In this document: piece after piece, positions 1 through 64,000 of the stretch
Layout of the letters: each line of letters opens with the position of its first letter
Position numbering within the stretch: the first letter of the stretch is position 1
From: an uncultured Candidatus Saccharibacteria bacterium
GTDB taxonomy: Bacteria > Patescibacteriota > Minisyncoccia > Phycocordibacterales > PALSA-1337
Length of the DNA stretch: 64,000 nucleotides
Assembly (NCBI GenBank): GCA_964492835.1
Contig: CAZBLC010000002.1
Span: forward strand, 7,375 to 71,374
Direction of reading: 5' to 3'
Program-made: the position numbers and the translations under genes
Notes under the pieces: generated by a model
The model's input: only the letters and a program-made list of their open reading frames with translations
The model's database searches: none
Told to the model about the DNA's origin: nothing

Positions 1-438
1 ATATTGATTACATGGATCTGAGTAATCTACCCTACCACTAGACTCTCCATGACTATCTTTAAAAAATGTATGACTAATTTGACATGTACCCCCTCCATAC
101 CTAGAAGATCTTGTACTGGTATCAGTACGAGTATACTTCTCAGAACCATTTTTTCCAAAAAATTCGCTCTCGATTAGAAGAACATTTGGTGTTAATTCAT
201 AGGTAGATTCAATTCCCTTAAACAGCAAACCAGCTACTCCGACATAATCATCACAAGAATTATTATTTAATTTTATGCACTCGTAGACACTACTTTCCTT
301 TTTAGAATATAAGACTTGGTAGATATTTGCGCCAACTCTGTAATCTCCATCGACTATAGTATCTGCTTTGATTATTGTAGGAGTGGTGTAAGAACAAAAA
401 ATAGCAATTATTAATAGCACCTTTAATAATCTCTTCAT
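1..438 (-). CDS. hypothetical secreted protein; gene continues past window edge (C-terminus outside window)
   Basis: Minus-strand ORF with ATG at 436-438 stays open to position 1. N-terminus MKRLLKVLLIIAIFCSYTTPTIIKA looks like a signal peptide. It is missing from the supplied track only because no stop lies inside the window. Confidence 0.4.
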   Translation of the reverse strand, partial: MKRLLKVLLIIAIFCSYTTPTIIKADTIVDGDYRVGANIYQVLYSKKESSVYECIKLNNNSCDDYVGVAGLLFKGIESTYELTPNVLLIESEFFGKNGSEKYTRTDTSTRSSRYGGGTCQISHTFFKDSHGESSGRVDYSDPCNQY

Positions 439-542
439 AATAAATAAAAATTAAATAATAAAATAACTGGTATTAGTATACCAGTTATTTTATTTCCCCC
501 TCTTTTTGTTATCCCCATTCAGGGATTACTCGACCATCAATG

Positions 543-2687
543 CTATTTCCTTGTCTCAACAATAGCTGCCTCTACGTTCTTTGGAACTACTTCATAGTGA
601 TCAAATTCCATAGTTGCACTTCCCTGACCTGATGTCATTGAACGCAATTGTGTTGTGTATCCGAACATCTCTGACAATGGAACCATAGCGTGTAGCACCT
701 TTGCCTGTCCTCTCTCTGTCATTTCTTCAATTGTTCCTCTCTTTGATGAAATACTTCCTGTAACATCTCCCATGAACTTCTCTGGGAATAGTACTTCAAG
801 CTTCATGATAGGTTCTAGGATAACTGGACGAGCTCTCTTTGCTGCTTCTTGGAATGCTTGTGATCCAGCAATCTTGTAAGCAATTTCAGATGAGTCCACG
901 TCGTGGTATGATCCGAATGTTAGTTCACAACTTACATTCACCATTCTAAATCCGGCAACTACTCCACGATCCATAGCCTCATGTACTCCCTTCTCTACAG
1001 CTGGAATGAACTCATTTGGAATAACTCCTCCCTTGATTGAGTCGATGAATTCAAAGTCATCATATCTACTAACATTCTTAGGAATCTTCACTCCTGGCTC
1101 AATCTTCTCCATAGGCTTAATATTGATCTTTACGTGACCATATTGTCCCTTACCTCCAGACTGCTTGATGTACTTGTGTTCAGCCTCAGCAGTACCTAGA
1201 ATTGTCTCTCTGTATGCTACCTGTGGCTTACCAACGTTAGTCTCTACTCCGAACTCTCTCTTCATACGATCAACCATGATGTCTAGGTGTAGCTCACCCA
1301 TACCTGAGATGATTGTCTCTCCTGTCTCACTGTTTGATGAGATCTTGAATGTTGGATCTTCATTAGCAAGCTTCTTAAGAGCCATACCCATTTTCTCTTG
1401 ATCTGCCTTTGTCTTTGGTTCAACTCTTAGAGATACCACTGGTTCTAGGAATTTGATAGTTTCAAGTATTACTGGCTTGTTCTCATCACAGAATGTGTGT
1501 GATGTAAGAGCATCCTTTAGTCCTACAGCAGCTGCAATCTCTCCTGCGTATACTTTCTTCACCTCCTCTCTCTTGTCTGCCTGTAGACGCACTATACGTC
1601 CTAATCTCTCCTTCTTTCCAGTTGTCGAGTTGTAAATGTATGTTCCTGATTCAATTGTTCCAGAATATACACGGAAGAATGTAAGCTGACCTACGAATGG
1701 ATCGTTTTGTAATTTAAATGCTAGAGCTGCAAATGGCTCTTCGTCAGAAGGTCCACGGAATATCTCTTCTCCCGTATTAGGATCTGTTCCTCTAACAGCC
1801 TTAATATCTGTAGGAGCTGGTAGATAGTCAACAACAGCATCTAGTACTAGCTGAACTCCAACGTTCTTTAGAGCTGATCCAGTGAATACTGGGAACATCT
1901 TGTTGTCGATAACTAGTTTTCTGATTTCTGTCTTTAGAACATCTACTGGTATCTCCTTTCCATCTAGGTACTGTTGCATTAGAACATCGTTATGCTCAAC
2001 TGCCTTCTCAACTAGTTCAGCATGATATTTCTTAGCATCAGCTAGTAGGTTCTCAGGGATTTCCTTCTCGATGATGTTAATACCCTTCTCTCCGTCAAAG
2101 AAATATGCCTTCATCTTTAGAAGATCTACAACTCCTTCATGATCTCCTTCTGTTCCAACTGGGATTTGGAATCTTACTGCCTTCTTGTTTAGTCTCTCTA
2201 GAATAGATGCATATGATTTCTCAAATGATGCTCCCATTCTGTCCATTTTGTTAATGAAACAAAGACGAGGCACATTACTTTCATCTGCATATCTCCAGTT
2301 TGTCTCTGATTGAGGCTCTACTCCGGCTACTCCGTCAAACACCACAACAGCTCCGTCTAGAACACGTAGTGAACGCTTCACCTCTACTGTAAAGTCGATG
2401 TGTCCTGGAGTATCGATAACGTTAAAACGTACTTTCTTTGAAGTATCTGTCTTAGGCATGTATGAAGGGTTCCAGAAACAAGTAATAGCAGCTGCGGTAA
2501 TTGTAATACCACGCTCTCTCTCCTGTTCCATCCAGTCAGTAGTTGTCGCTCCGTCATGCACCTCTCCAATCTTATGGATCATACCTGTGTAATACAGAAT
2601 ACGTTCTGATGTAGTAGTCTTACCTGCATCAATATGGGCAATGATTCCGAAGTTACGAACTTTTTCTAGTGGATAGTCTCTTTGCAT
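543..2687 (-). CDS. fusA: translation elongation factor G
   Basis: 714 aa. N-terminal GTPase motifs AHIDAGKTT, DTPGH, NKMD. Length and architecture match EF-G. Follows rpsG/rpsL as in the str operon. Confidence 0.95.
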   Translation of the reverse strand: MQRDYPLEKVRNFGIIAHIDAGKTTTSERILYYTGMIHKIGEVHDGATTTDWMEQERERGITITAAAITCFWNPSYMPKTDTSKKVRFNVIDTPGHIDFTVEVKRSLRVLDGAVVVFDGVAGVEPQSETNWRYADESNVPRLCFINKMDRMGASFEKSYASILERLNKKAVRFQIPVGTEGDHEGVVDLLKMKAYFFDGEKGINIIEKEIPENLLADAKKYHAELVEKAVEHNDVLMQQYLDGKEIPVDVLKTEIRKLVIDNKMFPVFTGSALKNVGVQLVLDAVVDYLPAPTDIKAVRGTDPNTGEEIFRGPSDEEPFAALAFKLQNDPFVGQLTFFRVYSGTIESGTYIYNSTTGKKERLGRIVRLQADKREEVKKVYAGEIAAAVGLKDALTSHTFCDENKPVILETIKFLEPVVSLRVEPKTKADQEKMGMALKKLANEDPTFKISSNSETGETIISGMGELHLDIMVDRMKREFGVETNVGKPQVAYRETILGTAEAEHKYIKQSGGKGQYGHVKINIKPMEKIEPGVKIPKNVSRYDDFEFIDSIKGGVIPNEFIPAVEKGVHEAMDRGVVAGFRMVNVSCELTFGSYHDVDSSEIAYKIAGSQAFQEAAKRARPVILEPIMKLEVLFPEKFMGDVTGSISSKRGTIEEMTERGQAKVLHAMVPLSEMFGYTTQLRSMTSGQGSATMEFDHYEVVPKNVEAAIVETRK

Positions 2688-2754
2688 AAATTAAATTAAT
2701 ATAATAAGAAGTAACAGTTAGATTACCTTAAATTGGGATAAAATGCAAAATTTG

Positions 2755-3276
2755 TTATGAGTTAAACCCAATTTTATTACTTTTCTTTATAGGTTCGTCT
2801 AGCAGTCTCTTTATAAAATCATATATTGTAGCTATGTCCTTACCTTGATCTTCTTGGTTTTTCTCCAATTCTTCCATCTTTATAGCCAGATCCTTGTGGG
2901 TAGATAGCATTTCTCTGAGTTTAGCGAATGCTCTGATTATGAATATATTCATCTGTACCGCCCTATCACTCTTAAGTACTGAGGAAAGCATACCGACTCC
3001 GAGTTCGGTGAATGCGTATGGCAAGTATCTACGTCCCCCCTTTGAGATTGCAATTTGCAATCTCAAAGAATCCAACTCAACTTGAGTAAGCTGAAACATA
3101 AAATCCTCTGGAAATCTGTCCATATTACGCTTAACAGCCAGGTTTAAGTTACCAGTTTTAACTTGGTATAACTCGGCCAAAACAAAGTCCAGCATCACTT
3201 TCTGTCCGCGAATTATAAATATTCGCTTCTCTATTATTTCAGACGGAATTGTACTTAATTCTTTCTCTTCTTTCAT
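2755..3276 (-). CDS. ORF6N/KilA-N-like (phage antirepressor N-terminal type) DNA-binding domain protein
   Basis: 173 aa. Central segment RGQKVMLDFVLAELYQV...NLAVKRNMDRFPEDFMFQLT...RRYLPYAFTELGVGMLSSVLKSDRAVQMNIFIIRAF resembles the ORF6N/KilA-N fold found in phage antirepressor-like proteins. Sits between rpsG and fusA. Confidence 0.55.
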   Translation of the reverse strand: MKEEKELSTIPSEIIEKRIFIIRGQKVMLDFVLAELYQVKTGNLNLAVKRNMDRFPEDFMFQLTQVELDSLRLQIAISKGGRRYLPYAFTELGVGMLSSVLKSDRAVQMNIFIIRAFAKLREMLSTHKDLAIKMEELEKNQEDQGKDIATIYDFIKRLLDEPIKKSNKIGFNS

Positions 3277-3397
3277 GTAAGAATTATGACAAATGTGATA
3301 GTAATATCAATACTAAAAAATACAAAAATTTTATCCAGATTTCATTTCGTGGGGATAACTTTTGATTCGTTACGGAAATTTGTTAAAATACTAACAA

Positions 3398-3646
3398 ATG
3401 AGTAAGAAATCTTCGAAAATAACAGAGGATACGTTCAATTGGTGTTTTGCTATCATTAATGGAAAACTTGGACAAATATTTTTTAAGAAAGGATCGAGGA
3501 GTGTCGAGGGTATATTTGGTCATAGTTATCATAGCAAAAAAGATATTTTTAGTGCTGAAGAAAAGAAGATGATTGGTAGTGATATTAAGAAGCATCAGTT
3601 CTCCTTTCGAAAAGGAAAGTATAATCGAGTTAATGTTCCTGTTTGA
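3398..3646 (+). CDS. small basic hypothetical protein (uncertain)
   Basis: 82-aa Lys-rich ORF in the 550-bp spacer between ORF6N gene and rpsG. Ends exactly at the first palindrome of the hairpin array. No homology recognised. Confidence 0.2.
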   Translation: MSKKSSKITEDTFNWCFAIINGKLGQIFFKKGSRSVEGIFGHSYHSKKDIFSAEEKKMIGSDIKKHQFSFRKGKYNRVNVPV

Positions 3647-3810
3647 GGCTGCAAATTGCAGCCTCAAACTTGATATTGCAATTTGCAATCTCAAGTTGAA
3701 GTATCTCTGAGGTGCCAATTTGACGCCTCAGAACTTGGTATTCCAATCTGGAATACCAAGTTAAATAAAAATACCTTTGAGGTTTCAGATTGAAACTTCA
3801 AAGGTATTTT
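3641..3810. repeat. tandem array of five inverted repeats (25-44 bp) with CAAnTTG-type centres
   Basis: Palindromes read directly from the sequence. 3641-3669 is gtttgaggctgcaaattgcagcctcaaac. 3669-3695 is cttgatattgcaatttgcaatctcaag. 3706-3731 is ctgaggtgccaatttgacgcctcag. 3734-3760 is cttggtattccaatctggaataccaag. 3767-3810 is aaaatacctttgaggtttcagattgaaacttcaaaggtatttt. A sixth near-identical copy (ctttgagattgcaatttgcaatctcaaag, 3041-3070) lies inside the ORF6N coding region. Confidence 0.8.
3767..3810 (-). terminator. rho-independent terminator candidate downstream of rpsG (also the last palindrome of the array)
   Basis: About 20-bp stem with a 3-nt loop 20 nt downstream of the rpsG stop, followed on the minus strand by a U-rich tract (uuuuauuuaac). 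Confidence 0.5.
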
Positions 3811-3829
3811 TAATATAGTATTTTTGGTA

Positions 3830-4300
3830 TTACCAAGCAAAGTGAGCGAATGCCTTGTTTGCCTCTGCCATCTTGTGTGTATTCTCTCTCTTCTTTACTG
3901 CTTCTCCTTCGTTCTTTGATGCTGCAAATATTTCTTCTGCTAGTTTTTCTGCCATTGGCTTACCTTTCTTTGAACGAGCAGCTAGAACTATCCACTTCAT
4001 TGATAGGGCTCTCTGTCTCTCTGGACGAACTTCACGAGGAACTTGATAGTTAGCACCTCCAACACGTCTAGCACGTACTTCCATTGCTGGCATAGTGTTC
4101 TTTAGAGCTGTCTCGAATACTTCAAGAGCGTTATCTGTCTTAGCCTTTTCCTTTATTATCTCAAAACAATCGTATACAACCTTTCTAGCTGTAGCCTTCT
4201 TTCCTGAGTCCATAACATAGTTAATTAGCTTTGAAACCTTTACGGATTCAAAAACAGGTTCAGGTTTTAATGGATGCTTGTTCTTTATTCTTCTTCTCAT
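3830..4300 (-). CDS. rpsG: 30S ribosomal protein S7
   Basis: 156 aa. Typical S7 sequence (…[12 protein letters not shown]…). Position between rpsL and fusA. Confidence 0.95.
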
Positions 4301-4331
4301 AGTGATATTTTAATATTTTAGTAATTTAACA

Positions 4332-4751
4332 TTAAACCTTAGCTGCCTTTGGCTTCTTGTTTCCGTATTGACTTCGACCCTTTCTTCTCTTCTCTACTCC
4401 AGCTGCATCTAGAACTCCGCGAACAACTGTGTATCTTAGTCCTACGTCCTTTACACGTCCTCCTCTTAGTAGTACCACTGAGTGTTCCTGTAGGTTATGT
4501 CCTTCTCCTGGGATGTAAGCTGTAACTTCAAGACCATTTGATAGTCTTACACGGGCAATCTTACGGATAGCTGAGTTAGGCTTCTTAGGTGTCTTTGTTG
4601 TAACCTTTATACAAACTCCTCTCTTAAATGGAGATGGAAAGAAGCTAGGACGATTCTCAATACTATTGAAAGTTCGTGTTAGAGCTACTGACTTTGTCTT
4701 TCTGATAAATTTCTTACGATTCTTACGCACAAGCTGATTAATTGTTGGCAT
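4332..4751 (-). CDS. rpsL: 30S ribosomal protein S12
   Basis: 139 aa starting [10 protein letters not shown]…, conserved S12 core (…PKKPNSA(I/L)RK…). Confidence 0.95.
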
Positions 4752-4890
4752 TCTTAAATGTTATTTATTTAAAACTTAATAATTTACCCAAATATGTCTA
4801 GAGTTGATTGTTTTCACCGAGCGGTTACTCACCTCTATACGTTTTTGGACGTGGGGTTACTCTATCACAAATATGGGAAAAGGCAATTAT

Positions 4891-5622
4891 TTATCTAAGA
4901 ATGACCTTACCGACAATATCTTTAATATTAACCGGACCAAGAGTCTTTGAATCCAAACTAGCAGCTGAATTGTCTCCTAGAACAAAGTACTCCCCTTCTT
5001 TTAAATCAACAACTAGCTCTGCAGGGATTGGGGTTGATAAATACTTGTCCTCAACCAAGAGTTCGTTGATGTATAGCTGTCCATTCTCTATCTTTAGCTT
5101 TTCGCCTGGTAAACCAACGATACGATTTACAAAATAAACCCCGTAGATATTTTTAAACACAACAACATCATTTCTCTTATAATTATTTAAAAATATTTTA
5201 ATAACGAGATATTCCCCATCATTAATATTTGGTGTCATAGAATTACCAGATACCACAAAAGGCTGAAAAATAAACAATCTAACTGACATAACAATAGCTG
5301 TTAGGATTAATATTCCAAGTATGTTATTGGTGATATAAAGTAAAAAACTTTTTATCCAAGAAACTTGATAATATTTTTTAAAATATAAATAAAATATGAA
5401 GTAAGCTGCCCCAATTGTAGATATATATACAAAAGGATCTTTAATTAAAAAAAGAAATGCAAATAAATTTAAAGGGGCTCCTAATAAATTAATAAGTACT
5501 ACTTTTTTATATGATATTTCTTTTATTCTAAATAGTTTACAAATACCTAATAAAATTAATGAGCTAATTAGAAATAATATTAATGAAGATATATATGTGA
5601 TAGTTATTATAGGTAATGTCAT
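4891..5622 (-). CDS. lepB: signal peptidase I (S26 family) with extended multi-TM N-terminus
   Basis: C-terminal half has SGNSM (Ser box) …VVVF…NRIVGLPGE… and GDNSAASLDS motifs of LepB. N-terminal 100 aa is hydrophobic. Confidence 0.8.
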   Translation of the reverse strand: MTLPIITITYISSLILFLISSLILLGICKLFRIKEISYKKVVLINLLGAPLNLFAFLFLIKDPFVYISTIGAAYFIFYLYFKKYYQVSWIKSFLLYITNNILGILILTAIVMSVRLFIFQPFVVSGNSMTPNINDGEYLVIKIFLNNYKRNDVVVFKNIYGVYFVNRIVGLPGEKLKIENGQLYINELLVEDKYLSTPIPAELVVDLKEGEYFVLGDNSAASLDSKTLGPVNIKDIVGKVILR

Positions 5623-5640
5623 AATTATTAAATTATATAC

Positions 5641-6252
5641 TTAAAATGATATTCCTGTTATAGCTTTGAAGATAAATGGAATGATAGGTGCTACCAGTTC
5701 CCAAATGAAGAAAACGACTATCAAGAACAACAGTATCGAGTATATCTCTATCACCTCCCTAATCCAAATTAGTTTTCTTGGCAGAATCGCAAACAATACC
5801 TTAGATCCATCAAGTGGTGGTAATGGGATCATATTGAATACAGCTAGAACGATATTGATTATGATTACGTAAGTAGATATGTATATAAAGGAATCAGATA
5901 ATAGTGATCCGTACAATCTAATTAGCAAACCAAATACTGTAGCTATGACAATATTTGATACTGGTCCAGCGATAGCTATAGCTAACTCTCCCCATCTCTT
6001 GTTCTTTACGTTATATGGATTCCACTGTACTGGCTTAGCCCATCCAAATGTAAAACCTGCTAATGATGTGATTATAGGCACAATGAATGAACCAAATAGT
6101 TCTAGGTGTTTTAAAGGATTTAGGGTCAATCTCCCCTGCAATCTAGGTGTAGGATCACCTAAAAGATCAGCCATATAACCATGAGAAAGTTCATGTACTA
6201 CCACTGACATTATTAGTATAGCTATTTGAAAAATGAAGATTGAATCGTTCAT
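5641..6252 (-). CDS. site-2 protease family (peptidase M50) zinc metalloprotease
   Basis: 203 aa polytopic membrane protein with HELSH (HExxH) in the first TM, followed by an LDG-type motif (PLPPLDGSK). Confidence 0.75.
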   Translation of the reverse strand: MNDSIFIFQIAILIMSVVVHELSHGYMADLLGDPTPRLQGRLTLNPLKHLELFGSFIVPIITSLAGFTFGWAKPVQWNPYNVKNKRWGELAIAIAGPVSNIVIATVFGLLIRLYGSLLSDSFIYISTYVIIINIVLAVFNMIPLPPLDGSKVLFAILPRKLIWIREVIEIYSILLFLIVVFFIWELVAPIIPFIFKAITGISF

Positions 6253-6294
6253 AGCACTTGCTTAATATATTTATTATGATAGCATACTATCACT

Positions 6295-6537
6295 ATGGCT
6301 AAAGCTTGCGCAATAACAAAAAGAAGTTCAATGGTAGCTGGCGGATATTCAAACGCTACACGTGCTACTCAGTTTAACCCTACAGGAATGGTACGTAAGT
6401 ACGTTAATCTTCAAAAGAAGAAGATTTATGTTCCTGAGCTTAAGAAATCATTTATCCTTAATATTTCAACAAGAGCACTAAAGACAATACAGAAGAGAGG
6501 AGCATTTATAACTCTAAAGAAAGCAGGAATTATATAG
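6295..6537 (+). CDS. rpmB: 50S ribosomal protein L28
   Basis: 80 aa. MAKACAITKRSS…N..H…TRATQF.PN pattern typical of bL28. Confidence 0.8.
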   Translation: MAKACAITKRSSMVAGGYSNATRATQFNPTGMVRKYVNLQKKKIYVPELKKSFILNISTRALKTIQKRGAFITLKKAGII

Positions 6538-7290
6538 TCATCTACTCCAGAAAAATCCATCCGACACAAAACGGATGGATTTTTCTTTTGTAGTAAATAT
6601 ATACTTAGGTTCGATAACCTCAACAAGATTCTTAGACACCTTTGACTCTATCCCACTGTTATATAGCTCAAGTATAGATTCCATATCATCTTCAATCTCT
6701 TTAGATATACTCTTTTGTATTGTTTTAGAGAGATTACCCATTAAGTACAGATTAGTATTTTGATAATCTATCCGTACCCCCAATTCAGGCAAACTTGTTT
6801 TGTTGTACTTAAAAACTTCATATGGAAAAAGTATTTGTATTCGCATCTTACCGATATCAATCGTATCTCCCTTGTTAACCTCAACTACATGTATCTTGTT
6901 CTTTTGTATTGTCTTCATTAACTGAGTTAATACTGTGCTTGTAGACATAGTACTTGGCTTTATAACCTCCCCAATATCATGTCTCTCCAGTATTTCTATG
7001 AGTCCACCAATTTGTGCTGCAGTAGCACTTGGTATGACTACATAATCGATTCTCCTGTCATAGAAAGGCATTAGTCTCGTTATCTCCGCTATAGTTTGTG
7101 AATTCTGTCCTCCACCATAGAGGATTGTCTTGTTGTCTGAAGTCCTAATAAATATTGATCTGCCTTTGTTTAGACTCAGGAAGTTAACCTCAAGCCTCTC
7201 TTCCCTGTATTCCCACTTATATACATAAATACCAAGTAGTGTGGTAGCTAAAGTAAAGATTAATATAGAGATTTGTATTTTTCTTTTCAT
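6538..7290 (-). CDS. ComEC C-terminal-type metallo-beta-lactamase-fold protein with degenerate metal-binding motif, membrane anchored
   Basis: N-terminal TM anchor. LEVNFLSLNKGRSIFIRT.DNKTILYGGG…RRIDYVVIPSATAAQIGGL matches the ComEC/Rec2 MBL domain pattern (vtfLDVGqGd..li.t..gktiLiDgG…iD.lvlTHadaDHiGGl). The HxHxDH histidines are replaced (PSATAAQ). Confidence 0.55.
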   Translation of the reverse strand: MKRKIQISILIFTLATTLLGIYVYKWEYREERLEVNFLSLNKGRSIFIRTSDNKTILYGGGQNSQTIAEITRLMPFYDRRIDYVVIPSATAAQIGGLIEILERHDIGEVIKPSTMSTSTVLTQLMKTIQKNKIHVVEVNKGDTIDIGKMRIQILFPYEVFKYNKTSLPELGVRIDYQNTNLYLMGNLSKTIQKSISKEIEDDMESILELYNSGIESKVSKNLVEVIEPKYIFTTKEKSIRFVSDGFFWSR

Positions 7291-7304
7291 GATAGAATGT
7301 TTAT

Positions 7305-7889
7305 ATGAAAAAATTTAATGAATTACAGTTTAATATCGGAGAATTAAAAGGAATCTCTAAGAAAACTATTGAGGAACATCTAAAGCTATACTCTGGATAC
7401 GTTAACAACCTAAACACAATACATGAGATAGTAGAGAATCAGACAAACCCAGAATATGCACGTAGAGAAGCATATAGACGGCAAGGATTTGAATTCGGAG
7501 GAATGAGGAATCATGAAATATATTTCTCTCTACTTGAAGGAGGATACAAGGCACTAGATGAAAGTAGCGAGCTATACAAAAAGATAGTTGATATGGCTGG
7601 AAGTTTTGATAACTTCATTACTATCTTTAAGAATCTAGCTACAACTCGTGGTATTGGTTGGGCCATGCTTGGTTATGACAGAAAGACTGATAGATTGATT
7701 CAGTATTGGGTTGATGAACAGCATATTGGCCACCTTCCTGAAGTAGACATATTAATTGCTCTTGATATGTGGGAACATTCATACGTTATGGACTATGCAC
7801 CATCTGGTAAGAAGAACTATGTTGAGGATTTCTTCTTGAATCTAAACTGGGACAAGGTTGTAGGTAATTTCACTAATGCTACGAAATAG
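7305..7889 (+). CDS. sodA: Fe/Mn superoxide dismutase family protein
   Basis: 194 aa. YVNNLN, GG.RNHEIYFSLL and DMWEHSYVMDY motifs match Fe/Mn-SOD signatures (…H…YVnnlN, ggH.NH..fW..L, DvWEHAYY). Ligand His/Asp positions appear retained. 3' end overlaps comEC by 72 nt convergently. Confidence 0.7.
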   Translation: MKKFNELQFNIGELKGISKKTIEEHLKLYSGYVNNLNTIHEIVENQTNPEYARREAYRRQGFEFGGMRNHEIYFSLLEGGYKALDESSELYKKIVDMAGSFDNFITIFKNLATTRGIGWAMLGYDRKTDRLIQYWVDEQHIGHLPEVDILIALDMWEHSYVMDYAPSGKKNYVEDFFLNLNWDKVVGNFTNATK

Positions 7890-9181
7890 CTTAGGTAGAA
7901 ACCGGTAACTATCCAGAATGAAAACTTAGGTATATTAATTGCTGCAAAAGGTATTTTTGCAAATGTCTTTACCATAAATAGCTCATAGGACAGCAGTACG
8001 AAAGATATCCAAGCAAATATCTTTGATATAGATATCGAGATGAATCCTATAATACCTGTAAGAGTTACGAATAGCATTGTGAGTGGAATGATTGGTAATA
8101 CTAATATATTTACCACTATTCCAATCACAGACAACTGCCCCATCATATACAATATGTATGGCGAAACAAATACTTGTGTAGCGAGAGTTGATGCAACTAA
8201 TCCTCTAATACCAAATTTTTCAGTAATAAATTGAATTCTCTTCTCAATTGGCGAAGAAAGTATTATTAATCCAAGTGTTGCAAGGAATGATAGCTGGAAC
8301 GATGGATCGTATAGCAGAATATATGGATTTTGTATGAGCATTAGTATACCTGCAATGAATAGCGCTTTGCCTACGTTATAGTCTTTTCGAAGTAGACTGG
8401 CGAGTATAGCTATAGTTGCCATAATACAGGAACGGACTACGGTTGCTCCGCCACCAACTAATATACCGAATGCCACTATCCCCATTCCACCTAAACCTAT
8501 ACCAATATTTCTTGGCAGAAAAGACAATATTCTACGAATGGAATCAGCAACTATCGTAATGTTATATCCAGACAGAACAACGATATGTATTAGTCCTACT
8601 TTTCTAAAGTCATCTATCAGATCCTTTCCCAAAGCACTCTTCTCTCCAACTACTAGCCCTCCGGCTAGAGCGGCGTGTGGTTCACCGAGTACTCTCTTAA
8701 TATTTTGCAAAAATCTTTGCTTCAATTTAAACAAAATACCTGAGACATCATTACCAGTCTTAGTATCAATGACTTCTATACTAGGCTTCCTTAACTCAAA
8801 ATATATACCATCTTTCAAAAGAAAGTTAATGTAATCAAAGGTTCTTCCACCATTACTCTTGAAGTTAAATGGTGCGATTGATTTACCTACAATCTTAAGT
8901 CTCTGGCCGTATTGATATTCCAAGTACCTATCAACCGATACCTTTATGTATATATTTATTTCCTCACCATTAATACTCTCAGTATTTACCACAAATACCC
9001 TAGAGAAATCTTTAGTCTGTGGTTCATTAGATATTACCCCGTACACTTCAACTTCCTTACCTGCATACCTTGAAACAATCCCTTCCCTGTCATCACTGTG
9101 GAATACAGACCAAAATCTAAATATTAAAATGATAATTAATATTGATATAACTACTATATTTATTTTTTGATTTGTATTCAC
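7817..9181 (-). CDS. comEC: ComEC/Rec2-family competence membrane protein (N-terminal DUF4131 + competence domain only)
   Basis: 454 aa polytopic membrane protein. The core LAGGLVVGEKSALGKDLIDDFRKVGLIHIVVLSGYNITIV…IAGILMLIQNPYIL matches the ComEC competence domain. No MBL domain in this ORF. Confidence 0.75.
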   Translation of the reverse strand: MNTNQKINIVVISILIIILIFRFWSVFHSDDREGIVSRYAGKEVEVYGVISNEPQTKDFSRVFVVNTESINGEEINIYIKVSVDRYLEYQYGQRLKIVGKSIAPFNFKSNGGRTFDYINFLLKDGIYFELRKPSIEVIDTKTGNDVSGILFKLKQRFLQNIKRVLGEPHAALAGGLVVGEKSALGKDLIDDFRKVGLIHIVVLSGYNITIVADSIRRILSFLPRNIGIGLGGMGIVAFGILVGGGATVVRSCIMATIAILASLLRKDYNVGKALFIAGILMLIQNPYILLYDPSFQLSFLATLGLIILSSPIEKRIQFITEKFGIRGLVASTLATQVFVSPYILYMMGQLSVIGIVVNILVLPIIPLTMLFVTLTGIIGFISISISKIFAWISFVLLSYELFMVKTFAKIPFAAINIPKFSFWIVTGFYLSYFVALVKLPTTLSQFRFKKKSST

Positions 9182-9260
9182 TTAAATACAATATCAAAAC
9201 GAGATGAAATCCGTATAAAGTTTTAATAAAATCTTTATGAAATTTTTATTTAGATTTTAT

Positions 9261-9950
9261 CTAGCTAGCTTTAGTAAACTCAGCAATAATCTCCCTTTCA
9301 TGATCGCTTGAAATAGCTTTCTTGAATTTTGCCTTCTTTCCCTTAACTCTACCCTCACATTCTGCCCATGTCTTATGTATCTCTATCTTTCCATCAACCA
9401 TACTTACATATGAATATGCTACTGCTTTAGAATGACTCTTCTTATTAGCCTTCTCAACTACTTTTGATAGGTCTAGTATATTTTGAGTGTGATATTTAGA
9501 GAATGGACCGTTATATAGTTCTGTTGGTTCGTCATCTGCGAAACTTGTTGCTATAACATCACATCTCTCATTACCAAGTATTCCTGAATGTCCTCCTACA
9601 TAGTTCCATGATATTTTCTTTCCCTCACTTGCTGATACTAGTTTCTGCCATAAGTCTCTGTTAGACACCTCCTCTTTAGTCTTAGTAACCCATCCATTAC
9701 GAATCCAACCATTTACCCACTTTGTAATTCCATTTATCACATATGATGAATCAGTATTTAATACTATTTCTTCACTAGATAAAACAGCATTTAGGCCATT
9801 GATAGCTGCAGAAAGTTCCATTCTGTTATTAGTAGTATTATCCTCTCTCCCTCCTAGTTCTGTAACGATATTGTCAGTTACGACAACAGACCCCCAGCCA
9901 CCTCTTCCTGGATTTCCTCTAGATGCTCCGTCTGTAAAGATTGTTATCAT
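9261..9950 (-). CDS. rnhA: ribonuclease HI with C-terminal hybrid-binding (Cauli_VI / RNase H1 N-terminal-type) domain
   Basis: N-terminal 150 aa carry RNase HI motifs (IFTDGASRGNPG…, …ELSAAI…, …NTDSSYV…, …GGHSG..GNERCD). C-terminal segment YSYVSMVDGKIEIHKTWAECEGRVKGKKAKFKKAISSDHEREIIAEF matches the HBD consensus (GIY.sWaeC…vkG…a.fKkF.t..eA..f). Confidence 0.8.
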   Translation of the reverse strand: MITIFTDGASRGNPGRGGWGSVVVTDNIVTELGGREDNTTNNRMELSAAINGLNAVLSSEEIVLNTDSSYVINGITKWVNGWIRNGWVTKTKEEVSNRDLWQKLVSASEGKKISWNYVGGHSGILGNERCDVIATSFADDEPTELYNGPFSKYHTQNILDLSKVVEKANKKSHSKAVAYSYVSMVDGKIEIHKTWAECEGRVKGKKAKFKKAISSDHEREIIAEFTKAS

Positions 9951-9952
9951 TT

Positions 9953-11647
9953 CTATATTATATCAACAATTCTTAATCTTAGCTCTGGCCTCCCTCTAAA
10001 CATAGATTTTTCCATACAAGCAATTAAATCCATACTATCCCCCACCTTTAGAGCATTACCAACTCTGTTTTTGAATGTATCCATAGTCATAAAGAAACCA
10101 ATAGCATTAACTATGCTTCCATTTGTTTTCTTGAATTGTAATTCTAAATGATTCTTCTCTTTACCGAATTCCTTTATATTCGAAATACATATGTCTCTAA
10201 AGATAAATATTGGTTTTTCATTACCAGTACCAAATGGAGATAGCCTATCTATTGCATTATATGTACTCCAATCAACATTATCTAATGTTAATTCCATATC
10301 TATATACTTCACTTCTGCAATAACATCATCTTGTGCAAGGAGTTTAAATCCTTCATTCAATCTATCATCTAGATGATGTATATCATCATTAGATACAGCA
10401 AATCCTCCTGATGCACTATGTCCTCCGTACTGAAGCATTGTTCCCACAGGTGCTTTCTTCATAATATCTACAACACTTACTGTTCCTCCAGATCTACATG
10501 ATCCTTTTATAATCCCATCTCCATCTCTCCCCCATAGAAATGCCGGTTTACCATATTCCTCAGCCAAGCTATTAGCAACTAAACCAAGTAGTGATGGTCT
10601 CCATTCTGGATTGCCTATAACTATAACGTTTCTAGGGTCATCCTTATGTCTCTCATTTATTACTTTCTTTATCTCCTTCACCAACTGAGCTACCTTAGTC
10701 TTTCTCTCTGTATTTATTCCATCCAAATGTTTTACATATTCATGTGCCTCTATATCATCATTTGTTGAAAGTAGCTTAAATGCATCCATTGGTACTCCCA
10801 TTCTTGATGCTGCATTAATTCTAGGTGTAATCATAAAACCAATATCATCCTCAGTAATATATCTTTGATCTATTTTTAAATGATTTAGTAATCTAACTAA
10901 TCCTTTTCTAGGACTCATCTTAAGTACCCTTAGTCCAAAATGTGCTAATGCTCTGTTCTCTCCTACAAGCGGTACCATATCAGAGAGTGTTGCAAGGCCT
11001 ACCATATCAAGTAGCCATTTTTCATGTCCCTCCTTCAATCCAAACCTATTAACCTTAAGTATTGCTTGTATTAATTTAAATCCAACACCAGAACCACAAA
11101 GTATCTTTTCTGGATACTCACAACCTTTTTGCTTATGATCCACTATTGCATATGCATCTGGCACTTCGTCATGTGGTTCATGATGGTCGGTGATGATAAC
11201 GTCTATACCATTCTCTTTTGCTTTCTTCACTGCCTCTGTGTCTGAAATACCACAATCGAGAGTAACTAGTAGACTAACTCCGTCCTTAGCAAAAATATCT
11301 ACGGCATCAGTATTTAGTCCAAATCCCTCATCATGTCTATGCGGGATATAGTTTGTAAAATTATTAAAATTTATCTTTTTAAAGAAATCATGAAATACCA
11401 CTCCAGCTGGTATACCATCAGCATCGTAATCGCTGTATATAACTATCTTTTCATTCCCCTCTATTGCCCTTACAATCCTCTCTGCTGCTTTCTTTGCATC
11501 TTTTAGTAGGAATGGATCATGTATATGATTATCGTAGTTTGGGTTGAGGAAGTTGTCCTTGTCCTCTTTAGTCTTTATGCCTCTATAGAAAAGTAGATTG
11601 TCGACTATATCTCCATCTATTCTCTCTCTGACTGAGTATTTTGGCAT
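9953..11647 (-). CDS. recJ: single-stranded-DNA-specific exonuclease RecJ (DHH/DHHA1)
   Basis: 564 aa. …IVIYSDYDADGIPAG… (motif I/II), …VIITDHHEP… (DHH), and a C-terminal OB-like region. Abuts rnhA. Confidence 0.85.
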   Translation of the reverse strand: MPKYSVRERIDGDIVDNLLFYRGIKTKEDKDNFLNPNYDNHIHDPFLLKDAKKAAERIVRAIEGNEKIVIYSDYDADGIPAGVVFHDFFKKINFNNFTNYIPHRHDEGFGLNTDAVDIFAKDGVSLLVTLDCGISDTEAVKKAKENGIDVIITDHHEPHDEVPDAYAIVDHKQKGCEYPEKILCGSGVGFKLIQAILKVNRFGLKEGHEKWLLDMVGLATLSDMVPLVGENRALAHFGLRVLKMSPRKGLVRLLNHLKIDQRYITEDDIGFMITPRINAASRMGVPMDAFKLLSTNDDIEAHEYVKHLDGINTERKTKVAQLVKEIKKVINERHKDDPRNVIVIGNPEWRPSLLGLVANSLAEEYGKPAFLWGRDGDGIIKGSCRSGGTVSVVDIMKKAPVGTMLQYGGHSASGGFAVSNDDIHHLDDRLNEGFKLLAQDDVIAEVKYIDMELTLDNVDWSTYNAIDRLSPFGTGNEKPIFIFRDICISNIKEFGKEKNHLELQFKKTNGSIVNAIGFFMTMDTFKNRVGNALKVGDSMDLIACMEKSMFRGRPELRLRIVDII

Positions 11648-11674
11648 GGAGGTAAGTATATCATTTAAATACTT

Positions 11675-12610
11675 CTACCTTACCGCAAACACCAAATCCC
11701 TTCCCTTGTCTCCTGAAACTAGATTACCATCATTATCAACCGTATTTACACTGTATCCATATACCCTATCCATCATATCTATAATTGAATTTCTAGTCTC
11801 TATATTTGATAGCTCACAGATTATATAACTCACTCTTTTGTTTTTTAGAGTTTCTACCATTCCAAAAATTACATCAGACTCAAACCCTTCGACATCTATT
11901 TTTATAACCTTAATATTTTGACTACCTACCAAACTATCTATTGTATCCACCAATACCTCTTGTTCCAGGTTCTCTCTCCCAAATTTTTTCTCTACATCCT
12001 CTCTACTGTATCCATGTATTCCTGTTTTGTAATTTAAGAATGGTAGTAGACTATTACCTCCATGATTAAGTGGATTGATATGTAATGTCATATTCCCCTT
12101 TTTACTACCAATAGCGATATTTCTTAAGTTTGGTTTAAAACCATTAAGTTGGCTGTTGTTACTTAGTAAATTAAAGTTACCTTTTTCTGGCTCACAAGAT
12201 ATTGTATTAGTACCCAAAGATGATGAGAGCATTGTGTAATACCCAACATTAGCTCCAATATCTATGAATCTATCACCATTATGTATTTGTTTACGGATAA
12301 ATTTAGTTAATGATTCCTCATATACTTTCATGAAAAAGAGATTTCTTTGTGTCTTTTCTGATATATCTAATTTCATAACGAATCCTTCAAAATTCTTCTT
12401 GATCCAGAATGGACCACCATTATCTAGCGATATTCTACCTAGTTCCATAAAGAATGGTGATAGCAGAACTCTGACTCGTAATGGGAATTTCCAAGACATC
12501 TTAACTAGAATTACATATAGATTAAACTTAATGTATCTTGGTAGATACTTAATTATATATCCTAGTACATATGCAATTACATTTTCTATATTAAAAAATA
12601 CTTTTTTCAT
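11675..12610 (-). CDS. FkbM-family SAM-dependent methyltransferase
   Basis: 311 aa. FIDIGANVGYYT motif of the FkbM methyltransferase family. Confidence 0.6.
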   Translation of the reverse strand: MKKVFFNIENVIAYVLGYIIKYLPRYIKFNLYVILVKMSWKFPLRVRVLLSPFFMELGRISLDNGGPFWIKKNFEGFVMKLDISEKTQRNLFFMKVYEESLTKFIRKQIHNGDRFIDIGANVGYYTMLSSSLGTNTISCEPEKGNFNLLSNNSQLNGFKPNLRNIAIGSKKGNMTLHINPLNHGGNSLLPFLNYKTGIHGYSREDVEKKFGRENLEQEVLVDTIDSLVGSQNIKVIKIDVEGFESDVIFGMVETLKNKRVSYIICELSNIETRNSIIDMMDRVYGYSVNTVDNDGNLVSGDKGRDLVFAVR

Positions 12611-12673
12611 TTGTTGCTAGTATACTCTGGTTACTAACTGGTTGTCTATTGCTACTATGATATACTTTTATCC

Positions 12674-13033
12674 ATGGAAAACTGTATATTTTGCAAAATT
12701 GCTAAGAAAGAGATACCTGCTAACGTGGTATATGAGGATAATGACTTCATTGCCTTTCTAGATATCAATCCTCAATCTCCAGGACATGTTCAAGTTATAC
12801 CTAAACAACACTACAGATGGGTATGGGATGTTCCTAATACTTCAAAGTATTTTGAAATAGCTAAAAAAATAGCTTTAGCTCAAAGAAGAGCTTTTAATAC
12901 TGACTTCATTCTAAGCCGCATTGTGGGGGACGAAGTACATCATGCTCATATATGGGTATTCCCTAATAGAGAGGTAGAAGGTGATAAAAAGGATTTTGAG
13001 GGAAATGCGAGAAAGATTGTAGAGAGTTTATAA
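12674..13033 (+). CDS. HIT (histidine triad) family nucleotide hydrolase
   Basis: 119 aa. MENCIFCKI…PQSPGHVQVIPK.HY… and histidine triad VHHAHIWVFP. Confidence 0.85.
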   Translation: MENCIFCKIAKKEIPANVVYEDNDFIAFLDINPQSPGHVQVIPKQHYRWVWDVPNTSKYFEIAKKIALAQRRAFNTDFILSRIVGDEVHHAHIWVFPNREVEGDKKDFEGNARKIVESL

Positions 13034-13079
13034 CAAAATCACCCACCGAACATTTGTTGGTGGGCGTGATTCAAGACAG

Positions 13080-13313
13080 CTATTCTTCTGGGTTGCCTGG
13101 TATCATTTCAACCAGGCCTCTACCTTTACTGTTGCAGTGTCCGCAATACATTTTGCTTGCGTCTGGCTCGGCAAAGGGTTGTGGGTGGTCGCATTCATAT
13201 TTGCAGTGTGCAGTTGTGACGCCATTAGCCACATACCACTTGTCCTCTGGTTTAATTGCAGTTGGTGATTCGTTCATTCCGAGAATGAATATATCACGCA
13301 ACACAACAAACAC
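13080..13313 (-). CDS. small Cys4 zinc-ribbon-like protein (uncertain)
   Basis: 77 aa with C-x3-C … C-x2-C (HCKYECDH…CGHCNSKG). Local GC is above flanking sequence. A hairpin at about 13040-13075 (atcacccacc…ggtgggcgtgat) flanked by U-rich sequence on the minus strand would terminate it. Confidence 0.3.
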   Translation of the reverse strand: MFVVLRDIFILGMNESPTAIKPEDKWYVANGVTTAHCKYECDHPQPFAEPDASKMYCGHCNSKGRGLVEMIPGNPEE

Positions 13314-13321
13314 AAAGTAGG

Positions 13322-14401
13322 TTAATTACCCCTCCCCATCGCCTCTATCCCCGGTAACGTACCCTTTGCTAGATAATCAAGCATTGCTCCTCCACCTGTA
13401 GATACAAAGGTAAATGAATCTTCAAGTTTTAACTCTGCAATAGCAGCTAGAGTATCTCCTCCACCAACTATTGTCTTAACTCCGTTCTTAGTTGCATCAG
13501 CTAACATTCTAGACAATTCTAATGTAGGTTGCTTGTATCCTAATTCATAAGCACCAAGTGGACCATTACATAGTATAAACTTAGCTTTAGCAATCTCCTC
13601 TCTCAACATATCTACAGTCTTTACTCCTACATCCATAATTGCGGTACCCTTAAGAACTGTATCTAGAGGGAGAAGAATCTTTTTGTTATCCAAATATCTA
13701 CTTAAATCAATCCTATTATCAGAAACCAGAGAGTCACCAATATCAATCCCTTTCTCTCTTAGGAAATCATTAGCTAAAGCTCCACCGACAAACATTGTAT
13801 CTACTGAGTCTATAAACTTATCAACTAGAGGTATCTTAGTCTCAAACTTCGCTCCGCCTAGGATGAAGAGGAATGGATGTTCTGGCTTGAACGCCAAACT
13901 TAAATGCCTTATCTCCTCTTCAAACTGAAAGCCGATATAACTTGGAATGAATTCAGTTATAGCGCATACAGAAGCATGCTCTCTATGAGATACAGAAAAT
14001 GCTTCATTAACATAAATATCAGCAAGTGATGCTAATTCTTTAGCAAACTGCCTATCATTCTTCTTCTCCCCTTCATTTACACGTATATTTTCTAGAAGTA
14101 TTACCCTTTCATTACTACCGAGTACTTTTCTATAGTTCTTCTCAAAATGACAATTAACACCTAGTGTAGAAAGATGTTTGGCAACTGGTTCCAGAGTCGG
14201 ATTATCCTTTGTCTCGATATGACTCATTAGGATAACATTGGCACCACCGTCATATAGATACTTAATTAGTGGTATAGCTTTACGTATTCTAAAGTCGTCT
14301 ACTATACGACCATTCTCTACTGGTACATTCAAATCTAGTCTAACTAGAACCTTAACTCCATTTAAATTCTCTACTTCTTTTATACTTTTCATATTAGGCA
14401 A
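13322..14401 (-). CDS. pgk: phosphoglycerate kinase
   Basis: 359 aa. N-terminal …VLVRLDLNVP… and C-terminal …TIVGGGDT.AA… motifs. Overlaps tpiA stop by 8 nt. Confidence 0.9.
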   Translation of the reverse strand: MPNMKSIKEVENLNGVKVLVRLDLNVPVENGRIVDDFRIRKAIPLIKYLYDGGANVILMSHIETKDNPTLEPVAKHLSTLGVNCHFEKNYRKVLGSNERVILLENIRVNEGEKKNDRQFAKELASLADIYVNEAFSVSHREHASVCAITEFIPSYIGFQFEEEIRHLSLAFKPEHPFLFILGGAKFETKIPLVDKFIDSVDTMFVGGALANDFLREKGIDIGDSLVSDNRIDLSRYLDNKKILLPLDTVLKGTAIMDVGVKTVDMLREEIAKAKFILCNGPLGAYELGYKQPTLELSRMLADATKNGVKTIVGGGDTLAAIAELKLEDSFTFVSTGGGAMLDYLAKGTLPGIEAMGRGN

Positions 14402-15146
14402 TATCTACAGTTTTTAGTAATTCAACAAAACTTGGTGGATTAACACTCTCACGTCCAATTAATAGTCCATCTACTTGTCCTTTCTCAAATATTTCTAAAG
14501 CATTTCTAAAGTTTACTGATCCACCATATAGTATTGGAGTAGATACAGCTAGATCATGACCATATATATCTGAGAGCACTTTCTTGATGAATATTGATGT
14601 CTCATATATCTCTGAAGAATTCATAGCTTCTTTTGCTCCAATTGCCCATATTGGTTCATAGGCAACGATTAATTTATCAATATTCTTCTTATTAACCTTA
14701 TTCAAAGAATTCTTTATCTGCTCCTTTAGAAACTCTAAATGACTTCCATCCTCATTTCTCTCTTTCTCTCCAATACACAATATTGGACTAATATCTTGTT
14801 CAAGTAGAGCTTGAACCTTGTTTGATATGTTTTCGTCTGTCTCCCCCATCTTACGTCTCTCTGAGTGACCGACGATAACATGAGATACTCCTAGATCTTT
14901 AAGCATTAGTGGACTAACTTCTCCAGTGAATGATCCTTGTCCTTCTGCATTTACATTCTGTGCCCCTATAGATACTGAAGATATTGTCTTAACTAAACTC
15001 GGAATATATACAAATGGTGGACATACGATCACCTTAACTGAATTTAATTTATCTGCAGTACTTTTAGTAGATTTAAATAGCTTTTTTGCCAAATCAAGCG
15101 ATATCGGATTCATCTTCCAGTTACCAACTATTATTCTTTTTTTCAT
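14394..15146 (-). CDS. tpiA: triose-phosphate isomerase
   Basis: 250 aa. …IVGNWKMN…, …VIVGHSERR…, …AYEPIWAIG…, …ILYGGSV…. Confidence 0.9.
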   Translation of the reverse strand: MKKRIIVGNWKMNPISLDLAKKLFKSTKSTADKLNSVKVIVCPPFVYIPSLVKTISSVSIGAQNVNAEGQGSFTGEVSPLMLKDLGVSHVIVGHSERRKMGETDENISNKVQALLEQDISPILCIGEKERNEDGSHLEFLKEQIKNSLNKVNKKNIDKLIVAYEPIWAIGAKEAMNSSEIYETSIFIKKVLSDIYGHDLAVSTPILYGGSVNFRNALEIFEKGQVDGLLIGRESVNPPSFVELLKTVDIA

Positions 15147-15164
15147 GCAATCATTATATCACGA

Positions 15165-16628
15165 CTATTTAACCTCTTCCCATGACAAAGTAGTATATTG
15201 ATTTGATGTTAACGGGAAGCTTGGTGGTGGAGCGTATAGCAGGTTTCCATCATATATGATCTCACGTATGGTGTATCCTGATGATATTGAAGCTGCACTA
15301 CCCCAAGCAAAACCATATCTCTTGTTAGTACCAATCATTCCGTAGAGTGTAAGCTTGTTCTCCTTATGTGTAGAACCGCAGTTGCTTGAATAGTAATACC
15401 TTCCGGCACGACCGTTCTGTGCCATAAGGGCGGCATCTATTCTTAGATTCTCATCACCATCAAAGTCGTTGTATAGCCCGGTTGTAATATTACCCTGAGC
15501 AATTAGAGCTATTGCATCCTGTCCGTCATAGTTGGTATATAGCAGATCGTCATTTATGATAATATTCTTCCATGTTGATGGACTATCTGGAAACTTACCG
15601 GCTGCAATTGTTACTCTCGCTGAATTAATATCACCATCTACCCATACGTGATCCTCAACAAACACAATTCCATTTGCTGGTATTGCTGAGTTCTCAATGA
15701 ACGTCTGTGCACCTCCTGTATTGTTTATACTCCACACTCCCCACCCTGTCTCACTCTGCGAGTTATTACAATTAACTGGAGCTGATCTAAGAGAGTTAAC
15801 TCTGTAAATATCGAATGTATCATTCGTCTTAAGTACAATATGATATCCCTGTGCGCCTGATGCGGCATAGTACTTACCACCAGATATTGCATTTGCTTTC
15901 ATTGAAGACAAATCTGTTGTTATACCTGTGAAATCAACTACAGCTACTGGAAACTGTCTACCTGCCATAAACACATCTGGTCTACTAGGTACAACTGCAG
16001 GTGGTGTTGTATCGTTATTCAATTCTGAAGGATTAAGAGTTGTATATACTCCGAACTGATACCAGTTACTACTCTGATCTGTATCAATATATTTAGTCTT
16101 CGCACTAGTAATTACGTTATGTGCCAGTCCATCAAAATGTATTCCGTCATTTGAATGTATTGGACCGAATACCTCAGTACCAACTCCGAAGTTCATAATA
16201 TCATTTGCTACTACAGCAAACTTTGCAAATGATGGTATAGCGAGTGATACTTGCAGTGTTCTAGATACAGATGGGTCTGATATTACAGTTCCCTTCGACT
16301 TTATCTTAATCAAAGTAGAACCTACCAATGGAGGTGTGATAGTTAGAGCAAACTGACCAATTACATTACCATCCTTGTCCTCAAAATCATGAATGAATGG
16401 ACCATTTGTAGTAGTTGCATTTCCATCTTTATAGTCATTTGATGCATGAGCAAGATGCCATCTATAGTAATCAACTCCAGCTTCAGCTATCTGCATCGCT
16501 TGTTCTCTAGCTGTTAGCTGTCTTGTACTCTTAAGCATACTTCCTCCCCAATTAACTAAGGCTGATGTAACAACCATAGCTATGACTCCAAAGACCAGAA
16601 CGTTTACTAAAATAAATCCTTTTTTCAT
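15165..16628 (-). CDS. pilin-like / pseudopilin-like protein with atypical class-III signal
   Basis: 487 aa. N-terminus MKKGFILVNVLVFGVIAMVVTSAL resembles a prepilin leader plus hydrophobic helix but has N rather than E at +5. Lies directly upstream of two canonical prepilin genes. Confidence 0.4.
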   Translation of the reverse strand: MKKGFILVNVLVFGVIAMVVTSALVNWGGSMLKSTRQLTAREQAMQIAEAGVDYYRWHLAHASNDYKDGNATTTNGPFIHDFEDKDGNVIGQFALTITPPLVGSTLIKIKSKGTVISDPSVSRTLQVSLAIPSFAKFAVVANDIMNFGVGTEVFGPIHSNDGIHFDGLAHNVITSAKTKYIDTDQSSNWYQFGVYTTLNPSELNNDTTPPAVVPSRPDVFMAGRQFPVAVVDFTGITTDLSSMKANAISGGKYYAASGAQGYHIVLKTNDTFDIYRVNSLRSAPVNCNNSQSETGWGVWSINNTGGAQTFIENSAIPANGIVFVEDHVWVDGDINSARVTIAAGKFPDSPSTWKNIIINDDLLYTNYDGQDAIALIAQGNITTGLYNDFDGDENLRIDAALMAQNGRAGRYYYSSNCGSTHKENKLTLYGMIGTNKRYGFAWGSAASISSGYTIREIIYDGNLLYAPPPSFPLTSNQYTTLSWEEVK

Positions 16629-17236
16629 AAATTATCTTTTAAATTTCTAAAATTTACTTGTGTGGTATATGTTCTGATTACTGGAGACTTATTCGGATCG
16701 GCATCGATCATTAGATTGATCTTTACTAGATGTGCATTTGTTACTGTTATAGGTTGTGTGAGAGGACTACTAGTACCTGCATAGTTGCTATCATAATATT
16801 CAAATAAAGGACTTGAAGTAGCATTCTTAACATTGTATGCAAGAGTACTGAATGTCTCATTGGCTGAGTTATACGTTAGTGGATTACCACTTGGCTTTAT
16901 ACTTCCCCTCTTTAGGGTTGTGGTTGCGATATAGTATCTGATTTTTTCTTTTAATCCGTCAGTATCTGTATCGCTATAGAAAGTAATGGTATTTGTTGCT
17001 GCTGTTTGTATTGCGAATGATCCATCGTTTCCTGGTGATGCTGTTCTTAATTCTCGGACCATAACACGTAGAACATTTCTTGCATCCTGCGCACTTGTAA
17101 GTGAGTCTTGTGAGTATTTGTTATTAACAAATACATCTCTTTGGAAACTTCCAACTGCAACTGCAATAATTCCTACAATTGCAGTAACAACAACTATCTC
17201 TGCTAATGTAAATCCTTTTGTATAGTATATTTTCAT
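16625..17236 (-). CDS. type IV pilin / pseudopilin (prepilin-type N-terminal cleavage/methylation domain)
   Basis: 203 aa. N-terminus …YYTKGFTLAEIVVVTAIVGIIA has the canonical G/FTLAE prepilin peptidase site. Confidence 0.8.
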   Translation of the reverse strand: MKIYYTKGFTLAEIVVVTAIVGIIAVAVGSFQRDVFVNNKYSQDSLTSAQDARNVLRVMVRELRTASPGNDGSFAIQTAATNTITFYSDTDTDGLKEKIRYYIATTTLKRGSIKPSGNPLTYNSANETFSTLAYNVKNATSSPLFEYYDSNYAGTSSPLTQPITVTNAHLVKINLMIDADPNKSPVIRTYTTQVNFRNLKDNL

Positions 17237-19023
17237 TATGGTGTAAGTATTATCTCACTTTCTTGCCATGATGCACTAACATCCACATCAGCTGATGCTG
17301 TTGTATATCCATCTTTTACTACCTCTATATGATAGCTTCCTGCTGATAGTCCTGAGAATATCACTTGTCCTGGTGGAGTACATGAGGAAGTAACTGTGAA
17401 TGATACGTCTGAAATATTAGGTGTAGTTGTTGTACTTTGTGAGCTTAAGAATATCTTGTACCTAGCATATCTATCTCCATTGTGAGCAGAAGATATTACG
17501 GAGTTTGGTGAAGTATAGTATGTACCTGATGTTCCGTCTGGTCCTTTGTATGCCCACGTTGTAGTTGATGAAGTAGCATTTGTTGCGAATTGAAACCTCA
17601 CGCTATTAGCACCACTAGTTACTGGTTGATCATTAGGACTCCAGATTAGGTTATAGAAATTACTTATATATCCCGTATCTATAGTTGATGACTCAATAAC
17701 TCCATTTAGGTTATATTCTCCGAAAGCATTCTTTAACTTCACCTCCCCATTTGGACTTGTTACATCTATATTTCCATCATCACTAAAATATCTAGTTTTA
17801 TCTGTATATATAATTTGACTATCTCCACCCGACCAATCTGTCTGATTGATATATCCCCTGCCAGTAATTGCTGTGTCTGAGAATGAATTCCTTGTTATAG
17901 TCACCTCTGCATCTGATATTGGTAATTGCGTTGCTCCATCCTTAACTGTCACAAGAAGTCTATTAGCATCCTTAGGTGCGACAATTACGTTTATACTCTG
18001 ATTTGTATTTGGTCCTACATCTATTGGATTAAGTGGGTTTAGTCCAATGACATCATAACTACCATCTATACCTCGTATGGTATATGAATCCCATTCGATA
18101 CCAGAACTTGAATATTCGCCAGATGCATTAGTTATTAAATCTTGTGAATACTTAGCTAGATTTAATCCAATCTTTTTTTCTCCTGTCAGATTAAAATCCA
18201 TACTAGGTATTACCGTACACTCTGGAGTTACACTTGATATGGTTAATGATGATAGCCTATCAATTGAAAAACTAATTTGAGTTAGTTGTTGAATGATAAC
18301 GGTTGCATGTGGTTTAGTTGGACTTGGATTACCTCCTGTTACTGCATATGTCCTGTCAGTTGAGTATCCACTCTTTGTTACCGTTATCTGATAGCTATCA
18401 GCACTTGGTGATGCATCTACTACTTGCAGTAGCCCATCGTTATCAGTGACATCATTAATTAATATATTTGGTGTAACGCTATTGTTAACAATAGTTACAC
18501 TAGCATCTGGTACTGGCACTCCATTGGAATCAAAGACTTTAACGAAGAGTGCTCCATTGGTCGATGCGGTCTCTAGGTTCTTTGGCGCTACCCTAGTTGT
18601 TAATGTTATTGGAGTAAAGTTCTTACATGTAGGACAATTAACCTCTACTTCTACAGATTTGTTATCAGCTGGTGACAGGTCATTTGTTGTACTCCCTATC
18701 TGTCCATCGAATGGTAAATCTACGTTTCGTATTGTTGTAGTTACTACAAAAGAAATATTACTTCTAGTTAGATTCTGTATATGAGGTATCTTACCATTAG
18801 GTACTCCTCCGGGAATTCCGACATCTGTATATGAAAGGTTCCTTATTATCTCAAATTGTTCATTAGCAAGATTTAATGCAATTATCTTGTATTGATTCTG
18901 ATTGATTAGAGCGAACAATCCTAGATATGCTTGATAGCTTGCAGTAGCTATCACAAGGAATACTCCAACAGAGACAACTGTCTCTATTAGTGTGAATCCT
19001 CTTTTTTTAAAAGAATTAAACAT
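17236..19023 (-). CDS. large prepilin-type protein (pilus-associated adhesin-like minor pilin)
   Basis: 595 aa. N-terminus …KKRGFTLIETVVSVGVFLVIA is a canonical prepilin signal. The rest is Thr/Ser/Asn-rich beta-rich sequence, consistent with a tip or adhesin-type pilin. Confidence 0.65.
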   Translation of the reverse strand: MFNSFKKRGFTLIETVVSVGVFLVIATASYQAYLGLFALINQNQYKIIALNLANEQFEIIRNLSYTDVGIPGGVPNGKIPHIQNLTRSNISFVVTTTIRNVDLPFDGQIGSTTNDLSPADNKSVEVEVNCPTCKNFTPITLTTRVAPKNLETASTNGALFVKVFDSNGVPVPDASVTIVNNSVTPNILINDVTDNDGLLQVVDASPSADSYQITVTKSGYSTDRTYAVTGGNPSPTKPHATVIIQQLTQISFSIDRLSSLTISSVTPECTVIPSMDFNLTGEKKIGLNLAKYSQDLITNASGEYSSSGIEWDSYTIRGIDGSYDVIGLNPLNPIDVGPNTNQSINVIVAPKDANRLLVTVKDGATQLPISDAEVTITRNSFSDTAITGRGYINQTDWSGGDSQIIYTDKTRYFSDDGNIDVTSPNGEVKLKNAFGEYNLNGVIESSTIDTGYISNFYNLIWSPNDQPVTSGANSVRFQFATNATSSTTTWAYKGPDGTSGTYYTSPNSVISSAHNGDRYARYKIFLSSQSTTTTPNISDVSFTVTSSCTPPGQVIFSGLSAGSYHIEVVKDGYTTASADVDVSASWQESEIILTP

Positions 19024-20240
19024 TATATTACATTGACCAATGAATACATTGGAGAAATCATAGCCACAGCAAAGAATCCTACAGCTGCCCCTATAAATAC
19101 CATTAGGAATGGTTCTATGATTGTAGACATATCTTTTGTCTTTTGATCTACATCGTCTTCATAATATACAGCAACACCAAGTAGCATCTCCCCCATCTTA
19201 CCTGTCTCCTCACCTACACTTATCATCTCCCCTAGAAATATTGGATAGAATTTTTCATTTTCAGTAAATATCTTTGATATTGGATCTCCTTTTTCAATTG
19301 CTTGCTGTACTTCATCTAGTATCGCTTTATAGTGTACGTTTTGTATGACATCTTTAGTTATCTTAACCGACTCAACCACATCAACTCCTGAGGTTAGTAG
19401 TGATGCTAGAGTTCTTGCTGTTCTTGCAGCATTTACTTCTTTAATTAGATTACCGAATACTGGTATCTTAAGAACATAGTAATGTATTAGACTCTTACCT
19501 CTTACAGTCTTTGAGATATAGAAGATGAGACCAGTTAGGGCTATGAGTGCAGCTAGTACTAGTAGTCCATGATCACGCAATGCATTACTTACGAACAATA
19601 CTAGTTTGGTTGATGCTGGTAGTTCTACCTTGAGCTCTGTAAATGTCTTCATTAGAGTAGGTACTATGAAGGTAAGCATAAGTACAGTAACTACAATCAT
19701 TGCGAATACGATTATGCTTGGATACATCATCGCTCCCTTTATTCTCTTCTGTAGTGCATATGACTTATCCATCTGATTCCCCACGATCTTTAGGGACTCA
19801 GCTAGATTACCACTCTGCTCCCCTGCAGATACCATGGAAATGAATATTGGAGAGAATACTTTTTTAAATTGTGACATTGCCTGGCTCAATGTCTTACCTT
19901 CACCTATTTCTTTCTGTAGGCTAATTAATATATTCTTTAATTCCTTGTTCTTCGTCTGTCTCTCCATAACAGAAAGAGCTCTTGATAGCGCTAGACCTGC
20001 AACAATCATAGAACCAAGATTACGAGCGAAATTAATTTTATCCTGTGGCTTTACGGAGTGCATGAATGGAAGATCGATAGATATATTCTTTATGGACCTT
20101 GATGAACTCTCCTTGTACTCCACTATTTCATCTCCCCCTTCCTTTATTATCTTGTACAATTCATAACGATCAGAAGCATCCTTCTCTCCCTTGTATACCT
20201 CACCATTAGATTTTCGAGCTTTGAATATGAAATGTGACAT
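19023..20240 (-). CDS. pilC: type IV pilus assembly platform protein PilC (GspF family)
   Basis: 405 aa, two GspF repeats, three TM segments. Start overlaps the stop of the large pilin gene. Confidence 0.85.
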   Translation of the reverse strand: MSHFIFKARKSNGEVYKGEKDASDRYELYKIIKEGGDEIVEYKESSSRSIKNISIDLPFMHSVKPQDKINFARNLGSMIVAGLALSRALSVMERQTKNKELKNILISLQKEIGEGKTLSQAMSQFKKVFSPIFISMVSAGEQSGNLAESLKIVGNQMDKSYALQKRIKGAMMYPSIIVFAMIVVTVLMLTFIVPTLMKTFTELKVELPASTKLVLFVSNALRDHGLLVLAALIALTGLIFYISKTVRGKSLIHYYVLKIPVFGNLIKEVNAARTARTLASLLTSGVDVVESVKITKDVIQNVHYKAILDEVQQAIEKGDPISKIFTENEKFYPIFLGEMISVGEETGKMGEMLLGVAVYYEDDVDQKTKDMSTIIEPFLMVFIGAAVGFFAVAMISPMYSLVNVI

Positions 20241-20241
20241 A

Positions 20242-21987
20242 CTATTCAGATATTACTCTTAATACTTCCTCTATTGTTGTATTACCCTGTACCGCATTAA
20301 ATATTCCATCCTCAAGCATTGTAATCATTCCCTCCTTCTTAGCCTGAGTCTCTATATCACTACTTGTTGAGCCTTTTATGATCAAGTCCTTTATAGTCTG
20401 AGTTACCTTCAGTACTTCATGTATACCTACTCGACTCTTGTATCCATCGTCTTCTTTAGATGGGACTGGTTTCCAGAATGGAATTTTAGTCCAATCATCT
20501 ATGTTCACTATCTTTTCATCCTTTAGAGTCTTTAATACCCTGTCTAGATCTACAGTTTTACCAAGAGCGACTACTTCTTCCTTTGTTAGGAAATATTTTT
20601 CTTTCTTTTCGCTCAGTCTTCTTACAAGTCTCTGAGCAATGATTATGTTGATTGTAGATACCAGTAGAAAAGGTTCTATCTTCATATCAAGTAGTCTTGG
20701 TATTGCTCCTGCAGCTGAGTTTGTATGGAGTGTTGATAGCACTAAGTGTCCAGTTAGAGCAGCATTTACTGCAAGTGATGCTGTCTCATTGTCTCGGATC
20801 TCTCCCACCATTATGATATCTGGATCCTGACGAACTAGTGTTCTTAGTCCTGAAGCAAATGTAAATCCAATTTCTGGTTTAACTTGTGTCTGATTGATTC
20901 TCTTCATCTGATACTCTACTGGATCTTCAATTGTTGAAATGTTTACATCTGGTTGGTTTAGGATATCTAGTATTGTGTATAGCGTAGTAGTCTTACCTGA
21001 ACCTGTAGGTCCTGTTGTTAGTATCATTCCTGTAGTTAACTTTGTCGCATTGTGTATTCTCTCCAATCCTTCTCCATGAAATCCTAAGTATTCTAGAGTA
21101 AATCCAGATACGCTCTCTCTAAGTAGTCTCATTACGGTCTTTTCTCCATAGTATGTTGGGAGTATTGATACACGGAAACTAACCTTCTCTGTATTCATCT
21201 CAATCTTAAATCTTCCGTCTTGTGGTAGTCTCTTTTCATCTAGTTTTAGATTCGACAATACCTTTATACGTGCAGTTATAGATGCTTCTGCATTCTTTGG
21301 TAAAACCATGGCATCGTGTAATAGCCCATCGATACGGTATCTTACTAATAGCTGATCATCCATTGGCTCTATATGTATATCTGATGCATCTTGTATGATT
21401 GCATGCTTTAGAAGTGTATCTACTATACGTACCACTGGTAGATCCTCTGCTATCTTCTTTAGGTCCTCCTCTGTTGCAGGGTTCCCTGACTCTTCTTGTA
21501 TTGTCTTAAGTGTGGCTGATTCTTTTTGGATTATATCTCCGAACTCTGCTTTAAGAGTTTTTTGATATTGGATGATAACATTCTTCATTGACTCTACATC
21601 TGTAAGTCTTGGGAGAATCTTAAGGTTTACCTTTTTCTTAATGAAATCTATTGCTGATAGGTCATCAACATCAAGCATAGCTACTTCAAGAGTAGTATCG
21701 TCTTTCTTAAATGCAATTATGTTATGTGTACGTGCTACTGGTTCTGGTATTAGGGATAGCGTATCAAAAGGTATTTTTCTGTCTTTAAGGTCTACGAATG
21801 GTATTCCAAGTACATATGCCTGCATACGACGTAGATTGTCTTCGGTTATCTTTCCTGTACTTACCAGAACCTCTCCAAGTCTGATACCTTTTTCGTCTGC
21901 TTCTTTTTGGGCAATATCAAGATCAGATCTTGATACTAAGTTAGAATCAATTATGAACTTATTCAACTGTGAATCTTCGATGAACAT
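20242..21987 (-). CDS. pilB: type IV pilus assembly ATPase PilB (GspE family)
   Basis: 581 aa. Walker A GPTGSGKTTTLY, Asp box, His box. N-terminal GspE_N region. Confidence 0.9.
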   Translation of the reverse strand: MFIEDSQLNKFIIDSNLVSRSDLDIAQKEADEKGIRLGEVLVSTGKITEDNLRRMQAYVLGIPFVDLKDRKIPFDTLSLIPEPVARTHNIIAFKKDDTTLEVAMLDVDDLSAIDFIKKKVNLKILPRLTDVESMKNVIIQYQKTLKAEFGDIIQKESATLKTIQEESGNPATEEDLKKIAEDLPVVRIVDTLLKHAIIQDASDIHIEPMDDQLLVRYRIDGLLHDAMVLPKNAEASITARIKVLSNLKLDEKRLPQDGRFKIEMNTEKVSFRVSILPTYYGEKTVMRLLRESVSGFTLEYLGFHGEGLERIHNATKLTTGMILTTGPTGSGKTTTLYTILDILNQPDVNISTIEDPVEYQMKRINQTQVKPEIGFTFASGLRTLVRQDPDIIMVGEIRDNETASLAVNAALTGHLVLSTLHTNSAAGAIPRLLDMKIEPFLLVSTINIIIAQRLVRRLSEKKEKYFLTKEEVVALGKTVDLDRVLKTLKDEKIVNIDDWTKIPFWKPVPSKEDDGYKSRVGIHEVLKVTQTIKDLIIKGSTSSDIETQAKKEGMITMLEDGIFNAVQGNTTIEEVLRVISE

Positions 21988-22030
21988 ATGGGATCGTTAA
22001 CGATCGATATGTAAATTATATCACACTATA

Positions 22031-23701
22031 TTAGACTTCCATGTCGAAAACTACGTAGAATGTGGATCCTTTTCCTTCTCCGTCTGAAATTGCTTTGATA
22101 TGTCCCTTATGTGCATCAATTATTTGTTTTGCAATGTATAGCCCTAGACCGGTACCGTATATATTTTGTTTGTTGGCATTGTCTGCTCTAGTGAATTTAG
22201 CGAACAGCTTTGGCATTACCTCCTTTGATATACCCACACCTGTGTCACGTATACTTAGAGTGATCTTTCTTTCTAACACGTTCTTTACTATTGATATGTC
22301 TATACCACCCCTTGGTGTGTATTTGATTGAATTATCAACTAGATTAGCAACAACCTGCTTTAGCTTGTCCTTATCAGCATGTATCATGAATCTTGTGTTC
22401 ACGCCTTCTGGAGTTGATGTAAAGCTTAGCTTTAGCTCTTTCTTCTCTAGATTGGGTCTCAACTCCCCTATCACGTTATCAACTAACTCTTTTAGATCTA
22501 GAGTTGTAAAGTCATACTTCATAGTTCCCAACTCTATTCTTGATATGTTTAGGTAATCATTAACAATGTTAGTTAGAGTATTAGCTGAATCATATATTCT
22601 ACTTACAGCTTGCTTTGTCTCTTTGTTTATCTCCCCAAAGTCTCCTTCTAGAATTAGAGATGTATATCCCTTCATAGCTGTTAGTGGAGCTCTTAGTTGA
22701 TGAGTCGCTATTGATACGAACTCTGATTTCTGTTTGTCTAGACTAAGTAGTCTCGTATTGGCTAATTTTAGGTCTTCCGCCAGTGATTCTATCTTTTCTC
22801 GCTGGAGGATTTCTTTTTTAACTGATCTTATCAAAATAATTCCAAAGAATACTGACACTATCAAAGTAATCCAAGTTACTTTATGACTTATACCGATGTC
22901 TTGTATAAATAAGAGCGAGGCAGTCATAGCCCACAATGCAACAACGAGCACATTTGATCCTACCAACTTAAGATCAAATAACTTAAACCTAACTATTGAG
23001 TATGACAGAAGACTTATAAATATAGGCATTCCGAAAAGCCCGTATTGAGCCAAATTCCAGTCTTCTGTAAAACTTCCAGTAATAGCTCCCCATGAAAACG
23101 ATATTAGCATTATAAGTGTACCTATAGTCAAGAAAGCAATTTCTTTCTTTATAGATACTTTTTTCTCTGAAATGAACCTATTAATACCCACTATAACAAG
23201 CCATATAGAGTAAATAGCCTCAATTATATAGGTATAGTATGAATATACGGACTCCTGACTAAGACATGTAGCTACATCAAATGAAGTTAGAAAATACTTT
23301 GTTGGAGTAAGTATAATAACAGGTAAATAAAGTAAAAATATTACTAATTTACTTTTAAAAGACATATCTTTACCGTAAAGTAACACGAACAACAGATATA
23401 ATGCACTGGCATGAACAAGTGGTTCAACAAGTATTTGCATTGCCCAAACAAACATTATGATATCTCCCCTGTTACTTGCCCAAAATATTGAATCCATGAA
23501 TACCCACAATGAGAAAGTTAGGGTTGTAATCAAAACCAATCTATTTGATAGTGACTTACGATTCTTAAGAAATACAAAAATACCGATTACGAGTGATATT
23601 ATTATAATAGGAATATGTGAATAGTACACAAGCGGTGGTACATTATCAGAAATGACCAAAAATTTTGAAGGGTCAAAATTACAAAATGGTATCTGTAGCA
23701 T
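22031..23701 (-). CDS. sensor histidine kinase with N-terminal 7TM sensor domain (orphan)
   Basis: 556 aa. HisKA H-box …ATHQLRAPLTAMKGYTS…. HATPase_c N, G1 (DTGVGI) and G2 (GTGLGL) boxes. The N-terminal 300 aa is polytopic. Confidence 0.85.
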   Translation of the reverse strand: MLQIPFCNFDPSKFLVISDNVPPLVYYSHIPIIIISLVIGIFVFLKNRKSLSNRLVLITTLTFSLWVFMDSIFWASNRGDIIMFVWAMQILVEPLVHASALYLLFVLLYGKDMSFKSKLVIFLLYLPVIILTPTKYFLTSFDVATCLSQESVYSYYTYIIEAIYSIWLVIVGINRFISEKKVSIKKEIAFLTIGTLIMLISFSWGAITGSFTEDWNLAQYGLFGMPIFISLLSYSIVRFKLFDLKLVGSNVLVVALWAMTASLLFIQDIGISHKVTWITLIVSVFFGIILIRSVKKEILQREKIESLAEDLKLANTRLLSLDKQKSEFVSIATHQLRAPLTAMKGYTSLILEGDFGEINKETKQAVSRIYDSANTLTNIVNDYLNISRIELGTMKYDFTTLDLKELVDNVIGELRPNLEKKELKLSFTSTPEGVNTRFMIHADKDKLKQVVANLVDNSIKYTPRGGIDISIVKNVLERKITLSIRDTGVGISKEVMPKLFAKFTRADNANKQNIYGTGLGLYIAKQIIDAHKGHIKAISDGEGKGSTFYVVFDMEV

Positions 23702-23713
23702 TGAATAATTATA

Positions 23714-24679
23714 TCACAGCTTCTTTAGTATAATTTTAGCATCAGATGGTGAAGAACCGTAACTGTATTTAATAGTAACTTGTATATTATCACCTCTACG
23801 CACAGCAACTACTTTATCCAGAGGAATTACGATATCGTTATTCATAAAGTCGGTATCCTCCCTACCAATAACTCTTCCTGATGGAAGAAGTACGTCGCTA
23901 CACACTAATATAGAATTGACTAAGCCAGAGGACTTAATTTTTACTACTATTCTTTTATTAACATTATTTACTTTAACGGTGCGAAAATTTATTGAATCAT
24001 ACAAAACATACCCACTCAAAATACTTGGTCTTTCTTTAATCTCATTTAGAACAAAGAAGGTCTGCGGGCTATTAGTGATATTTATATTACATAGAGATAG
24101 TGAGGACTCTATACCTGACGGGATCACAACACCACCTTTTCTGAGTTTTTTTCTTAAAGCTTTAACAATGTCTATTTGCTTCTCAAAAAACATACCTGTG
24201 TAAATATTCTCACTTATCAGTACATCGATCATATCATCCAGTTTTATCTTCCTAGCATCCATTTTTGATATGAATAAGTTACTTAGGTCATAACCCTTTA
24301 ATTGCAGATATTCTCTTGCACCATTAACTAGTAAAAATACGTCGTTATTTATTTCACACGAAGTAACCTTTCTCGACATTTGTGAAGAATAGAATGATAA
24401 TATACCGGTACCCAGTCCTGCCTCCATTACACAATCTCCTTTTCTGACCGTCTTTTTGATCTCCTCCAAAAGAGGTATAGTCCTTCCTTTGTCAATCAAA
24501 CAATGCACAGCATCTAGCACACTAAGGCCACTTTTGTGAATATCTGATTCTACAAATCTCTCTGACTCGCTTTTTCTAAGACTAATACTCAACTCTCTTA
24601 TCAAGCCCTTTTTAACACAAAAAGAATATATGTCTTTATATAACTTATTTACGTTGACATGTTTCATTATGCGACTCAT
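23714..24679 (-). CDS. protein arginine N-methyltransferase (PRMT)-like class I SAM methyltransferase
   Basis: 321 aa. Motif I VMEAGLGTGILS (PRMT: VLDVGSGTGILS). The segment DVLISENIYTGMFFEKQIDIV aligns with the PRMT double-E loop ([20 protein letters not shown]) with identical Glu spacing. The 120-aa C-terminal beta-rich region is consistent with a PRMT barrel. Confidence 0.55.
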   Translation of the reverse strand: MSRIMKHVNVNKLYKDIYSFCVKKGLIRELSISLRKSESERFVESDIHKSGLSVLDAVHCLIDKGRTIPLLEEIKKTVRKGDCVMEAGLGTGILSFYSSQMSRKVTSCEINNDVFLLVNGAREYLQLKGYDLSNLFISKMDARKIKLDDMIDVLISENIYTGMFFEKQIDIVKALRKKLRKGGVVIPSGIESSLSLCNINITNSPQTFFVLNEIKERPSILSGYVLYDSINFRTVKVNNVNKRIVVKIKSSGLVNSILVCSDVLLPSGRVIGREDTDFMNNDIVIPLDKVVAVRRGDNIQVTIKYSYGSSPSDAKIILKKL

Positions 24680-24694
24680 GTTATCATATATTTA

Positions 24695-25096
24695 ATGTTA
24701 AAAGTAAAAACAAGAATAGATAAGAGCAGTCATCATGGAATTGGCTTATTTGCTGATGAGTTTATACCAAGTGGTACAATCACATGGAGCTATGATCCAG
24801 GATTCGATCCGACATACACCCATGAGGAGATTGATAGTATGCCACTACTTAACAAAAACAGGTTTATGGACTTCTCTTACATCGACTACAAGCAAAATAA
24901 GTATGTACTTTGTTCAGATGACCAGCGTTTTATCAACCACTCAGATAATCCTAATATAGAATCGACTCCAGATGCAGATAGAGCAATCAAAGACATACAA
25001 ATTGGAGAGGAAATGACATGCGACTATGAAAAATATGAAAAAGATTGGTTCAAGAATAGAAATCTAGACAAGAACTTTAATAAGATAGGACCCTAG
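24695..25096 (+). CDS. SET-domain protein (putative protein lysine methyltransferase)
   Basis: Likely start at the second Met (MLKVKTR…), since the first ATG would overlap the divergent neighbour. HHGIGLFADEFIPSGTI (GxG box), RFINHSDNPN (NHSCxPN-like) and IQIGEEMTCDY (ELTxDY-like) are SET-domain signatures. Confidence 0.7.
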   Translation: MLKVKTRIDKSSHHGIGLFADEFIPSGTITWSYDPGFDPTYTHEEIDSMPLLNKNRFMDFSYIDYKQNKYVLCSDDQRFINHSDNPNIESTPDADRAIKDIQIGEEMTCDYEKYEKDWFKNRNLDKNFNKIGP

Positions 25097-25648
25097 TTTT
25101 TTTCTAACTATAATTAAGGCTATCAGGGTATTGAAAAACACCATATAGATTGGATATAGATACTCAATAAATATCCAATTTTCAACAGAGAGTAAGGCAA
25201 GTAGACTGGCTATGCAAGTGATAATCCAAGGTAAGGCAGATTCAGTATCTGGCTTTAAGTAACTCTTATGGATCGTGGGGAAAATGGCAAAAAAATCTGC
25301 GAGTATATTAAGCACTAATGCCACTACAGGTAAATCTGTGATGAGCCAGAGGCATATACTTATAAATGATGTAGATAGGCACAACAAATCTACACGTGAA
25401 AAACCTCCTTCCCCGTATTTTATCGATAGAAGAAATATTAAAAATGGTCCAACAAGGTAACTCAGTTGGAACCATATAGTGCTTGTATGTCCTGCTGAAT
25501 ACGAACTTAATAAAATTAGCAGCCCTATTATACTTAGCGACATCCAAGTTACCCTACTTGGTATCGTCTTTTTAGTAATTATCGATGTAAAATAAAAAAT
25601 AAATGCCAACAAAGATATTACACCAGACAATTCTCCAAAATAAGACAT
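25064..25648 (-). CDS. hypothetical polytopic membrane protein
   Basis: 194 aa, about 6 predicted TM helices. No recognisable motif. Confidence 0.45.
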   Translation of the reverse strand: MSYFGELSGVISLLAFIFYFTSIITKKTIPSRVTWMSLSIIGLLILLSSYSAGHTSTIWFQLSYLVGPFLIFLLSIKYGEGGFSRVDLLCLSTSFISICLWLITDLPVVALVLNILADFFAIFPTIHKSYLKPDTESALPWIITCIASLLALLSVENWIFIEYLYPIYMVFFNTLIALIIVRKKLGSYLIKVLV

Positions 25649-25855
25649 ATTATTTAAAATCTTTAACTGAGTCTATTACAGTAAAGTTCTTTACAACTAC
25701 AAAATTATAGAATGTGATTATTGCGGACAATAACATTAACAAAAAGAATAGTTTTATTAAAAAGATAGATCTTTTGTCCATTACAACAATTATACCTCGC
25801 TAAAAAAATAGTTCAATGGACATTAGTATACCAATCTGATAACCTAACCTAAAAC

Positions 25856-27532
25856 ATGAATAACTGTACTGGTGCGATAGAATATGGTGACGTTGTATAC
25901 TTTTCGCATCTTATACCTATTTTTATATCACTAACCCTATCGCTAAGTGTTTTATTCAAATCTAAATTGTCACGTCTATCGTTACACTTTTTTATATTCA
26001 CATCACTATCGTGTTTATGGCTGGTATTAGATACAGTAACTTGGATCTCGACTGATTATTTTACGATAATCTTATCTTGGATACCTCTAGATCTCGTAAG
26101 CGTCCTATTCTTTATATCAGCAATGCATTTCTTAAGATGTTTATCTGATAGTAATACATATACAAAAAGGCAGTCGGTGTTCGACCTAATTCTAATATCT
26201 CCTTTTGTATTAAGCATACTATTTAAAAAATCTATTGTGGGCTTTGATATTAACTCGTGTGAAGTTATAGATAATACAGAAATTATTGCATATAAATTTA
26301 TTGTCGAGGCAATAATAATTCTCAGGATTGTTATTATGAGTAAAATTGGATGGTATAAAAAAGGTATCTCAATTGTCACAATCGCAATACTAGCCTTTTT
26401 GATTTCTTTCTCTATTACTGGTCTTGTATCTAGTCTGACAGGTATATACGAAATCAATATGTATAGTCTTTTTATATTGCCTATATCTCTTTTTATAGTT
26501 ATCTTCTCGGTAATTGACTTCAATACATTCAGCCTTAGGACGGATAGCCAGAAAATTGTAGTTTATATACTCATACTACTTGCAATGGTACAGATGTTTT
26601 TTATTAGGAAGGACAACTACTTAATAGACATAGTTAACATAGTTCTATATTTATCACTTGGCAAACTACTGATGAAATCAATAAATAATGAAATAGCTAG
26701 TACTAAAAATATAACAATTAGACTTGATCGTACTGACAAGCTAAATAGCAACCTAAACCAAATAATCCTTGACCAAACTTCAGAAATCAGACATGCATAT
26801 GAAATGGAGAAGAAATCTAAACGTGAACTAGAAAAACTAAGTGAGACTAAAGATAAGTTCATAAATATAATCCAACACAATCTAAGAGTACCCATTACCA
26901 GAATTAGTAATGAATTAAGTAAACTTAATAATTCAAATAAAGAAATTAATACAAAAGATGTTAATAGTCAGATCAACCACTTAAGGAGAGTTGCGGATGA
27001 CCTGAAGGATATTTCCAAAATCCAACTAGGTTCACAAATACTAAACCTGTCATCCTCAAGTGTATTGCCTCTACTTGAAGAAGTAATTGATGAACTTAGA
27101 ATTGATATACTGAAATCAAACATTACAGTCTTCCTCCCTATCGAAGATATACATTGGCCTAAAATAAATATTGATCAAAACAAAATTAAAGAAGTCCTCT
27201 TTGTGGTAATAGAGAATGCAATAAGATACAACAAGAAAGATGGAACTATTGAGATTAAGACGGACGGCAAGCAAGATTACTTTACTATTGAAATCTCTAA
27301 CACTGGTATTGGTATATCAAATACTGAAATAAACAAATTATTTGATAGAACATTCTACAGAAGTGATAGAGCGAGAGAGATTAATCCAACAGGTATGGGT
27401 ATTGGATTGTATGTTTCTAGATCAATTATCGAAGCTCATCATGGTAATTTAGATATATACCCAGACAGCAATAACATTGTAACTGTTAGTATATCAATAC
27501 CATACGATTTTCTTAAAGAGAGCCTTAGTTAG
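25856..27532 (+). CDS. sensor histidine kinase with N-terminal 7TM sensor domain (orphan, paralog of 22031-23701)
   Basis: 558 aa. H-box …IIQHNLRVPITRIS…. HATPase_c (ENAIRYNKKDGTIEI…, SNTGIGIS, GMGIGLYVSRSIIEAHHG). The N-terminal TM region is similar to the other kinase. Confidence 0.85.
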   Translation: MNNCTGAIEYGDVVYFSHLIPIFISLTLSLSVLFKSKLSRLSLHFFIFTSLSCLWLVLDTVTWISTDYFTIILSWIPLDLVSVLFFISAMHFLRCLSDSNTYTKRQSVFDLILISPFVLSILFKKSIVGFDINSCEVIDNTEIIAYKFIVEAIIILRIVIMSKIGWYKKGISIVTIAILAFLISFSITGLVSSLTGIYEINMYSLFILPISLFIVIFSVIDFNTFSLRTDSQKIVVYILILLAMVQMFFIRKDNYLIDIVNIVLYLSLGKLLMKSINNEIASTKNITIRLDRTDKLNSNLNQIILDQTSEIRHAYEMEKKSKRELEKLSETKDKFINIIQHNLRVPITRISNELSKLNNSNKEINTKDVNSQINHLRRVADDLKDISKIQLGSQILNLSSSSVLPLLEEVIDELRIDILKSNITVFLPIEDIHWPKINIDQNKIKEVLFVVIENAIRYNKKDGTIEIKTDGKQDYFTIEISNTGIGISNTEINKLFDRTFYRSDRAREINPTGMGIGLYVSRSIIEAHHGNLDIYPDSNNIVTVSISIPYDFLKESLS

Positions 27533-27560
27533 GCCGTATAACAAGGACATAACTTTTTGC

Positions 27561-27590
27561 TTGACTTTTACCCTATTTTAGGGTTATAAT
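27561..27590 (+). promoter_or_regulatory. sigma70-like promoter (TTGACT - 18 nt - TATAAT)
   Basis: cttgacttttaccctattttagggttataat lies directly upstream of the GC-anomalous secreted-protein gene. Confidence 0.5.
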
Positions 27591-27652
27591 ATAGCCATAT
27601 TTGGAGCACGTGTGTGCACCAAGTGTCCTTTGAAAATTTACTGTTTATCGTT

Positions 27653-28702
27653 ATGAAAGCAATCACGCTTTTATTGATGTCGGTCCTTCTCCTCGCTAGT
27701 GTCGAGGGAGGGATCTCTAAGTTCTATGACCCAGTTACGGGCATGGAAACTAACAACGGGGTTGAAATCAAATTCAACCCCACTCAAAGCAACAACAAAA
27801 TCAGCCGCTCTGGTGTAACCAAAGCTCTCCCGACTTCCCTACCGATTGGTAACGAGGGAGAACTTCGGAACCATATGGCAAGGATGATTACCGACACAGG
27901 TTTCAGTATCTATCAAAACGGGACGAATGGTGATATATACATCTATGAAATAGTTGATACTGATCTAAATTTCAGTGATTATGCGGAGTTCTTGGTATAT
28001 GCCAGAAACCAAATTGAGGTTTTGGCCAATAAGGCCATTGCGACACTTACCACGAATAGCGTTTACAATCCCGCCAGACCTATCAAGGTAGGTTTTGCAG
28101 GGATTTACTCGGAAAATTTTGGTGAGTTTAGATACTGGAATAATCTGTTCAAGTTTGCAGAATTCCCAATGATAACAGTCGACGGGGTTAAGAAAATTAG
28201 CCCAGCATTCGTTAACAGTTGGGAACCGCAGATTACAGCGTTTCCTGTGTTTGAGGTTGGCAACATTGATCGGGTTCTGTTCTTTCAAGAGCCGAACTTG
28301 GATCGACCATATCACAACACGTCTATCAACACTGACCAGTCTATGCCGATGTGGGTAGACTATGACGGGGAAGTATTACACATAAGCCGAGACTACATTC
28401 TTGGTCAGAAAGTGTGGTATGCCTCTGTCATACTCAAAAACCAGACGAGTTTCGTATTGAGAAAGAGTGGTGCTGTTGAAGTATCCACCAGCCAAATTCT
28501 TATTACTGGAATCGATGATGGTGGTGTTCTGGTAAGAGTCACCAACTCTACACCAGGAACCATCGTGGTTATTGAGACGAGTGAGGACTTGTCCACGTGG
28601 GGTAACTTCGCCAACCTGTCGATTGGTCGTGACGGGACAGGTTCTGCAGTAAAGCCAAGTGAGAATGAGGACTTAGTTAGGCAGTTTTTTAGGGTGAAGT
28701 AG
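27653..28702 (+). CDS. hypothetical secreted protein, GC-anomalous (probable horizontal acquisition)
   Basis: Track ORF 27614-28702. The likely start is MKAITLLLMSVLLLASVEG (signal peptide). GC is visibly higher than the genome background. No recognisable domain. Followed by a GC-rich terminator. Confidence 0.6.
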   Translation: MKAITLLLMSVLLLASVEGGISKFYDPVTGMETNNGVEIKFNPTQSNNKISRSGVTKALPTSLPIGNEGELRNHMARMITDTGFSIYQNGTNGDIYIYEIVDTDLNFSDYAEFLVYARNQIEVLANKAIATLTTNSVYNPARPIKVGFAGIYSENFGEFRYWNNLFKFAEFPMITVDGVKKISPAFVNSWEPQITAFPVFEVGNIDRVLFFQEPNLDRPYHNTSINTDQSMPMWVDYDGEVLHISRDYILGQKVWYASVILKNQTSFVLRKSGAVEVSTSQILITGIDDGGVLVRVTNSTPGTIVVIETSEDLSTWGNFANLSIGRDGTGSAVKPSENEDLVRQFFRVK

Positions 28703-28722
28703 AAATACTTACCCAAAGCAAA

Positions 28723-28743
28723 GCCCCCGGGGATCCCGGGGGC
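28723..28743. terminator. bidirectional rho-independent terminator
   Basis: Perfect hairpin gcccccggg-gat-cccgggggc, flanked by A-run upstream and T-run downstream. Sits between convergent genes. Confidence 0.75.
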
Positions 28744-28756
28744 TTATTTCATTTAC

Positions 28757-30841
28757 TTATATTTCCTCTATAGCACTATTTATTACATGTAAGATCACAC
28801 TACTAGTAGTATCTGGGGACTCGCCATTATCACAAGTAATTGTGAATCTGAAATCTCCGACCGTAGACGCACTAACTTCTTCTCCATCAAAAATATTTAC
28901 TAAATTGAGAGGTCTAACTGTCTTAGTCCATCCAATATCACTTTTTTGGCAATCAGTCGAACCTGAGTTTGCTAAATTCAAATAAACATTTTTACCCTTT
29001 TTAGTTGTAAGTTCACTAGAATTTTCATTTACAGCCTGTTTTCTACTTAATGACAAGTTAACACTCTTAACTGTCACCGTACCACAAGATATGTCTGGAT
29101 AAACAACATTTCCTGTACTTCTAATTTTCATACTATAACTACCACCAGTACTTGTTGTAATCGTCTTTGAAGAGACTAGACCATAATTTCTTCCATCATC
29201 AAAGCTGTACTCGATTCCAGATGGTCCAGAAGCGTTACCTGTTATAGTAACTGTAGTGTTTCTGCCTGCAATTATACTTGTTGGACTCACTGAACAACTT
29301 GCAACCAATGCTCCTCCACCTCCCCCTCCAGATGGACTAGGAGAAGGACAGTTTGTCTCAAGAACTTGACTATCTAATGTTACTGGCTGCGACCTAGCCT
29401 GTTCGACACCACCAACAACTGCAGCAACCTGATATTCATAAACTTTTCCAATCTGAGTAGGCTTCTCTATATACGTCGTTGATGTTGTAGACATTGTAGC
29501 CAGCACAGTATTCCCCGCCTTTCTATAAACGTTGTATGAGGTAGCACCCTGATACGCATTCCATGTTGCCGTCTGTGACAATTCAGACGAGTAACAACTT
29601 TTTGCTGATTTGGTAATAGCTAAATTGTAAGGATTAGCTATAACATTAACTGTGAAGGAAGTAGTCTTTGAAAGACCAGATGTTCCACTTCCCCCTCCAC
29701 TAGTCAATTGGATTGTGTCAACACGGTTTGGCACACTCACAATTTGGTAATTTATTGGACTTGATGTGATTGTACTAGCACATGCTGCATATGTTTTACC
29801 TCCCCAGACAAGACTAGTTTGTACAGGATTATATATCTGTGTACTTCCTAAATTAGATATACCAATGTACTTTATCGAATCTGATGCATCACGAACTCCG
29901 TTATCAGACATATCACATAGCTTGTTTAGCCATGCGTTTGTAGTTATTACTACACTATCCTTAGCGTTTTGGATAGAATTTGTATTATTAGCCTCCGATG
30001 CTGCATATAGCATTGATTCATCTTGTGTTTTTAGAAGTTCAATACTTGTATCACTTGGGTAAAATCCTAAACATGACAGCTGAACGATTCTTTTTCCGTT
30101 CCCCTCATACGCATCATTAATTGTAGAAACACACTCCATTATAACCCCCGCACCCGCACCAGTAGTTCCAGCACTTGTACCTTTAACTGTAACCGTATAT
30201 GTTCCAACTGGAGTAGATGTTTGTGTATTTAATGTCAATTCAGATGAACCTGTTGGTCTAACAGAACCGGAACTAAATGAATTTGATGTGGGTACGAATA
30301 TACCATTTGCCTGATCCATAACATTAGTATTAGAGCTGTTTGTTATAGAAACTACTGACAAACTAACATCTTTTGTCTCTCCGCTTGTAAGAGAGGTATT
30401 AATCATATTAACCACATCAGTACCAGCAACTACCGTCTTGTTACCACCATGACCTATTGAAAAATCAAAAACTGGAGCCGTTGAAGAGAATGTAATTGGT
30501 CTGCAATACAAACTTCCAGAAGTACTGTAGTTATTACCCATGTTATACAAATTGAATCCAACTAGAGCAGAACCGAATGGGCAGCTTGATTCTGATATCT
30601 GTGCAGGAGTAGGGCCTGCAACGTTAAATGTATATCCTAGATAGAACATTTGAAACAATTGTAGAGAATTTAGTTGTCCTGCCCCTCCCCATGGATTCTC
30701 TACCACTTTTCCATTAACAGCATATCTCTGACCAAGACTCACAGTCTGTGTCTGTGCTGATACAAAATTTGTATTAGAGAACACAATCGCCATGACAATC
30801 GCCATAAATACCACCTTTGTTATATTTTTCATTTTTGTCAT
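28757..30841 (-). CDS. large secreted surface protein with WGG/Cys repeat module, Gly linker and Ig/FN3-like regions
   Basis: 694 aa. Signal peptide. N-terminal module …VENPWGGAGQLNS…SSCPFGSALVGFNLYNMGNNYSTSGSLYC is shared with the downstream ORF. SPSPSGGGGGG linker. Thr/Ser-rich beta regions. Confidence 0.6.
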   Translation of the reverse strand: MTKMKNITKVVFMAIVMAIVFSNTNFVSAQTQTVSLGQRYAVNGKVVENPWGGAGQLNSLQLFQMFYLGYTFNVAGPTPAQISESSCPFGSALVGFNLYNMGNNYSTSGSLYCRPITFSSTAPVFDFSIGHGGNKTVVAGTDVVNMINTSLTSGETKDVSLSVVSITNSSNTNVMDQANGIFVPTSNSFSSGSVRPTGSSELTLNTQTSTPVGTYTVTVKGTSAGTTGAGAGVIMECVSTINDAYEGNGKRIVQLSCLGFYPSDTSIELLKTQDESMLYAASEANNTNSIQNAKDSVVITTNAWLNKLCDMSDNGVRDASDSIKYIGISNLGSTQIYNPVQTSLVWGGKTYAACASTITSSPINYQIVSVPNRVDTIQLTSGGGSGTSGLSKTTSFTVNVIANPYNLAITKSAKSCYSSELSQTATWNAYQGATSYNVYRKAGNTVLATMSTTSTTYIEKPTQIGKVYEYQVAAVVGGVEQARSQPVTLDSQVLETNCPSPSPSGGGGGGALVASCSVSPTSIIAGRNTTVTITGNASGPSGIEYSFDDGRNYGLVSSKTITTSTGGSYSMKIRSTGNVVYPDISCGTVTVKSVNLSLSRKQAVNENSSELTTKKGKNVYLNLANSGSTDCQKSDIGWTKTVRPLNLVNIFDGEEVSASTVGDFRFTITCDNGESPDTTSSVILHVINSAIEEI

Positions 30842-30849
30842 TTTGATTA

Positions 30850-31518
30850 TTAATTTAATTCACAAGTTAAACTATCAATACACCATGCTGGCCTCTCTTC
30901 ATCTGACCATGTGTTGTAGTTAACAACATCATTTGATGAATCAACTACTTCTCCTGATACTGGACCGCTTGTGTCGGCTAAATCAGTAAGGGAAATAGAT
31001 GCTGACCCTGTATTAGATACAGCTGATACTGAACTCTTTGCAGAAACCACCTGTCTACAATACAAATCACCGGCTATACTATAGTTCTTACCAACGTTTA
31101 GTAAGTTGAAGCCAACTAATACAGATCCATCTGGACAACTTGAGGCATCCATCTGAGTAGAATTACCGGCTGCACCCCAAGGACTCTCGATAACATGTTT
31201 CTGAACTGTTGTTGTTGCTCCTAGATTTACTGCCATTGCCTGACAATACAAGCTAGCCTGACCACTATATGACCCTCCAGTGTTGTACAAGTTAAAACCA
31301 ACTAATATAGATCCGTCTGGACAACTAGAACCACCAACATAGAATGGAGTAGTTCCATACCCGCCCCAAGGATATTCAACAACGCTCCTGTTCTTAACCT
31401 CAACCACACTTCCATAGTTTGTAGAAGGAGTCTGGGCTGAAATATATGAAGTTGATACGTATAGCCCTACAAGAGCGATTAGTATAACTAGAATTGAAGA
31501 TATTTTTTTAATATTCAT
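30850..31518 (-). CDS. secreted protein with two copies of the WGG…SSCPDGS.LVGFNL.N.G.NYS..G.LYC repeat module
   Basis: 222 aa. Signal peptide. The two internal repeats are about 45% identical to each other and to the N-terminal module of 28757-30841. Confidence 0.6.
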   Translation of the reverse strand: MNIKKISSILVILIALVGLYVSTSYISAQTPSTNYGSVVEVKNRSVVEYPWGGYGTTPFYVGGSSCPDGSILVGFNLYNTGGSYSGQASLYCQAMAVNLGATTTVQKHVIESPWGAAGNSTQMDASSCPDGSVLVGFNLLNVGKNYSIAGDLYCRQVVSAKSSVSAVSNTGSASISLTDLADTSGPVSGEVVDSSNDVVNYNTWSDEERPAWCIDSLTCELN

Positions 31519-31519
31519 A

Positions 31520-31858
31520 TTATTGATTTAATGCATTTATAACCTTTTTCATCTCGTCAGCAGATGTAGGACCATTCTTCTTGTCGTAAAGGTACATAAT
31601 ATAGTCTCTCTCCTGCTGTGTTAGTGGTCTTTCACTAACTGTATCTATTCTCTTTGTAACCTCTGCTCTTTTCTCTGATACAGAAGCTCCTTTAATATCC
31701 GCTACCTCCAAAACCTTTGCCTCCTCCCCTACAACACTCTTAGGAGTCTCATATGATTTGAATAGGACACCTGCTATTGTTATCACTCCAACTAATATCA
31801 CTAGAGAAACTAGTAATATTATCCTCTTGTTTACAATGTGCTCTGGTTCAGGTTGCAT
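31520..31858 (-). CDS. hypothetical membrane-anchored small protein
   Basis: 112 aa, single N-terminal TM, charged C-terminal domain. Confidence 0.4.
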   Translation of the reverse strand: MQPEPEHIVNKRIILLVSLVILVGVITIAGVLFKSYETPKSVVGEEAKVLEVADIKGASVSEKRAEVTKRIDTVSERPLTQQERDYIMYLYDKKNGPTSADEMKKVINALNQ

Positions 31859-32008
31859 AGATTTTAAATATAACTATTAATACATATATTTTAGCACATA
31901 TACTGTATATATAATTATCCACTTGTACACATACGCATTATGTGCTATATTAATTTACAAGAAGTTCGCTGTCGGCGAGCTATTTTTTTAAAAAAATCAA
32001 TAAAATAT

Positions 32009-33142
32009 ATGTTTGATCTAAAAGTAATTCATTCAGTTTTACAACAATTAGAGGATGAGAGAGGTATTCCTAAGGAAAAGATGCTTGAGGCTATAGAATT
32101 AGCCCTTGCTACTGCCTACAAGAAGGAATATGGCAAGAAAGGCCAGATTGTTAGAGCTATTTTCGACAATAACTCTGGAAAAGTAGAGTTTTTCCAGGTT
32201 AAGATCGTTGTAGACGAATCTAAAGTTATTATGGAAGACGAAGAGGATGAACAGGATATACAGAATATGGCTGAAGAGAACATCCGTGTTAGATTCAACC
32301 CAGAACATCATATATTGCTTGCCGACGCTAAAAAGATCAAGAAAGACGCTAAGATTGACGACGAAATCATCTTCCCTCTAGAGGAAAAGGGTGACTATGG
32401 AAGAATTGCTGCTCAAACAGCAAAGCAAGTGATAATACAGAAGATCCGTGAGGCTGAGAAGACATCAGTACTAGCTGAATATGGTAAGAAAGAAGGAGAT
32501 ATTGTCTCTGGAACAGTACAAAGAATTGAAAGAGGTGCAATATTCGTAGATATGGGACGTGCTATGGGTATAGTGTCATACGAGGATCAGATTCCTAATG
32601 AGCACTACAAGCAAGGTGAGAGAATCAGAGCCTACCTATACGCTGTAGAAGAGTCTCCTAAGGGAATTATGCTTAAACTATCTAGATCTCACCCTAAGTT
32701 CCTATCAAAACTGTTTGAAATAGAGGCTCCTGAGATAGCACAAGGTGTTGTAGAGGTAAAAGCTATAGCTCGTGAGGCTGGAGCACGCTCAAAGATAGCG
32801 GTACACTCAACTGACAGTCATATTGACCCTATAGGTTCTCTTGTAGGACAAAGAGGAGTACGTGTATCTACAGTTATGAGTGAACTAGCTGGAGAGAAGA
32901 TAGATATCATACAGTGGAATGAGGATGCTAATACCTTCATCAAAGAAGCCCTTTCCCCTGCTAAGATCATTAAAATGGACCTAAATGAACAGGAAAAGCG
33001 TGCTGTTGTACATGTTTCTGAGGATCAACAGTCACTAGCTATAGGTAAAGGAGGACAAAATGTAAGACTTGCAGCAAAACTAACAGGATGGAAGATTGAT
33101 ATTCAATCAACAGGTGTTGCATCTGAGCCAGCTAGTGTATAA
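32009..33142 (+). CDS. nusA: transcription termination/antitermination factor NusA
   Basis: Track ORF 31940-33142. The likely start is MFDLKVIHSVLQQLEDERGIPKE… (NusA N-terminal domain), followed by S1 (…GDIVSGTVQRIERGAIFVDMG…) and two KH domains (…PIGSLVGQRGVRV…, …IGKGGQNVRLAAKLTGWKIDI…). Confidence 0.9.
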   Translation: MFDLKVIHSVLQQLEDERGIPKEKMLEAIELALATAYKKEYGKKGQIVRAIFDNNSGKVEFFQVKIVVDESKVIMEDEEDEQDIQNMAEENIRVRFNPEHHILLADAKKIKKDAKIDDEIIFPLEEKGDYGRIAAQTAKQVIIQKIREAEKTSVLAEYGKKEGDIVSGTVQRIERGAIFVDMGRAMGIVSYEDQIPNEHYKQGERIRAYLYAVEESPKGIMLKLSRSHPKFLSKLFEIEAPEIAQGVVEVKAIAREAGARSKIAVHSTDSHIDPIGSLVGQRGVRVSTVMSELAGEKIDIIQWNEDANTFIKEALSPAKIIKMDLNEQEKRAVVHVSEDQQSLAIGKGGQNVRLAAKLTGWKIDIQSTGVASEPASV

Positions 33143-33185
33143 TTAACTACAAGGTTATAGACCTTTATCAGTTAATTAATACAAA

Positions 33186-34010
33186 ATGAAATTAAAATTA
33201 AATTTAACGTTTTTGCTATTACTCGCTTTGTTTGTTACTACAACAAACACAGCTTCAGCACAGCAAGGACCAGGCAATCCCCCAGTTGTTAAGCCAGCTC
33301 TCTTCAAATCAGAGGATAATAAGATGAAGTTGGAGAATAAGCCTATGATCAAGGAGAAGATTGAGGCAAACAAGGAGATCAGAAAGGATATTAGAGAGGA
33401 AAGAAAGGGTGAAGTTCGTGATATGAGAGCGTCTACAACAATGATGCTGAAGGACAAGAGAGCAGAACTTAAGGATAACAGAATGATGTTGAAGGATAAT
33501 GCTTCTACATCTCCGATGATGAAGAGAGAGATAAGAGCTTCATCAACTGAACTGTTCAAGAAGTTTAAGGATGAGAAGAGAGAGATAAAGAACACATCAA
33601 AGGTTAACGAATTTAAGATAAGAAAGGATGCTCTTGTTAAGCAACTAACTCTAACTCTTGATAACCTTACAAATATCAAAGGAAGAATTAGTGAGAGAAT
33701 CTCAGTTCTAGAAGGTGAAGGAAAAGACATGACTGATGCTAAATCAGCATTAACAGTAGCTGAAGGAAAACTAGCAGTAGCTAGAACAGCAGTTGATGCT
33801 CTAGCGAAGTATGTACCAGTTAATTCAAATGGTGCAGCAGTTGAATCAGCAACAGCTGATGTAGAACTAGCAAAGCCAAGACAAATTGGAGACGAAGCAA
33901 TCAAGGCAGTTAAAGATGCTCGCGATGCCTTCAAAGAAGTTGTAAAATACATTGCACCAGAGAAGAAGGCAGAGGTATCACCTTCTACAACAGTAGAACC
34001 TACAAACTAA
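33186..34010 (+). CDS. secreted Lys/Glu-rich coiled-coil protein
   Basis: 274 aa. Signal peptide MKLKLNLTFLLLLALFVTTTNTASA. Highly charged repetitive K/E/R sequence. Confidence 0.55.
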   Translation: MKLKLNLTFLLLLALFVTTTNTASAQQGPGNPPVVKPALFKSEDNKMKLENKPMIKEKIEANKEIRKDIREERKGEVRDMRASTTMMLKDKRAELKDNRMMLKDNASTSPMMKREIRASSTELFKKFKDEKREIKNTSKVNEFKIRKDALVKQLTLTLDNLTNIKGRISERISVLEGEGKDMTDAKSALTVAEGKLAVARTAVDALAKYVPVNSNGAAVESATADVELAKPRQIGDEAIKAVKDARDAFKEVVKYIAPEKKAEVSPSTTVEPTN

Positions 34011-34029
34011 TATAAATAACAAATAAAAT

Positions 34030-34296
34030 ATGGAATCAAATACAAATGCAAGTGGAATGATGAACGGAATGCCTCCAGTACAAAAGGAGAACAAGAAACT
34101 AGGACCAATTCTTGGTGTACTAGTTATCGCTCTAGTTATCATAATTGCAGTACTATATTTCTTCAGTCAGAAACTTAATACAAATACTGAAGTAAACACT
34201 ACAGAAACTACAGAAGTAACTTCTACATCAAGTGATGCAGCAGTTATTGAGTCAGATCTTGATGCTCAACTACAAGATATTGATTACAGTTTCTAA
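34030..34296 (+). CDS. small membrane protein
   Basis: 88 aa, single TM (LGPILGVLVIALVIIIAVLYFF), acidic Thr-rich tail. Terminator immediately downstream. Confidence 0.45.
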   Translation: MESNTNASGMMNGMPPVQKENKKLGPILGVLVIALVIIIAVLYFFSQKLNTNTEVNTTETTEVTSTSSDAAVIESDLDAQLQDIDYSF

Positions 34297-34319
34297 TTAA
34301 AATTTAGTTCAACAAAAAA

Positions 34320-34343
34320 ATCCGCTAACTGGCGGATTTTTTG
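34320..34343 (+). terminator. rho-independent terminator
   Basis: atccgctaactggcggat hairpin followed by ttttttg. Confidence 0.75.
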
Positions 34344-34358
34344 TTTATATTGTAGACT

Positions 34359-35342
34359 TTGAAAACTATGTCAAAACAAATAAAAAAAGAGGTAAAGGTT
34401 AATAAGCTTCCTAAGGCACAGGTTGAAATAACTGGTTCAGTACCCAGCGCTGAATTTGCTACATTTAGAAAGCAGGCTTTAGAGAATATTAATAATCAAG
34501 TTAATATAGATGGTTTCAGAAAAGGAAAGGTTCCTGAAGCTATACTAATTTCTAAAGTTGGTGATGCTGTAATTCTTGAAGAAATGGCGGAGCTAGCAAT
34601 TTCAAAAGCATACCCTGAGATACTTACATCAGAAAAAATTGACGCTATCGGTAGACCAGATATTGCAGTTACTAAACTTGCAGCTGACAACCCTCTTGAG
34701 TTTAAAATTGTAACTACCGTAGTTCCTGAATTTAAAATTTGTAACTATACAAAACTAGCTAAAGAAGAAAACAAGAAACCTCTTGAAACTTTTGAAGTAA
34801 CTGACAAAGAAGTTGAGGAGGCTGTCGAGAAAATTAAGAAGTCACATGCTGATCACGAAGGTCATGATCATGACTCACCTGAAGCAAAGGAGAAGATAAA
34901 GGAATACCTAGTTCAGGACAAGCAAATGAGAGCAGTTGAAAAGAAGAGAATTGCAATATCTGATGCAATGTTAGATGCTACAGAAATTGAATTACCTGAT
35001 CTAATGATAGAGAGTGAAACAAAGAGAATTGAAGCTCAGTTTGTAGATGATATAAAGAGAATGGGTGTAACACTCGAGGACTATCTAAAGCATACAAAGA
35101 AGACAATTGAGGACCTACGTACAGAGTGGAAACCGCATGCAGAGAAGAAAGCGAAGCTACAGTTAATCATTAACAAGATTGCTCAGGAAGAGAAGATTGT
35201 TGTCGATCCAAAGGATATTGAAGCTGAGGTGAAACATATAATGGATCACTACAGTGATGCAGATCATGATCATGCATACACATATGCAGAAACAGTCCTA
35301 TCAAACGAGAGAGTTTACGAATTCCTACAAGAGCAGAAATAA
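34359..35342 (+). CDS. tig: trigger factor lacking the PPIase domain
   Basis: 327 aa. The N-terminal ribosome-binding domain with …NIDGFRKGKVPEAIL… signature (GFRxGxxP) aligns to trigger-factor N-domain. The C-terminal arm domain is present. No FKBP domain. His/Asp-rich inserts (HADHEGHDHDSPE, HYSDADHDHAY). Confidence 0.75.
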   Translation: MKTMSKQIKKEVKVNKLPKAQVEITGSVPSAEFATFRKQALENINNQVNIDGFRKGKVPEAILISKVGDAVILEEMAELAISKAYPEILTSEKIDAIGRPDIAVTKLAADNPLEFKIVTTVVPEFKICNYTKLAKEENKKPLETFEVTDKEVEEAVEKIKKSHADHEGHDHDSPEAKEKIKEYLVQDKQMRAVEKKRIAISDAMLDATEIELPDLMIESETKRIEAQFVDDIKRMGVTLEDYLKHTKKTIEDLRTEWKPHAEKKAKLQLIINKIAQEEKIVVDPKDIEAEVKHIMDHYSDADHDHAYTYAETVLSNERVYEFLQEQK

Positions 35343-36035
35343 CTAGAAAACTAGTTTGGCAATAACGGCAACTACAGCTGTTTCAGAACGTAATATTTGT
35401 GGACCAAGTGAACGAGCATGCACACCATGTTTCTTAAATATTTCTTCTTCTGCTGGTGACCATCCCCCTTCTGGACCTATATATGCTCCAAGATTTTCTT
35501 CTAGATCTCGTGGAACAAATTTTGGTGCAAGTGTATGCCAAGCAATAGATTTAATATGTGCATACTTTAGTAGTGCAGACTCTAGATCACTAATCGGACA
35601 CAATACAGGAAGAGTTCCTCTTCCACTTTGTTCTGCTGCTTCGATAATAATTTTTTGAATTCTTTCTATATTAATATCTTTCTTTTCAGTTCTCTCTGAA
35701 ACTAATGGGATGATGTGAGAAACACCAAGCTCTGTTGCCTTCTGACATATCCATTCAAAGTTATCTTTCTTTACCAATGATACAAATAGGTATGTAACCT
35801 TAAGTGGTAATACAATGTTCTCTGAAACCTTTTTCAAAGTTAATGAAACGCTGTCTCCTTCATATCCTTCGATAACATAATTGAAATCAAAGCCAGAATT
35901 ATCAAACATTACTATCTCATCTCCTTTTACAAACCGAAAAACTTTTTTTAATTGACCTACTAATGACTCACGGGTGATGACTAATGAGTTCTTTCCACTT
36001 AACTTTTCTTCACTAAAAAATCGTTGTAATTTCAT
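35343..36035 (-). CDS. rsmE: 16S rRNA (uracil1498-N3)-methyltransferase RsmE family
   Basis: 230 aa. The C-terminal …GAYIGPEGGWSPAEEE…LGPQILRSETA… SPOUT knot motifs are characteristic of RsmE. Confidence 0.8.
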   Translation of the reverse strand: MKLQRFFSEEKLSGKNSLVITRESLVGQLKKVFRFVKGDEIVMFDNSGFDFNYVIEGYEGDSVSLTLKKVSENIVLPLKVTYLFVSLVKKDNFEWICQKATELGVSHIIPLVSERTEKKDINIERIQKIIIEAAEQSGRGTLPVLCPISDLESALLKYAHIKSIAWHTLAPKFVPRDLEENLGAYIGPEGGWSPAEEEIFKKHGVHARSLGPQILRSETAVVAVIAKLVF

Positions 36036-36116
36036 GTAACAATTATATACCTATTTAGATTATTTAAAAGCACATGTTACTCAAATATTAAGTCTTGAGA
36101 AACATATAAATGTTGC

Positions 36117-37169
36117 TTGACACCCCCTCCCCAAAACCACATAATGAGCCGACTATATATGCGAAGAAAGACTATTACTCCAATCCTCGGTCAGGTACTT
36201 AAAAAGATTGCTCCATCAATAGGTGCAACTGTTGTTATAGAACCTCGTTGGCAAGTTGTCGGTCAAATAACATTTCAAAATGGCAGAAGGAGATATTTCC
36301 GTGGTTCATGTATTGATCTCAATTCTCTTGGTGCATCAGAGATCGCAAAGGACAAGGATTATGCAAATATGTTTATGAATCAAATGGGCTACCCTATCGT
36401 TCCTGGAAGTAGGACTTTCTTTAAAAAGGATTTTGCTATAAAAGTTGGTGCTCCAAAAAGAGATATTAATGGTGCATGTATTTATGCAAAGAAATTAGGC
36501 TTCCCTGTCATTGTTAAACCTAACAGTGGTAGCCAAGGAACAAATGTTGCATTGGTTCACAATGAGAAGGAATTAATTAAAGCCATTAAACTAGTATTTG
36601 AAAAAGATCGTATTGCCTTGATACAAAGACCAGTATATGGAAAGGATTATAGGGTTGTTGTACTTGATAACCGAGTTATCTCAGCATATGAGCGTATTCC
36701 ATTGAATGTTATAGGTGATGGTAAGTCATCTATTGAGAAACTTCTTCTGAACAAACAAAAGCAATTCGTAAAAGACCGAAGGGATACTCGTATTAACTTC
36801 ACAGACAGAAGAATGATTGAGAAGCTGAAACATCAGGGTTTAACACTTAAGTCAGTTATTGGTAAAGACGAGCAAGTATTCCTTTTAGACAATGCTAACC
36901 TATCAACAGGTGGAGATTCTATAGATGTAACTGACAAGGTACATAAAGACTTCGAGAAAGTATCTGTGGAACTTACAAAGGATATGGGATTACGTCTGTG
37001 TGGTGTAGATCTAATGATTAACGGTGATATTGGAGAAAAACCTAATAACTACTGGATATTAGAGATCAACTCTGCGCCAGGGCTTGATCATTATGCCAAA
37101 TCTGGACTAGCACAAGAGAAGATTGTTGAGGAACTGTACCTTGAGGTATTAAAAAGCATGGAAAAGTAG
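36117..37169 (+). CDS. stand-alone ATP-grasp ligase resembling the N-terminal domain of cyanophycin synthetase
   Basis: 350 aa. …NANLSTGGDSIDVTDKVHKDF…GLRLCGVDLM…WILEINSAPGLDHY… closely follows CphA N-domain signatures (NaNLStGGtA.DvTD.vHP…GiDvv…EVNAaPGL.MH). It also has …GFPVIVKPNSGSQGTNV… (ATP-grasp B-loop). The true start may be an internal Met (MSRLYM…). Confidence 0.65.
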   Translation: MTPPPQNHIMSRLYMRRKTITPILGQVLKKIAPSIGATVVIEPRWQVVGQITFQNGRRRYFRGSCIDLNSLGASEIAKDKDYANMFMNQMGYPIVPGSRTFFKKDFAIKVGAPKRDINGACIYAKKLGFPVIVKPNSGSQGTNVALVHNEKELIKAIKLVFEKDRIALIQRPVYGKDYRVVVLDNRVISAYERIPLNVIGDGKSSIEKLLLNKQKQFVKDRRDTRINFTDRRMIEKLKHQGLTLKSVIGKDEQVFLLDNANLSTGGDSIDVTDKVHKDFEKVSVELTKDMGLRLCGVDLMINGDIGEKPNNYWILEINSAPGLDHYAKSGLAQEKIVEELYLEVLKSMEK

Positions 37170-37220
37170 GTATATTCCCTGTTTCATACATATGTTGCGA
37201 AAATTGAATCATGAGGTATT

Positions 37221-37823
37221 ATGACAACATTACTTAAATTTAAATTTGAAACAATGTTAATACCAACCGTAATTGAGAAGACAAGCATGGGTGAAAGAGC
37301 CTACGATATATATTCTAGGCTGTTAAAAGAGAATATTATATTCCTTGCTGGACCGATAGACGATCATGTAGCTAATATAGTTATAGCTCAGCTACTGTTC
37401 CTACAAGCAGAAGATCCTAAGAAAGATGTTACTTTGTATGTAAACTCACCAGGAGGAATGGTAACTGCTGGACTAGCTATCATTGATACAATGAATAACA
37501 TCAAAAACGATGTTTCTACTGTATGTGTCGGAGTTGCAGCATCAATGGGAGCCTTAATCCTATCATCTGGTAAGAAAGGTAAGAGATTTGCCCTACCAAA
37601 CTCTGAGGTTATGATTCACCAGCCACTAGGAGGTGCTGAGGGACAAGCTTCTGATATTGAGATCAGTGCGAAACACATACTTAAGACACGTGAGAGTCTA
37701 AACAAGATGCTGTCTAAGAATACAGGCCAAACTCTGTCTAAAATCGAGAAAGATGTTGATAGAAACTTCTTTATGAATGCAGAAGAGGCAGTTAAATACG
37801 GAATTGTAGACAAGATTCTTTAA
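37221..37823 (+). CDS. clpP: ATP-dependent Clp protease proteolytic subunit
   Basis: 200 aa. …[18 protein letters not shown]…, …[15 protein letters not shown]…, …[11 protein letters not shown]…, …MIHQP.GG… catalytic Ser/His context. Confidence 0.9.
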
Positions 37824-37960
37824 TCGTGATACTGTAAGTTTGTTATAAATTTAATTTTGTTCCCTTTAAAGATATTGAAATTGAGTGTCATACCTATGAC
37901 TTTATCCGGATATTTTCTGATTACACTTGGTTAGTTTCTGATTGAGGCGAACTATTTCGC

Positions 37961-39490
37961 ATGTCATTAAAATTAGTAGCTTTGTTTTTAAGTATCGCTG
38001 GTATAACCGGTATTGGTATCGGTTATTATCTGCGCCTAATTATCTCTCTAGGTAAGAAAGGGTCAATGGAACTAGAGATTAAGGAAATGCTTCTAACTGC
38101 AAAGGAGGAAGCTAAGAGAATTACAACTGAAGCTGATGTTAAATCAGCTAAGTTTCTTGAAGAAGTTAGAGTTGAATCTAAGGAGAAGGAAGACAAGATA
38201 CAGCAAACTGAGGCTAGATTGATCAAGAAGGAGGATCTTCTAGACAAAAGACAGACTGATATAGACAAAGAGATTGAATCTATCAAGCAAAAGGTGGCTG
38301 AAATCAAGGTAATTAAGGAAAGAGCTGATAAATTGGAGGCTGAGAAGGCTCAGGCCCTAGAGAAAGTTGCCCAAATGACTAATGACGAGGCTAAACAGAC
38401 ACTGTTTAAGAATATTGAGAAGAATGTTAGTGATGATCTACTTGCACGTATTTCTAAACTAGAACAGAGTGGCGAGGAGACACTAGAGAAGAAAGCTCAG
38501 GAGATACTCGCTATTTCAATACAGAGACTAGCTAATTCTGTTAATTCAGATGTAATGTCTACATCTATAGCCATAGCTAGTGATGATATAAAGGGTAAGA
38601 TAATTGGTAAGGAAGGTAGAAATATCAAAGCTTTCGAAAGAGCTACTGGTGTTGAGGTTATCGTTGATGATACTCCAGGTTTCATAACAATCTCTTCTTT
38701 TGACCCAGTTAGACGACATATTGCTAAGGTTGCGCTTGAGGAACTGATTAAAGACGGACGTATACAGCCTGCCAAGATTGAGAAGGTAGTAGATGAGTCT
38801 AAGGCTAATATTAATAAGATAATAAAGGAGAAGGGAGAACAAGCGGTATATGAGTGTGGAGTTATAGGTCTAGACCCTCGTATTGTACTAATACTAGGAA
38901 GACTGCACTTCAGAACAAGTTATGGACAGAATGTTTTACAGCATTCTATAGAGATGAGTCACATAGCTGGAATGATTGCTGAGGAAATAGGGGCTAATGT
39001 TGCTGTAGCTAAAGCTGGTGCCCTTCTACATGACCTAGGTAAAGCTCTAGATCATGAGGTTTCAGGTACACATGTTGAGATTGGTAGAAGAATATTGCAA
39101 AAGTTTGGTGCTAGTGAGGATATTGTGAAAGCAATGCAAGCTCATCATGAGGAATATCCTTATGAAACAGTTGAATCACGTATAGTACAGACTGCTGACG
39201 CTATATCTGGAGCTAGACCTGGAGCTAGACATGATAGTATAGAGAACTATCTAAAGAGACTAGGTGATCTAGAAGCTATTGCTAACAACTTCCCTGGTGT
39301 AGAGAAGTCATATGCCCTACAAGCTGGACGTGAGATACGTATATTCGTGACTCCAGAGAAGGTTACTGATCTTGAAGCGAAGAATATGGCAAGAGATATT
39401 GCACTGAAGATTGAGAAGGATCTTAAATATCCAGGAGAGATTAAGGTAACTATCATACGTGAGACTAGAGTAATTGACTTTGCTAGGTAA
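37961..39490 (+). CDS. rny: ribonuclease Y
   Basis: 509 aa. N-terminal TM, coiled coil, KH domain (…IIGKEGRNIKAFERATGVEVIVDD…), HD domain (…LLHDLGKALDHE…). Confidence 0.9.
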   Translation: MSLKLVALFLSIAGITGIGIGYYLRLIISLGKKGSMELEIKEMLLTAKEEAKRITTEADVKSAKFLEEVRVESKEKEDKIQQTEARLIKKEDLLDKRQTDIDKEIESIKQKVAEIKVIKERADKLEAEKAQALEKVAQMTNDEAKQTLFKNIEKNVSDDLLARISKLEQSGEETLEKKAQEILAISIQRLANSVNSDVMSTSIAIASDDIKGKIIGKEGRNIKAFERATGVEVIVDDTPGFITISSFDPVRRHIAKVALEELIKDGRIQPAKIEKVVDESKANINKIIKEKGEQAVYECGVIGLDPRIVLILGRLHFRTSYGQNVLQHSIEMSHIAGMIAEEIGANVAVAKAGALLHDLGKALDHEVSGTHVEIGRRILQKFGASEDIVKAMQAHHEEYPYETVESRIVQTADAISGARPGARHDSIENYLKRLGDLEAIANNFPGVEKSYALQAGREIRIFVTPEKVTDLEAKNMARDIALKIEKDLKYPGEIKVTIIRETRVIDFAR

Positions 39491-39523
39491 AATAATTTAG
39501 AAATAAAAAAATAGACAAAACAA

Positions 39524-39549
39524 AACCGCATGGCGAACCATGCGGTTTG
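39524..39549. terminator. hairpin terminator at the rny / GC-rich island junction (functional mainly on minus strand)
   Basis: aaaccgcatggcgaaccatgcggttt. On the minus strand it is followed by uuuuguuuugucuauuuuuuu. Only a short U stretch follows on the plus strand. Confidence 0.6.
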
Positions 39550-39558
39550 AGGGTGGCC

Positions 39559-40011
39559 TTACTTTGAGAAGACCACGAACTCATAGGGGGAAATGAAAAT
39601 CTTTCCCCCGATCTTACTAATCGGCAATTCCACCCAATCATACCGCTTTGGATGGTGAGGGTGGGGATCCATGTTCAAAGTTGGCACATGGAGAATCTCA
39701 CTCCGTGCCAAAGTGACACGTGACACCGACCGACGGATCTTGCCTCTGTGCTTGAGACACAGAAGCCGACTTACCGGTGCATCCTTGCGACGACATTCCT
39801 TACGAAACATCTCCTTCGCAAAATTATCCACCTCGCCACTGCCGGCGAATTTGGAATACCCAAGCCCTCGAGCACACGCCCGAATTTGAGCGAGGGTATA
39901 ATACCCTCCTTGAGTATTCCACGGGCACACAGCAATCTGCTCTGTGCCAAACCAAACACTACCAATCGGAAGAACTTCAATCTTCATCTTATGTGATTTC
40001 CAATTTTTCAA
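39559..40011 (-). CDS. hypothetical protein, GC-rich island gene 4
   Basis: 150-aa ORF (internal alternative start MKIEVLP…). About 50% GC against the one-third-GC host. Cys/His-containing. No motif recognised. Confidence 0.35.
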   Translation of the reverse strand: MKNWKSHKMKIEVLPIGSVWFGTEQIAVCPWNTQGGYYTLAQIRACARGLGYSKFAGSGEVDNFAKEMFRKECRRKDAPVSRLLCLKHRGKIRRSVSRVTLARSEILHVPTLNMDPHPHHPKRYDWVELPISKIGGKIFISPYEFVVFSK

Positions 40012-40099
40012 CCGACTCTATGAATCCACAATAATCTTTCAATTATGGACTCAAAAAAGTGAAGGATTTTTGCATCAGAATCCTCCAAAAACTCGAACA

Positions 40100-40954
40100 T
40101 CACCTAGGTTTGACAATCACTCCAGCAAACCCACGAACCGGATCGCCATAAGGTTCACCGACCCGATTTGGGAAAGTGGCCGCCCATGACATAAAATCCT
40201 GCACGATCTTAGGGGCCGTGTGTCCACCGAGAACAATCTTCCTATTGCCTGTCGGCTTTTGTGTCCGATCCTTGTCACAAATATCAGCCACGTAGGACTC
40301 ACCGGACCTAAGAGCTGCCTCTGGCAACTCTTCCACAAATCCAATGGTCCGCAGATCGCGGACTCCGTTATCAAACTTGGGAGCGGACTTGAGTATGGTC
40401 ACCGCCTTCCCAATGATTGCTTCCAGGATCCCAGGATCAGCCTTGTGGGCCAGACTCGGAATCCCTGCGTAGAACGCCACCTTCTCCGAAAGACGATGGA
40501 GACGAATGGCATCCGGGGTCACCATCTGGCACCGGCCAGCGTAAGCGGCGGCTGGACAATGGTCGCTTGCTGCGACCAAGAGTTGATACTCCGTCGGCTT
40601 GAGGCCGAGAAACATCAACAACTGTCCGAGGGATGAACCTTCGAAATACAGTTCAGGCGGAAACCCGAATCCGTAATCCCCAGGATTATGGTGGTCGCAA
40701 CGCGCGACCACCTCGAGCGAACCGGCGCATGCCGGATTGCATTCGAAGATAATGGCTCCGGTCAACTCTTCAGCTAACCCACCATCAACCACAAATCCGT
40801 CAGCCTTGTAGGCAGTGCTGGCCGAAACCAGCTGACCTTGAAATGTCGCCGTGGCGACAATATAGCCGACCGATTCAGCCGCCTTCCGGGCTTCTGCTTC
40901 CTCAACATCAGTCATACCGAAGATGACTACCGTATTTTTAGGTATAGCTTTCAT
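40100..40954 (-). CDS. divergent DHH/DHHA1-like phosphoesterase (island gene 3)
   Basis: 284 aa. FVVDGG (motif II-like Asp), VVARCDHHNPGDYG (DHH motif III) and KIVLGGHTAPK (GGGH-like DHHA1 motif) appear in the canonical order. High GC. Confidence 0.45.
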   Translation of the reverse strand: MKAIPKNTVVIFGMTDVEEAEARKAAESVGYIVATATFQGQLVSASTAYKADGFVVDGGLAEELTGAIIFECNPACAGSLEVVARCDHHNPGDYGFGFPPELYFEGSSLGQLLMFLGLKPTEYQLLVAASDHCPAAAYAGRCQMVTPDAIRLHRLSEKVAFYAGIPSLAHKADPGILEAIIGKAVTILKSAPKFDNGVRDLRTIGFVEELPEAALRSGESYVADICDKDRTQKPTGNRKIVLGGHTAPKIVQDFMSWAATFPNRVGEPYGDPVRGFAGVIVKPR

Positions 40955-41090
40955 CTTTTTTACTTGTCGAGATTTTCCTTTAGATCCACCACATCATGTG
41001 ACAGATCTATTAAGAAACCCGAATTCACGAATCGGGTTCTGGTTTACAACTTAGTAAACCTCGGCGTGTTTAGGTAACACGCGACCATCT

Positions 41091-41579
41091 TTACTTCAGC
41101 CATGAGAGCGTCGTAGCCTCACGGTCAAGTCTTCCGAGAGTTGGGTGGGTGAGGTCGCCTATGCCAAGCTTTGAAAAATAGTTGGCAAATTTTGATACCG
41201 TCCACTCTTCATAATGACTGAACTCCCAGTCATTACAGCAACCGCCACTCATGTCGTCGTAGATCGCGACGGTGCCCTTCTCCTCACCATACTGGGCGAG
41301 GAAAATTTTGTTTTGAGCCTCCAACTTGTCGAGGAATCTCTTCCTCGCAAGAAGCTCGAGATCTGAACCAAGTAGATTCAGACGTTCGTCGTCATCCCAG
41401 ACCAGATCAATGATCTGGCCCACCTCGAGGTGGTAAAGGGTGGTCGAAACAACCCCATGATCTCCACCACCACGAAAGATGTGGACTGCCACGTGTTGGT
41501 AGGCCTCACCCGGAGCGAAGCTCCAGGAGAGAACGCGTCCTTTGACGCGTTGGCCTTTTTTGCTAAAAAACCAAGACAT
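41091..41579 (-). CDS. hypothetical protein, GC-rich island gene 2
   Basis: 162-aa ORF. High GC. No motif recognised. Confidence 0.35.
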   Translation of the reverse strand: MSWFFSKKGQRVKGRVLSWSFAPGEAYQHVAVHIFRGGGDHGVVSTTLYHLEVGQIIDLVWDDDERLNLLGSDLELLARKRFLDKLEAQNKIFLAQYGEEKGTVAIYDDMSGGCCNDWEFSHYEEWTVSKFANYFSKLGIGDLTHPTLGRLDREATTLSWLK

Positions 41580-41887
41580 AATAAATTTTCCTTCTCAGAA
41601 TCACACTTGCACCAACAATAGGTACAATATGCAATCCCTCTTACCCCACCAATGTTTAAGTTTTTTACGCTATCTATATAGTGAGGCGAAGAGGAATAAC
41701 ATTGCAGTTGTCTGTTTACACAGACCATTGTTCTGCGTTCTCCATATTCGCTATTTAGTTATCAAATAACTTTCTGCTTTTCGATCCTTTTGGACCTTCA
41801 TCAGTCGGAATGCACATTCCGAGAAGCAACCCATTCGCTCAATGGGTAGAGTTAAGTTTTCTAGGTTCACCTACAACCTTGCCACGA

Positions 41888-42268
41888 CTAGTAGCTGTGG
41901 AGCTCCCGAAAGCCAGCGAATGAGAAGACGAGCTCCTTCTTCACCGTGCCATCAGACTGGGGAATGTCTTTCGACACTCGAGGGGTCACCGACTCCACCA
42001 GCTTAGCACCGGTCTTACGGCCGATGGCGTTGATGGCAGCGGCCAGCTGTTGCTGGCCCATGCAGTGGAGGGTGTCCCCCTCCTTGATGCCACCGACTGC
42101 GGTGACCACTGCCTCGGCCCGCTGGACGAACCAGTCACGGCTGAGGTTCGCGTCGTCCGGCACCACCAAGAGTTTCTTGTCCTGGAGCTGGACCACCTCG
42201 CCAACCGCCTGAGCGGCAGCGATCTGGTCGGCGGTAGGAGCGTGTTGCATGACAAAGATGAATTTCAT
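41888..42268 (-). CDS. hypothetical Rossmann-like small protein (island gene 1)
   Basis: The track ORF extends to 42451. The likely start is MKFIFVMQHAPTADQ… at 42268, just after the GC transition. The alpha/beta pattern (…KKLLVVPDD…GDTLHCMGQQQLAAAINAIG…) suggests a Rossmann-like or SLOG-like fold. No firm family. Confidence 0.35.
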   Translation of the reverse strand: MKFIFVMQHAPTADQIAAAQAVGEVVQLQDKKLLVVPDDANLSRDWFVQRAEAVVTAVGGIKEGDTLHCMGQQQLAAAINAIGRKTGAKLVESVTPRVSKDIPQSDGTVKKELVFSFAGFRELHSY

Positions 42269-42452
42269 GGCTAAAATGTCAACTATACTCAGGTAGTAAA
42301 GCGTAAGTGCTTCCTTTTCCTTTGTATCTTGTATAATCATAACACAATGAACACATTTGTCAATTGGTGTTATTCGTATTTTCCTTGTTAAATAACAATA
42401 TTCGTAATATACTTGTCTTGTATGCTTAATATTGTCATAACTTTGTAACAAA

Positions 42453-43208
42453 ATGAATGAGAAAGTACTAATAGACTGTGGTTTGAGTTTAGAGCAAGCA
42501 AAAATATATACCTATATAATAACGAATGGTCTTTCTACTGCAAAGGTAATATCATCCATAACCGGTGTAGGTAGAGCGCTAACATACAAGATATTAGATC
42601 AATTAGAGGGTTTTGATCTGGTTGAAAAGAGAGAGGACATTAGTAAGATAGCCCTTTTCTCCCCCAAACACCCAAGAAATCTTAAAAATATGATAGATGA
42701 GAAGAAAAGGGGTCTAGAGCATGCGTATAACGATTTTAATAAAGTATATGGACTTCTCTCTTCAGAGTTCAACGCACTTATTGGAAGACCGAATGTTCAG
42801 TTCTACGACGGAGTCGAGGGTATATCGAAGGTACATGAAGACATATTAGATGTAGCTCAAGACATAATGGTCATAAGTTCACCAATTAAAGAAGGGCGTC
42901 AAGAAGTATTGCATTTAATAAAGGAACAGATTGAAAAGCAGGTCGCAAAGAATATCAAGACTAAAGCCATAGCACCACACTTAGATGGGCAAAAAATTGC
43001 TACACCAATCGAGGAGGACGAAAAGTATCTTATTACTAGAAAGAAGGTTTCTATAGATAAATTGAATATTCCAGCCCAAATTATTCTATATGGCGATAAG
43101 GTATCAATAACAAACTTCAAGGAAAACATTATTACTGTTGTTATAGAGAGTAGACACATAACTGAAACGTTTAGAGTAATGTTCAATTATATTTGGAATC
43201 ACGACTGA
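42453..43208 (+). CDS. TrmB-family HTH transcriptional regulator
   Basis: 251 aa. N-terminal wHTH …LSLEQAKIYTYIITNGLSTAKVISSITGVGRALTYKILDQLEGFDLVEK… is typical of TrmB-type regulators. C-terminal effector-domain-like region. Confidence 0.6.
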   Translation: MNEKVLIDCGLSLEQAKIYTYIITNGLSTAKVISSITGVGRALTYKILDQLEGFDLVEKREDISKIALFSPKHPRNLKNMIDEKKRGLEHAYNDFNKVYGLLSSEFNALIGRPNVQFYDGVEGISKVHEDILDVAQDIMVISSPIKEGRQEVLHLIKEQIEKQVAKNIKTKAIAPHLDGQKIATPIEEDEKYLITRKKVSIDKLNIPAQIILYGDKVSITNFKENIITVVIESRHITETFRVMFNYIWNHD

Positions 43209-43320
43209 TTTTGCTAAAAAATAAATAGTATTGTCTAATTTAACCCCTATTGCGCGAAAAGTGCCTTAATATATAATTATATGGAGGTTAGAAATCATTA
43301 TTAATTAATATTGAATAACT

Positions 43321-43593
43321 ATGAACAAAGCAGGAATTGTAGATGCAGTACACGCAGTACTAGGAGGAACAAAGGTACAAGCTGAACAAGCTGTTGAGAC
43401 TTTGTTAAACTCAATCATCGGATCTCTAAAAAAGGGTGAGGAAGTTTCTATCGCAGGTCTAGGTATCTTCTCAGTAAAGGAAAGAGCAGCTCGTGATGCT
43501 CGTAATCCTCGAACTGGAGAGACAATCAAGGTACCAGCTATGAAGGTGCCTAAGTTCAGAGCTGCTAAAGCTTTGAAGGATGCAGTAAAATAG
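43321..43593 (+). CDS. hup: DNA-binding protein HU
   Basis: 90 aa. MNKAGIVDAV…SLKKGEEVSIAGLGIFSVKERAARDARNPRTGETIKVPAMKVPKFRAAKALKDAV is canonical HU/IHF. Confidence 0.9.
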   Translation: MNKAGIVDAVHAVLGGTKVQAEQAVETLLNSIIGSLKKGEEVSIAGLGIFSVKERAARDARNPRTGETIKVPAMKVPKFRAAKALKDAVK

Positions 43594-43616
43594 AATACGA
43601 GGTATATATAACAAAA

Positions 43617-43640
43617 AGACCGCATAATACGGTCTTTTTG
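43617..43640. terminator. bidirectional rho-independent terminator
   Basis: agaccgcataatacggtct hairpin flanked by A-run and T-run. Sits between convergent hup and the small membrane ORF. Confidence 0.75.
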
Positions 43641-43644
43641 TTTA

Positions 43645-43929
43645 TCACTCCCCTTCCTCACTCTTTGTTAAACTCAAGCTACCATCCTTAGCAATCTTAA
43701 TCTCTACCACTCTGTGTTTATCTACTTCACTAGTAAAAGTGAATATTCTACCCTCTCTAGTCATTGTATAGTTACCAATATCACATCTATTCTCACTAAT
43801 TGAACAGAATTTATCCATTCTATCCATAACCTTATTCAAATTTGACTGGGTATTAAGTCGTATACTAAAAAGTATAACGACAAGGATGATTGTAAGAAAA
43901 ATAAGTGTTCCTCTTAAAAATCCGTTCAT
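43645..43929 (-). CDS. small membrane-anchored hypothetical protein
   Basis: The track ORF 43645-43980 reads into tRNA-Trp. The plausible start is MNGFLRGTLIFLTIILVVILF… at 43929. Single TM. Confidence 0.35.
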   Translation of the reverse strand: MNGFLRGTLIFLTIILVVILFSIRLNTQSNLNKVMDRMDKFCSISENRCDIGNYTMTREGRIFTFTSEVDKHRVVEIKIAKDGSLSLTKSEEGE

Positions 43930-44002
43930 GGTGCGGGACGGGGGAATCGAACCCCCATCTACACATTGGAAGTGTGTCATTTTACCACTAAACTAGTCCC
44001 GC
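43929..44002 (-). tRNA. tRNA-Trp (anticodon CCA), 3' CCA encoded
   Basis: Reverse complement GCGGGAC-TA-GTTT-AGTGGTA-AAAT-G-ACACA-CTTCCAA-TGTGT-AGATG-GGGGG-TTCGATT-CCCCC-GTCCCGC-A-CCA folds as a cloverleaf. The anticodon loop CTTCCAA gives CCA. Confidence 0.85.
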
Positions 44003-44045
44003 TTATATTAAAATTTAAGAACTTTATCTATACTAGCAAGAATTT

Positions 44046-44495
44046 TTAATTTTTGCCACTATTCTCGCCTGTTTGTGGATGATTATGCTTTATCTCCTCC
44101 TTTATCTCATCCATCTCCTTCTTGATATCCAATATTGCTTCTTCTAGAACTACTATCTCCTTTTCTTCTTCTTCTATATCCTTCTTTGTCTTGTCAGCAC
44201 TCTTCTTCTGTTGCTTAAGTCCTGATATTAGGATTGTATCTCCAATGAAGTACGAAACAAACAATCCTGTAGCTAGAAGTATTACTACGGTAATGATCAT
44301 ACTTACTGGTTCATAGAAAAGAAAACCTAGTATTCCCCCTTTAGCTTGTAGTATGTCTGCTGTATGCCATATACCCCTCCAAAACAATACTATGGCCACA
44401 CTACCTATTAGAGTATATACAACCGGGAAACGACTTAAATTCCCTCTTACACCATCTTCAAATTTATCAAAAAAATCTACAACCTTTTTAATCAT
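44046..44495 (-). CDS. hypothetical membrane protein with C-terminal acidic coiled coil
   Basis: 149 aa, two TM segments, E/K-rich tail. Confidence 0.4.
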   Translation of the reverse strand: MIKKVVDFFDKFEDGVRGNLSRFPVVYTLIGSVAIVLFWRGIWHTADILQAKGGILGFLFYEPVSMIITVVILLATGLFVSYFIGDTILISGLKQQKKSADKTKKDIEEEEKEIVVLEEAILDIKKEMDEIKEEIKHNHPQTGENSGKN

Positions 44496-44507
44496 AAATG
44501 TATTATA

Positions 44508-45872
44508 TCATCCCTTTGGATCAAAAATAGAGGGATTAGGGTTTTCTCCAGACAAAATTCTAGAAATTCTGCGTCCTCCATATACAGACGGTATGATTCC
44601 TATACCATTGCAACCCAAGTTGTATAGCAATACCCTATTTTTTGGTTCCGCTCCTATTAATCTAATTCTATTAGGTGTGTAACCCATAAGACCGTGCCAT
44701 GTAAACTCATAGTCAATCTTACGGTTAGGATCAGAATCATATTCTTTCTTAATAAATTGATCTATTTTTGTAGGAATTTCATCTGGATAATCATAATTCC
44801 TCATATACTCAGCTTTATCATCCAGAGCTATCTCTGGTCCTCCCATACATACCAAGTTATGCTTCTTATCGCCATACTCATGAGGTCTTCTGGTTAGATA
44901 CAAGTACTCTGCCTTTGGGTCAGTTGGGTCATAATCATCAGTCCAATATGCTATAGCAGTTGGTGGTTTGTTTATATTCTCTAGATATCCAGACATATAA
45001 CCAACAGTTCCACCAACTAAGTGGTGAAAGTTCTTGTCTATAGCCAATCCACCGTCATTAAATATATCGAAATTCTCAAATCCATTTGTGCACAAAATTA
45101 TCTTACTAGCGTTTATCGTATGCTTTTCCACATCAAGTAGTCCGTGTTTCTCCTTCAGAACTATCTTGTTGACCCTAGTTTCTTCATACAAAGTGAATCT
45201 ATCCTTATACTTTTCCAACAAGAACAGAGCTATCTCCTGACAGAACAAAGCTGAATTCATACATGCCGCATCGTCTGAGTATAGGGCGTGAAAACTTTCA
45301 TCTTTTGTCTCCATCCTCTTTAATATTTCAGACTGTGGAACTAGTCTATACAGATTCTTGTAAATCCTAGGTATTGAATCCACAAAAGGTGCTGTTTCAC
45401 TAACTAAAAAAGTATTTTGATGTATTCCTGATCTAACTTCCATCTCTAAATCTCCAAGAGCCCTCAAGACTTGGTAAAGGTTTGAATATCCTATGTTTCC
45501 CTTAGTCTTAGAGAAGACTATATCAAGCTTTGCATCCTCATACATTTCGTCTATGAGTAACCAAGTTGAATTTAGAGCTTGTATAGCATCTTTTGTCATA
45601 TCAAATCCAAACTCTTTCTCTATATCAACCAATGGTCTTTCGAAACGTGCCACTACTTGTCCGGCATTATGACCTGTTGCACCATGAGCCAATCTTCCCT
45701 GGTCTAATATGACTACCCTTTGCTTAGTATATTTGAGAGTAAAGAAAGCTGTAGATATTCCAGCTATCCCCGCACCGATAATAGCGACATCAGTATCTAA
45801 ATCCTTATTAAGAGAGATAGATTTCCTCTCATGATCTAGTTGATGTATCCACGGTGACTTATTAATTCTCAT
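44508..45872 (-). CDS. FAD-dependent oxidoreductase (DAO family)
   Basis: 454 aa. N-terminal dinucleotide-binding motif DVAIIGAGIAGISTA. …LDQGRLAHGATGHNAGQVV…. Confidence 0.7.
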   Translation of the reverse strand: MRINKSPWIHQLDHERKSISLNKDLDTDVAIIGAGIAGISTAFFTLKYTKQRVVILDQGRLAHGATGHNAGQVVARFERPLVDIEKEFGFDMTKDAIQALNSTWLLIDEMYEDAKLDIVFSKTKGNIGYSNLYQVLRALGDLEMEVRSGIHQNTFLVSETAPFVDSIPRIYKNLYRLVPQSEILKRMETKDESFHALYSDDAACMNSALFCQEIALFLLEKYKDRFTLYEETRVNKIVLKEKHGLLDVEKHTINASKIILCTNGFENFDIFNDGGLAIDKNFHHLVGGTVGYMSGYLENINKPPTAIAYWTDDYDPTDPKAEYLYLTRRPHEYGDKKHNLVCMGGPEIALDDKAEYMRNYDYPDEIPTKIDQFIKKEYDSDPNRKIDYEFTWHGLMGYTPNRIRLIGAEPKNRVLLYNLGCNGIGIIPSVYGGRRISRILSGENPNPSIFDPKG

Positions 45873-45918
45873 AAAAAAACAAATTTTATGAGTAGATTAT
45901 ACCACAAACACTTTATTG

Positions 45919-45991
45919 TCGGAGCGCCGGGATTCGAACCCGGAGTCGCCTCTTCCCAAAAGAGGAATGTTAGCCGTTACACCACGCTCCG
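45919..45991 (-). tRNA. tRNA-Pro (anticodon TGG)
   Basis: Reverse complement CGGAGCG-TG-GTGT-AACGGCTA-ACAT-T-CCTCT-TTTGGGA-AGAGG-CGAC-TCCGG-GTTCGAATC-CCGGC-GCTCCG-A folds as a cloverleaf with the anticodon loop TTTGGGA. No CCA encoded. Confidence 0.8.
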
Positions 45992-46263
45992 ATATAGAGA
46001 TTATACTAGCATATGGATTATATAAAAGCCAAAATAATATAGTTATTGATACGCAAGCACCACTATTAGAGACGTGACCCTTATGTTCTTAAGCATCACA
46101 GGACATGTCCACAATAACAATTCCTATATTTCTACATGGTTATAAACAGACAGTGTTTATAACCTAAAAAGACAAAGGACACGAATATAGGCCATATTTT
46201 GTCTGTCTTATACCCACTATCCCCAATGTTATCCACAGTTTTACATAAAGTACCTACAAAATG

Positions 46264-46334
46264 TGCGGGTAGCGAGACTCGAACTCGCATTTTAACATTG
46301 GCAATGTCATGTTCTGCCCTTAAACTATACCCGC
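46264..46334 (-). tRNA. tRNA-Gly (anticodon GCC)
   Basis: Reverse complement GCGGGTA-TA-GTTT-AAGGGCAGAACA-TGACA-TTGCCAA-TGTTA-AAAT-GCGAG-TTCGAGT-CTCGC-TACCCGC-A. The anticodon loop TTGCCAA gives GCC. Confidence 0.8.
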
Positions 46335-47021
46335 AATGTAATTTTCCTGACTTAATTCGATAGCAAGCATCTCAATCCACTTCATAATCTTGCATTTTAA
46401 GTATGCACTAGAAACTCCAACACTGCAAACTCCGTATGATAATCTTCGAGTCTTGTGTTTGCCCAGTATAACCATACTCTTATTGAAATCCTCCGGTTTT
46501 AAGCCAGCATTATTAATCCAGTATTCTTTACACTTATCCTCATCTAAATCAGGATACAAAAGCAACCAAGCCTTCATCTTAGGACCTTCAAAACCACAAA
46601 TATTCTTTAAGAAACTCAAGAATAGCTTGATCATCAAAGGCTCAGTATTAGCAACACAACAATTGCTTTTAGAACTTTTATTACCCTCTCCCCAATAGAT
46701 CATTAAGCCAGATATAAACAGAGGGTGATACTTCAACAGATCAAACTCTTCAATCGCTTCCTTTCTAGCCTGCTCGTATAGTTGTTTAAGGTTATCACCT
46801 CTTATCTTATTAAGTCTCTGTATACGAACAATATGTGACTTCTTTGCCCTTTCTGAGAGTTTTTTAGATAGATCATTTGACCAATTCTGGTTTCTAAACC
46901 AGTCAGAAAGCGTGCTTTTAGGAACTCCTAATTCCGAAGCTATCTGATTATAGCTCTTTCCATCTCTTCTAAGTGATATAGCTTGTTCCTTATCTTTACG
47001 CATATGTGTAAAGTATATCAC
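46320..47021 (-). CDS. HTH + LAGLIDADG-like putative homing-endonuclease-family protein (copy B)
   Basis: 233 aa. N-terminal HTH (…ISLRRDGKSYNQIASELGVPKSTLSDWF…). Central …LFISGLMIYWGEGNKS… resembles a single LAGLIDADG helix with conserved acidic Glu before Gly. Paralog of 47158-47835. The last five codons and the stop lie inside the tRNA-Gly 5' region. Confidence 0.45.
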   Translation of the reverse strand: MIYFTHMRKDKEQAISLRRDGKSYNQIASELGVPKSTLSDWFRNQNWSNDLSKKLSERAKKSHIVRIQRLNKIRGDNLKQLYEQARKEAIEEFDLLKYHPLFISGLMIYWGEGNKSSKSNCCVANTEPLMIKLFLSFLKNICGFEGPKMKAWLLLYPDLDEDKCKEYWINNAGLKPEDFNKSMVILGKHKTRRLSYGVCSVGVSSAYLKCKIMKWIEMLAIELSQENYIAGIV

Positions 47022-47079
47022 ACGAGTTCGGTAAGCAAAAGTTAGAAATCTTATGTCTAATTTTTAAAGTATATCTTTG

Positions 47080-47151
47080 TGCACCCGGAGGGACTCGAAC
47101 CCCCAATAAATGCTTCGAAGGCACTTGTGATATCCATTTCACTACGGGTGC
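47080..47151 (-). tRNA. tRNA-Arg (anticodon TCG)
   Basis: Reverse complement GCACCCG-TA-GTGA-AATGGATA-TCAC-A-AGTGC-CTTCGAA-GCATT-TATTG-GGGGG-TTCGAGT-CCCTC-CGGGTGC-A. The anticodon loop CTTCGAA gives TCG. Confidence 0.75.
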
Positions 47152-47157
47152 GAACAT

Positions 47158-47835
47158 CTATAGACTATCATAATACTTAATAATTTGCTTCTGTAGTATT
47201 AACATGGTCTTTAGTGCTTCTACCTTGGTAATATCCATTCTGATACTTCCAATATAGCTACTATCCCTAATTGAATACTCTGGGGCTGGTGAGTATATTG
47301 TTTTTCTTAAATTATCCTTAGGTATTCCCAATATCCCAGACCAATAACTCTCGTTCTTCCCTATCTCCGAATACAAACCTCTCATATATAAACGATATGT
47401 CATGCTATTTGAGTATTGTGGCAGATACTTAATGATCCACCTCCGCATAATTGAGACCATGTTCGGATCTGAATTGGTAAATGAGAAATAGTTACCGCCC
47501 CTACTCCCCTCCGCCCAATATAATAGTATGCCAGTTGAGAAAAAAGGATCTTTAATGTTATCTCTAAACAAAACTTCTGTATTTGAAGAGATTTCCATAT
47601 CCTTAAATGCGCTTTTTGTCTTCAAAGCTAATATTCTACCCTTTCTGGATTTAACTCTGCCCTCTTTTACTCTCCTCTTTATCTCCAATCTTTGCTCTTT
47701 TGAAATGGAGATATCCTTGAGCCATAGAGAAAGTACTCCTTTGGATACTGGGACTTCATTCAATATCTCTGAATACGACTTACCAGACTTCCTTAGATCT
47801 ATAGCCATATTCTTTAGTTGAACATTTATAGTCAT
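47158..47835 (-). CDS. HTH + LAGLIDADG-like putative homing-endonuclease-family protein (copy A)
   Basis: 225 aa. N-terminal HTH (…IDLRKSGKSYSEILNEVPVSKGVLSLWL…). …FFSTGILLYWAEGSRGGNYFSFTNSDPNMVSIMRRWI… has LAGLIDADG-like helix and hairpin architecture. Collinear similarity to copy B throughout. Stop lies 6 nt from the tRNA-Arg 5' end. Confidence 0.45.
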   Translation of the reverse strand: MTINVQLKNMAIDLRKSGKSYSEILNEVPVSKGVLSLWLKDISISKEQRLEIKRRVKEGRVKSRKGRILALKTKSAFKDMEISSNTEVLFRDNIKDPFFSTGILLYWAEGSRGGNYFSFTNSDPNMVSIMRRWIIKYLPQYSNSMTYRLYMRGLYSEIGKNESYWSGILGIPKDNLRKTIYSPAPEYSIRDSSYIGSIRMDITKVEALKTMLILQKQIIKYYDSL

Positions 47836-47899
47836 GTTACATAACAGTATATCACATGTTCAATAATGAAAAAAAGTATATTTGTGCTAGTATATACAC

Positions 47900-49378
47900 A
47901 TGAAGCAAAACGCAATACCTAATGAAGTAGTCGGTGTAGTAGAGACTCTGGAGAAGGCAGGGTTTGAAGCTTTTCTAGTTGGTGGATGTACTAGGGATAT
48001 ATTACTAGGGAGAACACCTAAGGATTGGGATGTTACGACTAATGCCACACCAGAACAGATAATTCCGCTATTCACCAAGACCTTCTACGAAAACTCATAC
48101 GGAACTGTTGGGGTAGTTAATGAACAAACAGAAAATGAGTCATTAAAGATTGTGGAAGTCACTCCATATCGTCTTGAAAGCTCATATAATGACCACAGAC
48201 ACCCAGATCAGGTTAGTTTCAGCAAAAGTATTGCTGACGATTTAAAACGTCGTGATTTCACGATTAACGCCATTGCGATCAGTTTGTCTAATGGAGCAAT
48301 AAAAGACATTGTAGATATGTTTGATGGTATCAAGGATATAAAAGACAAAACCATAAGAGCGGTGGGGGATGCAAACGACAGATTCTCTGAGGATGCACTA
48401 CGTATGATGAGAGCTGTTAGATTAGCCACAGAATTAGGTTTCATGATTAACAATGATACCCAAAAGGCTATAGTTAGCCATTCTGATCTCATAAAGAAGA
48501 TATCGATAGAACGCGTAAGAGACGAGTTCGTTAGAATACTTATGTCCAATAACCCTAAGAAGGGAATTGAGATGCTAGATGAACTTAATCTTCTAGGACA
48601 TATAGTTCCAGAGCTTGTACAAGCTAAGGACGTTAAACAGAACCAAGCGCACGCCTATGATGTATGGGAACACCTTCTAAGAACGTTGCAGCATTCTGCT
48701 GATAAGGAGTGGCCACTAGATATTAGACTCTCAGCTCTATTCCACGACATATCTAAACCAGAGACAAAGAGATTTTCACATGAAACCAATCAAATAACAT
48801 TCTATGGACATGAAGTAGTTGGTTCACGTGTAACAAAGAAGATACTAGAGAGAATGAAGTTTCCGACAAAAACCATAGAGAAGGTGGTTAAAATGGTACG
48901 TTGGCACATGTTTTTCTCAGATACTGAGACAATTACACTGTCTGCAGTAAGGAGAATGATTAACAATGTAGGTAGGGAGAACATATGGGACCTGATGAAT
49001 ATACGTATATGCGACAGAATCGGTACAGGAAGACCTAAAGAGAATCCATACAGACTACGTAAGTACAAAGCTATGATAGAGGAGGCAATGGTAGATCCTG
49101 TATCTGTTGCCATGCTAAAGACAGATGGTAAACGCATTATGGAGGTTACACATGTAACACCAGGACCTAAGATAGGGTATACACTTAATGCCTTACTAGA
49201 GGAAGTTCTAGAGGATCCTAAGCTAAATACTACGGAATACCTAGATAAGAGGGCAATAGAGCTAGTATCACTACCGGACAAAGAACTTGAAATACTAGGT
49301 AAGCAAGGACAGAGTAAGAAAGAGGAAGTTGAGAATGAGAATCTAGAGGAAATAAGGAAGAAATACCACGTTTCATAA
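47900..49378 (+). CDS. cca: CCA-adding enzyme / tRNA nucleotidyltransferase with HD domain
   Basis: 492 aa. …FLVGGCTRDILLGRTPKDWDVTT… head domain. …RRDFTINAIA…. HD motif …LSALFHDISKPET…. Confidence 0.85.
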   Translation: MKQNAIPNEVVGVVETLEKAGFEAFLVGGCTRDILLGRTPKDWDVTTNATPEQIIPLFTKTFYENSYGTVGVVNEQTENESLKIVEVTPYRLESSYNDHRHPDQVSFSKSIADDLKRRDFTINAIAISLSNGAIKDIVDMFDGIKDIKDKTIRAVGDANDRFSEDALRMMRAVRLATELGFMINNDTQKAIVSHSDLIKKISIERVRDEFVRILMSNNPKKGIEMLDELNLLGHIVPELVQAKDVKQNQAHAYDVWEHLLRTLQHSADKEWPLDIRLSALFHDISKPETKRFSHETNQITFYGHEVVGSRVTKKILERMKFPTKTIEKVVKMVRWHMFFSDTETITLSAVRRMINNVGRENIWDLMNIRICDRIGTGRPKENPYRLRKYKAMIEEAMVDPVSVAMLKTDGKRIMEVTHVTPGPKIGYTLNALLEEVLEDPKLNTTEYLDKRAIELVSLPDKELEILGKQGQSKKEEVENENLEEIRKKYHVS

Positions 49379-49910
49379 GTAACATTTCATGTGTAACACA
49401 ATAAAATGGCTCTGTTGAGCCATTTGTGTTTTTTATATACAAAAACAGCCGTGTTTACCTGTACGATAATCTCGAGGTTAGACGATTGAGACCATTCTAC
49501 AAATAACTAACGGCTGTTACTCACGACTACGAACACAGAAGTTCATAAATAGCGAAGGAGTCATGCTGGATCCACAGATCACAGGGGACTCGCGAAATTG
49601 ACCACATACCACCTAATGGGAGGTTTTGCATATAACTTCTAATAAATTTAATGATTGGGAAGTTATGCAGTGCCTCAACAGAAGCTAAATATGGGTTACC
49701 TCTCTTCATAATTGAACTTCAAAAAAAGAGCTTGTTACTACCCATCCACACATAATTGTACAAAGAGCTATCGAACGAACTGATCCTCGGTTAAAAGTTC
49801 TTCGGATCTGGGATTATTATAGCAAGCATAAAAGACATGTAAAGGACATACAAATAAAATATGTGGATAACTTTTGTCCTTTATAAAAGACAGTAAAATA
49901 TATTTGTCTT

Positions 49911-50708
49911 TTATTTTAAAATCAACTCTATTGGACAGTGATCAGATCCCAAAATAGCGTTGAGAATATTGGCTTTTTTAACTTTTTCTAAAATACCTGG
50001 GCTTATGAAAAAATAATCAATTCTCCAACCAACATTTCTTTCTCTTGCAAAAGTTTTCATATCCCAATATGTATATGCACCAATTTTATTTGGATTTTGT
50101 TGTCTAAAAATATCTATATATCCAGAATTAATTACTTGATCTATCCACTCTCTTTCTTGTGGAAGAAAACCGGTATTTTCTTCGTTGGCTTTTGGTCGAG
50201 CTAAATCAATTTCAGTATGTGCAGTGTTTACATCGCCACAGAAAATTACTTCGTAACCTTGTTTTCTCTTTAAGTTAATATATTTCAAGAACTCATCGTA
50301 GAATCTCATCTTGAAGTCTAATCTATCTGGACCACTACCTCCGTTAGGGAAGTATGAGGTTATTAATACGAACTTTTTACCTATAATCCCAGTATCTTCG
50401 TAGAATAGGGCCAGGAATCGTCCTTCTTTGTCTAAATCCTCTGAACCAAGGGTATTAAATCCATAATCTACTGAATCTGCTTCGTATTTTGCGTATATAG
50501 CCACTCCACTATATCCCTTTTTCATCTTAGAATGGTCGAAATATGAGTAATATCCCTTGGGATTACGTATTTCCTCCTCTAATTGATCTGGGTGGGCCTT
50601 AGTCTCCTGTAGACAGAAGAAGTCTGGAGATTGCTCAATTAACCAGTCAAATCCTCCTTTTTTAGCATTAGCACGTAAACCATTAACATTCCAGCAGATG
50701 ATGTTCAT
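49911..50708 (-). CDS. xth: exodeoxyribonuclease III (AP endonuclease)
   Basis: 265 aa. MNIICWNVNGLRA…FFCLQETK…, …GDVNTAHTEIDL…, …WRIDYFF.S… and C-terminal SDHCP. Confidence 0.85.
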   Translation of the reverse strand: MNIICWNVNGLRANAKKGGFDWLIEQSPDFFCLQETKAHPDQLEEEIRNPKGYYSYFDHSKMKKGYSGVAIYAKYEADSVDYGFNTLGSEDLDKEGRFLALFYEDTGIIGKKFVLITSYFPNGGSGPDRLDFKMRFYDEFLKYINLKRKQGYEVIFCGDVNTAHTEIDLARPKANEENTGFLPQEREWIDQVINSGYIDIFRQQNPNKIGAYTYWDMKTFARERNVGWRIDYFFISPGILEKVKKANILNAILGSDHCPIELILK

Positions 50709-50727
50709 GGCACTATGATATCAGATT

Positions 50728-51684
50728 TTACTCACTCTTCCTATGGAATTTCTTATGTATCTTCTTTAATTCAGTATCAGTAACATGTGTATATATCTGA
50801 GTAGTATTTATATTTGCATGTCCTAATAGCATCTGTACTGAGCGTAGATCAGCTCCATTACGTAATAAGTCAGTAGCAAAGCTATGCCTAATCACGTGAG
50901 GTGTGACTTTCTTAGAAATACCAGAGTTAATAGCATATTGCTTTATAATCCTCTCTACAGACCTTGAAGTAATCCTTAATGAATCCTTGTTTTTAGCCAA
51001 TTTCTCTCCCTCCTTGATCTGAATGAATAGGGCATCGTCCATATCATCCCTCTTATCAAGCCATTTCTGTACAGCAATACGCGCATCGTCAGAGATAAAC
51101 ACAACTCTAACCTTTTCTCCCTTACCACGTATAGACATTTCATCAAGTTTTAAGTTGATATCCCTTGGAAGTGAACATAGTTCTGAAACACGCAGTCCTG
51201 TAGAGAAAAGTAGCTCAAGCATTGCCTTGTCACGCAATCCTCTCAGAGTAGAAGTATCTGGAGCCTTCATTATAAGATTAAGTTCCTCTATCGTAATCAA
51301 ATCTAGTGATCTTTCTGGTACTTTAGCCAACTCGATGCGGTCTGGTGATAGGGAAGTGATGTTTTGTCTAGCCAAATACTTCAAGAAAGCACGTATAGCA
51401 ATTAAATAGTAATTCTGTGTCTTCTTCTTGAGAGTAGTTAATGCTTTTCCTTTTTCACTCTTAGTTTCTTGTCTGTTTAGCCATATACGGAAGTCTCGAA
51501 CAACTGAATCAGTAATATCCTTAGGGTCCTTTAGCTTAGTATAGTCTAGGAAACGGCTCAGATACTGGTCATAGTTACGCACTGTATTTAGACTTCTTCC
51601 TTTCTCTATCTCTACATACTGTAAAAACTCAGTTTTTAGGGATAATAGATTTTGCGACATGGTTAAAGTATACAGTATATTCAA
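50728..51684 (-). CDS. xerC: tyrosine recombinase XerC/XerD-like
   Basis: 318 aa. N-terminal SAM-like core-binding domain. C-terminal catalytic domain with R…K…HxxR…LLGHANINTTQIYTHV. Confidence 0.75.
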   Translation of the reverse strand: MNILYTLTMSQNLLSLKTEFLQYVEIEKGRSLNTVRNYDQYLSRFLDYTKLKDPKDITDSVVRDFRIWLNRQETKSEKGKALTTLKKKTQNYYLIAIRAFLKYLARQNITSLSPDRIELAKVPERSLDLITIEELNLIMKAPDTSTLRGLRDKAMLELLFSTGLRVSELCSLPRDINLKLDEMSIRGKGEKVRVVFISDDARIAVQKWLDKRDDMDDALFIQIKEGEKLAKNKDSLRITSRSVERIIKQYAINSGISKKVTPHVIRHSFATDLLRNGADLRSVQMLLGHANINTTQIYTHVTDTELKKIHKKFHRKSE

Positions 51685-51729
51685 TGTTTACATTTACTTG
51701 ACAAAAAAACTAGGTATGGTAGGATATAC

Positions 51730-52065
51730 CCAGTTGATCTTCGAATGTTTGGTTGTTGCCAACAGGATCAAGCTTGCAGTAATGCAAGTTGAGTAACCGG
51801 CTCTATTGAGCCATTGCTTTAAAGGCGCCCATGACCAATGGACCTCCTCGGGGTAACAATTGTTATCCCCGTCGGCTTAAAATGATCTGAGTTCTGCGCC
51901 GGCGTCATAGCCTGCACTGGTAAATCCACAACCGATATGAAGAAAAATTGTCAATGCGGCTTCCAAAGGGTGCCGCTCAAATAAATAACCCTCAACCGTC
52001 AGGTCAGAGCTCGCAAGAGTTATATGACCACGTCACCCCGTCTAACAAACGGGGTCGATTTTTTA
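51730..52065 (+). ncRNA. candidate structured ncRNA (identity unresolved), bounded by promoter and terminator
   Basis: A 340-nt ORF-free segment with GC near 48% against a one-third-GC background. Upstream has TTGACA (51698-51703) plus an A/T-rich -10-like element. Internal GNRA-capped helices (cttgcaGTAAtgcaag, gagcucGCAAgag), helix ggggtaacaa/ttgttatcccc, and pseudoknot-like aggg…ccct complementarity. Ends in hairpin ccccgtctaacaaacgggg plus T-run at 52036-52064. Confidence 0.35.
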
Positions 52066-52119
52066 TAACACCCTCCACTCTTGCTCTTTAAACCCATTTG
52101 TGCTACTATGGTCCACATC

Positions 52120-52389
52120 ATGTTAACAACACGACAGAAGACAAATATCATAAAGAGTGTAGCAATACACGACAAGGACACTGGTTCTCCAGAAGTTCAA
52201 ATTTCTATACTTACAAAAAGAATCGACGAACTAGCAGGACATCTAAAGAAGCACAAGAAGGACAATCACTCAAGAAGAGGACTTCTAGCTATGGTAGCTG
52301 ATAGACAGTCACACATGAACTATCTAAAGAAGAAGCACCCAAAGCGTCACGCAAGTATTGCAAAGAAGCTAGATATCAAGGCTAAATAG
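52120..52389 (+). CDS. rpsO: 30S ribosomal protein S15
   Basis: The track ORF starts at 52081. Conserved S15 begins MLTTRQK…DTGSPEVQISILTKRIDELAGHLKKHKKDNHSRRGLL.MV..R…YL. Confidence 0.85.
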   Translation: MLTTRQKTNIIKSVAIHDKDTGSPEVQISILTKRIDELAGHLKKHKKDNHSRRGLLAMVADRQSHMNYLKKKHPKRHASIAKKLDIKAK

Positions 52390-52480
52390 TCACACTCTGT
52401 GATATAATATCTCTGTTAGTATATTTTTTAATATGTGTTTTAGTGTGTAATTTTAATAATTTAGTTAGTTAATTTTTTAT

Positions 52481-53104
52481 ATGTCAGTAATCAAACATAA
52501 AGAGCAGCGTGTAGGTGTATTTATAGATACACAAAATATTTATCATAGTGCAAAGAATCTATATCACTCAAAAGTAAATTTCGGTAATATCGTAAAAGAT
52601 GCAGTAGGAGAGAGATCTCTGATACGTGCAGTCGCTTATGTTATAACCACAGAAGCAGGGGATGAGAAGGCATTCTTTGAAGCATTAACAAAGATGGGTA
52701 TCGAAACAAAGACAAAAGATCTACAAATATTCGGTAGTGGAGCAAAAAAAGCAGATTGGGACGTAGGGCTTGCAATAGATGCAGTAAAACTAGCACCAAA
52801 GCTTGATGCTGTAATACTTCTAACAGGGGACGGGGACTTTGCACCACTAGTAGAGTACCTACAAGTAAACGAAGGTTGTCAGGTAGAGGTTGTATCATTC
52901 GGCAAATCAACATCAACAAAGCTAAGAGAAGTAGTAGATGACTTCTTTGATCTAGATGAAAATCCACAGAAGTATCTAATAGGGCACAGAAATGGATTTC
53001 AAAACAAAGGGAGAGGTAAAATGAATTTTGGAAAGAGAAGAGGACCTAAAGATGCAACACTAGGAACAGTTGCAGATGATATTGCAGACTTGTCAGGACA
53101 ATAA
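52481..53104 (+). CDS. NYN-domain (LabA-like, PIN-related) protein with Gly/Arg-rich C-terminal tail
   Basis: 207 aa. …VGVFIDTQNIY… and …ILLTGDGDFAPLVEYLQ… are typical of the NYN/LabA domain. The tail is NGFQNKGRGKMNFGKRRGPK. Confidence 0.65.
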   Translation: MSVIKHKEQRVGVFIDTQNIYHSAKNLYHSKVNFGNIVKDAVGERSLIRAVAYVITTEAGDEKAFFEALTKMGIETKTKDLQIFGSGAKKADWDVGLAIDAVKLAPKLDAVILLTGDGDFAPLVEYLQVNEGCQVEVVSFGKSTSTKLREVVDDFFDLDENPQKYLIGHRNGFQNKGRGKMNFGKRRGPKDATLGTVADDIADLSGQ

Positions 53105-53134
53105 TTGTAATTGTGTCGTGCTATAATATTAGAA

Positions 53135-54193
53135 ATGAACGAGGATCAAAAAAAATCTCCAATAGTAACTTCATTTGTGGGTGGGGCTATACCCAAAACA
53201 GAGGATCATCCTCTACATATACTAGATAATCAAGTAGATCCTGAAAAGAAAAATATTGGGCAGAAACCAATCCGCACATATGAAAGTGATGTAGCTGAGG
53301 CTCTTGCAAGAAAGAAGACTTCGGTAATGACAATGGCTGTGGCCGAAGGACAGAGAAGAACAGGTGAGAGTGTCATATCAAACAAACCAACCTCTAATGT
53401 GGGGAGGAAGATACTTCTTGCAATCATTAGTCTAATATTTATAGCATCCGGCGTAATTGGAGGATATTACCTTTACCTAAAGAGCCCATTATCTAAACCT
53501 CAAGTAGTAGCTACGGTGAAGAATGTTCCAAGTATCATACCTCCAGATACACAAAAGATTATTAAGATAGGTTCAGCCAAAAAAGATCAGATATTTAATG
53601 GTCTAACTAACCAATTTAAAACCCTACCAATCAACGAAGGTAAAGTCTCTGAATTTATACTTGCCTACAATGTGGGATCAAGTACCAGTAGGGTAACAGG
53701 ATCAAATTTCATTAATGAAATGGGTTTCAGTATGTCAGACATGCTAAAAAGAGCGATTACAGATAGCTGGATGACTGGTGTGTACTCAAGTAATGGAGAG
53801 AATTTCCCATTCATAATACTAACAACTGATTTCTTCCAAAATAGCTATTCTGGAATGCTTCGTTGGGAACCTAATATGGCAGAGGAGTTGGCTGATATAT
53901 TTGATATTAGAAACAAAGCTATACCACAACAAACAATAGAGGCTGAGGTATCAAGCACAACAGCTAGTACAACTGAGGTCATAAAAACTCCATCATATAC
54001 ATTGTTTAATCTAAGAGGAAGTTTTGAGGACAAGGTAATATCTAATAGGGATGTGAGGGAGTTTACGGCTACAAACGGTAACATGCTATTCCTCTACACA
54101 TTCATAGACAAAGAGAGAATACTCATTACAACATCAGAATCCGTAATACCAGCTATACTTGAGCGTATTGAAAAACAAGCATATGTAAGATAG
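53135..54193 (+). CDS. hypothetical single-pass membrane protein
   Basis: The track ORF starts at 53111. The probable start is MNEDQKK. One TM (ILLAIISLIFIASGVIGGYYLYL) and a large extracytoplasmic domain. Confidence 0.45.
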   Translation: MNEDQKKSPIVTSFVGGAIPKTEDHPLHILDNQVDPEKKNIGQKPIRTYESDVAEALARKKTSVMTMAVAEGQRRTGESVISNKPTSNVGRKILLAIISLIFIASGVIGGYYLYLKSPLSKPQVVATVKNVPSIIPPDTQKIIKIGSAKKDQIFNGLTNQFKTLPINEGKVSEFILAYNVGSSTSRVTGSNFINEMGFSMSDMLKRAITDSWMTGVYSSNGENFPFIILTTDFFQNSYSGMLRWEPNMAEELADIFDIRNKAIPQQTIEAEVSSTTASTTEVIKTPSYTLFNLRGSFEDKVISNRDVREFTATNGNMLFLYTFIDKERILITTSESVIPAILERIEKQAYVR

Positions 54194-54202
54194 AATTAGT
54201 AC

Positions 54203-54559
54203 ATGAACAAGAATGATATACAGCATTTCAAGGAAAAATTACTAAAAGAGAAAGCTTTACTAGAGAGTGAGCTTGAGAGTGTAGGGAAGAAAGATCAAAA
54301 TAGTCCTGATTGGAATGCTACATCTGGTGATATTGAAACAGATAGTGCAGATGAGAACGAAGTTGCAGACAAGTTTGAGGAACTAGCAGAGAATGAAATA
54401 ATTTTAGATAAGCTAGAGCCACAATACAGGGAAGTAAAGGAAGCATTGGATAGAATTGAGAATGGAACTTACGGAGTATGTAAGGTGTCAGGAGAGCCTA
54501 TAGAGAAGGAGAGACTAGAAGCAAATCCTTCAGCACAGACTTGCATGAAGCATATGTAA
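54203..54559 (+). CDS. DksA/TraR-family protein with degenerate zinc finger
   Basis: 118 aa. Coiled-coil N-terminus with acidic tip. C-terminal …NGTYGVCKVSGEPIEKERLEANPSAQTCMKH retains only two of the four canonical Cys. Confidence 0.55.
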   Translation: MNKNDIQHFKEKLLKEKALLESELESVGKKDQNSPDWNATSGDIETDSADENEVADKFEELAENEIILDKLEPQYREVKEALDRIENGTYGVCKVSGEPIEKERLEANPSAQTCMKHM

Positions 54560-54566
54560 TACAAAA

Positions 54567-54589
54567 AAGACCTCATTGAGGTCTTTTTT
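54567..54589. terminator. bidirectional rho-independent terminator
   Basis: aagacctcattgaggtctt hairpin flanked by A6 and T6. Sits between convergent genes. Confidence 0.75.
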
Positions 54590-54598
54590 GTATGTATC

Positions 54599-55696
54599 TT
54601 AGAATGGATTCTTCGCCCCTCTTATCTCAAAGTGTACGTGTGGACCAGTTGTCTTACCAGTCATACCTACCTTTGCAATCATTTCTCCTTGCTCTACAGT
54701 ATCTCCAACCTTAACAAAGTTCTTCTGTGTATGGGCATATAGAGTCTGACTACCATTATCATGAGAGATAACAACATAGTTTCCGTAACCTCCATTCCAT
54801 CCACCATTTGAAATACTAGAGATAACAACTCCATCAGCAGATGCACGGATTATACTTCCAACCGGAGCCGCGAAATCTATACCGTTATATCCGTGTAGAC
54901 CTTGTGACTTGATAGCGCCACTTACTGGTCTTACATAATATCCTGGATAGAAAGGGCCATCTGTATCATGAGCTTTGTTTGTTGTACCTCTAGACTGAGC
55001 GATCTTAGAAACAGCTACAGCAGTAGGTTCTGCATCTGGAATAATAATCACACTACCAACAGATAGGGTAGAAGATATGGTTAGATCGTTATAATCAAGA
55101 ACTTCCTCTAGGTTACTCTTGTATCTAAGTACAATACCCTTGATTGTATCTCCTTTTTTAACTGTATACTTAACACCTGATATAGGCAGGATAACTAGGT
55201 TCTGTCCCTCCTTTATAGAAGGATTCTTACCAAGCTCGTTCGCCCAGATGATAGTATTAACTGAAACGTCGAACATTTGAGCTATTTGGGACAGGGTATC
55301 ACCACTTCTTACAGTATATAGACTAATCTCTCCTGAAACCCTACTTTCTACATCAGATACAGTACCCTGAGGACCTATTTCAGCTGAAATAGCATTGTTA
55401 TATGCCAAAATATTACCCTCGTCATTCTTAAATGGTGTAGGATCTGAATTAACCGCCGCCTCTAGAAGGAGCATATTCTGAGAATTTACATCACTTGTAG
55501 TCTCATTAGACTTAGCTGAAGCCTTGTCACTACCCATATCACCGAAGATAGAAAACAAGCCTGCATTAGCAGACTTTGGGTAAAAACCGTATGAAAATAT
55601 GAATACTGAAACGATAGACAGTGCAATAGCCTTTTTTGCAAAAGGTATTGTTTTGGCCATTGATTTAATTGTTACTGAATTAGATAAATATTGCAT
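54599..55696 (-). CDS. LysM-domain M23 family peptidase (cell-wall endopeptidase)
   Basis: 365 aa. Signal/TM. Two LysM repeats (YTVRSGDTLSQIAQMF…, YTVKKGDTIKGIVLRY…). M23 core …GIDFAAPVGS.I.A.ADGVV…HTQK…VGMTG.TTGPHVHFEIR. Confidence 0.85.
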   Translation of the reverse strand: MQYLSNSVTIKSMAKTIPFAKKAIALSIVSVFIFSYGFYPKSANAGLFSIFGDMGSDKASAKSNETTSDVNSQNMLLLEAAVNSDPTPFKNDEGNILAYNNAISAEIGPQGTVSDVESRVSGEISLYTVRSGDTLSQIAQMFDVSVNTIIWANELGKNPSIKEGQNLVILPISGVKYTVKKGDTIKGIVLRYKSNLEEVLDYNDLTISSTLSVGSVIIIPDAEPTAVAVSKIAQSRGTTNKAHDTDGPFYPGYYVRPVSGAIKSQGLHGYNGIDFAAPVGSIIRASADGVVISSISNGGWNGGYGNYVVISHDNGSQTLYAHTQKNFVKVGDTVEQGEMIAKVGMTGKTTGPHVHFEIRGAKNPF

Positions 55697-55880
55697 AATA
55701 TAAATAGTCGTTCGGCAAGGTCTGTATGGCGTCTATACAACGCATCTGTAGCTTCAGAATTTTCAGTAGATGGCTTTGTTGAGCCATTTTTATACCTCTA
55801 TCCATAAGGTATCTATTTAGCCTACGCTAGGTGAATTTTAAAGTCAACAGGGGGTGTGAATATGTGATATAGTAGTATTT

Positions 55881-57839
55881 ATGTCATCAAATGTTGCAAA
55901 TTTAGATTTAAATCAAAGACAGAGAGAAGCTGTCGAAACTACCGAGGGACCAGTATTAATAATTGCAGGTGCAGGTGCTGGAAAGACAAAAACAATCACA
56001 CATAGAATACTTAATTTAATTAAAAATGGTGTTAAGCCATCAGAAATACTTGCCATTACCTTTACCAACAAGGCAGCTAAGGAAATGCGGGAGAGAGTAT
56101 TTCATTTAATAGAGCAGGACAAGACATTAAACATCCCAATATCATTCAATGAGAGACCCTTCGTAAGTACATTCCATGCACTTGGGGTACACATAATCAA
56201 AGAGAATGCATCTCTGTTGGGTATAACAAGACACTTCACAATATATGACAGGGGTGATTCAAAGAGAGCAGTTAAGGATGCTTTAGAGGAAATGGGGATG
56301 GATATTAAGCAATATGAGCCTGGGATAATACTAAATACCATATCTAGAGAGAAGGGAGATGGGGTAACAGTAGCAAAGTATAGATCAAATCATACTAGCG
56401 ACTACTTTAAAAAGGTAGTTGGGCAAGCTTGGGAGAAATATGAGGAGACCCTACTTAAAGAGAAGTCTTTAGACTTTGATGATCTGCTATTAAAAACCGC
56501 CAGCCTACTTAAGACATATCCTGAAGTTAAAAAGCATTACAGCAAGGTATGGAAATACATACACATAGACGAGTATCAGGATACAAACAGAGTACAATAT
56601 GAGATTGCATCATTACTAGCTGAAGAAAATCGTAATATATGCGTCGTGGGTGATATCGATCAAAACATATATAGCTGGAGAGGGGCAGACATTGCTAATA
56701 TGATGAACTTTGAGAAGGAATATCCTGAAACAAAGATAATTACCCTAGAGGAAAACTATAGATCAACACAAACAATACTTGCGGTTGCTAATAACGTAAT
56801 TAAGAAGAATGTACTTAGACCCGAAAAGAACTTGTTCACAAAGAACATAGAGGGGGAGAAGGTAGAATTACTAATATCATATACAGAACAAGAAGAGGCT
56901 CGTATGATAGCTGATGAAGCCAACAAACTCATTAAAAATGGTAATAACCCTAGAGAATTAGCCGTACTGTACCGTGCCAACTTCCAGTCTAGAGTACTAG
57001 AAGAAGCATTTCTAAAGAAAAATATTCCATATCAAGTGTTGGGAGTAAAATTCTTTGAGAGAAAGGAAGTGAAGGATGTATTGTCATTTATAAAGGCAAG
57101 TATGAATAGGGATAGTACGAATGATCTAGTAAGAGTAGTTAACGTTCCACCTAGAGGTATTGGTAAGGCAACGATAATGAAGGTAATAACTGGACAAGTA
57201 GATACACTGGGACCGAGCCTGAGAAATAAGGTGGATCAATTCACTAGCCTACTGGAGAGAATTAAAGCTGTAGCACTTAAAGAAAGTCCTTCTACCCTTA
57301 TAAAATTTATCATAACTGAATCTGGGATAGAAAGTGTATACAAGAACGGTAGTATGGAGGAGCAAGAGAAATTAGAGAACTTAAGAGAGCTAGTATCAGT
57401 TGCTAGTCAGTATGACTCTTTACCACCAGGGGAGGCTATAGAGAAGCTTCTTGAAAATGCTGCACTCGCAACAGATCAAGATGAGATGGAAAAGGATAAT
57501 AATGCAGTTAAACTAATGACTGTGCATGCATCTAAGGGTCTAGAATTTGATTATGTATTCATTGCTGGTATGGAGGAAGACCTATTCCCACACCAAAGGA
57601 TGAATGAAGAGAAAATAAGCCAATCACAAGCAGAGGAGGAGAGAAGACTCTTCTATGTAGCCCTAACTAGAGCAAGGAAGAAGATATACCTAAGCTATAC
57701 ACAACTAAGAACAATATTCGGTGCACAGAAAGTTAATACTCCATCAAGCTTCATAAGTGATATAGGGGATGAGCATATTACCTCCGTAGGGGATACTGAG
57801 GCTCCAAGAGGAATTAAGGCAATATTCATAGATTTCTGA
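55881..57839 (+). CDS. pcrA: ATP-dependent DNA helicase PcrA/UvrD family
   Basis: 652 aa. LNQRQREAV… Walker A AGAGAGKTKTITHR. …VDEYQDTN…, …TVHASKGLEFD…, …YVALTRAR…. Confidence 0.85.
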   Translation: MSSNVANLDLNQRQREAVETTEGPVLIIAGAGAGKTKTITHRILNLIKNGVKPSEILAITFTNKAAKEMRERVFHLIEQDKTLNIPISFNERPFVSTFHALGVHIIKENASLLGITRHFTIYDRGDSKRAVKDALEEMGMDIKQYEPGIILNTISREKGDGVTVAKYRSNHTSDYFKKVVGQAWEKYEETLLKEKSLDFDDLLLKTASLLKTYPEVKKHYSKVWKYIHIDEYQDTNRVQYEIASLLAEENRNICVVGDIDQNIYSWRGADIANMMNFEKEYPETKIITLEENYRSTQTILAVANNVIKKNVLRPEKNLFTKNIEGEKVELLISYTEQEEARMIADEANKLIKNGNNPRELAVLYRANFQSRVLEEAFLKKNIPYQVLGVKFFERKEVKDVLSFIKASMNRDSTNDLVRVVNVPPRGIGKATIMKVITGQVDTLGPSLRNKVDQFTSLLERIKAVALKESPSTLIKFIITESGIESVYKNGSMEEQEKLENLRELVSVASQYDSLPPGEAIEKLLENAALATDQDEMEKDNNAVKLMTVHASKGLEFDYVFIAGMEEDLFPHQRMNEEKISQSQAEEERRLFYVALTRARKKIYLSYTQLRTIFGAQKVNTPSSFISDIGDEHITSVGDTEAPRGIKAIFIDF

Positions 57840-57856
57840 TATGCTAAAGCCAATAT

Positions 57857-58645
57857 ATGACTTTTGTAGCTAAAAAATCACTAGGACAAAATTTTCTACA
57901 TGCACCAAATGTAGTTTCTGCCATGGTACACGCTGGAGGGGTTACAAAAGATAGCTTTGTACTAGAAGTAGGGCCAGGTAAAGGGGTATTAACACAAAAG
58001 CTAGTTGAAACTGGAGCAAGAGTCACTGTAGTAGAGAAAGATGATAGGGCAATACCGTTTTTGAATGAAAAGTTTGTAAATGAGGTAAAAAGTGGTCAAT
58101 TAGAGATCATACATGCTGATATTCTAGAGTTTAACGAACAAAATCTACCAAAAAGCTATATATTACTAGCTAATTTACCATATTACATAACTGGAGAGTT
58201 CCTTAGAAAGTTCCTGGAAACACCAAATCCAGCTCAAAAAATGGTCATTATGCTACAGAAGGAGGTGGCCAAGAGAATTGTTGATGAAAAAGAAAGTATC
58301 CTATCAATATCTGTAAAAGCCTATGGAAATGCTAAATATATTACTACTGTACCAAGAAAATTCTTTAGACCAATACCAAATGTAGATTCAGCGGTAATAT
58401 CTATTGAAAATATATCAAAAAACTTCTTTGTTGAATCAGAAATTGATGAGAAATACTTTTTTGAAGTACTAAAAGCTGGTTTTGCACACAAAAGGAAGGT
58501 AGTTATAAGAAATCTGGAGGATAAAATTGATAAAAATACGCTAAATACACTATGGGAAAGGGAAGCTTGGTCAAAGGATCTAAGAGCAGAGAACATAACA
58601 CTAGAAATGTGGAAAAAAATCGTAGGAAATAGTTGTATCTCTTGA
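57857..58645 (+). CDS. rsmA: 16S rRNA (adenine1518/1519-N6)-dimethyltransferase
   Basis: 262 aa. KKSLGQNFL… …VLEVGPGKGVLT… …ANLPYYIT…. Confidence 0.85.
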   Translation: MTFVAKKSLGQNFLHAPNVVSAMVHAGGVTKDSFVLEVGPGKGVLTQKLVETGARVTVVEKDDRAIPFLNEKFVNEVKSGQLEIIHADILEFNEQNLPKSYILLANLPYYITGEFLRKFLETPNPAQKMVIMLQKEVAKRIVDEKESILSISVKAYGNAKYITTVPRKFFRPIPNVDSAVISIENISKNFFVESEIDEKYFFEVLKAGFAHKRKVVIRNLEDKIDKNTLNTLWEREAWSKDLRAENITLEMWKKIVGNSCIS

Positions 58646-58651
58646 TATAAT

Positions 58652-59557
58652 TTGGTGAGTATCGATGATACTACCCATTTGAAAAATAATTGGAAAAATG
58701 TTTTGTTCATTTGTATCGCAATCCTCCTTGTAGTAGGAGCTTTTGTGTATGCGGAAAACAAGAATAACAAAGAGAAAATTGCATATGTTGCAGAAGATGT
58801 AATATCAGCAGATGGGTCAGTTGTTAGTCCACAAGAAGTTGATACTGATGAGGATGGTAGTAAGGATTGGGAAGAAATACTTTTTGGTACAAGCCCAAAT
58901 GATCCAAAAAGTAAGCCTAGTGCCACAAAAGCACCAGTCACTTCTGATGTAACTAAAGATGCACCCGAGAAACTAGAGCCTATAGATATCGTTAGCAGAG
59001 ATTTCTTTGCTAGATATCTAGAACTAAGACAGTTGGGCGCATCGCAAGACAAGGCTAGTCAGGAGGAATTAGCTAAAACTGTTGCTGGCAATATCGTACT
59101 TTCACAACCAGCTAAATATGTAATCAGTGAAATACAAGTTAAGCCTGATAGCGGAAATGCTGCAGTTATAAAATACGGGGAAGAGGTGAGTGCGATCTTT
59201 AAAAAGTATGCAATCAATTCTAGAAATGAGGCAGTGATTGCAAAAGAATCACTAGAAAAAGAAGATACTGATATACTTAAAGAAATTGATCCTAGCATAA
59301 AAAGTTACAAGAATATAATAAATGCTTTGATAAAGGTTAGTGTTCCTCAATCAATGTCTTTAATGCATCTAGATTTAGTTAACGCAATGAACGGAAGTCT
59401 GTTTGTTGCTCAATCTTTTAGAGATTCTGGTACTAATCCAGTAGAAGGGGTACAGGCGCTGTCATACTACCAAGTAGTGGAGAAGAATTTGTATGATGCG
59501 GTTACGGCAATACGAAGCTATTTTAAATACTTAGGAATATATGAAAATATTTTTTAA
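58652..59557 (+). CDS. hypothetical membrane-anchored protein
   Basis: 301 aa. One N-terminal TM. An acidic linker, then a helical domain. Overlaps the next gene by 17 nt. Confidence 0.45.
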   Translation: MVSIDDTTHLKNNWKNVLFICIAILLVVGAFVYAENKNNKEKIAYVAEDVISADGSVVSPQEVDTDEDGSKDWEEILFGTSPNDPKSKPSATKAPVTSDVTKDAPEKLEPIDIVSRDFFARYLELRQLGASQDKASQEELAKTVAGNIVLSQPAKYVISEIQVKPDSGNAAVIKYGEEVSAIFKKYAINSRNEAVIAKESLEKEDTDILKEIDPSIKSYKNIINALIKVSVPQSMSLMHLDLVNAMNGSLFVAQSFRDSGTNPVEGVQALSYYQVVEKNLYDAVTAIRSYFKYLGIYENIF

Positions 59558-61229
59558 TAAAAATATAATACTAGGATTCATAATACTTACGTTAGTTTTT
59601 TCTGTATTACCTAAAAAAACCAATGCTCTGCTAGGTGTAGGGGATGTTGTTACTGACCCTGGAAACATGGTGCAGACGACGATAACTGCTGCAAACACCA
59701 CTGCATCAGCCTTTTCCCAATACAGTATCCAATTTAAGGAATTCGTACTAGACGGACTGGGTACAATGTTTGTTAAGCAGATAATAAGACAAATTACCAA
59801 CAGTGTTGTTAATTGGATCAACTCTGGATTCGAAGGTAGTCCATCATTCTTACAAAATCCTGGAGGATTCTTTCTTGATGTAGCGGATCAACTTACCGGA
59901 GAGTTCTTGGCTGGGGCAGTGATATGCGACGAAGAAAAGATGCCAGATGGTAGTGTGGTTAAGACTAATTGTAGAGGGGGTGGGCCACTTACAGCACTTT
60001 GTTCACCATTCAGTTTGGATATCAAGATTGCATTGGCTTTTAAATACAGACCTAGAGCACAAACAAGATACAGCTGTACTCTAAGTAAAATAATCGAAAA
60101 CTCTAAAAATGCAGTAGAAAATTCTTCAATTAATGGATTTACAGCAGGTGATTTCAGGCAGGGAGGTTGGCCAGCATTCGTATCACTTACAACAGAACCA
60201 CAAAACAATATTTATGGAGCTTACTTGAGCGCCGAGAGTGATCTATCTTGGAGAGTTGCAAGCGCTCAAGCACAACAAAGAGATGAATTAGGTGCTGGAA
60301 AAGGTTTTCTTTCAATGCGTGACCCTAAGTGTATGAAGCAAGTTGCTGCTGACAAACAGAGAGTCGCTGATCAAAAACTAAAAGTTAAGAACGATCCTTT
60401 TTTGGGTGTTGATGTGGCAACAGTTGAAGGAGGGAATGGTGGACCGGATCAGTTAGTTCCAATTAAAACAAAGTTGGATTGTGACATAGTAACACCTGGC
60501 TCTGTAATAGTTAGTTCATTAGAAAGTAATATTAATGGTCCGCTGCATGAGTTGCAAATCGCTGATGAAATTAATGAGGTAGTTAACGCTCTTTTTGCTC
60601 AGCTTGTTACACAAGTACTACAGAAGGGTCTTAGTAGTGTGAGTAGTGTAAATTCTAGTGGTAGCTCATACCTAGACCAGACAGTAGCTGATCTAAATGC
60701 CGAATCTAATCCACAGATGATAAAGATAAGAGATGAGTTGGTAAAGAACGTAGATGCATACAAGGAAAATACTGAGGAGTACAGAAACAACAGAGAAACA
60801 GCACTTAATGTGATGATTGATATAAGAAGATCATACGACTCTGCTCTAGCTTGCTTTGAACAAAAGCTACAGGATAGTAGTACTAGATATGCATCTGACA
60901 AGCAAACAATAGAAAGAAACATTGCTGAAATTAATGCAACCATAATCAATCAGGTTTCATCTAAAGCAGCAAACCTACTATTACTACTTCAGGAAGCTGA
61001 GGACAGATTGAAGACACTGCAAGATATACAGAATAGAGCAAATACTGCAAGAACATTAAATGATCTAAATATTCCGAGTCAGAGATATTCAGAGCTTCTA
61101 CAGAGTAGGGGACTTACAACAGCGCAAGACGTACAGAAGTCTAAGGCGGACTTAGATACAACAAACACGGAAGCAGCACCATTAAAACAGGATGCAGTTA
61201 GAAAACTACAAACATGCCAAATACTATAA
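59541..61229 (+). CDS. large secreted hypothetical protein, first gene of T4SS-like locus
   Basis: 562 aa. Signal peptide. Cys-containing N-terminal half and a long C-terminal coiled-coil-like region. Directly upstream of a VirB6-like membrane protein. Confidence 0.45.
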   Translation: MKIFFNKNIILGFIILTLVFSVLPKKTNALLGVGDVVTDPGNMVQTTITAANTTASAFSQYSIQFKEFVLDGLGTMFVKQIIRQITNSVVNWINSGFEGSPSFLQNPGGFFLDVADQLTGEFLAGAVICDEEKMPDGSVVKTNCRGGGPLTALCSPFSLDIKIALAFKYRPRAQTRYSCTLSKIIENSKNAVENSSINGFTAGDFRQGGWPAFVSLTTEPQNNIYGAYLSAESDLSWRVASAQAQQRDELGAGKGFLSMRDPKCMKQVAADKQRVADQKLKVKNDPFLGVDVATVEGGNGGPDQLVPIKTKLDCDIVTPGSVIVSSLESNINGPLHELQIADEINEVVNALFAQLVTQVLQKGLSSVSSVNSSGSSYLDQTVADLNAESNPQMIKIRDELVKNVDAYKENTEEYRNNRETALNVMIDIRRSYDSALACFEQKLQDSSTRYASDKQTIERNIAEINATIINQVSSKAANLLLLLQEAEDRLKTLQDIQNRANTARTLNDLNIPSQRYSELLQSRGLTTAQDVQKSKADLDTTNTEAAPLKQDAVRKLQTCQIL

Positions 61230-61233
61230 CTAT

Positions 61234-63018
61234 ATGAAAAAGATACTTTCTACAATTTTTATAGTAACAATAATCCTGAGTCTAGTGGTGGTGCCAGACA
61301 TGTCTTATGCAGCAAATTTTCTGGACGCGCCAATACAGAATGTCGTTCATGGAATTATTTCTTGGGTAATGAATTTTATACTCACCATTGCCTCAGGTTT
61401 GGTAATAGCTAGTGGTCTTCTTCTAAGTGTATCGATTAACATAACAACAAATTTAGGAGTCTATTTTGACAGCATGCCTGTCATGAGAGAAATCTGGTTA
61501 ATTGTAAGAAATATATCTAGTATATTTATAATATTTGCACTTATATATGCATCTATTTCTACAATACTAGATATTGGCAAGAATAACGTTAGGGAACTTG
61601 TAATAAATATAATAAAGGTTGGATTACTAATTAACTTTAGCCTATTTTTTGCAAGGGTTGCGATAGACGCATCCAATTTGGTCTCGTTGCAGTTTTACAG
61701 AGCAATTGCACCACAGTCTGGTCAAACAAAAATAAGTAAGCTTTCATCAGCATATTATGATGGTGGTTTGTCGAATGTGTTTATGAATAGTTTGAAAATT
61801 CAAACAGTATACAATAATAGTAATAGTGGATTTTGGAAAGCTACAGACATCGCGTTCAATATGTCCGTCGCAATGTTTTTCGGAGTTATCATGATGGTTA
61901 CAGCATCTATAAGCTTCCTTGGTGCCTCTATTATGTTTATGGCACGTACCGCAATTCTCTTGTTCTGTATGGCAATGTCTCCGCTATACTTTGCTGCTAT
62001 GATTTTCCCGAATGTAAAAGAGTATTCCGACAAAATCATGAAACAGTTCAAGGCGCAATTACTCTTTATGCCAACATATCTTTTCCTTATGTATATAGCC
62101 TTAAGAGTAATTAGTAGTCCTGGATTTAATTCAGTTTTTGGCGCTGATCCTAATTCTAATTCTACTGCAGGGGAAGGTGCATTCGGAATCACACTTGCTG
62201 GTACAATAATTCAGTATGTAATTGCTCTAGTATTCTTAAATATACCTCTAATAGCAGCTATATCCGCAGGTGGAATGGGGGCTAAATTTGCTGGTGATCT
62301 TACGTCTTCAATGAATGGTTGGCTAAAGAAGCAGCCTGGTAATTTGGCGTCTGGTGCTTGGAGGAATACTGGTAGTAGAGTTGCGAGCCGAGTTGCTAAC
62401 AGTACAGCCATGCAGAGATTTGCAGGTACTAGTTTTGTTGGTCAAGGAATTAGAACAGGATTGACTGGTGTAGCTGGAGAATATAACACTAGACTCAATC
62501 AGAGAATAGCAAACAGAGAAGCTACTTATAATTCGCTAACCGATAGTCAGGCTAGGACAGATTACTCTAGAAGATTAACTGGCTCATTACAAACCAGATC
62601 TGGTCTAGTTTCTATGGCAACTACAGGTAGAGCGGATAGAGTGGGTGCGTCCAGAATACTAACCAGAAGACAAACTGAGATAACAGCAGAAATTAATAGG
62701 ATGCTGGCTAGAAGGAGACAATTGGAGGATATCGTTAGAGGTAATCCAGGAAATAATATCCCGCCTAGAACATTAAGTTATGTTGAGCAACAGGAATATA
62801 ATGATATAGGAACAGCTGCCCAACCAGGAGCAGCCTTAACAAGAGAAAATAACAACCTAGATGATATCAGAAGACAGATGATACAATTCCAAGTCAATAC
62901 TGGTGGACAGATGTCAGGTCACGTAAGAGTTCCTGGTAGAGCACCTATAATCATACCTGGGGTAACGCAAGTAACCGGAGGCGCAACACCTAGCCAGGTT
63001 AATAGAAGAAATTACTAA
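61234..63018 (+). CDS. polytopic membrane protein, VirB6/TrbL-like (type IV secretion / conjugation) with long hydrophilic C-terminal extension
   Basis: Track ORF 61192-63018. The probable start is MKKILSTIFIV. Signal peptide plus 6-7 TM helices over 400 aa, then a Gly/Arg/Thr-rich soluble tail. This architecture and the adjacent PrgI-like gene fit VirB6-family proteins. Confidence 0.4.
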   Translation: MKKILSTIFIVTIILSLVVVPDMSYAANFLDAPIQNVVHGIISWVMNFILTIASGLVIASGLLLSVSINITTNLGVYFDSMPVMREIWLIVRNISSIFIIFALIYASISTILDIGKNNVRELVINIIKVGLLINFSLFFARVAIDASNLVSLQFYRAIAPQSGQTKISKLSSAYYDGGLSNVFMNSLKIQTVYNNSNSGFWKATDIAFNMSVAMFFGVIMMVTASISFLGASIMFMARTAILLFCMAMSPLYFAAMIFPNVKEYSDKIMKQFKAQLLFMPTYLFLMYIALRVISSPGFNSVFGADPNSNSTAGEGAFGITLAGTIIQYVIALVFLNIPLIAAISAGGMGAKFAGDLTSSMNGWLKKQPGNLASGAWRNTGSRVASRVANSTAMQRFAGTSFVGQGIRTGLTGVAGEYNTRLNQRIANREATYNSLTDSQARTDYSRRLTGSLQTRSGLVSMATTGRADRVGASRILTRRQTEITAEINRMLARRRQLEDIVRGNPGNNIPPRTLSYVEQQEYNDIGTAAQPGAALTRENNNLDDIRRQMIQFQVNTGGQMSGHVRVPGRAPIIIPGVTQVTGGATPSQVNRRNY

Positions 63019-63027
63019 AATATTTTT

Positions 63028-63666
63028 ATGGATACAATATTAATAGAAAAACAATTAGAAAAAATCCCTGAAATAATTAAAAAGGCTTTCTTTTCTAATT
63101 CAGTTGCAGAAGAAATTGCAAAAATAGGAGAAAATAATGGTCTGCTTTTAGACCAAATCGATGATCTTATAGAGGAAACGGGGTATATGATAATAGGACT
63201 CAAACCATCTGGAGATTTTATAAATATAATCAGTAAAAAACTAAAAATAGAGAGTACTGCGGCACGAAAAATCTCGACTGAAATAAATGATACAGTTCTA
63301 AAAGAGATTCGAAATGAAATAATAAAGCTAAATTCATCAGAGGATATAAAAGATGACTATAAACCTACTTCCACTTCCACCACTCCTCCACCACCCATCA
63401 CTGACCCGGCTCCGATAGAAAAAGCTGGTGAATTTACTATAGAGAAACCTCCTGTAGGCATAACCACAGAACCAGTTGTTGTTAAGAAGGATGAGGTGCT
63501 GAAAGCAATAGAAGATCCTGAGGAATTACTTGAAGCTCCTAGTATAGATCATATGTTAACTACTCCTGTTGTATCAACAGAGAAGGTGGTGGAGGTAAAG
63601 AAGGTTGATGTAGCACCAGTAGAAAAGAAACCGTACACACTAGATCCATATAGAGAACAAATATAA
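63028..63666 (+). CDS. hypothetical protein with Pro/Thr-rich linker
   Basis: 212 aa. No TM. TSTSTTPPPPITDPAP linker. Lies in the T4SS-like locus. Confidence 0.4.
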   Translation: MDTILIEKQLEKIPEIIKKAFFSNSVAEEIAKIGENNGLLLDQIDDLIEETGYMIIGLKPSGDFINIISKKLKIESTAARKISTEINDTVLKEIRNEIIKLNSSEDIKDDYKPTSTSTTPPPPITDPAPIEKAGEFTIEKPPVGITTEPVVVKKDEVLKAIEDPEELLEAPSIDHMLTTPVVSTEKVVEVKKVDVAPVEKKPYTLDPYREQI

Positions 63667-63681
63667 TGATATAATAAATGC

Positions 63682-64000
63682 ATGAGATACCAAGTTCCAC
63701 AGTTCATTGAAGTAGAAGACAAGATCTTTGGATCACTAACTCTAAAGCAATTTATATATCTTGCTGGTGGGGCAGGGCTATCATTCGCTATATATCGTTT
63801 TCTACCATCTATAATATACTCATTCATACCAATAGTAGTCGTAGTAGCTTTTTCAGCTGCACTAGCATTCTACAAGATAAACAACAAGCCATTCATATTC
63901 GTAGTAGAAGCTGCGTATAAGTACTACACATCTGCGAAGCTCTTCATCTGGAAGAAGGTTCCAAGTAAAAAGACTGATAACCCAGTACAAGAAGCAAAGG
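63682..64000 (+). CDS. PrgI-family (VirB3-like) conjugation/T4SS membrane protein, 3' partial at window edge
   Basis: ORF open from ATG 63682 to the window end. MRYQVPQFIEVEDKIFGSLTLKQFIYLAGGAGLSFAIY… matches the PrgI-family N-terminal signature (VPqdI..vEDKI.G.LTlrQ..yl) and is followed by a TM hairpin. Missing from the supplied track because no stop lies in the window. Confidence 0.5.
   Translation, partial: MRYQVPQFIEVEDKIFGSLTLKQFIYLAGGAGLSFAIYRFLPSIIYSFIPIVVVVAFSAALAFYKINNKPFIFVVEAAYKYYTSAKLFIWKKVPSKKTDNPVQEAK

Follow-up and report, generated by a model that had tools for sequence, protein, structure and literature searches.

Results

A 173-aa protein of the ORF6N family, encoded between rpsG and fusA in the 64-kb stretch of DNA analysed here (the window), appears to read an operator that lies within its own gene, as a coiled-coil dimer, and in this way probably regulates its own expression independently of the driving promoter; on the sequence data we regard this account as reasonably probable. 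Throughout the family a palindrome occupies a fixed codon position of the gene, its arms covary symmetrically, and its variable bases are predicted by particular residues of the encoded protein. Binding of the palindrome by the protein, dimerisation, and action by roadblock or looping are inferred.

Gene order and borders of the accessory segment

Read along the minus strand, rpsL is followed by rpsG, a 553-bp spacer, the ORF6N gene and fusA (ORF list; coordinates in Table 1). A sequence-only reading of the window had proposed that the normally adjacent rpsG-fusA pair is interrupted here, and this was borne out by the closest relatives. Contigs L081-L085 encode an identical S7 protein, their flanking genes have 92-97% nucleotide identity to the window, and only 45 nt separate rpsG from fusA in them; homology with the window stops at 3831 and resumes at 2697. 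Because the closest relatives are without it, the rpsG-fusA segment is accessory. The spacer is packed with palindromes, as the same reading had it: five lie head to tail in 3641-3812, and the predicted folding of 3630-3830 is very stable relative to shuffles (z=-14 as DNA, z=-12 as RNA). It had also been described as 550 bp of noncoding DNA, which is right in length but overlooks a conserved 82-aa gene on the plus strand. Neither integrase or phage genes nor a partition ATPase were found near the ORF6N gene, and there is no second ORF6N gene within the 64-kb window. An Rfam scan of 2000-5000 returned a single, chance-level match to a microRNA (E=0.62, 22 bits against a gathering score of 100), and a known RNA family for the region was thereby ruled out.

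Table 1. Features of the rpsL-fusA region, in window coordinates (a full stop marks features without an assigned strand).
Feature	Position	Strand	Basis or remark
rpsL	4332-4751	-	ORF list
rpsG (ribosomal protein S7), upstream border of the accessory segment	3830-4300	-	ORF list; identical protein in L081-L085
Spacer between rpsG and the ORF6N gene	3277-3829 (553 bp)
P5, core 3776-3802, 'TT' class	3766-3812	.	half-sites TTGAGGTTTCA / TTGAAGTTTCA
P4, perfect 14-bp arms, 'TC' class, non-cognate to the window protein	3732-3762	.	half-site TTGGTATTCCA
P3, imperfect, 'GC/GT' class	3707-3731	.	half-sites CTGAGGTGCCAA / CTGAGGCGTCAA
P2, cognate 'TG' inner class	3667-3697	.	half-sites TTGATATTGCAA / TTGAGATTGCAA
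P1, perfect 14-bp arms, cognate 'TG' inner class	3641-3669	.	half-site TTGAGGCTGCAA
Conserved small protein of 82 aa, separate accessory gene divergent from ORF6N	3398-3646	+	exhaustive search, alignment A3
Divergent promoter-like region	3277-3397	.	consensus matches only
ORF6N gene, 173 aa	2755-3276	-	Pfam; PADLOC PDC-S05, E=2e-55; AlphaFold
Codons of helix 41-50 (TGNLNLAVKR); residues 42, 43, 46 and 47 form the predicted base-reading face	3127-3156	-	mutual information, code tables, AlphaFold helix
Perfect 29-bp palindrome CTTTGAGATTGCAAWTTGCAATCTCAAAG, predicted self-operator	3040-3068	.	family-wide codon position, covariation
TTGCAT-N17-TAATCT, between ORF6N stop and fusA	2720-2748	-	sequence reading; absent from promoter scan list
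fusA (EF-G), downstream border of the accessory segment	543-2687	-	ORF list

The 82-aa ORF was at first sight open to dismissal as noise, since a word-indexed search returned the query alone; an exhaustive search recovered 117 representatives at E<=1e-3, in whose alignment (A3) W15, N21, L24 and D62 are invariant. No Pfam family was matched by the protein, and its homologues elsewhere have no ORF6N palindromes nearby. Promoter-like sequences face both ways between the two divergent genes. On the minus strand TTGATA-16-tgCATAAT (3310-3283) abuts the ORF6N ATG at 3276, and on the plus strand TTGATT-16-tgTAAAAT (3362-3389) adjoins the 82-aa ATG at 3398; TTATCCCCA-N13-GGATAAAATTTTTGT from the same region is also present in the spacer of L086. 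At the other end of the ORF6N gene, the sequence at 2720-2748 may be a promoter of fusA. Here the window, L086 and L090 all keep TTTTGCATTT 3' of the ORF6N stop, and only the downstream, TTTTACTGTA-like part of this region is retained in L005. The suggestion that the insert is coupled to ribosomal protein transcription is made doubtful by this arrangement: palindromes intervene after rpsG, P1 being scored and P5 being shaped like a terminator, and the ORF6N gene has a promoter-like site of its own at the ATG.

The ORF6N protein

The 173-aa protein matches PF10543 (ORF6N) at 112 bits against a cut-off of 27.8 (E=1.7e-32), its residues 18-100 aligning to model positions 2-86 of 86, and it contains the core motifs RFPxDFMF and PYAFTExG of PF10543 relatives, at least 8000 of which were scored in one search. 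Its earlier designation as ORF6N/KilA-N-type therefore holds for ORF6N but not for KilA-N (PF04383), which gave no match at E<=1 in the Pfam scan; any relationship to KilA-N is said, in work by Iyer and colleagues in 2002, to lie at the superfamily level only. Rha (PF09669) stayed below threshold (14 bits against a cut-off of 29.9, E=0.077), and homology to C-proteins (XRE helix-turn-helix) is absent, Pfam giving ORF6N alone.

C-terminal to the DNA-binding domain (residues 18-100) lies a long helix (residues 104-159) that is presumed, from the predicted structure, to be a coiled-coil dimeriser; the AlphaFold model has a mean pLDDT of 81. A fold search gave weak winged-helix-like matches (Ski/Dachshund-like, MarR-like) at E about 0.08, and a PDB sequence search gave nothing relevant and no solved ORF6N-DNA structure. 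Among the 93 sequences of the family alignment A2, R54, F55, P56, D58, F59, F89 and G93 are invariant, and M60, F61, P86, Y87, T90 and E91 are at least 90% conserved. One face of the predicted helix 41-50 holds residues 42, 43, 46 and 47. The conserved motif AVKRNxxRFP follows these residues, with R50, N51, R54, F55 and P56 invariant and V48 at least 90% conserved.

A palindrome within the coding sequence

The 29-bp palindrome inside the ORF6N gene and the palindromes of the spacer are of one family. The in-gene copy encodes S70-K79 (SLRLQIAISK), where helix 65-75 ends and a loop modelled with low confidence begins. About 97% of more than 250 homologues have the palindrome at this same codon; the count is 95 of 98 among genome homologues and 80 of 85 among metagenome homologues, and most viral homologues agree. 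The two arms covary, with changes on both sides in 13 of the 14 arm pairs, and 92% of the arm cells are paired, compared with 74% in shuffles and 27-46% in slid controls. Since the compensating changes alter the encoded amino acids, and since a second subfamily has the same palindrome core read one base out of frame, the palindrome is, as judged from these alignments, conserved at the nucleotide level.

A residue-to-base code

Variation in the palindrome is predicted by the protein that its gene encodes, through residues 42, 43, 46, 47 and 84. Mutual information with the variable bases is highest for residue 46 (z=35, 1.96 bit), exceeding that of the residues which those bases encode; residues 43, 47, 42 and 84 come next (z=16-35 for the helix residues), and every other column has z<=6. 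Over 175 genes the code is nearly one-to-one and chemically canonical, Q going with A, K or R with C:G, E with G:C and N with T:A. The base A accompanies Q46 in 53 of 55 cases, C accompanies K46 or R46 in 61 of 64, and G accompanies E46 in 43 of 51; G at 7 nt is found with K42 in 100 of 109, and G at 8 nt with Y84 in 111 of 122. Through this code, a computational link, the site that matches the specificity of the window protein is located in its own coding sequence, at 3040-3068. A rare specificity class ('NLNLAV / TG') is common to the window, L086 and L090; it is one of at least seven inner classes that coexist in the family.

A phylogenetic artefact behind the code was ruled out by stratification for background identity and by two held-out data sets. 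At all levels of background identity residue 46 is identical in 0.66-0.93 of same-base pairs, against 0.02-0.06 of different-base pairs. The inner dinucleotide was predicted correctly for 68 of 80 held-out metagenome genes (permutation maximum 31) and for 34 of 36 held-out viral-contig combinations, an accuracy of 85-94% of genes across two independent sets, and reading the code by eye gave the correct result for genes of Legionella, Butyrivibrio and a Bacteroides plasmid. Another candidate cause of the covariation was base pairing of the helix codons with the palindrome. The first bases of the helix codons, G, C, A, C/A and C/T, go with CG, CA, TC, GC and TG/TT, respectively, in which no consistent complementarity was seen by inspection; amino-acid chemistry fits instead. 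Exceptions to the code are L026, L157 and L029 (at 4707), where the helix type suits the upstream palindrome better than the one in the coding sequence.

Palindromes upstream of the gene

The family pattern has 3 matches in the 64-kb window, with 0 expected, and P2 is identical to the in-gene palindrome at 24 of 25 positions. Across 620 kb of loci 41 extra palindromes were found (about 0.15 expected), nearly all beside ORF6N genes and most of them 15-170 nt upstream of the gene's aligned start. Fully cognate proximal copies are present in L102, L107, L113, L137, L051 and Butyrivibrio. Of the 44 upstream palindromes in all, 16 have two cognate arms, where chance would give 9.8. Because of this proportion, and because P3-P5 of the window belong to other classes, simple self-operators do not explain the arrays. 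Those non-cognate copies may be bound by other ORF6N paralogues; the left arm core of P3, GAGGTGCCAA, is that of the single upstream palindrome of L005. A divergent gene and a promoter region stand between the window array and the ORF6N gene. The array does not have the repeats of a type III toxin-antitoxin system, its units being palindromes with differing stems and not near-identical direct repeats.

Proposed mode of action

These data suggest a self-contained accessory module around a small ORF6N protein with a winged-helix-like domain, whose long C-terminal helix probably forms a coiled-coil dimer. The dimer would most likely read a palindrome of ~25 bp, TTGA-NN-T-NN-CAA-W-TTG-NN-A-NN-TCAA, directly in the major groove, residue 46 reading the base 4 nt from the palindrome centre, residue 43 that at 5 nt, residue 42 that at 7 nt and Tyr84, from a loop or 'wing', that at 8 nt. 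The copy at 3040-3068 would be the self-operator, with P1 and P2 upstream having the same inner 'TG' class. Bound there, the dimer would stop elongating RNA polymerase ~220 nt into the ORF6N gene, and it may loop to the upstream sites 600-630 bp away. The predicted outcome is negative autoregulation that is independent of the driving promoter, and such control would permit a single-gene module within strongly transcribed operons.

A wider proposal, possible but on balance doubtful, is that ORF6N proteins form a large cross-phylum family of 'self-addressed' DNA-binding modules with orthogonal specificities. The operator would sit in a tolerant loop-coding stretch, about 70 nt away from where the reading helix is encoded, seven or more inner classes would combine with several outer classes, and mixed-class arrays would connect paralogues or incoming elements. 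Such arrays might wire an immunity-like cross-regulation, perhaps linked to the anti-phage phenotype of PDC-S05.

Alternative explanations

The palindromes could instead work as folded hairpins (RNA stem-loops, single-stranded DNA hairpins or cruciforms) that serve as terminators, attenuators or stabilisers placed between transcripts that converge, the link to ORF6N being secondary. The folding stability of the array agrees with this, as does its position where rpsG and the 82-aa gene converge. The stop codon of the 82-aa gene is overlapped by P1, which a scan scored as terminator-like on the plus strand, and P5, directly past the rpsG stop, is flanked by A and T runs that extend its stem to 22 bp. 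P1 may thus act as a terminator and P5, from its shape (a simple terminator scan gave it no score), as a bidirectional one, and a double role of this kind is compatible with operator function. The window array resembles REP/BIME clusters and intrinsic terminators in consisting of tandem, stable, imperfectly related palindromes at convergent 3' ends; unlike REP/BIME units, the ORF6N palindromes are undispersed, with no family palindrome elsewhere in the 64-kb window, and lie beside or inside ORF6N genes. That they track these genes also sets them apart from general terminators, which are dispersed. Stems vary between copies while self-complementarity is kept, an argument for hairpins that is weakened by residues 42, 43, 46 and 47 predicting the stem bases and that was retained for the non-cognate copies. 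A stem does offer the same base pairs as a duplex half-site, so binding to an extruded or single-stranded hairpin is possible, but folding cannot account for the prediction of stem bases by residues 42, 43, 46, 47 and 84. The in-gene copy, moreover, is without a U-tract, and the sense-strand mismatches of the in-gene palindromes across the family comprise 5 G.T against 18 A.C; this scarcity of G.U pairs, together with the protein-residue code, ruled out a sense-strand RNA hairpin. As the principal role of the palindromes, folding is therefore considered unlikely.

Binding of the palindrome might serve defence or immunity, through the sensing or titration of foreign regulators or cross-regulation among paralogues, or a centromere-like role, and not autoregulation. 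The window protein matches three PADLOC PDC-S05 models (PDLC04856, E=2.2e-55; PDLC04869, E=2.5e-53; PDLC04849, E=1.9e-36), and one RhuM-containing PDC-S05 representative gave E. coli protection from T7, T5 and T4, with plating of T7 and T5 reduced about 1000-fold (bioRxiv 10.1101/2024.09.26.614923). The coexistence of at least seven specificity classes, the 28 of 44 upstream sites that are non-cognate, and the GC/GG class common to P3 and the upstream site of L005 would be in keeping with such a function. The window protein, however, consists only of the ORF6N domain and the predicted coiled coil and is without RhuM, which is predicted to be a toxin domain (PMC3710099), and it is encoded in a ribosomal operon among housekeeping genes, not in a defence island. 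Together with the lack of a second ORF6N gene in the window and of a partition ATPase nearby, these features make a defence or centromere-like role distinctly unlikely.

Very unlikely, in our estimation, is a recombination or mobility site, whether as a mobile unit or as a crossover point for the shuffling of ORF6N half-genes (compare REP/BIME, MITEs and tail-fibre invertase sites), with the arrays as by-products. Second palindromes of other sequence do occur in tandem within coding sequences (L039, L062, B. ovatus), fragments of ORF6N genes contain some of the upstream copies (L010, L021, L023, L037, L069), tandem paralogues can be mosaic (the L049 pair), and several classes are mixed within arrays. 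Against this, no recombinase or transposase was found beside the genes at the loci examined, and the residue-base code is left unexplained. Inversion between the in-gene site and P2 of the window would yield no in-frame alternative gene, since the 82-aa frame ends 36 nt before the P2 centre and no fusion gene results; an invertase gene was likewise not found. Nor does the spacer consist of decayed ORF6N copies, as the family HMM, run on six frames of 3277-3830, matched the palindrome units only and revealed no ORF6N coding remnants. The hix and gix invertase sites have an even central crossover region, which the odd-length centre of the palindrome does not fit, and a resemblance to integron attC or Xer dif sites presumably fails on core sequence and spacer geometry.

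History of the segment

In a search that covered 5.8 billion proteins the three best relatives, P0002 (70%) and P0003 (66%) by BLASTP and the L005 gene (62% by tblastn, 60.7% in global alignment), are encoded at exactly the site seen in the window, in the order L28, M50, rpsL, rpsG, ORF6N, fusA. Orthologues thus located are those of L086, L090 and L005, and the divergence among the same-site ORF6N genes is about that of the neighbouring M50 gene. Because of these orthologues, their M50-like divergence and the rare specificity class common to the window, L086 and L090, the ORF6N gene looks like an old resident that was lost in L081-type strains, and not like a fresh insertion; specific to the window are the 82-aa gene and the palindrome array only. 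Other relatives stand by themselves: one setting is behind recA, another close to clpP, a third the end of a polysaccharide operon.

The sequence-only reading had favoured a mobile or phage-derived insertion. Synteny supports it in that L081-L085 are without the accessory segment, and contradicts a recent event in that three lineages hold an orthologue at the same site. The case for a phage origin is weak because relatives are rare in phage records (5 of 50,697) and in IMG/VR (224 stretches in 2.9 million contigs) and because phage and integrase genes are missing nearby; the neighbours are rpsG and fusA, not the phage or prophage immunity region expected for an antirepressor gene. A recent phage antirepressor-type insertion riding on ribosomal-protein transcription, with incidental palindromes, can draw on a match to the PHROG anti-repressor family (phrog_4792, E=3.5e-24, model positions 10-128 of 268 only), on the missing segment in the closest relatives and on the orientation of the gene with the operon, but it is largely contradicted, and scarcely credible, given the same-site orthologues, the gene's own promoter-like site with terminator-like palindromes upstream, and palindromes that are family-specific and embedded in ORF6N coding sequences.

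Discussion

An operator inside the gene of its regulator, as proposed here for ORF6N, has a precedent in C.Kpn2I, which binds in its own coding region, halts RNA polymerase during elongation and restricts the level of its mRNA, an arrangement that its authors suggest may be widespread among C.Kpn2I-like proteins (PMC6237814). C.Kpn2I is an XRE-type helix-turn-helix protein tied to restriction-modification genes, and its site lies at the very start of the gene without an obvious long palindrome, whereas the predicted ORF6N site, a perfect palindrome of 25-29 bp, lies ~220 nt inside the gene, at a codon that is fixed across phyla, with at least seven classes. Palindromic sites inside, or at the end of, the gene for the binding protein are also a feature of ParB/Spo0J-parS and of LacI-O3. 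Reportedly, Lin and Grossman described a parS palindrome inside spo0J in 1998. The parS site functions with ParA in chromosome segregation and has many other locations. LacI gives autoregulation through a roadblock at O3 (PMC3711431). Neither ParB/parS nor LacI has a family-wide fixed codon position or a diversified code between reader and site.

With phage antirepressors and regulators (ORF6N, KilA-N, Bro-N and Rha N-terminal types) the window protein has in common PF10543, the PHROG match and an N-terminal domain predicted to bind DNA. It differs in being a short stand-alone form, domain plus predicted coiled coil, that is chromosomal and solitary among housekeeping genes, in belonging to a subfamily nearly absent from phage records, and in having no evident repressor partner. 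No cognate site or recognition code for the ORF6N or antirepressor family was described in the literature searched, nor was an in-gene ORF6N operator found there.

ORF6N is widespread and has essentially no experimental characterisation in the literature searched; it now has a concrete predicted target site and a residue-to-base code, both obtained from sequence alone. The code could predict regulons of ORF6N, Rha-like and 'antirepressor' genes, and could yield orthogonal repressor-operator pairs for engineering. For annotation, the lesson is that strong compensatory covariation within a coding sequence can mean co-evolving specificity of protein and DNA, not RNA structure. The rare arrangement of an operator in its own gene, known from C.Kpn2I, would also cover an unrelated fold and hundreds of genes in different phyla and, if the family is indeed self-addressed, it would constitute a natural set of orthogonal repressors and operators with a simple, readable code. 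Bacteria of the candidate phyla radiation, such as Saccharibacteria, are ultra-small and mostly uncultured, and self-addressed control would explain how the small genome of one of them tolerates a solitary accessory gene in a very strongly transcribed operon.

Results

An earlier sequence-only reading placed an ORF6N/KilA-N-type gene and 550 bp of noncoding, palindrome-packed DNA between rpsG and fusA. Gene calls confirmed the same-strand interruption, and in a Pfam scan the 173-aa product scored 112 bits for PF10543 (ORF6N; cut-off 27.8). Neither the KilA-N nor the Rha Pfam model was reached, leaving only the ORF6N half of the assignment. Three PADLOC models for PDC-S05, a candidate defence system, also matched the protein (best E=2e-55); NCBIfam held no family for it and a PDB sequence search returned no relative. 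AlphaFold predicted a small alpha/beta domain followed by a single long helix, 104-159 (mean pLDDT 81), for which Foldseek found only weak winged-helix-like matches in the PDB (Ski/Dachshund DHD and MarR, E ~0.08).

Features of the rpsL-fusA region, in window coordinates
Feature	Position	Strand	Remark
rpsL	4332-4751	minus	
rpsG	3830-4300	minus	
Spacer	3277-3829		553 bp, between rpsG and the ORF6N gene
82-aa small-protein gene	3398-3646	plus	inside the spacer
ORF6N gene	2755-3276	minus	173 aa
In-CDS palindrome	3040-3068		perfect, 29 bp
fusA	543-2687	minus	

The spacer is indeed rich in palindromes, with five (P1 to P5, numbered from the ORF6N side) lying head to tail at 3641-3812; this stretch folds far better than shuffles (z=-14 as DNA, z=-12 as RNA). 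The spacer is not wholly noncoding, since it also encodes an 82-aa protein that has a well-defined conserved core and for which exhaustive searching gave 117 relatives. The consensus of the 117 representatives is WCFAIINGRLAEI...GHCYV...DIKK..FTYR.GKY, and Pfam has no family for it. Relatives elsewhere adjoin a PemK toxin gene or come after glyA, and no ORF6N-type palindromes were found beside them in these other contexts. Promoter-like hexamers adjoin the start codons of the divergent ORF6N and 82-aa genes. The -10 hexamers end just 7-9 nt before the ATGs (at 3283-3276 and 3389-3398, hexamer end to start codon), and the mRNAs of both genes may be leaderless. P1 scored as terminator-like on the plus strand, and P5, directly past the rpsG stop, has runs of A and T on its flanks; both may double as terminators where the rpsG and 82-aa transcripts converge. 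A perfect palindrome with an 18-bp stem, AATAAAATAACTGGTATTAGTATACCAGTTATTTTATT, at 457-494, about 50 nt past the fusA stop, looks like an ordinary bidirectional terminator unrelated to the ORF6N palindrome family.

The palindrome inside the ORF6N coding sequence belongs to the same family as those of the spacer and encodes SLRLQIAISK, the end of helix 65-75 plus a low-confidence loop (AlphaFold, pLDDT ~60). The DNA aligned to its position was extracted from 98 homologues at 80 GTDB loci, and in 95 of them the palindrome is centred on the identical base, the first of the codon following Q74. Alignment A1, made of 94 distinct segments of 41 nt, was scored with a 14-bp helix: paired cells made up 92%, compared with 74% for shuffles and 27-46% for slid controls. 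Changes on both sides occurred in 13 of 14 arm pairs, and 266 cells were compensatory, where shuffles gave 94. These compensatory changes affect second and third codon positions and alter amino acids (S..A, S..V, F..G, F..E, C..G, L..A). A second ORF6N subfamily carries the same core (GGTCGCAAATTGCGACC in L043b, GATCACAAACTGTGATC in L049b) in a reading frame shifted by one base (EVVANCDHL versus LRSQIATS), with the flanking protein still alignable. Since the core is kept across the frame change, the conserved object is DNA rather than peptide. The second-subfamily sites lie at 3432-3464 of comparison locus L043 and 4695-4721 of L049, and this subfamily often occurs in tandem with the first.

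Some genes have a second, tandem palindrome inserted in the coding sequence (1169-1222 in L039, 1297-1349 in L062, and centres 3187 and 3238 in L095, a Bacteroides ovatus plasmid); the stems of each pair differ and the loop is lengthened by 9-17 codons. The palindrome-encoded stretch fits a permissive surface region. On a Legionella pneumophila plasmid (L093), a 298-aa ORF6N protein has an extra C-terminal domain; cognate, near-identical palindromes (matching the adjacent protein by the code below) lie in the gene at 3181-3211 and 18 nt past its stop at 3894-3924, so that the 3′ part of the gene sits between two sites.

Mutual information was computed between the variable palindrome bases and every protein column. 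The inner dinucleotide (4 and 5 nt from the centre) was associated with residues 46 (z=35), 43 (z=21) and 47 (z=15), and the outer (7 and 8 nt) with residues 42 (z=16) and 84 (z=15); all remaining columns had z<=6, and the strongest partners are not the residues that the palindrome encodes. Over 175 genes the relations are nearly one-to-one, and the pairs are textbook side-chain-to-base preferences: Gln for A, Lys or Arg for G on the opposite strand, Glu for C and Asn for A.

Correspondence between palindrome bases and ORF6N residues
Distance from centre	Base	Residue	Genes
4 nt	A	Q46	53/55
4 nt	C	K/R46	61/64
4 nt	G	E46	43/51
4 nt	T	L46	5/5
5 nt	T	N43	32/49
5 nt	C	R43, V or A	R in 43 genes
7 nt	G	K42	100/109
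8 nt	G	Y84	111/122

Residue 46 is identical in 0.66-0.93 of pairs with the same base and in 0.02-0.06 of those with different bases, an association that holds at every level of background identity. Held-out data gave 68 correct predictions of the inner dinucleotide for 80 metagenome genes, where permutations averaged 19 and never exceeded 31, and 34 for 36 distinct viral-contig combinations. Read by eye, the code also fits the Legionella, Butyrivibrio and Bacteroides plasmid genes, as well as the out-of-frame subfamily, whose helix residues match the palindrome class. Residues 42, 43, 46 and 47 line a single face of helix 41-50, immediately N-terminal to the conserved AVKRNxxRFP motif.

Across 620 kb of loci, 41 extra family palindromes were found against ~0.15 expected, nearly all adjoining ORF6N genes. 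The combined set has 44 palindromes <=600 nt upstream of a gene, most of them 15-170 nt before the aligned start, and both arms are cognate in 16 of these versus 9.8 by chance (p ~0.02). The fully cognate proximal copies (L102, L107, L113, L137, L051, L153 and Butyrivibrio) look like autoregulatory operators; many others are of different classes. For the window protein (TGNLNLAV) the predicted half-site is TTGA-GA-T-TG-CAA, to which the in-CDS site is a perfect match. Its inner TG recurs in P1 and P2, and P3 (GC/GT), P4 (TC) and P5 (TT) are mismatched. These three are suspected sites for other ORF6N paralogues, though no second ORF6N gene was found in the 64-kb window. L005, a locus with the same gene order, has only one upstream palindrome, and it shares the left arm of P3 (core GAGGTGCCAA).

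The gene had been read as a mobile or phage-derived insertion. The segment is accessory, because L081-L085, contigs with an identical S7 protein and flanks of 92-97% nucleotide identity, lack it (rpsG-fusA gap of 45 nt) and homology to them ends at 3831 and 2697. It does not appear recent. The best protein relatives anywhere, P0002 (70%) and P0003 (66%) from a 5.8-billion-protein search and the gene of L005 (62% by tblastn, 60.7% global), occupy the same site in related genomes, where the genes run L28, M50, rpsL, rpsG, ORF6N, fusA. In global alignments their ORF6N identities (70.5, 68.8 and 60.7%) follow the values for the adjacent M50 gene (72.5, 56.4 and 58.6%). A rare specificity class is common to the window and the related loci L086 and L090. 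Spacer content differs, L086 having no upstream palindrome, L005 one, and L090 a DUF4190 gene (2646-2933) instead. Most parsimoniously, the ORF6N gene is a long-standing resident that L081-type strains lost, and the 82-aa gene and palindrome array were gained in the window lineage. As to phage origin, PHROG 'anti-repressor' families matched in a profile search; the subfamily is nevertheless very rare in phage records (5/50,697) and uncommon on plasmids (28/72,556), and further relatives stand alone, following recA, close to clpP or ending a polysaccharide operon. Support for a recent insertion of phage origin, coupled to ribosomal transcription, is only partial.

Nearby, the M50 peptidase gene and rpsL are separated by a second accessory insertion, which encodes a signal peptidase I of 243 aa (minus strand, 4891-5622; TIGR02227 E=5e-35). 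The near-identical L081-L085 lack it, and homology to them skips from 5641 to 4889 (window 4890-5640). L090 has a ParD-like gene with an 86-aa partner (1178-1664) between M50 and rpsL. In this clade, small accessory genes seem to collect preferentially in the short spacers of this operon region.

Discussion

The locus combines a long-resident yet dispensable ORF6N module and its predicted self-operator with an unrelated small accessory gene and a palindrome array of mixed specificity. That the ORF6N protein binds the palindrome is likely, given the code; that autoregulation is the purpose of binding is put at slightly better than even. In the simplest reading, the protein would read the palindrome in the major groove as a dimer, presumably via its C-terminal helix, and the symmetric covariation of the arms would reflect co-evolution of reader and site. 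The window protein would occupy the operator in its own gene and upstream P1/P2, and would limit its own expression by blocking the elongating polymerase ~220 nt into the gene, possibly helped by looping over 600-630 bp. Because the operator lies inside the coding sequence, ~70 nt from the reading-helix codons, such control would be independent of the incoming promoter, which would suit a solitary accessory gene in strong operons (rpsG, recA, rpsP).

The protein may instead bind an extruded hairpin, whose stem offers the same base pairs as the duplex site. A folded hairpin was the first reading of the compensatory pattern and was set aside given the lack of sense-strand G.U enrichment (A1 arm mismatches were 5 G.T, 18 A.C and 16 transversion-type) and the protein-residue code. 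With extragenic copies added (8 A.C and 2 G.T, counted by hand), transition-type mismatches on the sense strand were ~26 A.C versus ~7 G.T. The A.C excess is without meaning for duplex binding and could stem from coding bias, mutation bias or an antisense-strand role.

Operators within genes have precedents. That of C.Kpn2I lies in the regulator's own coding region and acts as an elongation roadblock, an arrangement its authors considered perhaps widespread among C.Kpn2I relatives (PMC6237814), and LacI autoregulates through a roadblock at O3 (PMC3711431). The ORF6N case differs in its fold, its long perfect palindrome, the fixed codon position of the site across phyla and across a frame change, and its diversified, readable code. 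Just 11 papers in the searchable literature mention ORF6N; the palindrome sequences were found in no relevant paper searched, and the KilA-N literature searched describes no such site. Anti-phage activity of PDC-S05 comes from one report (bioRxiv 10.1101/2024.09.26.614923), whose representative has a RhuM domain, predicted as a toxin domain in restriction-modification loci (PMC3710099); the short window protein lacks RhuM. With the predicted operator and its residue-to-base correspondence, the uncharacterised but very widespread ORF6N domain gains a testable target and a code.

Follow-up and report, generated by a model that had tools for sequence, protein, structure and literature searches.

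The six palindromes of the window (the whole 64 kb stretch of DNA analysed here) are, as judged from their sequences, copies of a DNA element belonging to the ORF6N gene family, with one copy (H0) inside the ORF6N coding sequence and five (H1–H5) forming a 201-nt array next to rpsG. The element is a dyad of 27–31 bp, in which the outer bases yTTGAGG/CCTCAAr and the centre CA-NNN-TG are conserved and the inner pairs covary freely. It is proposed, with a probability of about one half, that the ORF6N protein has its cognate DNA sites in these palindromes and that H5 also functions as a two-way terminator. The five-copy cluster is unusually large for ORF6N palindromes.

All six palindromes (27–47 bp, within 3040–3812) described by the first-pass annotation were recovered, each at, or no more than 3 nt away from, the position assigned there, and its calls of the rpsG and ORF6N genes were confirmed (table 1). 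H0–H5 have in common the CA-NNN-TG centre, and each folds, with DNA parameters, as one hairpin, with energies from −6.7 to −18.5 kcal/mol (the latter for H5) and z values from −3.6 to −9.8, H3 being the weakest member (−6.7 kcal/mol, z = −3.6). The array as a whole folds, whichever strand is taken, into a stack of five hairpins (z = −12.4 and −13.6). Its units abut or overlap without spacers and differ in sequence, the palindrome centres being irregularly spaced (by about 27, 36, 29 and 42 nt). H0, from which ORF6N residues 70–79 are translated (S-L-R-L-Q-I-A-I-S-K), has its closest copy in H2 (24 of 25 positions alike), in agreement with the near-copy of the second palindrome initially noticed within the gene. 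H4 represents a TTGGTAT subtype that at other loci accompanies another ORF6N subfamily, with the motif L-V-S-Q-N-V-I-P, and deviates at alignment column 7, an otherwise conserved A.

A scan of the window with the TTGAGRYTGCAANTTGCARYCTCAA consensus and up to three mismatches matched only H0, H1 and H2, with no match in 100 shuffles; when nothing more than a CA-N3-TG centre and nine or more of 12 pairs was demanded, the scan returned H0–H5, with H3 at 9/12, and two unrelated 9/12 sites elsewhere, so that no further family copy was found in the 64 kb beyond the six. No Rfam 15 family reached its gathering score at positions 2600–4400; with E values of up to 10 allowed, all that turned up were chance similarities, below threshold, to models of eukaryotic miRNAs and snoRNAs. 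Derivation of the array from a decayed ORF6N pseudogene was rejected, as the family profile, run against all six frames with hmmsearch, matched only the hairpin-encoded peptide.

Table 1. Palindromes, genes and promoter elements of the rpsG–ORF6N region, in window coordinates.
Feature	Position	Strand	Sequence	Properties
fusA promoter-like element	2720..2748	−	TTGCAT-17-TAATCT	
ORF6N gene	2755..3276	−		173 aa; Pfam PF10543, E = 1.7e-32
H0	3040..3068			inside ORF6N coding sequence; 14-nt arms, 100% complementary; DNA fold −13.1 kcal/mol, z = −8.4
Predicted ORF6N promoter	3283..3310	−	TTGATA-16-(TG)CATAAT	10/12 matches; consensus match only
Predicted promoter of 82-codon ORF	3362..3389			
Orphan 82-codon ORF	3398..3646	+		between ORF6N and array, with the array immediately 3′; stop codon (3644..3646) within H1
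H1	3641..3669		GTTTGAGGCTGCAA-A-TTGCAGCCTCAAAC	14-nt arms, 100%; perfect palindrome
H2	3667..3697		AACTTGATATTGCAA-T-TTGCAATCTCAAGTT	15-nt arms, 93%; one T/C mismatch
H3	3706..3732		TCTGAGGTGCCA-ATT-TGACGCCTCAGA	12 pairs: 10 Watson–Crick, one G.T (+ strand), one C/A mismatch
H4	3732..3762		AACTTGGTATTCCA-ATC-TGGAATACCAAGTT	14-nt arms, 100%; perfect palindrome
H5	3766..3812		core CTTTGAGGTTTCA-GAT-TGAAACTTCAAAG	22-nt arms, 95%; family core lengthened by A/T runs
rpsG	3830..4300	−		insert starts about 17 nt past the rpsG stop codon

A palindrome with at least ten of 12 Watson–Crick pairs is present within 87 of 94 ORF6N coding sequences from genomes of many phyla, at the same codons (L-R-x-Q-x-x-x-S), and most of the remaining seven contain register-shifted or 9/12 versions of it. 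The family form is yTTGAGG-NNN-CAA-N-TTG-NNN-CCTCAAr, with a half-site yTTrAnrTnnCAA; alignment columns 4, 7, 10, 13 and 14 are conserved at 90–100% (113 sites). Paired cells amount to 91.3% versus 71.8% in shuffles, and the covariation score is 0.529 versus 0.173, a value as high being found in none of 500 shuffles. When the compensated pair changes were mapped on the protein tree, at least 37 independent type switches were counted, which led to rejection of the idea that the covariation stems from few inherited events. In 82 of 87 cases the base at a synonymous third position tracks that of its partner (TCG-GCG, TCA-GTG, TTC-GGA, TTG-GCA, TGC-GGC and TAC-GGT are examples), so that the palindrome is not a mere by-product of a conserved peptide. 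Compensated changes even at synonymous codon positions imply that the DNA dictates the amino acids. Furthermore, G.T and A.C mismatches (18 and 22, respectively, among 1092 pairs) are equally rare, which places the constraint on DNA and not on one RNA strand.

About one quarter of the loci carry one or two extra copies just upstream of ORF6N or flanking the gene. Among 77 other loci, about 20 have an external copy whose end lies some 2–70 nt before the ORF6N start, the preferred position in unrelated phyla being about 30 nt before the start codon. A hairpin scan of the loci gave 117 hairpins in 459 kb and none in shuffles, all of them inside or within 200 nt of an ORF6N gene, the array of the window, at 365–495 nt, being the exception. 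No family-like copy away from ORF6N genes was found either in these 459 kb or in the 64 kb window, a result that lends no support to the dispersed mobile repeat also considered in the first-pass annotation. One loose-scan match (L127) was rejected as a family member, being an ordinary GC-rich terminator. Similar arrangements occur in independent lineages, namely two tandem hairpins right after rpsG and beside an ORF6N gene (L106), a single hairpin 26 nt after rpsG and upstream of ORF6N (L008) and, in an unrelated context, a tandem pair of hairpins upstream of ORF6N (L039). In many loci external and internal copies differ at the variable pairs, each copy being self-complementary. No promoter layout shared across phyla was visible around the external copies, nor was any clear helical phasing of external and internal sites obtained by hand from the coordinates; the recurrent spacing of 269–270 bp between them follows from the conserved gene architecture.

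The rpsG–fusA spacer is hypervariable and an insertion hot spot in this lineage, and ORF6N is found there in both orientations, in copies that are only 49–70% identical. The array and the orphan 82-codon ORF constitute a secondary insert found in this genome only among the relatives sampled: of the 80 rpsG relatives and the 160 ORF6N loci compared, no other has the five-copy array, and in the closest relative that shares the ORF6N cassette external copies are missing altogether, indicating that the array is dispensable for the ORF6N gene. The 82-codon ORF is a correction to the first-pass annotation; its sole match among 5.8 billion proteins is itself, no Pfam or PADLOC match was obtained and a profile comparison revealed no relation to ORF6N. 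The predicted ORF6N promoter ends 7 nt before the ATG, so that an mRNA produced from it would be leaderless. The fusA promoter-like element is kept in the insert-bearing rpsG–fusA spacers of the window and of five other loci (L001, L092, L094, L122 and L106).

U-runs follow the H5 stem on both strands, as seen by eye in the folds, and H5 has the look of an intrinsic terminator that works both ways, for rpsG and for the 82-codon ORF converging on it; that it doubles as the rpsG terminator, as first suggested, is plausible. The idea of a stacked attenuator controlling read-through into ORF6N and fusA turned out to be weak, as within the array T-runs are found at H5 only, no G.U bias is present, the fusA promoter-like element is conserved and ORF6N has a predicted promoter of its own.

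The ORF6N protein matches PF10543 with 112 bits (curated cut-off, 27.8) and the PADLOC defence candidate PDC-S05 (E = 2e-55). The AlphaFold2 model (pLDDT 79) predicts a winged-helix DNA-binding domain (residues about 18–100) followed by a long helix (104–159), and Foldseek returned a match of the model to the Dachshund/SKI domain with a probability of 0.99; no solved structure was found among the sequence relatives. The predicted architecture would fit a dimeric binder of dyad sites. The helix-turn-helix residues are nearly invariant across the family, and matched to them are the invariant positions of the half-site. In the model, the palindrome-encoded segment corresponds to a helix end and a low-confidence loop, outside the predicted recognition helix, so that no tie between site sequence and protein specificity arises from it. 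More than 8000 homologues were found, in CPR bacteria, Acidobacteriota, Planctomycetota, Bacteroidota, Proteobacteria, plasmids and some phage contigs, with only five matches in annotated phage genomes, all metagenomic; exact look-ups of the window protein retrieved no contig on record. All-against-all clustering of the neighbouring ORFs detected no conserved partner gene, only antisense shadows of ORF6N clustering, which leaves no factor other than ORF6N that all these phyla share.

In the mechanism that is favoured here, the ORF6N protein, with its predicted winged-helix domain and a long helix possibly mediating pairing, would bind the dyads as cognate sites, either on duplex DNA or on extruded hairpins, and in this way may control its own expression. 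The intragenic site may act as an auxiliary site or as a roadblock, like lac O2 and gal OI. In the window genome, local duplication would have raised the number of external sites to five, each abutting the next, with H5, the outermost copy, gaining A/T-run extensions; H5 would also terminate the transcripts of rpsG and the small convergent ORF. Of the operator array, possibly for the ORF6N protein, that was originally put forward, the link with the adjacent ORF6N gene is strongly supported by the presence of the palindrome in nearly every homologue, by the occurrence of extra copies only beside ORF6N genes and by the modelled fold, which would suit a dimeric dyad binder. A simple operator is, however, difficult to reconcile with an array placed 365–535 nt away from where ORF6N starts, on the far side of the predicted promoter and of the divergent 82-codon ORF, and absent from all relatives sampled, or with five copies that differ at pairs that stay complementary. 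Copies that differ and yet are self-complementary are not expected if a single protein reads half-sites in the duplex; they require that a hairpin or cruciform forms, or that template switching corrects one arm from the other. It is conceivable, though rather unlikely, that the element is a self-encoded structured DNA, with pairing selected over sequence, that serves as a self-marker recognised by the ORF6N protein. If so, a hairpin or cruciform would be written into the coding sequence, fixing six or seven codons, ORF6N would recognise a structure in its own gene and in the flanking copies, autoregulation would be coupled to cassette mobility or to the proposed anti-phage role, and arrays of the five-copy type would be amplified decoy or nucleation sites.

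The hairpins could instead be recombination or mobility sites of an ORF6N cassette, similar to REP/RAYT ends or to attC, the array then consisting of turnover scars or duplications at the rpsG–fusA hot spot. Such a role would be consistent with a cassette that is found between two identical hairpins, filling nearly the whole intergenic space and with a third copy in the gene (L086), with a truncated ORF6N fragment that begins at a hairpin (L026), with tandem doubling of the hairpin inside the coding sequence at five loci (L012, L021, L031, L061 and L106), and with entry of the diverged ORF6N copies into the spacer both ways round. The family is also 50–70% identical across phyla and is present on plasmids and integrative elements, and the array members are of different subtypes, with pairing kept on both strands. 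However, no hairpin target was found in empty rpsG–fusA spacers, terminal hairpins are missing at most ORF6N loci, including L001 and the fusA side of the window, and no recombinase, transposase or HUH nuclease was found linked to ORF6N. Moreover, another fragment (L065) is not broken at a hairpin and just one clean cassette is flanked on both sides, and cassette mobility is considered an unlikely explanation of the hairpins.

Quite unlikely, in our view, is a function confined to the transcripts, in which a stack of RNA hairpins with no protein partner terminates or stabilises the convergent rpsL–rpsG and small-ORF messages. The five strong hairpins on both strands, the U-runs on both sides of H5, the listing of H1 (and of H1 only, on the + strand) in a terminator scan, the G.T pairs of H3 and H5 on the + strand and the classical terminators found after rpsG in other insert-bearing relatives, such as L158, are all compatible with it. 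Nevertheless, family-wide there is no bias of G.U over A.C, H1–H4 and nearly all external copies elsewhere are devoid of T-runs, and termination leaves unaccounted for the conservation of the centre and of the outer bases, the copy within the gene and the strict co-occurrence with ORF6N. Finally, the array may be a functionless product of slippage, that is, a tandem amplification of an ORF6N-type palindrome with arms kept complementary by template-switch correction of quasi-palindromes, an established mutational mechanism. Its restriction to one genome, its location in a hypervariable spacer and the repeated tandem doubling of the hairpin elsewhere would agree with such an origin. On the other hand, although several pairs differ between the five copies, four of these are still near-perfect and keep the family-conserved positions, suggesting that each copy is maintained separately; external copies also recur at the preferred site before the start codon in unrelated phyla. 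A neutral array is regarded as quite unlikely.

Among known systems, the putative ORF6N sites are reminiscent of lac O2 in lacZ and gal OI in galE, where a dyad site in a coding sequence is accompanied by related site(s) upstream, and the modelled protein would share with the partners of these auxiliary operators a DNA-binding head, a long helix and possible oligomerisation. Unlike them, the ORF6N intragenic site lies in the gene of the putative regulator itself, and it is a perfect palindrome of 27–31 bp that is found across phyla, overrides codon and amino-acid choice and has covarying non-conserved pairs. Location of a cognate site in a permissive part of the coding sequence of its own protein is also known for lambda O, with the ori iterons in the O linker, for B. 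subtilis Spo0J, with parS in spo0J, for pT181 RepC, with the origin cruciform in repC, and for small terminase and pac; the tandem dyads of the lambda iterons and of F sopC resemble the five-copy array. In contrast with lambda O, Spo0J, RepC and terminase, the setting of ORF6N is not one of replication, partition or packaging, as this chromosomal gene stands alone and neither ParA nor Rep nor a terminase accompanies it.

In REP/REPIN–RAYT systems, short palindromes that maintain their hairpin potential likewise flank a single-copy gene encoding the sole associated protein, but such systems have tens to hundreds of dispersed intergenic copies per genome, whereas in the 459 kb of loci and the window the ORF6N copies are not dispersed, being within about 200 nt of the gene elsewhere and about 500 nt from it in the window, one copy is inside the coding sequence, and ORF6N is a winged-helix protein according to the model and not an HUH (Y1) tyrosine transposase. 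Rickettsia palindromic elements are similarly translated in a tolerant surface segment of a protein, but they are 100–150 bp long, scattered in unrelated genes of one lineage and decaying, whereas the ORF6N element measures 27–31 bp, occupies one position of one family across phyla and is actively maintained. H5 shares with intrinsic terminators a long stem and U-runs on both strands between convergent genes, whereas H0–H4 and almost all homologous copies have no U-tract and share conserved sequence irrelevant to termination. Integron attC sites were rejected, as they need imperfect palindromes of 57–141 bp with R/L boxes, extrahelical bases and intI, whereas the present ones are of 27–31 bp and mostly perfect, and no conserved integrase neighbour of ORF6N loci was found. 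A ToxIN-like type III toxin–antitoxin array requires regular tandem direct repeats of about 34–36 nt, transcribed upstream of an endoribonuclease toxin, instead of irregular, differing palindromes, and identity of ORF6N with ToxN was rejected from the PADLOC assignment and the winged-helix model. A CRISPR array, with identical repeats and uniform unique spacers, was likewise discarded.

Annotators should take the stack of hairpins that follows rpsG neither for an ordinary terminator nor for a new RNA. In the ORF6N palindrome a constraint on the nucleic acid dictates the sequence of a protein with a clarity that is unusual for a natural example, and as such it bears on how residue covariation in proteins is read. 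ORF6N itself is a very abundant solitary gene, listed as the defence candidate PDC-S05, and its self-palindrome provides the first concrete handle on what the ORF6N protein acts on.

The rpsG-fusA interval holds a 1.14 kb insert in a locus whose housekeeping genes (rpsL, rpsG, fusA) all lie on the minus strand, and the insert carries the single ORF6N gene of the 64 kb window. All six palindromes claimed in the first-pass annotation were recovered by a repeat search, with boundaries a few bases off: H0 inside the ORF6N coding sequence and H1-H5 in the array. The 14-nt arms of H0, H1 and H4 are perfectly complementary; those of H2 (15 nt) contain a single mismatch and those of H5 (22 nt) a single G.T, and H3 is weaker (10 of 12 Watson-Crick pairs). 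The centre CA-NNN-TG is common to all six, the outer TTGAGG/CCTCAA to most. Each is a stable DNA hairpin (z, −3.6 to −9.8), and the array folded on either strand gives five stacked hairpins (z = −12.4 and −13.6); no Rfam family was found for the region. When the consensus was searched for across the 64 kb window, no copy was found elsewhere, even with up to three mismatches, and none occurred in 100 shuffles.

Features of the rpsL-fusA region (window coordinates)
Feature	Position	Strand	Remarks
rpsL	4751-4332	-	
rpsG	4300-3830	-	
Insert	2688-3829		rpsG-fusA interval
H5 to H1	3812-3641		abutting; first part of insert in minus-strand reading
13-nt inverted match	3157-3169 and 3753-3765		ORF6N coding sequence and H4 right arm
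82-codon ORF	3398-3646	+	reverse complement in minus-strand reading
Promoter-like site	3362-3389		good match
Divergent promoter region			~120 nt, between 82-codon ORF and ORF6N
TTATCC(CC)...GGATAA repeat	3331-3358	-	followed by T-run
ORF6N	3276-2755	-	173 codons; Pfam PF10543, E = 1.7e-32
H0	3040-3068		within ORF6N
ORF6N-fusA spacer			67 nt
fusA promoter-like element	2720-2748	-	TTGCAT-17 nt-TAAnnT
fusA	2687-543	-	
AT-rich palindrome	457-494		18-bp arms; ~50 nt 3' of fusA stop

The internal copy is not peculiar to this locus. Homologues of the ORF6N protein number more than 8000, with identities of 50-70% across many phyla, and in the syntenic relative L001 (order rpsL-rpsG-ORF6N-fusA; ORF6N 70% identical) the same palindrome is found in the coding sequence with a G-to-T change on one arm and a compensating C-to-A change on the other. 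Among 80 genome loci picked by protein similarity alone, only the best 80 per search being taken in, 87 of 94 ORF6N coding sequences have, at the same codons, a palindrome in which 10 or more of 12 pairs are Watson-Crick; it falls between the RFPxDFMF and GGRR motifs and encodes L-R-x-Q-x-x-x-S. Most of the remaining coding sequences, and the phage-contig homologues failing this criterion, have register-shifted or 9/12 palindromes, and the palindrome is clearly absent in just one surveyed locus (L046). It is not described in the literature mentioning ORF6N. A second in-frame tandem hairpin adds a further L-R-x-Q-x-x-x-S segment to the ORF6N proteins of L012, L021, L031, L061 and L106. Three or four head-to-tail paralogues occur in L010 (1832-4141), L049 (2474-3947), L050 (1059-2477) and L025 (2573-4171), with a different internal palindrome variant in each paralogue of the first three. 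In the AlphaFold2 model (pLDDT 79), a helix ends and a low-confidence loop begins within residues 70-79, the part encoded by H0; with tandem copies tolerated in several homologues, the segment encoded by the internal hairpin looks permissive.

In an alignment of 113 sites, 91.3% of cells were paired versus 71.8% in column shuffles, with a covariation score of 0.529 versus 0.173 (0 of 500 shuffles as high) and changes on both sides in 12 of 14 pairs; the innermost variable pair occurs as G-C at 43 sites, as A-T at 33 and as C-G at 32. In 82 of 87 genes the third base of codon 6, itself variable (G 51, A 20, C 14, T 2), complements the second base of codon 3. Codons 3 and 6 thus combine as Ser-TCG with Ala-GCG (26), Ser-TCA with Val-GTG (25), Phe-TTC with Gly-GGA (12), Leu-TTG with Ala-GCA (7), Cys-TGC with Gly-GGC (5) and Tyr-TAC with Gly-GGT (2), and at codons 2 and 7 Arg-AGG is coupled to Thr-ACC in 34 genes and Arg-AGA to Ile-ATC in 10. 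Synonymous positions thus obey the palindrome, the residues at four or five positions are set by the DNA symmetry, and the constraint on the palindrome is at the nucleotide rather than the protein level. On a neighbour-joining protein tree of 83 genes, built after masking of the hairpin residues, at least 37 changes of codon-3 type were counted (approx. 48 under random placement), indicating many independent compensated events. An RNA hairpin under selection on the sense strand is expected to tolerate G.U far better than A.C. Among 1092 pairs of the coding-sequence copies, 18 G.T and 22 A.C mismatches were found, and in the external copies G.U was likewise not better tolerated. Thus, the symmetry is kept on both strands, at the DNA level, which would fit dyad recognition of the duplex, a hairpin or cruciform, or arm-to-arm correction by template switching.

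At a strict threshold, on which the external-copy counts depend, 117 family-type hairpins were found in 459 kb of ORF6N loci (0 in shuffles), of which 91 lie within ORF6N coding sequences, 23 upstream and 3 just downstream. A dispersed mobile palindromic repeat, one of the earlier proposals, is not supported, with no copies away from ORF6N in the 64 kb window or in these 459 kb. Outside the window, upstream copies are 4-200 nt away from the protein match; their ends typically fall 2-70 nt ahead of the start codon, ~30 nt being the commonest distance. No conserved neighbouring gene was found at the ORF6N loci, so that the ORF6N protein is the sole factor common to these loci from very different phyla. 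External copies often differ from internal ones at the variable pairs, yet are self-complementary, and they resemble the internal copy of their own gene slightly but significantly more than those of other loci (9.19 versus 8.48 of 12 positions; P ~0.008). In L086 the cassette is flanked by two identical hairpins, the downstream one including the ORF6N stop codon, with a third inside ORF6N; the three nearly identical copies (2847-2873, 3187-3217, 3524-3550) are spaced by 342 and 335 bp, and the flanking ones take up nearly all of the sequence between two unrelated genes. Arrangements like that of the window occur on a smaller scale in other lineages. Two tandem hairpins are found upstream of ORF6N in L039 and, in L106, right after rpsG, with a T-run after the first and an oppositely oriented ORF6N beside them. 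In L008, from a MAG labelled Saccharibacteria, ORF6N directly follows rpsG, with one family hairpin 26 nt past the rpsG stop (~2870-3000), a third independent case of the order rpsG, hairpin, ORF6N. The five copies of the window form the largest cluster observed.

The rpsG-fusA spacer was compared in 80 metagenomic relatives (L087-L166; RpsG 69-90% identical). Many relatives have a spacer of 6-60 nt; in others it extends to 350-2450 nt and carries small genes unrelated to one another (for membrane proteins, a RelBE-like pair, a GIY-YIG protein, an NYN-domain protein). At least seven relatives have ORF6N there, oriented either way and with only 49-70% identity. These data point to a hot spot, repeatedly inserted into, in this CPR lineage. 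The flanks of the window's ORF6N (upstream, the TTATCCCC motif; downstream, the promoter-like element of fusA) are common to L001, L092 and L094; the latter element also occurs in L106 and L122. It was present whenever an insert separates fusA from rpsG and absent from empty spacers, which suggests that fusA acquires a promoter of its own together with the insert. The 460-nt stretch of array and 82-codon ORF has no counterpart in any compared relative and is thus a secondary insert directly after rpsG. The array as a decayed ORF6N copy was considered and rejected. A 13-nt exact inverted match (TTTAACTTGGTAT / ATACCAAGTTAAA; chance expectation for the region ~0.04, a rough estimate) may be a trace of the origin of H4.

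The 82-codon ORF is lysine-rich, matched only itself among 5.8 billion proteins, and would be leaderless if transcribed from the promoter-like site at 3362-3389; its TGA stop lies within the left arm of H1, a parallel to the ORF6N stop of L086. The TTATCC(CC)...GGATAA repeat, conserved in L001 (4888-4925) and upstream of the ORF6N promoter in both, is possibly a relic of an rpsG terminator, or else a second regulatory site; its TTATCCCC part recurs in L092, and L094 is similar over the same region. The palindrome beyond fusA, AATAAAATAACTGGTATT-AG-TATACCAGTTATTTTATT, looks like a two-way terminator and has no relation to the ORF6N family.

For the N-terminal domain of the ORF6N protein, Foldseek gave a match to the Dachshund/SKI winged-helix DNA-binding domain (probability 0.99, E = 0.04; target-normalised TM-score, 0.57), and in the AlphaFold2 model this domain is followed by a helix of ~55 residues; no solved structure of a sequence relative was found. 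The helix-turn-helix residues are near-invariant, matching the invariant half-site positions. Homologues occur on plasmids of Bacteroides, Legionella and others and beside integrases, while annotated phages rarely have them. In PADLOC the protein falls under the defence candidate PDC-S05 (E = 2e-55); for one PDC-S05 member, which carried a RhuM domain, a preprint reports 10- to 1000-fold protection in E. coli (bioRxiv 10.1101/2024.09.26.614923); whether this applies to the window's protein is uncertain.

The most parsimonious interpretation takes the palindromes as putative cognate DNA sites of the ORF6N protein, one obligatory within its gene and others optional outside, which would serve autoregulation. 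The earlier proposal of an operator array for this protein was right as to the link with ORF6N, much more strongly than could then be known, its mechanism being plausible and putative. The cognate-site reading leaves unexplained the complementarity of unread positions, which needs hairpin/cruciform recognition or mechanical correction of the arms, as well as the retention in this genome of five copies that have diverged and lie 365-535 nt from the start of ORF6N, beyond its predicted promoter. Less probable rival interpretations are sites or scars of cassette recombination, terminators acting purely as RNA, and products of neutral slippage. H5, with its A/T-run extensions, plausibly ends transcription of rpsG and of the 82-codon ORF, promoter and terminator calls being consensus matches only. 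A stacked attenuator controlling ORF6N-fusA, also proposed earlier, found no support and is unnecessary, as fusA is preceded by a promoter-like element of its own.

The palindromes would thus belong to an already known kind, the cognate sites of a DNA-binding protein with one of them lying in the gene for that protein: intragenic auxiliary operators are alike in the regulatory use of a site inside a gene, and lambda O/ori and Spo0J/parS in that the protein's site lies in its own gene. The unusual property, apparently undescribed, is that the symmetry of the site takes precedence over the choice of codons and residues across a very large family.

Follow-up and report, generated by a model that had tools for sequence, protein, structure and literature searches.

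A conserved Patescibacteria gene module combines PRMT-fold and SET-domain methyltransferases with membrane proteins and a histidine kinase

The window analysed here is a stretch of 64,000 nucleotides from an uncultured Candidatus Saccharibacteria bacterium. The locus under study comprises genes for a PRMT-like methyltransferase (MT), a SET-domain protein (SET), a predicted seven-helix membrane protein (MEM), a small membrane protein (SMALL) and two histidine kinases, HK1 and HK2 (Table 1). Both methyltransferase reading frames are real as the earlier note had given them, and all the motifs it quoted are present in the translations (GLGTGILS and ISENIYTGMFFE in MT; GIGLFA, NHSDNPN and EEMTCDY in SET). 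In the public copy, MT starts four codons downstream and comprises 317 residues. The start codons of MT and SET are separated by 15 nt (24680-24694), and there is, therefore, no real intergenic region that could hold the shared promoter proposed in the earlier note. Moreover, SET lies antisense within a gene row that is otherwise entirely on the minus strand, and the 3' ends of SET and MEM overlap by 33 nt. The promoter-like site just upstream of SMALL is the joint-best consensus match (10/12) between positions 21900 and 26100, and the row of minus-strand genes may start from it; it is treated here as a lead, because the promoter and terminator scan showed overall no enrichment over shuffled sequences (13 found against 19.6 expected).

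Table 1. Positions of the genes and other features in the 64,000-nucleotide window.
Feature	Position	Strand	Length	Description
HK1	22031..23701	-	556 aa	Histidine kinase; HisKA E=1.9e-15, HATPase_c E=2.4e-27
MT	23714..24679	-	321 aa	PRMT-fold SAM-dependent methyltransferase
SET	24695..25096	+	133 aa	Minimal SET-domain methyltransferase (predicted)
MEM	25064..25648	-	194 aa	Seven-helix membrane protein, PQ-loop/SWEET/cystinosin fold (model)
SMALL	25650..25781	-	43 aa	Single-pass membrane protein, MDKRS-(TM)-TFYNFVVVKNF
Promoter-like site	25789..25816	-		TTGAAC-16-TATAAT
HK2	25856..27532	+	558 aa	Histidine kinase paralogous to HK1, divergent from SMALL
HU gene	43321..43593			

HK1 begins 12 nt past the stop codon of MT, and its N-terminal domain is polytopic, encompasses about 300 residues and is specific to the module. 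HK2 carries an N-terminal domain of the same type and is found at the same position in the window and in loci L002/L003, L004, L007, L008 and L035. A search for the receiver domain of a cognate response regulator, both across the 64-kb window and next to the Patescibacteria modules, gave no match. The SMALL reading frame has no annotation in the source genome, and its exact sequence was not found in the protein collection.

MT carries the full PRMT core fold with intact SAM-binding and catalytic motifs. A search of the PDB sequences with the single MT sequence returned 58 matches at E<=1, most of them PRMTs, with PRMT6 as the best (1e-6); the non-PRMT matches were a DNA adenine methylase and a protein-isoaspartate methyltransferase, at E>=0.0056. 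The segment SENIYTGMFFE of MT aligns without gaps to SEWMGYGLLHE of PRMT6. With the family profile, the best 59 PDB matches were all PRMTs (lowest E=6.5e-15). The AlphaFold model (pLDDT 90) displays a Rossmann SAM-binding domain followed by a C-terminal beta-barrel, and the best 50 Foldseek matches of this model in the PDB were all PRMT cores, with E values of 7e-19 to 1e-16 and TM scores of 0.61-0.70 over approximately 300-350 alignment columns. No rRNA or small-molecule methyltransferase family scores above the PRMTs, and the PRMT-like assignment of the earlier note is thus borne out by motif I, the double-E loop and the fold. The Pfam search placed SET above the cut-off of its model and gave MT no match to the PRMT-specific ones. 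No curated PRMT model in Pfam or NCBIfam scored above threshold for MT, and the matches that Pfam did return, to generic methyltransferase models or to PrmA (the methyltransferase of ribosomal protein L11), stayed below the cut-offs. The Pfam PrmA model PF06325 reached 16.2 bits against a cut-off of 22 and covered the Rossmann part only, and the NCBIfam PrmA models reached 12-26 bits against cut-offs of 183-327.

The motifs of MT were compared by hhalign with those of PRMT1. In PRMTs, the double-E loop contains two glutamates that grip the substrate guanidinium, and an arginine of helix alphaY is a ligand of the SAM carboxylate. The corresponding glutamates of MT, E157 and E166, are invariant across 69 family members, are separated by eight residues, as in eukaryotic PRMTs, and also align to the PRMT1 loop. 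Motif I (E86, G88, G90, G92) and the acidic post-I residue E109 are likewise invariant. D63 and R66 are invariant and T67 is nearly so; these three residues correspond to the 'D..RT' helix of PRMTs. The THW loop is not kept in MT, where I-G-R stands opposite T-H-W and a conserved DTxF follows; this result is weak, because the two proteins are aligned there with low confidence.

A comparison of MT with eukaryotic PRMTs thus reveals the same Rossmann and beta-barrel core at a sequence identity of about 15-20%. The nearest PRMTs by profile are PRMT7 and PRMT9, and PRMT1, 2, 3, 6, 8 and CARM1 are also matched. By contrast, where PRMTs have a helical dimerisation arm inserted in the barrel, the model has a short segment of 26 residues (199-224) that is mostly non-helical and of lower pLDDT, and MT has a conserved N-terminal helical region of its own of about 55 residues. 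Its genomic partners, membrane proteins and a kinase, also set it apart. MT is classified, from its sequence and fold, as a prokaryotic PRMT-fold methyltransferase, and methylation of a guanidino nitrogen is its putative activity. According to the account of Aravind et al. (2011) in PMC3417536, bacterial PRMT-like 'peptide methylases' adjoin NRPS, dioxygenase and amine-oxidase genes in secondary-metabolite operons, and peptide or metabolite targets, not chromatin, have been proposed for them. MT is also a prokaryotic member of the PRMT radiation, but its family adjoins a PQ-loop protein, a small transmembrane protein and a histidine kinase.

The SET protein matches PF00856 with E=6.4e-12 and 46.3 bits (gathering cut-off 22.4) over profile positions 1-104 of 105, as the SET assignment of the earlier note had implied. 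Its family profile matches the SET domains of MLL3, MLL4 and MLL1 among the PDB sequences (E ~1e-12), and further those of EZH2, NSD2, SETD8 and LegAS4. Residues G15, G17, N81, H82, E106 and Y111 are invariant among 66 homologues, R78 and F79 are nearly invariant, and both motifs that form the SET pseudoknot are found in the sequence. The 133-residue protein is, judged by these signatures, a bona fide minimal SET domain and a predicted N-methyltransferase of lysine-type amines. Like Go1-SET from Methanosarcina mazei, cpnSET/NUE, LegAS4/RomA and BaSET, it consists of a core of about 130 residues in which the GxG, NHS and ExxxDY motifs are present, and it lacks the pre-SET and post-SET zinc clusters. 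The viral vSET is a further minimal SET protein. The known minimal proteins are free-standing or secreted and act on histones or histone-like proteins (cpnSET methylates Hc1 and Go1-SET methylates MC1-alpha; PMC3980110), whereas the SET of the window belongs to a membrane module and has relatives that are fused to a PQ-loop protein.

MEM is the hub of the module. Its structural model, built on a six-sequence alignment, displays seven transmembrane helices in a 3+1+3 fold, and the best structural matches were cystinosin, the KDEL receptor and SWEET. Proline-containing motifs follow helices 1 and 5 of the model, as in PQ-loop proteins. Sequence similarity to these proteins is nonetheless not detectable (no match at E<=1 in Pfam, including the PQ-loop/MtN3 profiles), and the invariant P30 and P124 precede S/N or T in place of Q, so that P-T/P-S stands for PQ; transport by MEM is putative. 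PQLC2, LAAT-1 and Ypq are cationic amino-acid exporters of the PQ-loop class. Two invariant lysines, K77 and K128, are located in conserved loops of MEM that are predicted to be cytoplasmic. The family is bacterial and comprises more than 5000 representative clusters. A phmmer comparison found no match between MEM and the N-terminal domain of the kinase, and the idea that MEM is a paralogue of that domain was dropped. Agr quorum sensing employs the AgrD peptide, the membrane protease AgrB with a catalytic His and Cys, and the kinase AgrC. An Agr-type peptide signalling role for SMALL, MEM and the kinase was rejected because MEM lacks an invariant His/Cys and has a PQ-loop/SWEET fold.

Across genomes, the conserved parts of the module are SMALL, MEM, SET, MT and a histidine kinase with the module-specific polytopic N-terminus. 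All of them occur together in 12 distinct Patescibacteria loci, the window included. The sixth component is a second paralogous kinase, as in the window, or an AdoMet-decarboxylase-like gene in other clades. In a scan of species-representative genomes, MT and SET are adjacent in nine of 12 Patescibacteria loci, but their head-to-head order is not conserved, SET being placed after MT in a tail-to-tail arrangement in L001/L009. The same scan places MEM, SMALL and a histidine kinase within 3 kb of MT in 10 of 19 well-flanked MT loci. Among 29 well-flanked loci anchored on MEM, a histidine kinase is found in 15, SMALL in 13, SET in 12 and MT in 3, and SET occurs without MT in 10. Modules with MT and no SET are found in L012, L063, L070 and L073. 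The two enzymes do not, therefore, form the self-contained Arg plus Lys methylation unit that had been suggested; the conserved unit comprises SMALL, MEM, one or both methyltransferases and the kinase.

Homologues of SMALL were detected by jackhmmer (E 1e-14 to 1e-23) beside the module at 13 distinct loci, and additional metagenome loci have them too. Each complete Patescibacteria module has a kinase with an N-terminal domain of the HK1 type directly after MT, with a gap of 0-20 nt or an overlap in most loci and one gap of about 150 nt. Flanking genes vary among loci and the gene order is rearranged, but the genes of the module remain grouped and its membership is kept. The PRMT-like family occurs in Patescibacteria, Methanothrix and DPANN archaea. 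In Methanothrix, a hybrid histidine kinase follows the PRMT-like gene, without MEM or SMALL; the kinases there lack the N-terminal domain of the Patescibacteria type, and the kinase link there is therefore independent. A literature search on bacterial PRMTs, on SET in Patescibacteria/Candidate Phyla Radiation and on PQ-loop proteins with SET found no account of such a module, which appears to be undescribed so far.

In other organisms, gene fusions place either enzyme type at the C-terminus of MEM. SET is fused there in P0213 and P0275, and since this SET belongs to a different subfamily, the fusion is an independent event. A PRMT-like enzyme occupies the same position in P0218 and in loci L063, L070 and L073. 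In P0227, the C-terminal domain of the MEM homologue is LPG_synthase_C, with which MprF makes an aminoacyl-lipid, aminoacyl-phosphatidylglycerol. MprF likewise carries a cytoplasmic amine-handling enzyme on a polytopic membrane domain, but this domain is unrelated to MEM, and the module of the window has no LPG synthase. L012 has a methyltransferase of the NNMT/PNMT/TEMT family in place of SET (Pfam 4.6e-27), and at least 10 loci have, directly upstream, a gene for a divergent AdoMet_dc-like pyruvoyl decarboxylase whose ESH processing motif is intact. The NNMT-type swap, the AdoMet_dc-like neighbour and the LPG_synthase_C fusion hint that the substrate is a small molecule or a lipid and not a protein. 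No AdoMet_dc-like gene was found within the 64-kb window, an observation that counts against a small-compound model for the window module. A role of MT as an aminopropyltransferase that uses dcSAM from the linked AdoMet_dc gene was judged unlikely because R66, the SAM-carboxylate arginine, is invariant.

Accessory components of sensor kinases are well known; they include the small regulator MgrB of PhoQ, the transporter co-sensors BceAB-BceS and DctA-DcuS, and methylation-based adaptation by CheR/CheB. The module resembles these systems in the genetic coupling of a sensor kinase to the single-pass SMALL, to the transporter-like MEM and to methyltransferases. However, it shows no homology to any of them and has no response regulator nearby, and its methylation would be of the Lys/Arg type on nitrogen, not on the glutamate oxygen as with CheR/CheB.

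Our preferred reading, to which we assign a probability of about 0.4, is that, at the membrane, SET and MT transfer methyl groups to nitrogen atoms of a cationic Lys/Arg-like compound handled by MEM, with the kinase monitoring the process. SET and MT would be soluble enzymes of a membrane module, placed on the cytoplasmic face of MEM, where SET would methylate the amino group and MT the guanidino group of this cationic compound. MEM would bind or carry the compound, which could be a basic amino acid in free form, an amine that arises by decarboxylation, such as agmatine, or perhaps a lipid head group that bears an amine. The kinase, aided by SMALL, would sense the state of the methylation process. 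We infer that the module is unrelated to chromatin. To our knowledge, every characterised SET-domain or PRMT enzyme methylates proteins or peptides, and a non-protein substrate would thus be unprecedented. The Methanothrix hybrid kinase next to a PRMT-like gene, in the absence of MEM and SMALL, points to a kinase-directed role. MEM could also be a mere anchor or, because of the invariant lysines in its conserved cytoplasmic loops, itself a substrate.

Methylation of proteins within the module is a possible, if tentative, alternative: SET and MT would modify lysines and arginines in those portions of SMALL, MEM or the kinase that face the cytoplasm, and would thereby tune kinase signalling, as a Lys/Arg counterpart of CheR-type adaptation with MEM as a transporter-like co-sensor. 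It agrees with the precedent that known SET and PRMT enzymes are all protein or peptide methyltransferases (PMC3980110), with the tight spacing of the MT and kinase genes and the Methanothrix arrangement, and with the invariant lysines in the predicted cytoplasmic loops of MEM; the enzyme-MEM fusions are compatible with an enzyme tethered to its own substrate. In SMALL, the N-terminus reads MD(K/x)K-SK in modules that contain SET, and the lysine pair is missing in all four MT-only modules; this correlation is based on four loci, three of which are related. No arginine in SMALL or in the MEM loops is conserved through all MT-containing modules (R32 is absent in L012), and this alternative leaves the NNMT-family swap, the in-operon pyruvoyl decarboxylase and the MEM-LPG_synthase_C fusion unexplained.

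A chromatin- or effector-type pair of Arg and Lys methyltransferases acting on HU, pilins or host proteins, as envisaged in the earlier note, is improbable, although the known bacterial and archaeal SET targets are histone-like proteins or host histones (PMC3980110). An HU gene lies within the window, but 18 kb away and unlinked in other genomes. In the window, L002 and L004, PilB, PilC and pilin-like genes come next downstream and share the strand; this proximity to type IV pilus genes is confined to the clade of the window, and none lie beside the module in L001, L005, L012 and the many MEM-SET-SMALL-HK operons. As for host proteins, neither enzyme has a signal peptide or transmembrane segment obvious by eye or any other pointer to secretion, and linkage or fusion ties both to MEM at its cytoplasmic C-terminus. 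The neighbours conserved beside the enzymes encode membrane proteins and a kinase, and all three proposed substrates were dropped as no conserved linkage was found. Even less probable is that MT is a housekeeping RNA or ribosomal-protein methyltransferase whose proximity to SET, MEM and the kinase is inherited synteny. Homologues carry the JGI label 'predicted RNA methylase', related Patescibacteria account for many of the loci, and weak sub-threshold matches to PrmA, TRM5, KsgA and HemK-like enzymes were obtained. Those RNA- and PrmA-type matches, however, are far under their cut-offs and cover the Rossmann part only (16 bits against 22 for PrmA; 26 against 327 in NCBIfam), and PRMTs are best both by sequence profile and by full-length fold. 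Retention of the module among differing flanks with shuffled gene order, together with the independent MEM gene fusions, also argues against uncoupled inheritance.

SET and PRMT enzymes are the textbook chromatin writers of eukaryotes, and their prokaryotic roles are almost unknown. The analysis uncovers a prokaryotic PRMT-fold family that is well conserved and, with it, a SET family; both show repeated linkage to a transporter-like membrane protein and a sensor kinase, and in some organisms they are fused to that membrane protein. Speculatively, this would represent an unrecognised prokaryotic system in which SET- and PRMT-type enzymes at the cytoplasmic face of a PQ-loop transporter methylate a free cationic amine or amino acid, or a signalling complex, and whose PRMT-like family would be a close prokaryotic sister group of the eukaryotic PRMT7/9-type enzymes. 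A free amine or amino acid would, if confirmed as the substrate, be the first non-protein substrate of the SET and PRMT families; a target in the signalling complex would be the first case of Lys/Arg-methylation control of a two-component kinase. The module offers testable candidates for pre-chromatin roles of SET and PRMT enzymes, namely metabolite methylation or membrane signalling, and the large uncharacterised MEM family gains a fold and a functional context. Patescibacteria also have reduced genomes in which few signalling modules can be recognised, and this is one of them.

Both open reading frames that the earlier note had described as a head-to-head PRMT and SET pair sharing a promoter region, and every motif quoted for them, were found in the window (G+C content 37%), which is most closely related to metagenome-assembled genomes from Paceibacteria, Taylorbacteria and other Patescibacteria. 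The minus-strand genes form a row in the order SMALL (a small membrane protein), MEM (a seven-helix membrane protein), the PRMT-like gene, the histidine kinase HK1 and the type IV pilus genes, with the SET gene placed on the opposite strand between MEM and the PRMT-like gene. Because the start codons of the SET and PRMT-like genes are separated by 15 nt and the last 33 nt of SET are shared with MEM, the SET gene constitutes an antisense insert in this row.

Coordinates of the module genes and of other features discussed in the text
Feature	Position	Strand	Remarks
Pilin-like proteins with N_methyl motifs	17236-19023, 16625-17236	-	type IV pilus set; one with CarboxypepD_reg domain
PilC	19023-20240	-	type IV pilus set
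PilB ATPase	20242-21987	-	type IV pilus set
Type IV pilus set, whole	16625-21987	-	directly downstream of module, same strand
HK1, histidine kinase	22031..23701	-	start 12 nt past PRMT-like gene
PRMT-like gene	23714..24679	-	ORF, 321 aa
SET gene	24695..25096	+	ORF, 133 aa
MEM	25064..25648	-	ORF, 194 aa, polytopic
SMALL	25650..25781	-	ORF, 43 aa, single-pass
HK2, HK1 paralogue	25856..27532	+	divergent, upstream of minus-strand row
HU homologue	43321-43593	+	phmmer against E. coli HU-alpha, E=2.5e-20

The assignment of the plus-strand protein to the SET family is borne out by Pfam SET, which matches it over the entire length of the model at E=6.4e-12 and 46.3 bits (cut-off 22.4). Across 66 aligned homologues there is no variation at G15, G17, N81, H82, E106 and Y111, the residues of SAM binding and catalysis, and the family profile matches the SET domains of MLL3/4/1, EZH2, NSD2, SETD8 and LegAS4 among solved structures. 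Judged by its sequence, the protein is a minimal SET core devoid of zinc-cluster flanks. The SET proteins already known from bacteria and archaea methylate histones or histone-like proteins, or are secreted as effectors (PMC3980110).

For the PRMT-like protein, curated family libraries yielded nothing above threshold, the matches being of generic class I or PrmA type; profile and fold comparisons place PRMTs at the top, in agreement with the proposed assignment. The single sequence matches mainly PRMTs in the PDB, the best being PRMT6 (1e-6), to which it aligns from motif I through the double-E loop (SENIYTGMFFE with SEWMGYGLLHE, gap-free). With a profile of 69 family members, the top 59 matches are all PRMTs (PRMT9, 6.5e-15; T. 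brucei PRMT7, 1e-14). The AlphaFold model (pLDDT 90, pTM 0.88) displays a Rossmann domain followed by a C-terminal beta-barrel, and each of its 50 best matches in a Foldseek search of the PDB is the catalytic core of a PRMT (E as low as 7e-19, TM 0.61-0.70, about 300-350 alignment columns). Invariant residues of the family fall at PRMT motif I, at the post-I acid, at both glutamates of the double-E loop and in the D..RT helix, which binds the carboxylate of SAM; the THW loop has no recognisable conservation in the family and the dimerization arm appears reduced in the model. On sequence and predicted fold, the protein thus belongs to the PRMT radiation as one of its prokaryotic representatives and is the orthologue of no eukaryotic PRMT. 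PRMT-like peptide methylases of bacteria were previously noted in secondary-metabolite operons (PMC3417536).

In archaea of the Micrarchaeota (L025-L028) the PRMT-like protein exists in longer versions of about 505-597 aa (P0071-P0080), extended at the N-terminus by some 230 aa that are soluble and helical. In Methanotrichaceae (L006 1996-2652; L019-L023), the PRMT-like gene is accompanied in a conserved block by an RNase Z-like gene and the gene of a ~180-aa protein; a hybrid histidine kinase (about 1090 aa) follows it in four of six loci, and in one locus a SET gene of 218 aa is located 2.3 kb upstream.

MEM, which has no match in Pfam or NCBIfam, belongs to a family of 5118 representative clusters (E<=1e-3). 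Among the 150 best representatives, MEM is fused to SET domains of a different subfamily with a post-SET Cys motif (P0213, P0275), to a PRMT-like domain (P0218; hhalign to the window's family, probability 99.7%, E=7.6e-26), and to LPG_synthase_C (the MprF synthase domain), STAS and TPR domains (P0227, P0233, P0264). In all fusions surveyed the enzymes are placed C-terminal to helix 7, an end predicted to be cytoplasmic from the topology of cystinosin and SWEET. SMALL is conserved (MDKKSK...TFYRYxVxKDF) and absent from the public protein collection, and is therefore unannotated in the window. A polytopic domain of about 300 aa that matched no family makes up the N-terminus of both HK1 and HK2, and it recurs in the module kinases. 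No receiver domain or response regulator is encoded in the 64-kb window or beside the modules.

To survey the module, homologues were placed on contigs, species-representative genomes were scanned with the PRMT-like alignment, and loci were searched with HMMs. The complete set of SMALL, MEM, SET, the PRMT-like gene and a kinase with this N-terminal domain occurs in 12 distinct Patescibacteria loci, the window included. Flanking genes vary: pilus genes adjoin the module in the window's clade only, and DnaK/DnaJ, G6PD and DsbB are among the neighbours elsewhere. In at least 10 loci, the gene of a divergent AdoMet-decarboxylase-like pyruvoyl enzyme, scoring right at the TIGR03330 threshold, lies immediately upstream, a position taken by HK2 next to SMALL in the window's clade; L005 has a canonical paralogue in addition. 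Loci with this gene or an NNMT-type enzyme are L001, L005, L010, L011, L012, L013, L016, L034, L036, L037, L063 and L070. An NNMT/PNMT/TEMT-family methyltransferase replaces SET in L012 (5976-6992), and SET lies on the other side of the PRMT-like gene in L001 and L009. A MEM-anchored scan of metagenome contigs revealed as the commonest form a co-directional MEM-SET-SMALL-kinase operon devoid of the PRMT-like gene; another form runs from the AdoMet-decarboxylase-like gene through SMALL and a MEM::PRMT-like fusion to a kinase, with no SET. Across partly redundant loci (L001-L114), SET and MEM are co-directional in 26 of 27 pairs lacking the PRMT-like gene and antisense in all 17 pairs with it, often with a 3' overlap of 8-33 nt. 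SET orientation in this way follows module type, for which transcriptional interference or a toggle is a possible explanation.

The enzyme families, the MEM fold, the gene linkage and the fusions establish that the two putative methyltransferases act together with a membrane protein of predicted PQ-loop type and with a sensor kinase. HU, pilins and host proteins, proposed earlier as substrates, gain no support from gene context: the HU gene is 18 kb from the pair, and the conserved neighbours favour neither of the others. Characterised relatives of the transporter fold of MEM carry cystine or basic amino acids. This fold, the NNMT-type replacement of SET, the decarboxylase encoded in the operon and the MprF-like fusion point to methylation of a cationic Lys/Arg-like small molecule or lipid head group that would be handled by MEM, a tentative reading to which we give a probability of roughly 40%. 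The main rival, in which the enzymes would methylate the module's own proteins and so tune the kinase, is somewhat less probable. It is supported by the protein substrates that, to our knowledge, all known SET and PRMT enzymes have, by Methanothrix, in which a hybrid kinase gene follows the PRMT-like gene and MEM is absent, and by the N-terminal Lys pair of SMALL, which is present in SET-containing modules and missing from all four PRMT-like-only modules.

No account of a module combining SET or PRMT-like enzymes with a PQ-loop protein and a kinase was found in the literature. The two enzymes add new members to kinds already known, and it is their association that appears to be new.
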